Positions 1 through 5,302 are shown, numbered from the stretch's first letter. The stretch is 5,302 nucleotides of DNA from Amoeboradix gromovi X-113 (GCA_018985225.1 JADGIF010000674.1:1-5302), one strand, 5' to 3'. Made by a program: numbers and translations. The notes: generated by a model not told the origin, from the letters alone.

Positions 1-19
1 TAACATTACAAAATGACTC

Positions 20-242
20 TAGAAAAGAGTACCGTCTAAGAAAATGCACCTTTTGCTTAGATGCTCAAAGACCTCATATATTTGAACGAAATGCAGGGTC
101 TTCTAGTATTATTTTGAAAAGAGGAATACAATCAATGAAAGAAAATTGGTATAATAGAAGATCTTTTATTAATGATAGTATTTCCTCCGTATGGTGCACC
201 TTTAAAAACGAGTTAGTCTAGTTTTTATATTTGGTGTCCCAT
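20..242. repeat. Left arm of a long inverted repeat (pairs with 5079-5302)
   Basis: The reverse complement of 5079-5302 aligns to 20-242 with 8 substitutions (left positions 78, 90, 102, 106, 108, 154, 179, 216), a 2-nt indel near 117-120 and a 3-nt indel near 200. Positions 20-77 match perfectly. The outer end is not visible. Confidence 0.97.
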
Positions 243-371
243 CTTGCTACCATTAGATCGAAAAAATTTCTAGCAAGTACTAAAAATTTCGATTACTATA
301 GCTTAAGGTTTTCCTCAGTGAGTCATTACTTCTCAAAGATGTACAGAATTTCTCTTGCACCAGGATTGCTT

Positions 372-386
372 AATAAAATATTTATT
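372..386. terminator. Back-to-back polyadenylation-like signals (AATAAA + at 372-377, AATAAA - at 386-381)
   Basis: Sequence AATAAAATATTTATT. The minus-strand hexamer lies 6 nt beyond the spliced SDR stop. The AT-rich background weakens the call. Confidence 0.5.
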
Positions 387-392
387 GATAAT

Positions 393-1266
393 TCATTGAG
401 CAACTAAGTTTTGTTTTTGATGGAATACAGTCACTAGACTGCTCAAAGCTCTCTTAAATGGAATAAATGGCTGAATGACAACTAAATTAGCACTGAATAC
501 CAAGTGGGTAGTAAAGCCAATGTGGAACATAAGTCTGGGAGCGTCTTTTAAGAATTGAATCCACTGACTTTTGAGCACAATATTGGGGGGATACAGCTAA
601 ATTTAAGAATACATCAGGAACCGCTCCTTCAATAATATCAGTAGTGACAAATCCAGGCTGTATATTAGTGAAATAAAATCCACTACTTTCTAATTCCAGA
701 GCACAAGATTCCAAGTACTTGCTAATCCCTGATTTAGAGCCACTATAGGCACCAATGCCCTTAGTAACAAGATCTGCAGCAATGCTGCTAATGACTACTA
801 TATGGGGATGGCCAATATGATTTGACTTTGCATACGGACAAAACTCGTTTATACAAGCCATTGGAGACAACAAATTTGTTTGCAAGACTTTGAGGTCCTC
901 ACTAAATGCATGTTTACTACCTACTGAGTGAAAGCCGGCAATTCCAGCGTTTAAGATTATTGTATCCACGGGTCCTGCTTTCTCGTGCGCCTTTTTAAAC
1001 AAGTTTTCATATTGCTTGTAATTCGTGACATCAAATACAATAACATACACTGATATGTTATATTTCTTTATCAAATCTTCTTTTACCTCGTTTAAAAGCT
1101 TCTCGCTTCTCGCTGTCAAAATTAAACTTTTTCCATGTTTTGCTAGTTCATATGCTAATGCCTTACCAATACCACGAGATGCACCGGTTATCAAAAACAC
1201 TTTTCCTTCTGGTGGATACAAATACTGCTTGAACTCATCCGATACGGATTTCCAGATTTGCAACAT
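393..1266 (-). CDS. Classical short-chain dehydrogenase/reductase, probably NADP(H)-dependent. Proposed exons 1266-501 and 481-393 (284 aa).
   Basis: Motifs TGASRGIG (TGxxxGxG), ILNAG, catalytic Ser region ISSIAA, YSGSK (YxxxK) and PGFVTT. Arg after beta-2 (TARS) suggests NADP(H). The first in-frame ATG is at 1266; the track start at 1299 is TTG. Unspliced, the frame stops at 487; the 3' exon depends on the 19-nt intron. Confidence 0.92.
482..500 (-). other. Putative 19-nt spliceosomal intron (phase 1) in the SDR gene
   Basis: The minus strand reads GTATTCAGTGCTAATTTAG: GT donor, GCTAAT branch-point-like motif, TTTAG acceptor. It contains the in-frame TAA, and removing it gives ...WLYYPLVVIQPFIPFKRALSSLVTVFHQKQNLVAQ*. 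Confidence 0.7.
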
Positions 1267-1368
1267 TTCCAAACGCCCCCATATTACGAGATACGGCAAT
1301 TTTCATCTCTAGAATGATATTTTGAGCTAATTGCTACATTCTGATGATGCTACTGTGTTTAGGTGTTT
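1267..1368. promoter_or_regulatory. Putative bidirectional promoter between SDR and MTO1 (102 bp)
   Basis: Inferred only from the divergent ATGs at 1266 (-) and 1369 (+). Confidence 0.45.
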
Positions 1369-3264
1369 ATGAGTAGCTTTTACAGTCAGACAAGGGAAAG
1401 GGAGAAAGCGATGAGTGTGATAGTTATTGGAGGCGGTCATGCAGGAATTGAAGCAGTTTGTGCAGCAGCTAGATTGGGATGTAAAGCCATATTAATAACT
1501 CATAAAAAACACACTATTGGTGTTAATAGTTGCAATCCTTCTTGGGGAGGAATCGGAAAAGGTACCTTGATTCGTGAAATTGATGCTCTTGGTGGAGTTT
1601 GCGCTAAAATTGTTGACAAAAGCGGTATAAAATTTAATGTGCTAAATAGATCTAAAGGCAGTGCTGTGTTTGGACCTCGCGCTCAAGTGGATCGTGAATT
1701 ATATCGAATTAATATTTACGAGGAATTAATTAAATATTCCAACGTCTCAATAGTAGAAGGCAGTGTTGAAGATCTGATATTTGCAAACAACGTCATTCAA
1801 GGTGTGAAATTGAGCAATGGTGAATCCATATTTAGTGATGCGACAATTATAACAACAGGCACGTTTTTGCAAGGAAAAATCCAAATTGGAGTAGAGTCGT
1901 TTGCGGCAGGTAGAATGGGAGATATGCCATCATTAAAGCTTTCCAATTCTTTATCCTTGCTTGGAATTAAGCTTTCAAGATTGCGTACTGGGACCCCGCC
2001 CCGCCTTGATCGGAGCTCCATCAATTTCAATGAACTACCATCTTACTCTGGAGAATTACCACCCCTTCCTTTCAGTTTCTTAAATGACTTTGTACATCAG
2101 ACCCAGCAAATTCCTTCTTATCTTACTTTTACAAATCGAAGGACTCATGAAATTATAAATAATAACCTTCATTTAAATAACCACGTTTTGCAGGATACTA
2201 TGGGTCCCCGTTATTGCCCTAGTTTAGAATCGAAGGTAATAAAATTCCCGAGCAAATCAAGTCACCATGTTTGGTTGGAGATTGAAGGCATCAACAGTAA
2301 TATAGTTTATCCAAATGGTTTGTCTATGACTTTTTCTCCGGATACTCAATTAGAAATCATTAGATCGATTAAGGGTTTAGAGGCAGCAAATATCATAAAG
2401 CCGGGATACGGTGTTACTTATGACTACGTAGATCCACGCCAATTAGATTCAACTTTAAAAGTCAAGCATTTGAAACAATTGTACTTAGCAGGTCAAATAA
2501 ATGGTACAACCGGATACGAAGAAGCAGCATGCCAGGGATTGATAGCAGGGTGTAATGCGGCACTAGCAGTACTAAAATTACCCCCTTTTACCTTGAACAG
2601 AGCAGAAGCTTTAACGGGTGTCCTAATTGACGACTTGACGACAAAAGGGGCGGACGAACCTTATAGAATGTTTACCAGCAGAGCAGAATACAGAATAATA
2701 CTAAGAAGCGATAATGCAGATTTAAGACTAACGGAAAAAGGGTATAAAGTAGGCTTAGTAGACAAAGTAAGATTTACAAAAATGAATAACACAAAGACGC
2801 AGATTAACGAAGTTACAAGTGAAATGAAATCAATTCAGTATAGCCCGCATCAATGGAGCGCACTTGGGTTTACAAATGTTGCATTTGATGGGAAAGCCAA
2901 GTCACTGTTTGATAAATATCATTCAATTCCAAATTGCGATTTGTTTAAGTATTTTAGACAGTTCACACGCAGATCTGTTGAGACTTTGGCAAGAGTAAGA
3001 GTGGACTCAAAATACCAAGACTACGTGGAGCTGCTGAGGGAAGAGATAAATTATTTAGAGCTTGAGTCCAAGTTAGAGCTGCCACGGATGGATTATTCAG
3101 TAGTTGGTGGGCTGAGCAACGAGGTAGTTGAGAAACTGAATTCCGTACAGCCTACACATCTAGGGCAAATAAAATCTATTCAAGGAATAACTGGAGACAC
3201 GCCGGGTATCGTTATGAGATATCTAAAGAGTAGAACTTATGCAGAAGTAAATAAATACTTGTGA
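1369..3264 (+). CDS. MTO1: tRNA wobble-uridine (U34) C5 modification enzyme MTO1, MnmG/GidA family, eukaryotic mitochondrial type
   Basis: FAD-binding VIGGGHAG plus SCNPS, TTGTFL, TGTPPRL, GPRYCPS, AGQINGTTGYEEAA and EPYRMFTSRAEYR. The segment NNLHLNNHV before GPRYCPS resembles fungal/animal MTO1 rather than bacterial MnmG. ATG at 1369 (631 aa) or 1411 (617 aa); the track start at 1363 is GTG. Confidence 0.95.
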   Translation: MSSFYSQTREREKAMSVIVIGGGHAGIEAVCAAARLGCKAILITHKKHTIGVNSCNPSWGGIGKGTLIREIDALGGVCAKIVDKSGIKFNVLNRSKGSAVFGPRAQVDRELYRINIYEELIKYSNVSIVEGSVEDLIFANNVIQGVKLSNGESIFSDATIITTGTFLQGKIQIGVESFAAGRMGDMPSLKLSNSLSLLGIKLSRLRTGTPPRLDRSSINFNELPSYSGELPPLPFSFLNDFVHQTQQIPSYLTFTNRRTHEIINNNLHLNNHVLQDTMGPRYCPSLESKVIKFPSKSSHHVWLEIEGINSNIVYPNGLSMTFSPDTQLEIIRSIKGLEAANIIKPGYGVTYDYVDPRQLDSTLKVKHLKQLYLAGQINGTTGYEEAACQGLIAGCNAALAVLKLPPFTLNRAEALTGVLIDDLTTKGADEPYRMFTSRAEYRIILRSDNADLRLTEKGYKVGLVDKVRFTKMNNTKTQINEVTSEMKSIQYSPHQWSALGFTNVAFDGKAKSLFDKYHSIPNCDLFKYFRQFTRRSVETLARVRVDSKYQDYVELLREEINYLELESKLELPRMDYSVVGGLSNEVVEKLNSVQPTHLGQIKSIQGITGDTPGIVMRYLKSRTYAEVNKYL

Positions 3265-3289
3265 ACATTTTTAATTTATTGCGGTTTTG
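3250..3289. terminator. Convergent MTO1/WDR83 3'-end region with AATAAA on each strand
   Basis: AATAAA (+) at 3250-3255 lies inside the last MTO1 codons. AATAAA (-) at 3280-3275 lies 9 nt past the WDR83 stop. The stop codons are 25 bp apart. Confidence 0.5.
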
Positions 3290-4147
3290 TTAGATCCTAG
3301 AATGCAGATTGAGGCATCCGTCCTGGCCGATAGTAGCAAAGCAATTGTCACTATCATGGCAGGATATCGATTGGACTGCACTAGAGTGACATTTGATTTC
3401 ATCGTACACTGTAAAGTCTTGGTTGTAAATTGTAACTACGCCATGCTCATCTCCACTTACAATCTTATCGTCGTTGCACATCAGCCTGCATTTCGAATTG
3501 TTGCTGTATGGTTTTCCTTGGAAAATCCTTGTTAATTTACCATTGTCTCTTTGAATTACCCGAATACAGCCATCTTGACTGTAAGAAAGTAGTTTTCGAC
3601 TAGTTCTAAACAAATCTAAGTCTGTAATGGAAGAGCTAACATTATCAGTTATTAATTTATTGTTCCTCAAATCATATGTCCTGATATTCCCATCCATGCT
3701 AGCTGAAAATATTTCGCTGTCAATTGATTTGACAGAAAGGACGCTATCTTGGGCGTCTTGCAAGGTTTGCACAACCTTGTTCGACCTCAGATCCCATATT
3801 ATAACAGAGCTATCCAAAGACGATGAAAGCAATATATTACTATCATGATAGCTCAAGTCTAATATATGACTCTGATGCCCCTTCAACTTGTTGAAAACCC
3901 CTGTCAGTACGTCCCAAATAAATATATCTTTTTCCTTTCCACCGGAAGCTATTTGAGAATGATTAGGATTGAATTTGTTCGATAGCACTTCATAGGTGTG
4001 TCCCTTGAGCTGTGACAGCACTTTGCCAGATTTAGCAGAGACGATGGAGACAAGGCGATTGTAACCACCGATTGCCAAATACTCAAAGTCAGAGTTGAAC
4101 GACATGCTTGTCAATGGATCATTGCTAATATGAATCTTGCTTCTCAT
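3290..4147 (-). CDS. WDR83: WD40-repeat protein WDR83/MORG1 (285 aa)
   Basis: GH...WD repeats. GHTYEVL, SSLDSSVIIWDLRS, VQTLQDAQDSVLSVK, EIFSASMDGNIRTYDLR and DNVSSSIT are colinear with recalled MORG1 motifs (GHGYEVL, VQTLDEARDGVSSVK, GSVDGRVRRYDLR). ATG at 4147; the track start at 4165 is TTG. Confidence 0.88.
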   Translation of the reverse strand: MRSKIHISNDPLTSMSFNSDFEYLAIGGYNRLVSIVSAKSGKVLSQLKGHTYEVLSNKFNPNHSQIASGGKEKDIFIWDVLTGVFNKLKGHQSHILDLSYHDSNILLSSSLDSSVIIWDLRSNKVVQTLQDAQDSVLSVKSIDSEIFSASMDGNIRTYDLRNNKLITDNVSSSITDLDLFRTSRKLLSYSQDGCIRVIQRDNGKLTRIFQGKPYSNNSKCRLMCNDDKIVSGDEHGVVTIYNQDFTVYDEIKCHSSAVQSISCHDSDNCFATIGQDGCLNLHSRI

Positions 4148-4203
4148 TGTTCTTTGGCTATCCAAGTGTTCGAAAAATAAAGCAAAATGTTGTCTTACAC
4201 TCC
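4148..4203. promoter_or_regulatory. Putative bidirectional promoter between WDR83 and the PSMG4-like gene (56 bp)
   Basis: Divergent ATGs at 4147 (-) and 4204 (+), with a central A-rich tract GAAAAATAAAGCAAAA. Confidence 0.45.
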
Positions 4204-4446
4204 ATGATTGATATAGTCGAGATATCCAAAGACTCTTTCATGGTGTATATTGGGGAGCAAGACCAGGACATCACTAATATGAGCCTCGCCATCAAGGATG
4301 AGTCAACTAACCTAGTCGGCGAAAATGACGAACTGGCAGCGAAATTGGGGAAGAGATTCCAGAAACAATTTATTGTATGCAACCATGTCAAGGATCCCTC
4401 GGTCGATATCGAGGTCTTCCTTAAAGTAAAGGAACTACTGTCGTAA
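4204..4446 (+). CDS. PSMG4: Proteasome assembly chaperone 4-like protein (PAC4/PSMG4 family), 80 aa
   Basis: DSFMVYIG...NMSLAI...STNLVG...LAAKLGKRFQKQFIV...KVKELL follows the recalled PAC4 pattern DSLFLWVG...NLAVAM...STSLLG...LAQRLARKTNKQVFV. First ATG at 4204; AATAAA at 4465-4470. Confidence 0.68.
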   Translation: MIDIVEISKDSFMVYIGEQDQDITNMSLAIKDESTNLVGENDELAAKLGKRFQKQFIVCNHVKDPSVDIEVFLKVKELLS

Positions 4447-4465
4447 TATGACATGGTTTCGTTAA

Positions 4466-5077
4466 ATAAATCTATTAGATTCAACGCTGCAATTTTTTAT
4501 TGACGGAATACTAAAAGTTGAAATTAGCTTCTAAACTTCAAGTGATAAATTACTTCAGCTTATGAGACCTGAACACATGCCCAAAATCTGTCATCATTGT
4601 ATTTTTATGCAATACTCACCATCAGGCGTTGACTCCAAAAACCCTGTGATTTTACTTTAGGAATATGACGAATCTGTTATAGTAGTTCACGGGAAAATCT
4701 GCGAGACAATAGCCTCTAAACATCCACAAATAGGCGTTTTTAAGTGTTGATGGACAGGACCAGTTAAAGATTGGGTTAGACAGAGAACATGATCTGGTAT
4801 GGATCTCTGTTATGACTATCTCATTCAACTATAGCAAAAAGGAAGCTATAGTCAAGTTCGGTGCAATTCATCTTAATGATTTATTCAAGGACAAGTGGGA
4901 AGCTTGTAAAATAGTAAAAGGTTTACTACTTATTACTCTTTAAACATCGAGCTAAACCCACTAGTAGCAAGGACTTCCATCAGCTTTGAAATCTTGCAAG
5001 GATCAGTTCAAGAGGCCAATCTTCAGCCTTGCTTGTCTAATACTAATAAAGACAAGATTAACAAGTTCATTAACTAG
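4466..5077 (+). pseudogene. Possible degenerate coding sequence of unknown family
   Basis: Overlapping open segments: 4466-4747 (two internal stops), 4734-4940 (69 codons, +1 shift near the T5 run at 4737-4741) and 4910-5074 (55 codons, back in the first frame), ending at TAG 5075-5077. Confidence 0.35.
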
Positions 5078-5078
5078 C

Positions 5079-5302
5079 ATGGGACACCAAATATAAAAAC
5101 TAGATTAACTCGTTTTTAAAGAAGGTGCACCATACGGAGGAAATGCTATCATTAATAAAAGATCTTCTACTATACCAATTTTCTTTCATTGATTGTATTC
5201 CTCTTCAAAATAAAAGTAGGAGACCCTGCATCTCGTTCAAATACATGAGGTCTTTGAGCATCTAAGCAAAAGGTGCATTTTCTTAGACGGTACTCTTTTC
5301 TA
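5079..5302. repeat. Right arm of the long inverted repeat, cut by the window end
   Basis: ATGGGACACCAAATATAAAAACTAG...GACGGTACTCTTTTCTA is the reverse complement of 20-242, and the match continues to the last base of the window. Confidence 0.97.

Follow-up and report, generated by a model that had tools for sequence, protein, structure and literature searches.

Contig C960 of the Amoeboradix gromovi assembly raises the question of why four seemingly ordinary genes should be enclosed by a long inverted repeat. The window, i.e., the whole stretch of DNA that was analysed (positions 1 to 5302), is the complete contig, and the assembly against which it was searched holds 10,549,678 bases in 1319 contigs. 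The first-pass annotation, made from the sequence of the window alone, had left four readings side by side: (a) a terminal inverted repeat (TIR) element carrying whole genes, (b) a miniature chromosome with shared terminal repeats, (c) an invertible segment, or (d) a dispersed repeat present as two independent copies, where the assembly broke off. The fourth reading is borne out by the copy number of the repeat, its occurrence in both orientations, the bias of its copies towards contig ends and the continuation of the right-hand end of the window on another contig, C824. We are highly confident that C960 is an assembly fragment that was broken inside 2 independently inserted copies of a MITE present in about a thousand copies, with the genes lying outside both. 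The four-gene "unit" within a long inverted repeat is an appearance produced by a short-read assembly break, and what the window contributes is an explanation of the bracket plus one contig join (C960 to C824).

Geometry of the inverted repeat

Positions 20 to 242 of the window pair in inverted orientation with positions 5079 to 5302. In a global alignment with the right arm reverse-complemented, the arms agree in 213 of 226 columns, with a perfect match over the outermost 58 bp; this reproduces the inverted arms of approximately 223 bp described in the first-pass annotation. The 13 differing columns comprise 8 substitutions, a 2-bp indel, and a 3-bp indel. A repeat search of the window divides the pairing into 3 adjoining inverted segments (20 to 121 with 5201 to 5302, 119 to 202 with 5122 to 5205, and 200 to 242 with 5079 to 5121). 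Alignment with complete copies from elsewhere in the genome shows that window positions 1 to 19 likewise match the family consensus, and the repeat on the left is longer than 20 to 242. No ORF resembling a transposase or recombinase was found between the arms, in agreement with what had been noted, and neither end of C960 carries telomere-like repeats. The features of the window are collected in Table 1.

Table 1. Features of the window (contig C960), in order of position
Feature	Position	Strand	Description and basis
Left arm	1..240	+	Right-end half of MITE copy 1, element positions ~247-486 of a 486-bp copy; TIR at 212-240
3' remnant of the element's former gene	3..221	+	71 codons and TAG stop (219-221); translated matches, ~987 candidate places
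SDR gene	ORF 487..1299, first ATG 1266 (coding 487-1266)	-	Pfam adh_short, 3.2e-38
MTO1/MnmG (GidA) tRNA-modification enzyme gene	1363..3264, first ATG 1411	+	Pfam GIDA, 9e-143; SAM_GIDA_C, 6e-12
Seven-bladed WD40 protein gene, WDR83/MORG1-like	3290..4147	-	WD40 beta-propeller Pfam matches
Small PAC4/PSMG4-like proteasome assembly chaperone gene (putative)	4204..4446, open frame from 4147	+	Pfam PAC4
Degenerate Ty3/gypsy-type pol relic	4741..5078	+	Stretch just before the reverse-transcriptase start; paralogue alignment
Right arm	5081..5302	-	Right-end half of MITE copy 2, element positions ~266-486; TIR at 5081-5109

The arms as halves of a dispersed MITE

A DNA search of the genome with the left arm returned 927 first-look candidates, of which the 40 that were scored have 94% to 97% identity, many of them at contig starts or ends. 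Translated searches gave a comparable picture, with 987 first-look candidate places for the 71-codon arm translation and E values of 4e-31 or lower for all 150 that were scored. A 40-mer taken from the arm occurs, with up to 3 mismatches, 152 times in forward and 142 times in reverse orientation (control, 0), and at least 100 of its copies are perfect. The dispersal in random orientation that the first-pass annotation had named as speaking against an enclosed unit is precisely what these counts give. Averaged over the 10.55-Mb genome, the density is approximately one copy per 10 kb, making this a very dense MITE population in an early-diverging fungus with a genome of 10.5 Mb.

In internal copies, the inner end of the arm recurs in inverted orientation over 30 nt, 230 to 480 bp past the arm's outer end, and homology stops right after the terminal TGTCCC, save for one conserved flanking A (17 copies compared). 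Fifteen copies that were cut out are complete elements of 478 to 729 bp, with TIRs of 29 to 30 nt (GGGACA...TGTCCC) and unrelated flanks; the same TIR length was obtained for a set of 22 complete copies ranging from 387 to 726 bp. In 9 of these 22 copies, the 4 bp adjoining both ends are identical, and several others are one base off. Permutation of the flanks gave a mean of 2.9 identical pairs, and none of 2000 permutations reached 9. Counting from the GGGACA terminus, the left end is preceded by C at position -5 in 20 of the 22 copies and by A at position -4 in 21. The longest open frames through copies of the element (137 to 164 aa) are all remnants, and the element's coding remnants gave no Pfam match above cut-off.

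MITEs (miniature inverted-repeat transposable elements) are non-autonomous forms that arise from TIR DNA transposons by deletion. The family is a TIR DNA transposon that has been reduced to a MITE and generates a 4-bp target duplication. It shares with other MITEs a length below 800 bp, TIRs of 29 to 30 nt, a short target duplication, a copy number of about a thousand, the absence of coding capacity for a transposase, a location in gene spacers, and the presence of many internal-deletion variants. Unusually for a MITE, it has kept a recognisable remnant of a gene in its right half. An outward DNA search from the longest variants, combined with ORF inspection, did not find an autonomous parent with these terminal repeats in the assembly. 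Several apparently long copies were considered as full-length elements and rejected; they belong to a subfamily whose left end differs.

The arms of the window were placed on the element by alignment with 8 complete copies and by BLAST of a complete 486-bp copy against the window; both match its right-hand half only. Their termini, at 240 and 5081, both point toward the genes; because they face inward, the four genes lie outside both elements and not within one. When the copies that were fetched are ranked by similarity, the right arm comes 38th in the list of matches to the left arm, and the left arm 8th in the reverse comparison. By these rankings, the 2 arms are neither each other's nearest relatives nor a matched pair. 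The 4-bp flanks at their gene-facing ends are likewise unlike each other (ATCT versus ATGC), the outer ends being off the contig.

Genes between the arms

The four genes are compact, with no introns detected. For the SDR, MTO1, and WDR83 genes, the assignments made in the first-pass annotation are confirmed by Pfam and PDB matches; in the case of the 285-aa WD40 protein, WDR83 is the sole near-full-length natural match in the PDB (2.2e-37, residues 12 to 273). The fourth assignment, PSMG4-like, is less firm. The Pfam PAC4 match of the small ORF (5.4e-6, 26.8 bits) is under the curated cut-off of 31 bits, and the nearest protein-atlas clusters, which carry PAC4 with scores of 0.83 to 0.84, serve as leads only. 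A second locus of these genes, which the first-pass annotation had suggested looking for, does not exist in the assembly, as positions 243 to 4740 have no other match in the genome and are single-copy. All four belong to the ordinary gene complement of the host, occur in single copy and are tightly packed. The description of the interior as housekeeping genes holds only in part, since positions 4741 to 5078 are a Ty3/gypsy pol relic.

Continuation of the right-hand end on C824

The pol relic matches 6 other loci at 72% to 79% identity. In the alignment, these paralogues read on into Ty3/gypsy reverse transcriptase-like sequence at the point where the window changes to the MITE end, which places the right-hand MITE inside the retrotransposon relic. 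When the genome was searched with the paralogous sequence immediately downstream of the insertion point, the rest of the relic was found on C824 (positions 6504 to 6667, minus strand). Directly after it, at approximately 6669 to 6758, lies a left end of the MITE family (element positions 1 to 115) that reaches the end of C824.

The paralogues align collinearly with the relic of the window and the flank on C824, leaving only a few junction bases unaccounted for, and C824:6669-6758 is most likely the missing left end of the right-arm copy. The right end of C960, approximately 150 missing element bases, and the end of C824 would then make up one MITE inserted in a relic of approximately 500 bp, a junction that is derived from collinearity with the paralogous pol copies and not from reads. 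The 4-bp flanks of this insertion are ATAT and ATGC, i.e., an imperfect duplication like that of about half of the other copies. Since both the relic and the left end of the MITE continue on C824, the genome runs past the window, and there is no physical chromosome end at the right.

Why the contig ends within the repeat

The positions of MITE copies on other contigs point to a common cause for the ends of C960. Of 100 listed perfect copies of the arm 40-mer, 20 are inward-facing and located no more than 160 nt from a contig start, where only 4 are outward-facing. The inward-facing contigs start at the same point of the element as C960, and dozens of further contigs end at this element position. 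Two contigs, C683 and C822, are of the complementary type, carrying the left-end half and stopping approximately 55 to 62 nt into the arm, and 2 tiny contigs (C233 and C358) consist of element sequence alone. The first-pass annotation had proposed asking whether other contigs carry the repeat inverted at both ends: C657 (9358 bp) is bracketed in the same way as C960, and C446 (39 kb) nearly so. Judging from the fractions of contig ends that fall in the element, and under independence, roughly 2 to 17 contigs of the assembly would be expected to be bracketed by chance.

The exact position of the break is informative as well. Some copies of the family contain a 43-bp segment between AAGAGTA direct repeats that is absent in others. 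Both ends of C960 fall inside this segment, immediately before a stretch shared without change by at least 100 copies.

The published A. gromovi assembly (10.5 Mb, 36.3% GC, 1167 contigs) was made from MDA-amplified DNA and 2x100 reads with SPAdes 3.9.1 in single-cell mode (PMC8371127). It matches the assembly searched here in size and GC content, though not in contig number (1319), and is likely identical with it. The ends of C960 share the properties of short-read de Bruijn contig breaks: they are located within a high-copy repeat, the overlap between complementary contigs is about the length of one k-mer (approximately 55 to 62 nt), and at least 100 copies share the terminal stretch without a difference. 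We see no difference from ordinary assembler behaviour. The largest default k-mer of SPAdes is 55. With this k, we infer that the assembler would have extended from unique DNA across the right half of each MITE copy, which has diverged somewhat, and would have halted where the family branches, that is, at the optional 43-bp segment beside at least 40 to 58 nt that are identical in at least 100 copies. Any contig with right-end halves on both sides must display a long inverted repeat, with the near-identical, collapsed stretch outermost. A break at a branch beside a collapsed repeat node would explain the perfect match of the arms over their outer 58 bp and the divergence of their inner parts.

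A considerable fraction of the contig breaks in this assembly can be ascribed to this single MITE family. Gene-bracketing inverted repeats in the same assembly should be presumed to be the identical artefact, for which C657 provides a second example.

Alternative readings of the bracket

Could the bracket nevertheless have a biological function? Recombination between the inverted copies, which are approximately 94% identical, might flip the 4.8-kb block in some cells, and 2 inverted repeats of approximately 480 bp at a distance of 4.8 kb are a possible substrate for this. Nothing else supports an invertible segment: a recombinase is absent, one orientation alone was assembled, and the copy density by itself implies that hundreds of such pairs must exist. 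We consider it very unlikely that C960 represents such a segment. There is similarly little chance that the paired, inward-facing right ends, as ends of a Fanzor-type ghost element, each send guide-RNA-like transcripts into the gene block or cause its occasional inversion; if this were true, inward-facing MITE pairs would shape gene order or expression in a very compact genome.

A composite or Pack-type unit, in which the outer (left) ends of both MITE copies act as one pair of termini and move the four genes together, would retain a form of the TIR element proposed in the first-pass annotation. In principle, usable outer ends could come from any 2 TIR-element copies that lie next to each other, and in C960, these ends lie off the contig. 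However, the segment from 243 to 4740, which such a unit would have carried, is without a second copy, and each arm, besides differing from its partner at the 13 alignment columns described above, is closer to copies elsewhere. Moreover, the right copy interrupts a gypsy relic, the other half of which adjoins the outer side of that same copy. With the relic on both sides of it, the right copy is a single ordinary insertion and not the edge of a larger unit. At approximately one copy per 10 kb, chance bracketing is to be expected in any case. We regard a composite unit as extremely unlikely, and the original proposal of one TIR element carrying whole genes is contradicted by the gene-facing termini, the single-copy interior, and the presence of the right copy's own left end on C824.

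The idea of a miniature linear chromosome or replicon capped by shared terminal inverted repeats, suggested by the extension of the repeat to both contig ends, is refuted at the right end, where C824 carries the continuation of both the gypsy relic and the MITE, and its overall chance is vanishingly small given that telomere-like repeats are absent from either end and that the contig, like dozens of others, breaks off partway through an element found complete elsewhere.

Gene remnant and likely origin of the MITE family

The reading that remains, an assembly break within 2 copies of an abundant MITE, leads to the question of where the family came from, and the remnant in its right half offers a clue. 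The open frame of the arm ends 19 nt before the terminus, and its consensus contains a CxxC motif followed by ERDAGSSxFILKRG. The left-arm remnant carries the CxxC and the ERD-like motif, with N replacing D in the window copy, while the right-arm remnant is frameshifted by the 2-bp deletion, and its translation contains stops. Longer MITE copies add DYTSKKCSVC upstream (motif YTSKKCSVC). We take the combination of CxxC and an ERD-like tail to resemble the C-terminal zinc ribbon and last RuvC motif of TnpB, Cas12f, and Fanzor.

Profile searches point in the same direction at low scores. Two longer fragments match the TnpB/Cas12f zinc-ribbon family of Pfam (PF07282) with 20.2 and 18.6 bits (E values of 6.5e-4 and 2e-3), the cut-off being 26.3 bits; the window's own 71 aa gave no match in Pfam. 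Searches of the element tail against PDB sequences, including profile searches, returned nothing or noise, and hhalign of the tail against an intact TnpB-like ORF of the same genome gave a probability of 0.3%. Genome-wide searches with PF07282 and NF040570 recover a different, also abundant family and 2 long ORFs (on C542 and C459). These ORFs and the other matches to TnpB models were considered as a parent and rejected, none being bounded by the repeats of the MITE family.

We also looked at the arm as a possible guide-RNA region. A consensus fold predicted from 17 arms contains 60 pairs and 0 compensatory changes, so that covariation lends the putative guide-RNA fold no support in these arms, and Rfam and tRNA scans gave no match.

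A close parallel is provided by the Spu-1 "ghost" Fanzor loci of Spizellomyces punctatus, which are approximately 550 nt long, have 30-nt inverted repeats, and lack the nuclease ORF (Saito et al. 2023, PMC10432273). In the 134 ghost loci, the 5' repeat is preceded by a conserved CA, and the guide-RNA region lies at the right end (PMC10432273). Compared with these, the A. gromovi family is several-fold more numerous (approximately 987 candidates). A full Fanzor locus with the MITE repeats was not found in the assembly, and the TnpB-type signal is under the Pfam cut-off. By analogy with the ghosts, a Fanzor/TnpB-carrying transposon would be the likeliest origin of the MITE. The likenesses comprise repeats of 29 to 30 nt, the CA before the left end (20 to 21 of 22 copies), and a right half that appears to bear the tail of a putative zinc-ribbon protein, whereas the clear 4-bp target duplication sets the A. 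gromovi elements apart from the Spu-1 ghosts.

The neighbourhood of the right arm

The right arm of the window is part of a MITE copy, a member of an abundant family of miniature TIR transposons, and this copy is nested within the relic of a Ty3/gypsy pol gene. Six further genomic copies, mostly degenerate, are 72-79% identical to the relic. Since the end of another contig of the same assembly, C824 (6504-6758), holds both the continuation of this relic and the left end of the MITE, C824 and the window's contig, C960, are very probably genomic neighbours, separated by a gap of approximately 150 unassembled bases. Two small contigs, C233 (366 bp) and C358 (252 bp), consist of internal MITE sequence over their entire length and are assembly debris of the collapsed repeat.

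Coordinates of the retroelement relic and the intergenic spacers in the window
Feature	Position	Length	Remark
Ty3/gypsy pol gene relic	4741-5078	338 bp	adjoins right arm
SDR/MTO1 spacer	1267-1410	144 bp	between start codons
MTO1/WD40 spacer	3265-3289	25 bp	between stop codons, convergent
WD40/PAC4-like spacer	4148-4203	56 bp	between start codons, divergent

Variation and probable decay in the MITE family

Among the MITE members, including the window arms and the complete copies, a 43-bp segment flanked on both sides by AAGAGTA direct repeats is carried by some and lacking in others; its absence looks like a microhomology deletion. Where it has been lost, the remnant of the former MITE gene is frameshifted, and both contig ends of the window (1-42 and 5261-5302) lie inside it. 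In a subfamily of this MITE, seen on contigs C1138 and C660, the interior is longer and the left end is different, with only loose similarity; the zinc ribbon's first CxxC is retained. In the left arm, ERN (87-89) replaces the conserved ERD of the family, the aspartate of which is the would-be catalytic residue of a TnpB-type RuvC motif; this replacement fits a decaying remnant.

A second high-copy family, unrelated to the MITE, is present at C542:1557-2843 and about 560 other genomic places; its zinc-ribbon remnants are clearly of the TnpB/Cas12f type, with PF07282 scores of up to 74 bits. The locus on C542 contains one long open TnpB-like ORF, scoring 119.7 bits against NF040570, with a length of 590 aa in the stretch analysed and 672 aa as an open frame in the genome search.

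Gene packing is extremely compact across the window, as the spacers in the table illustrate.
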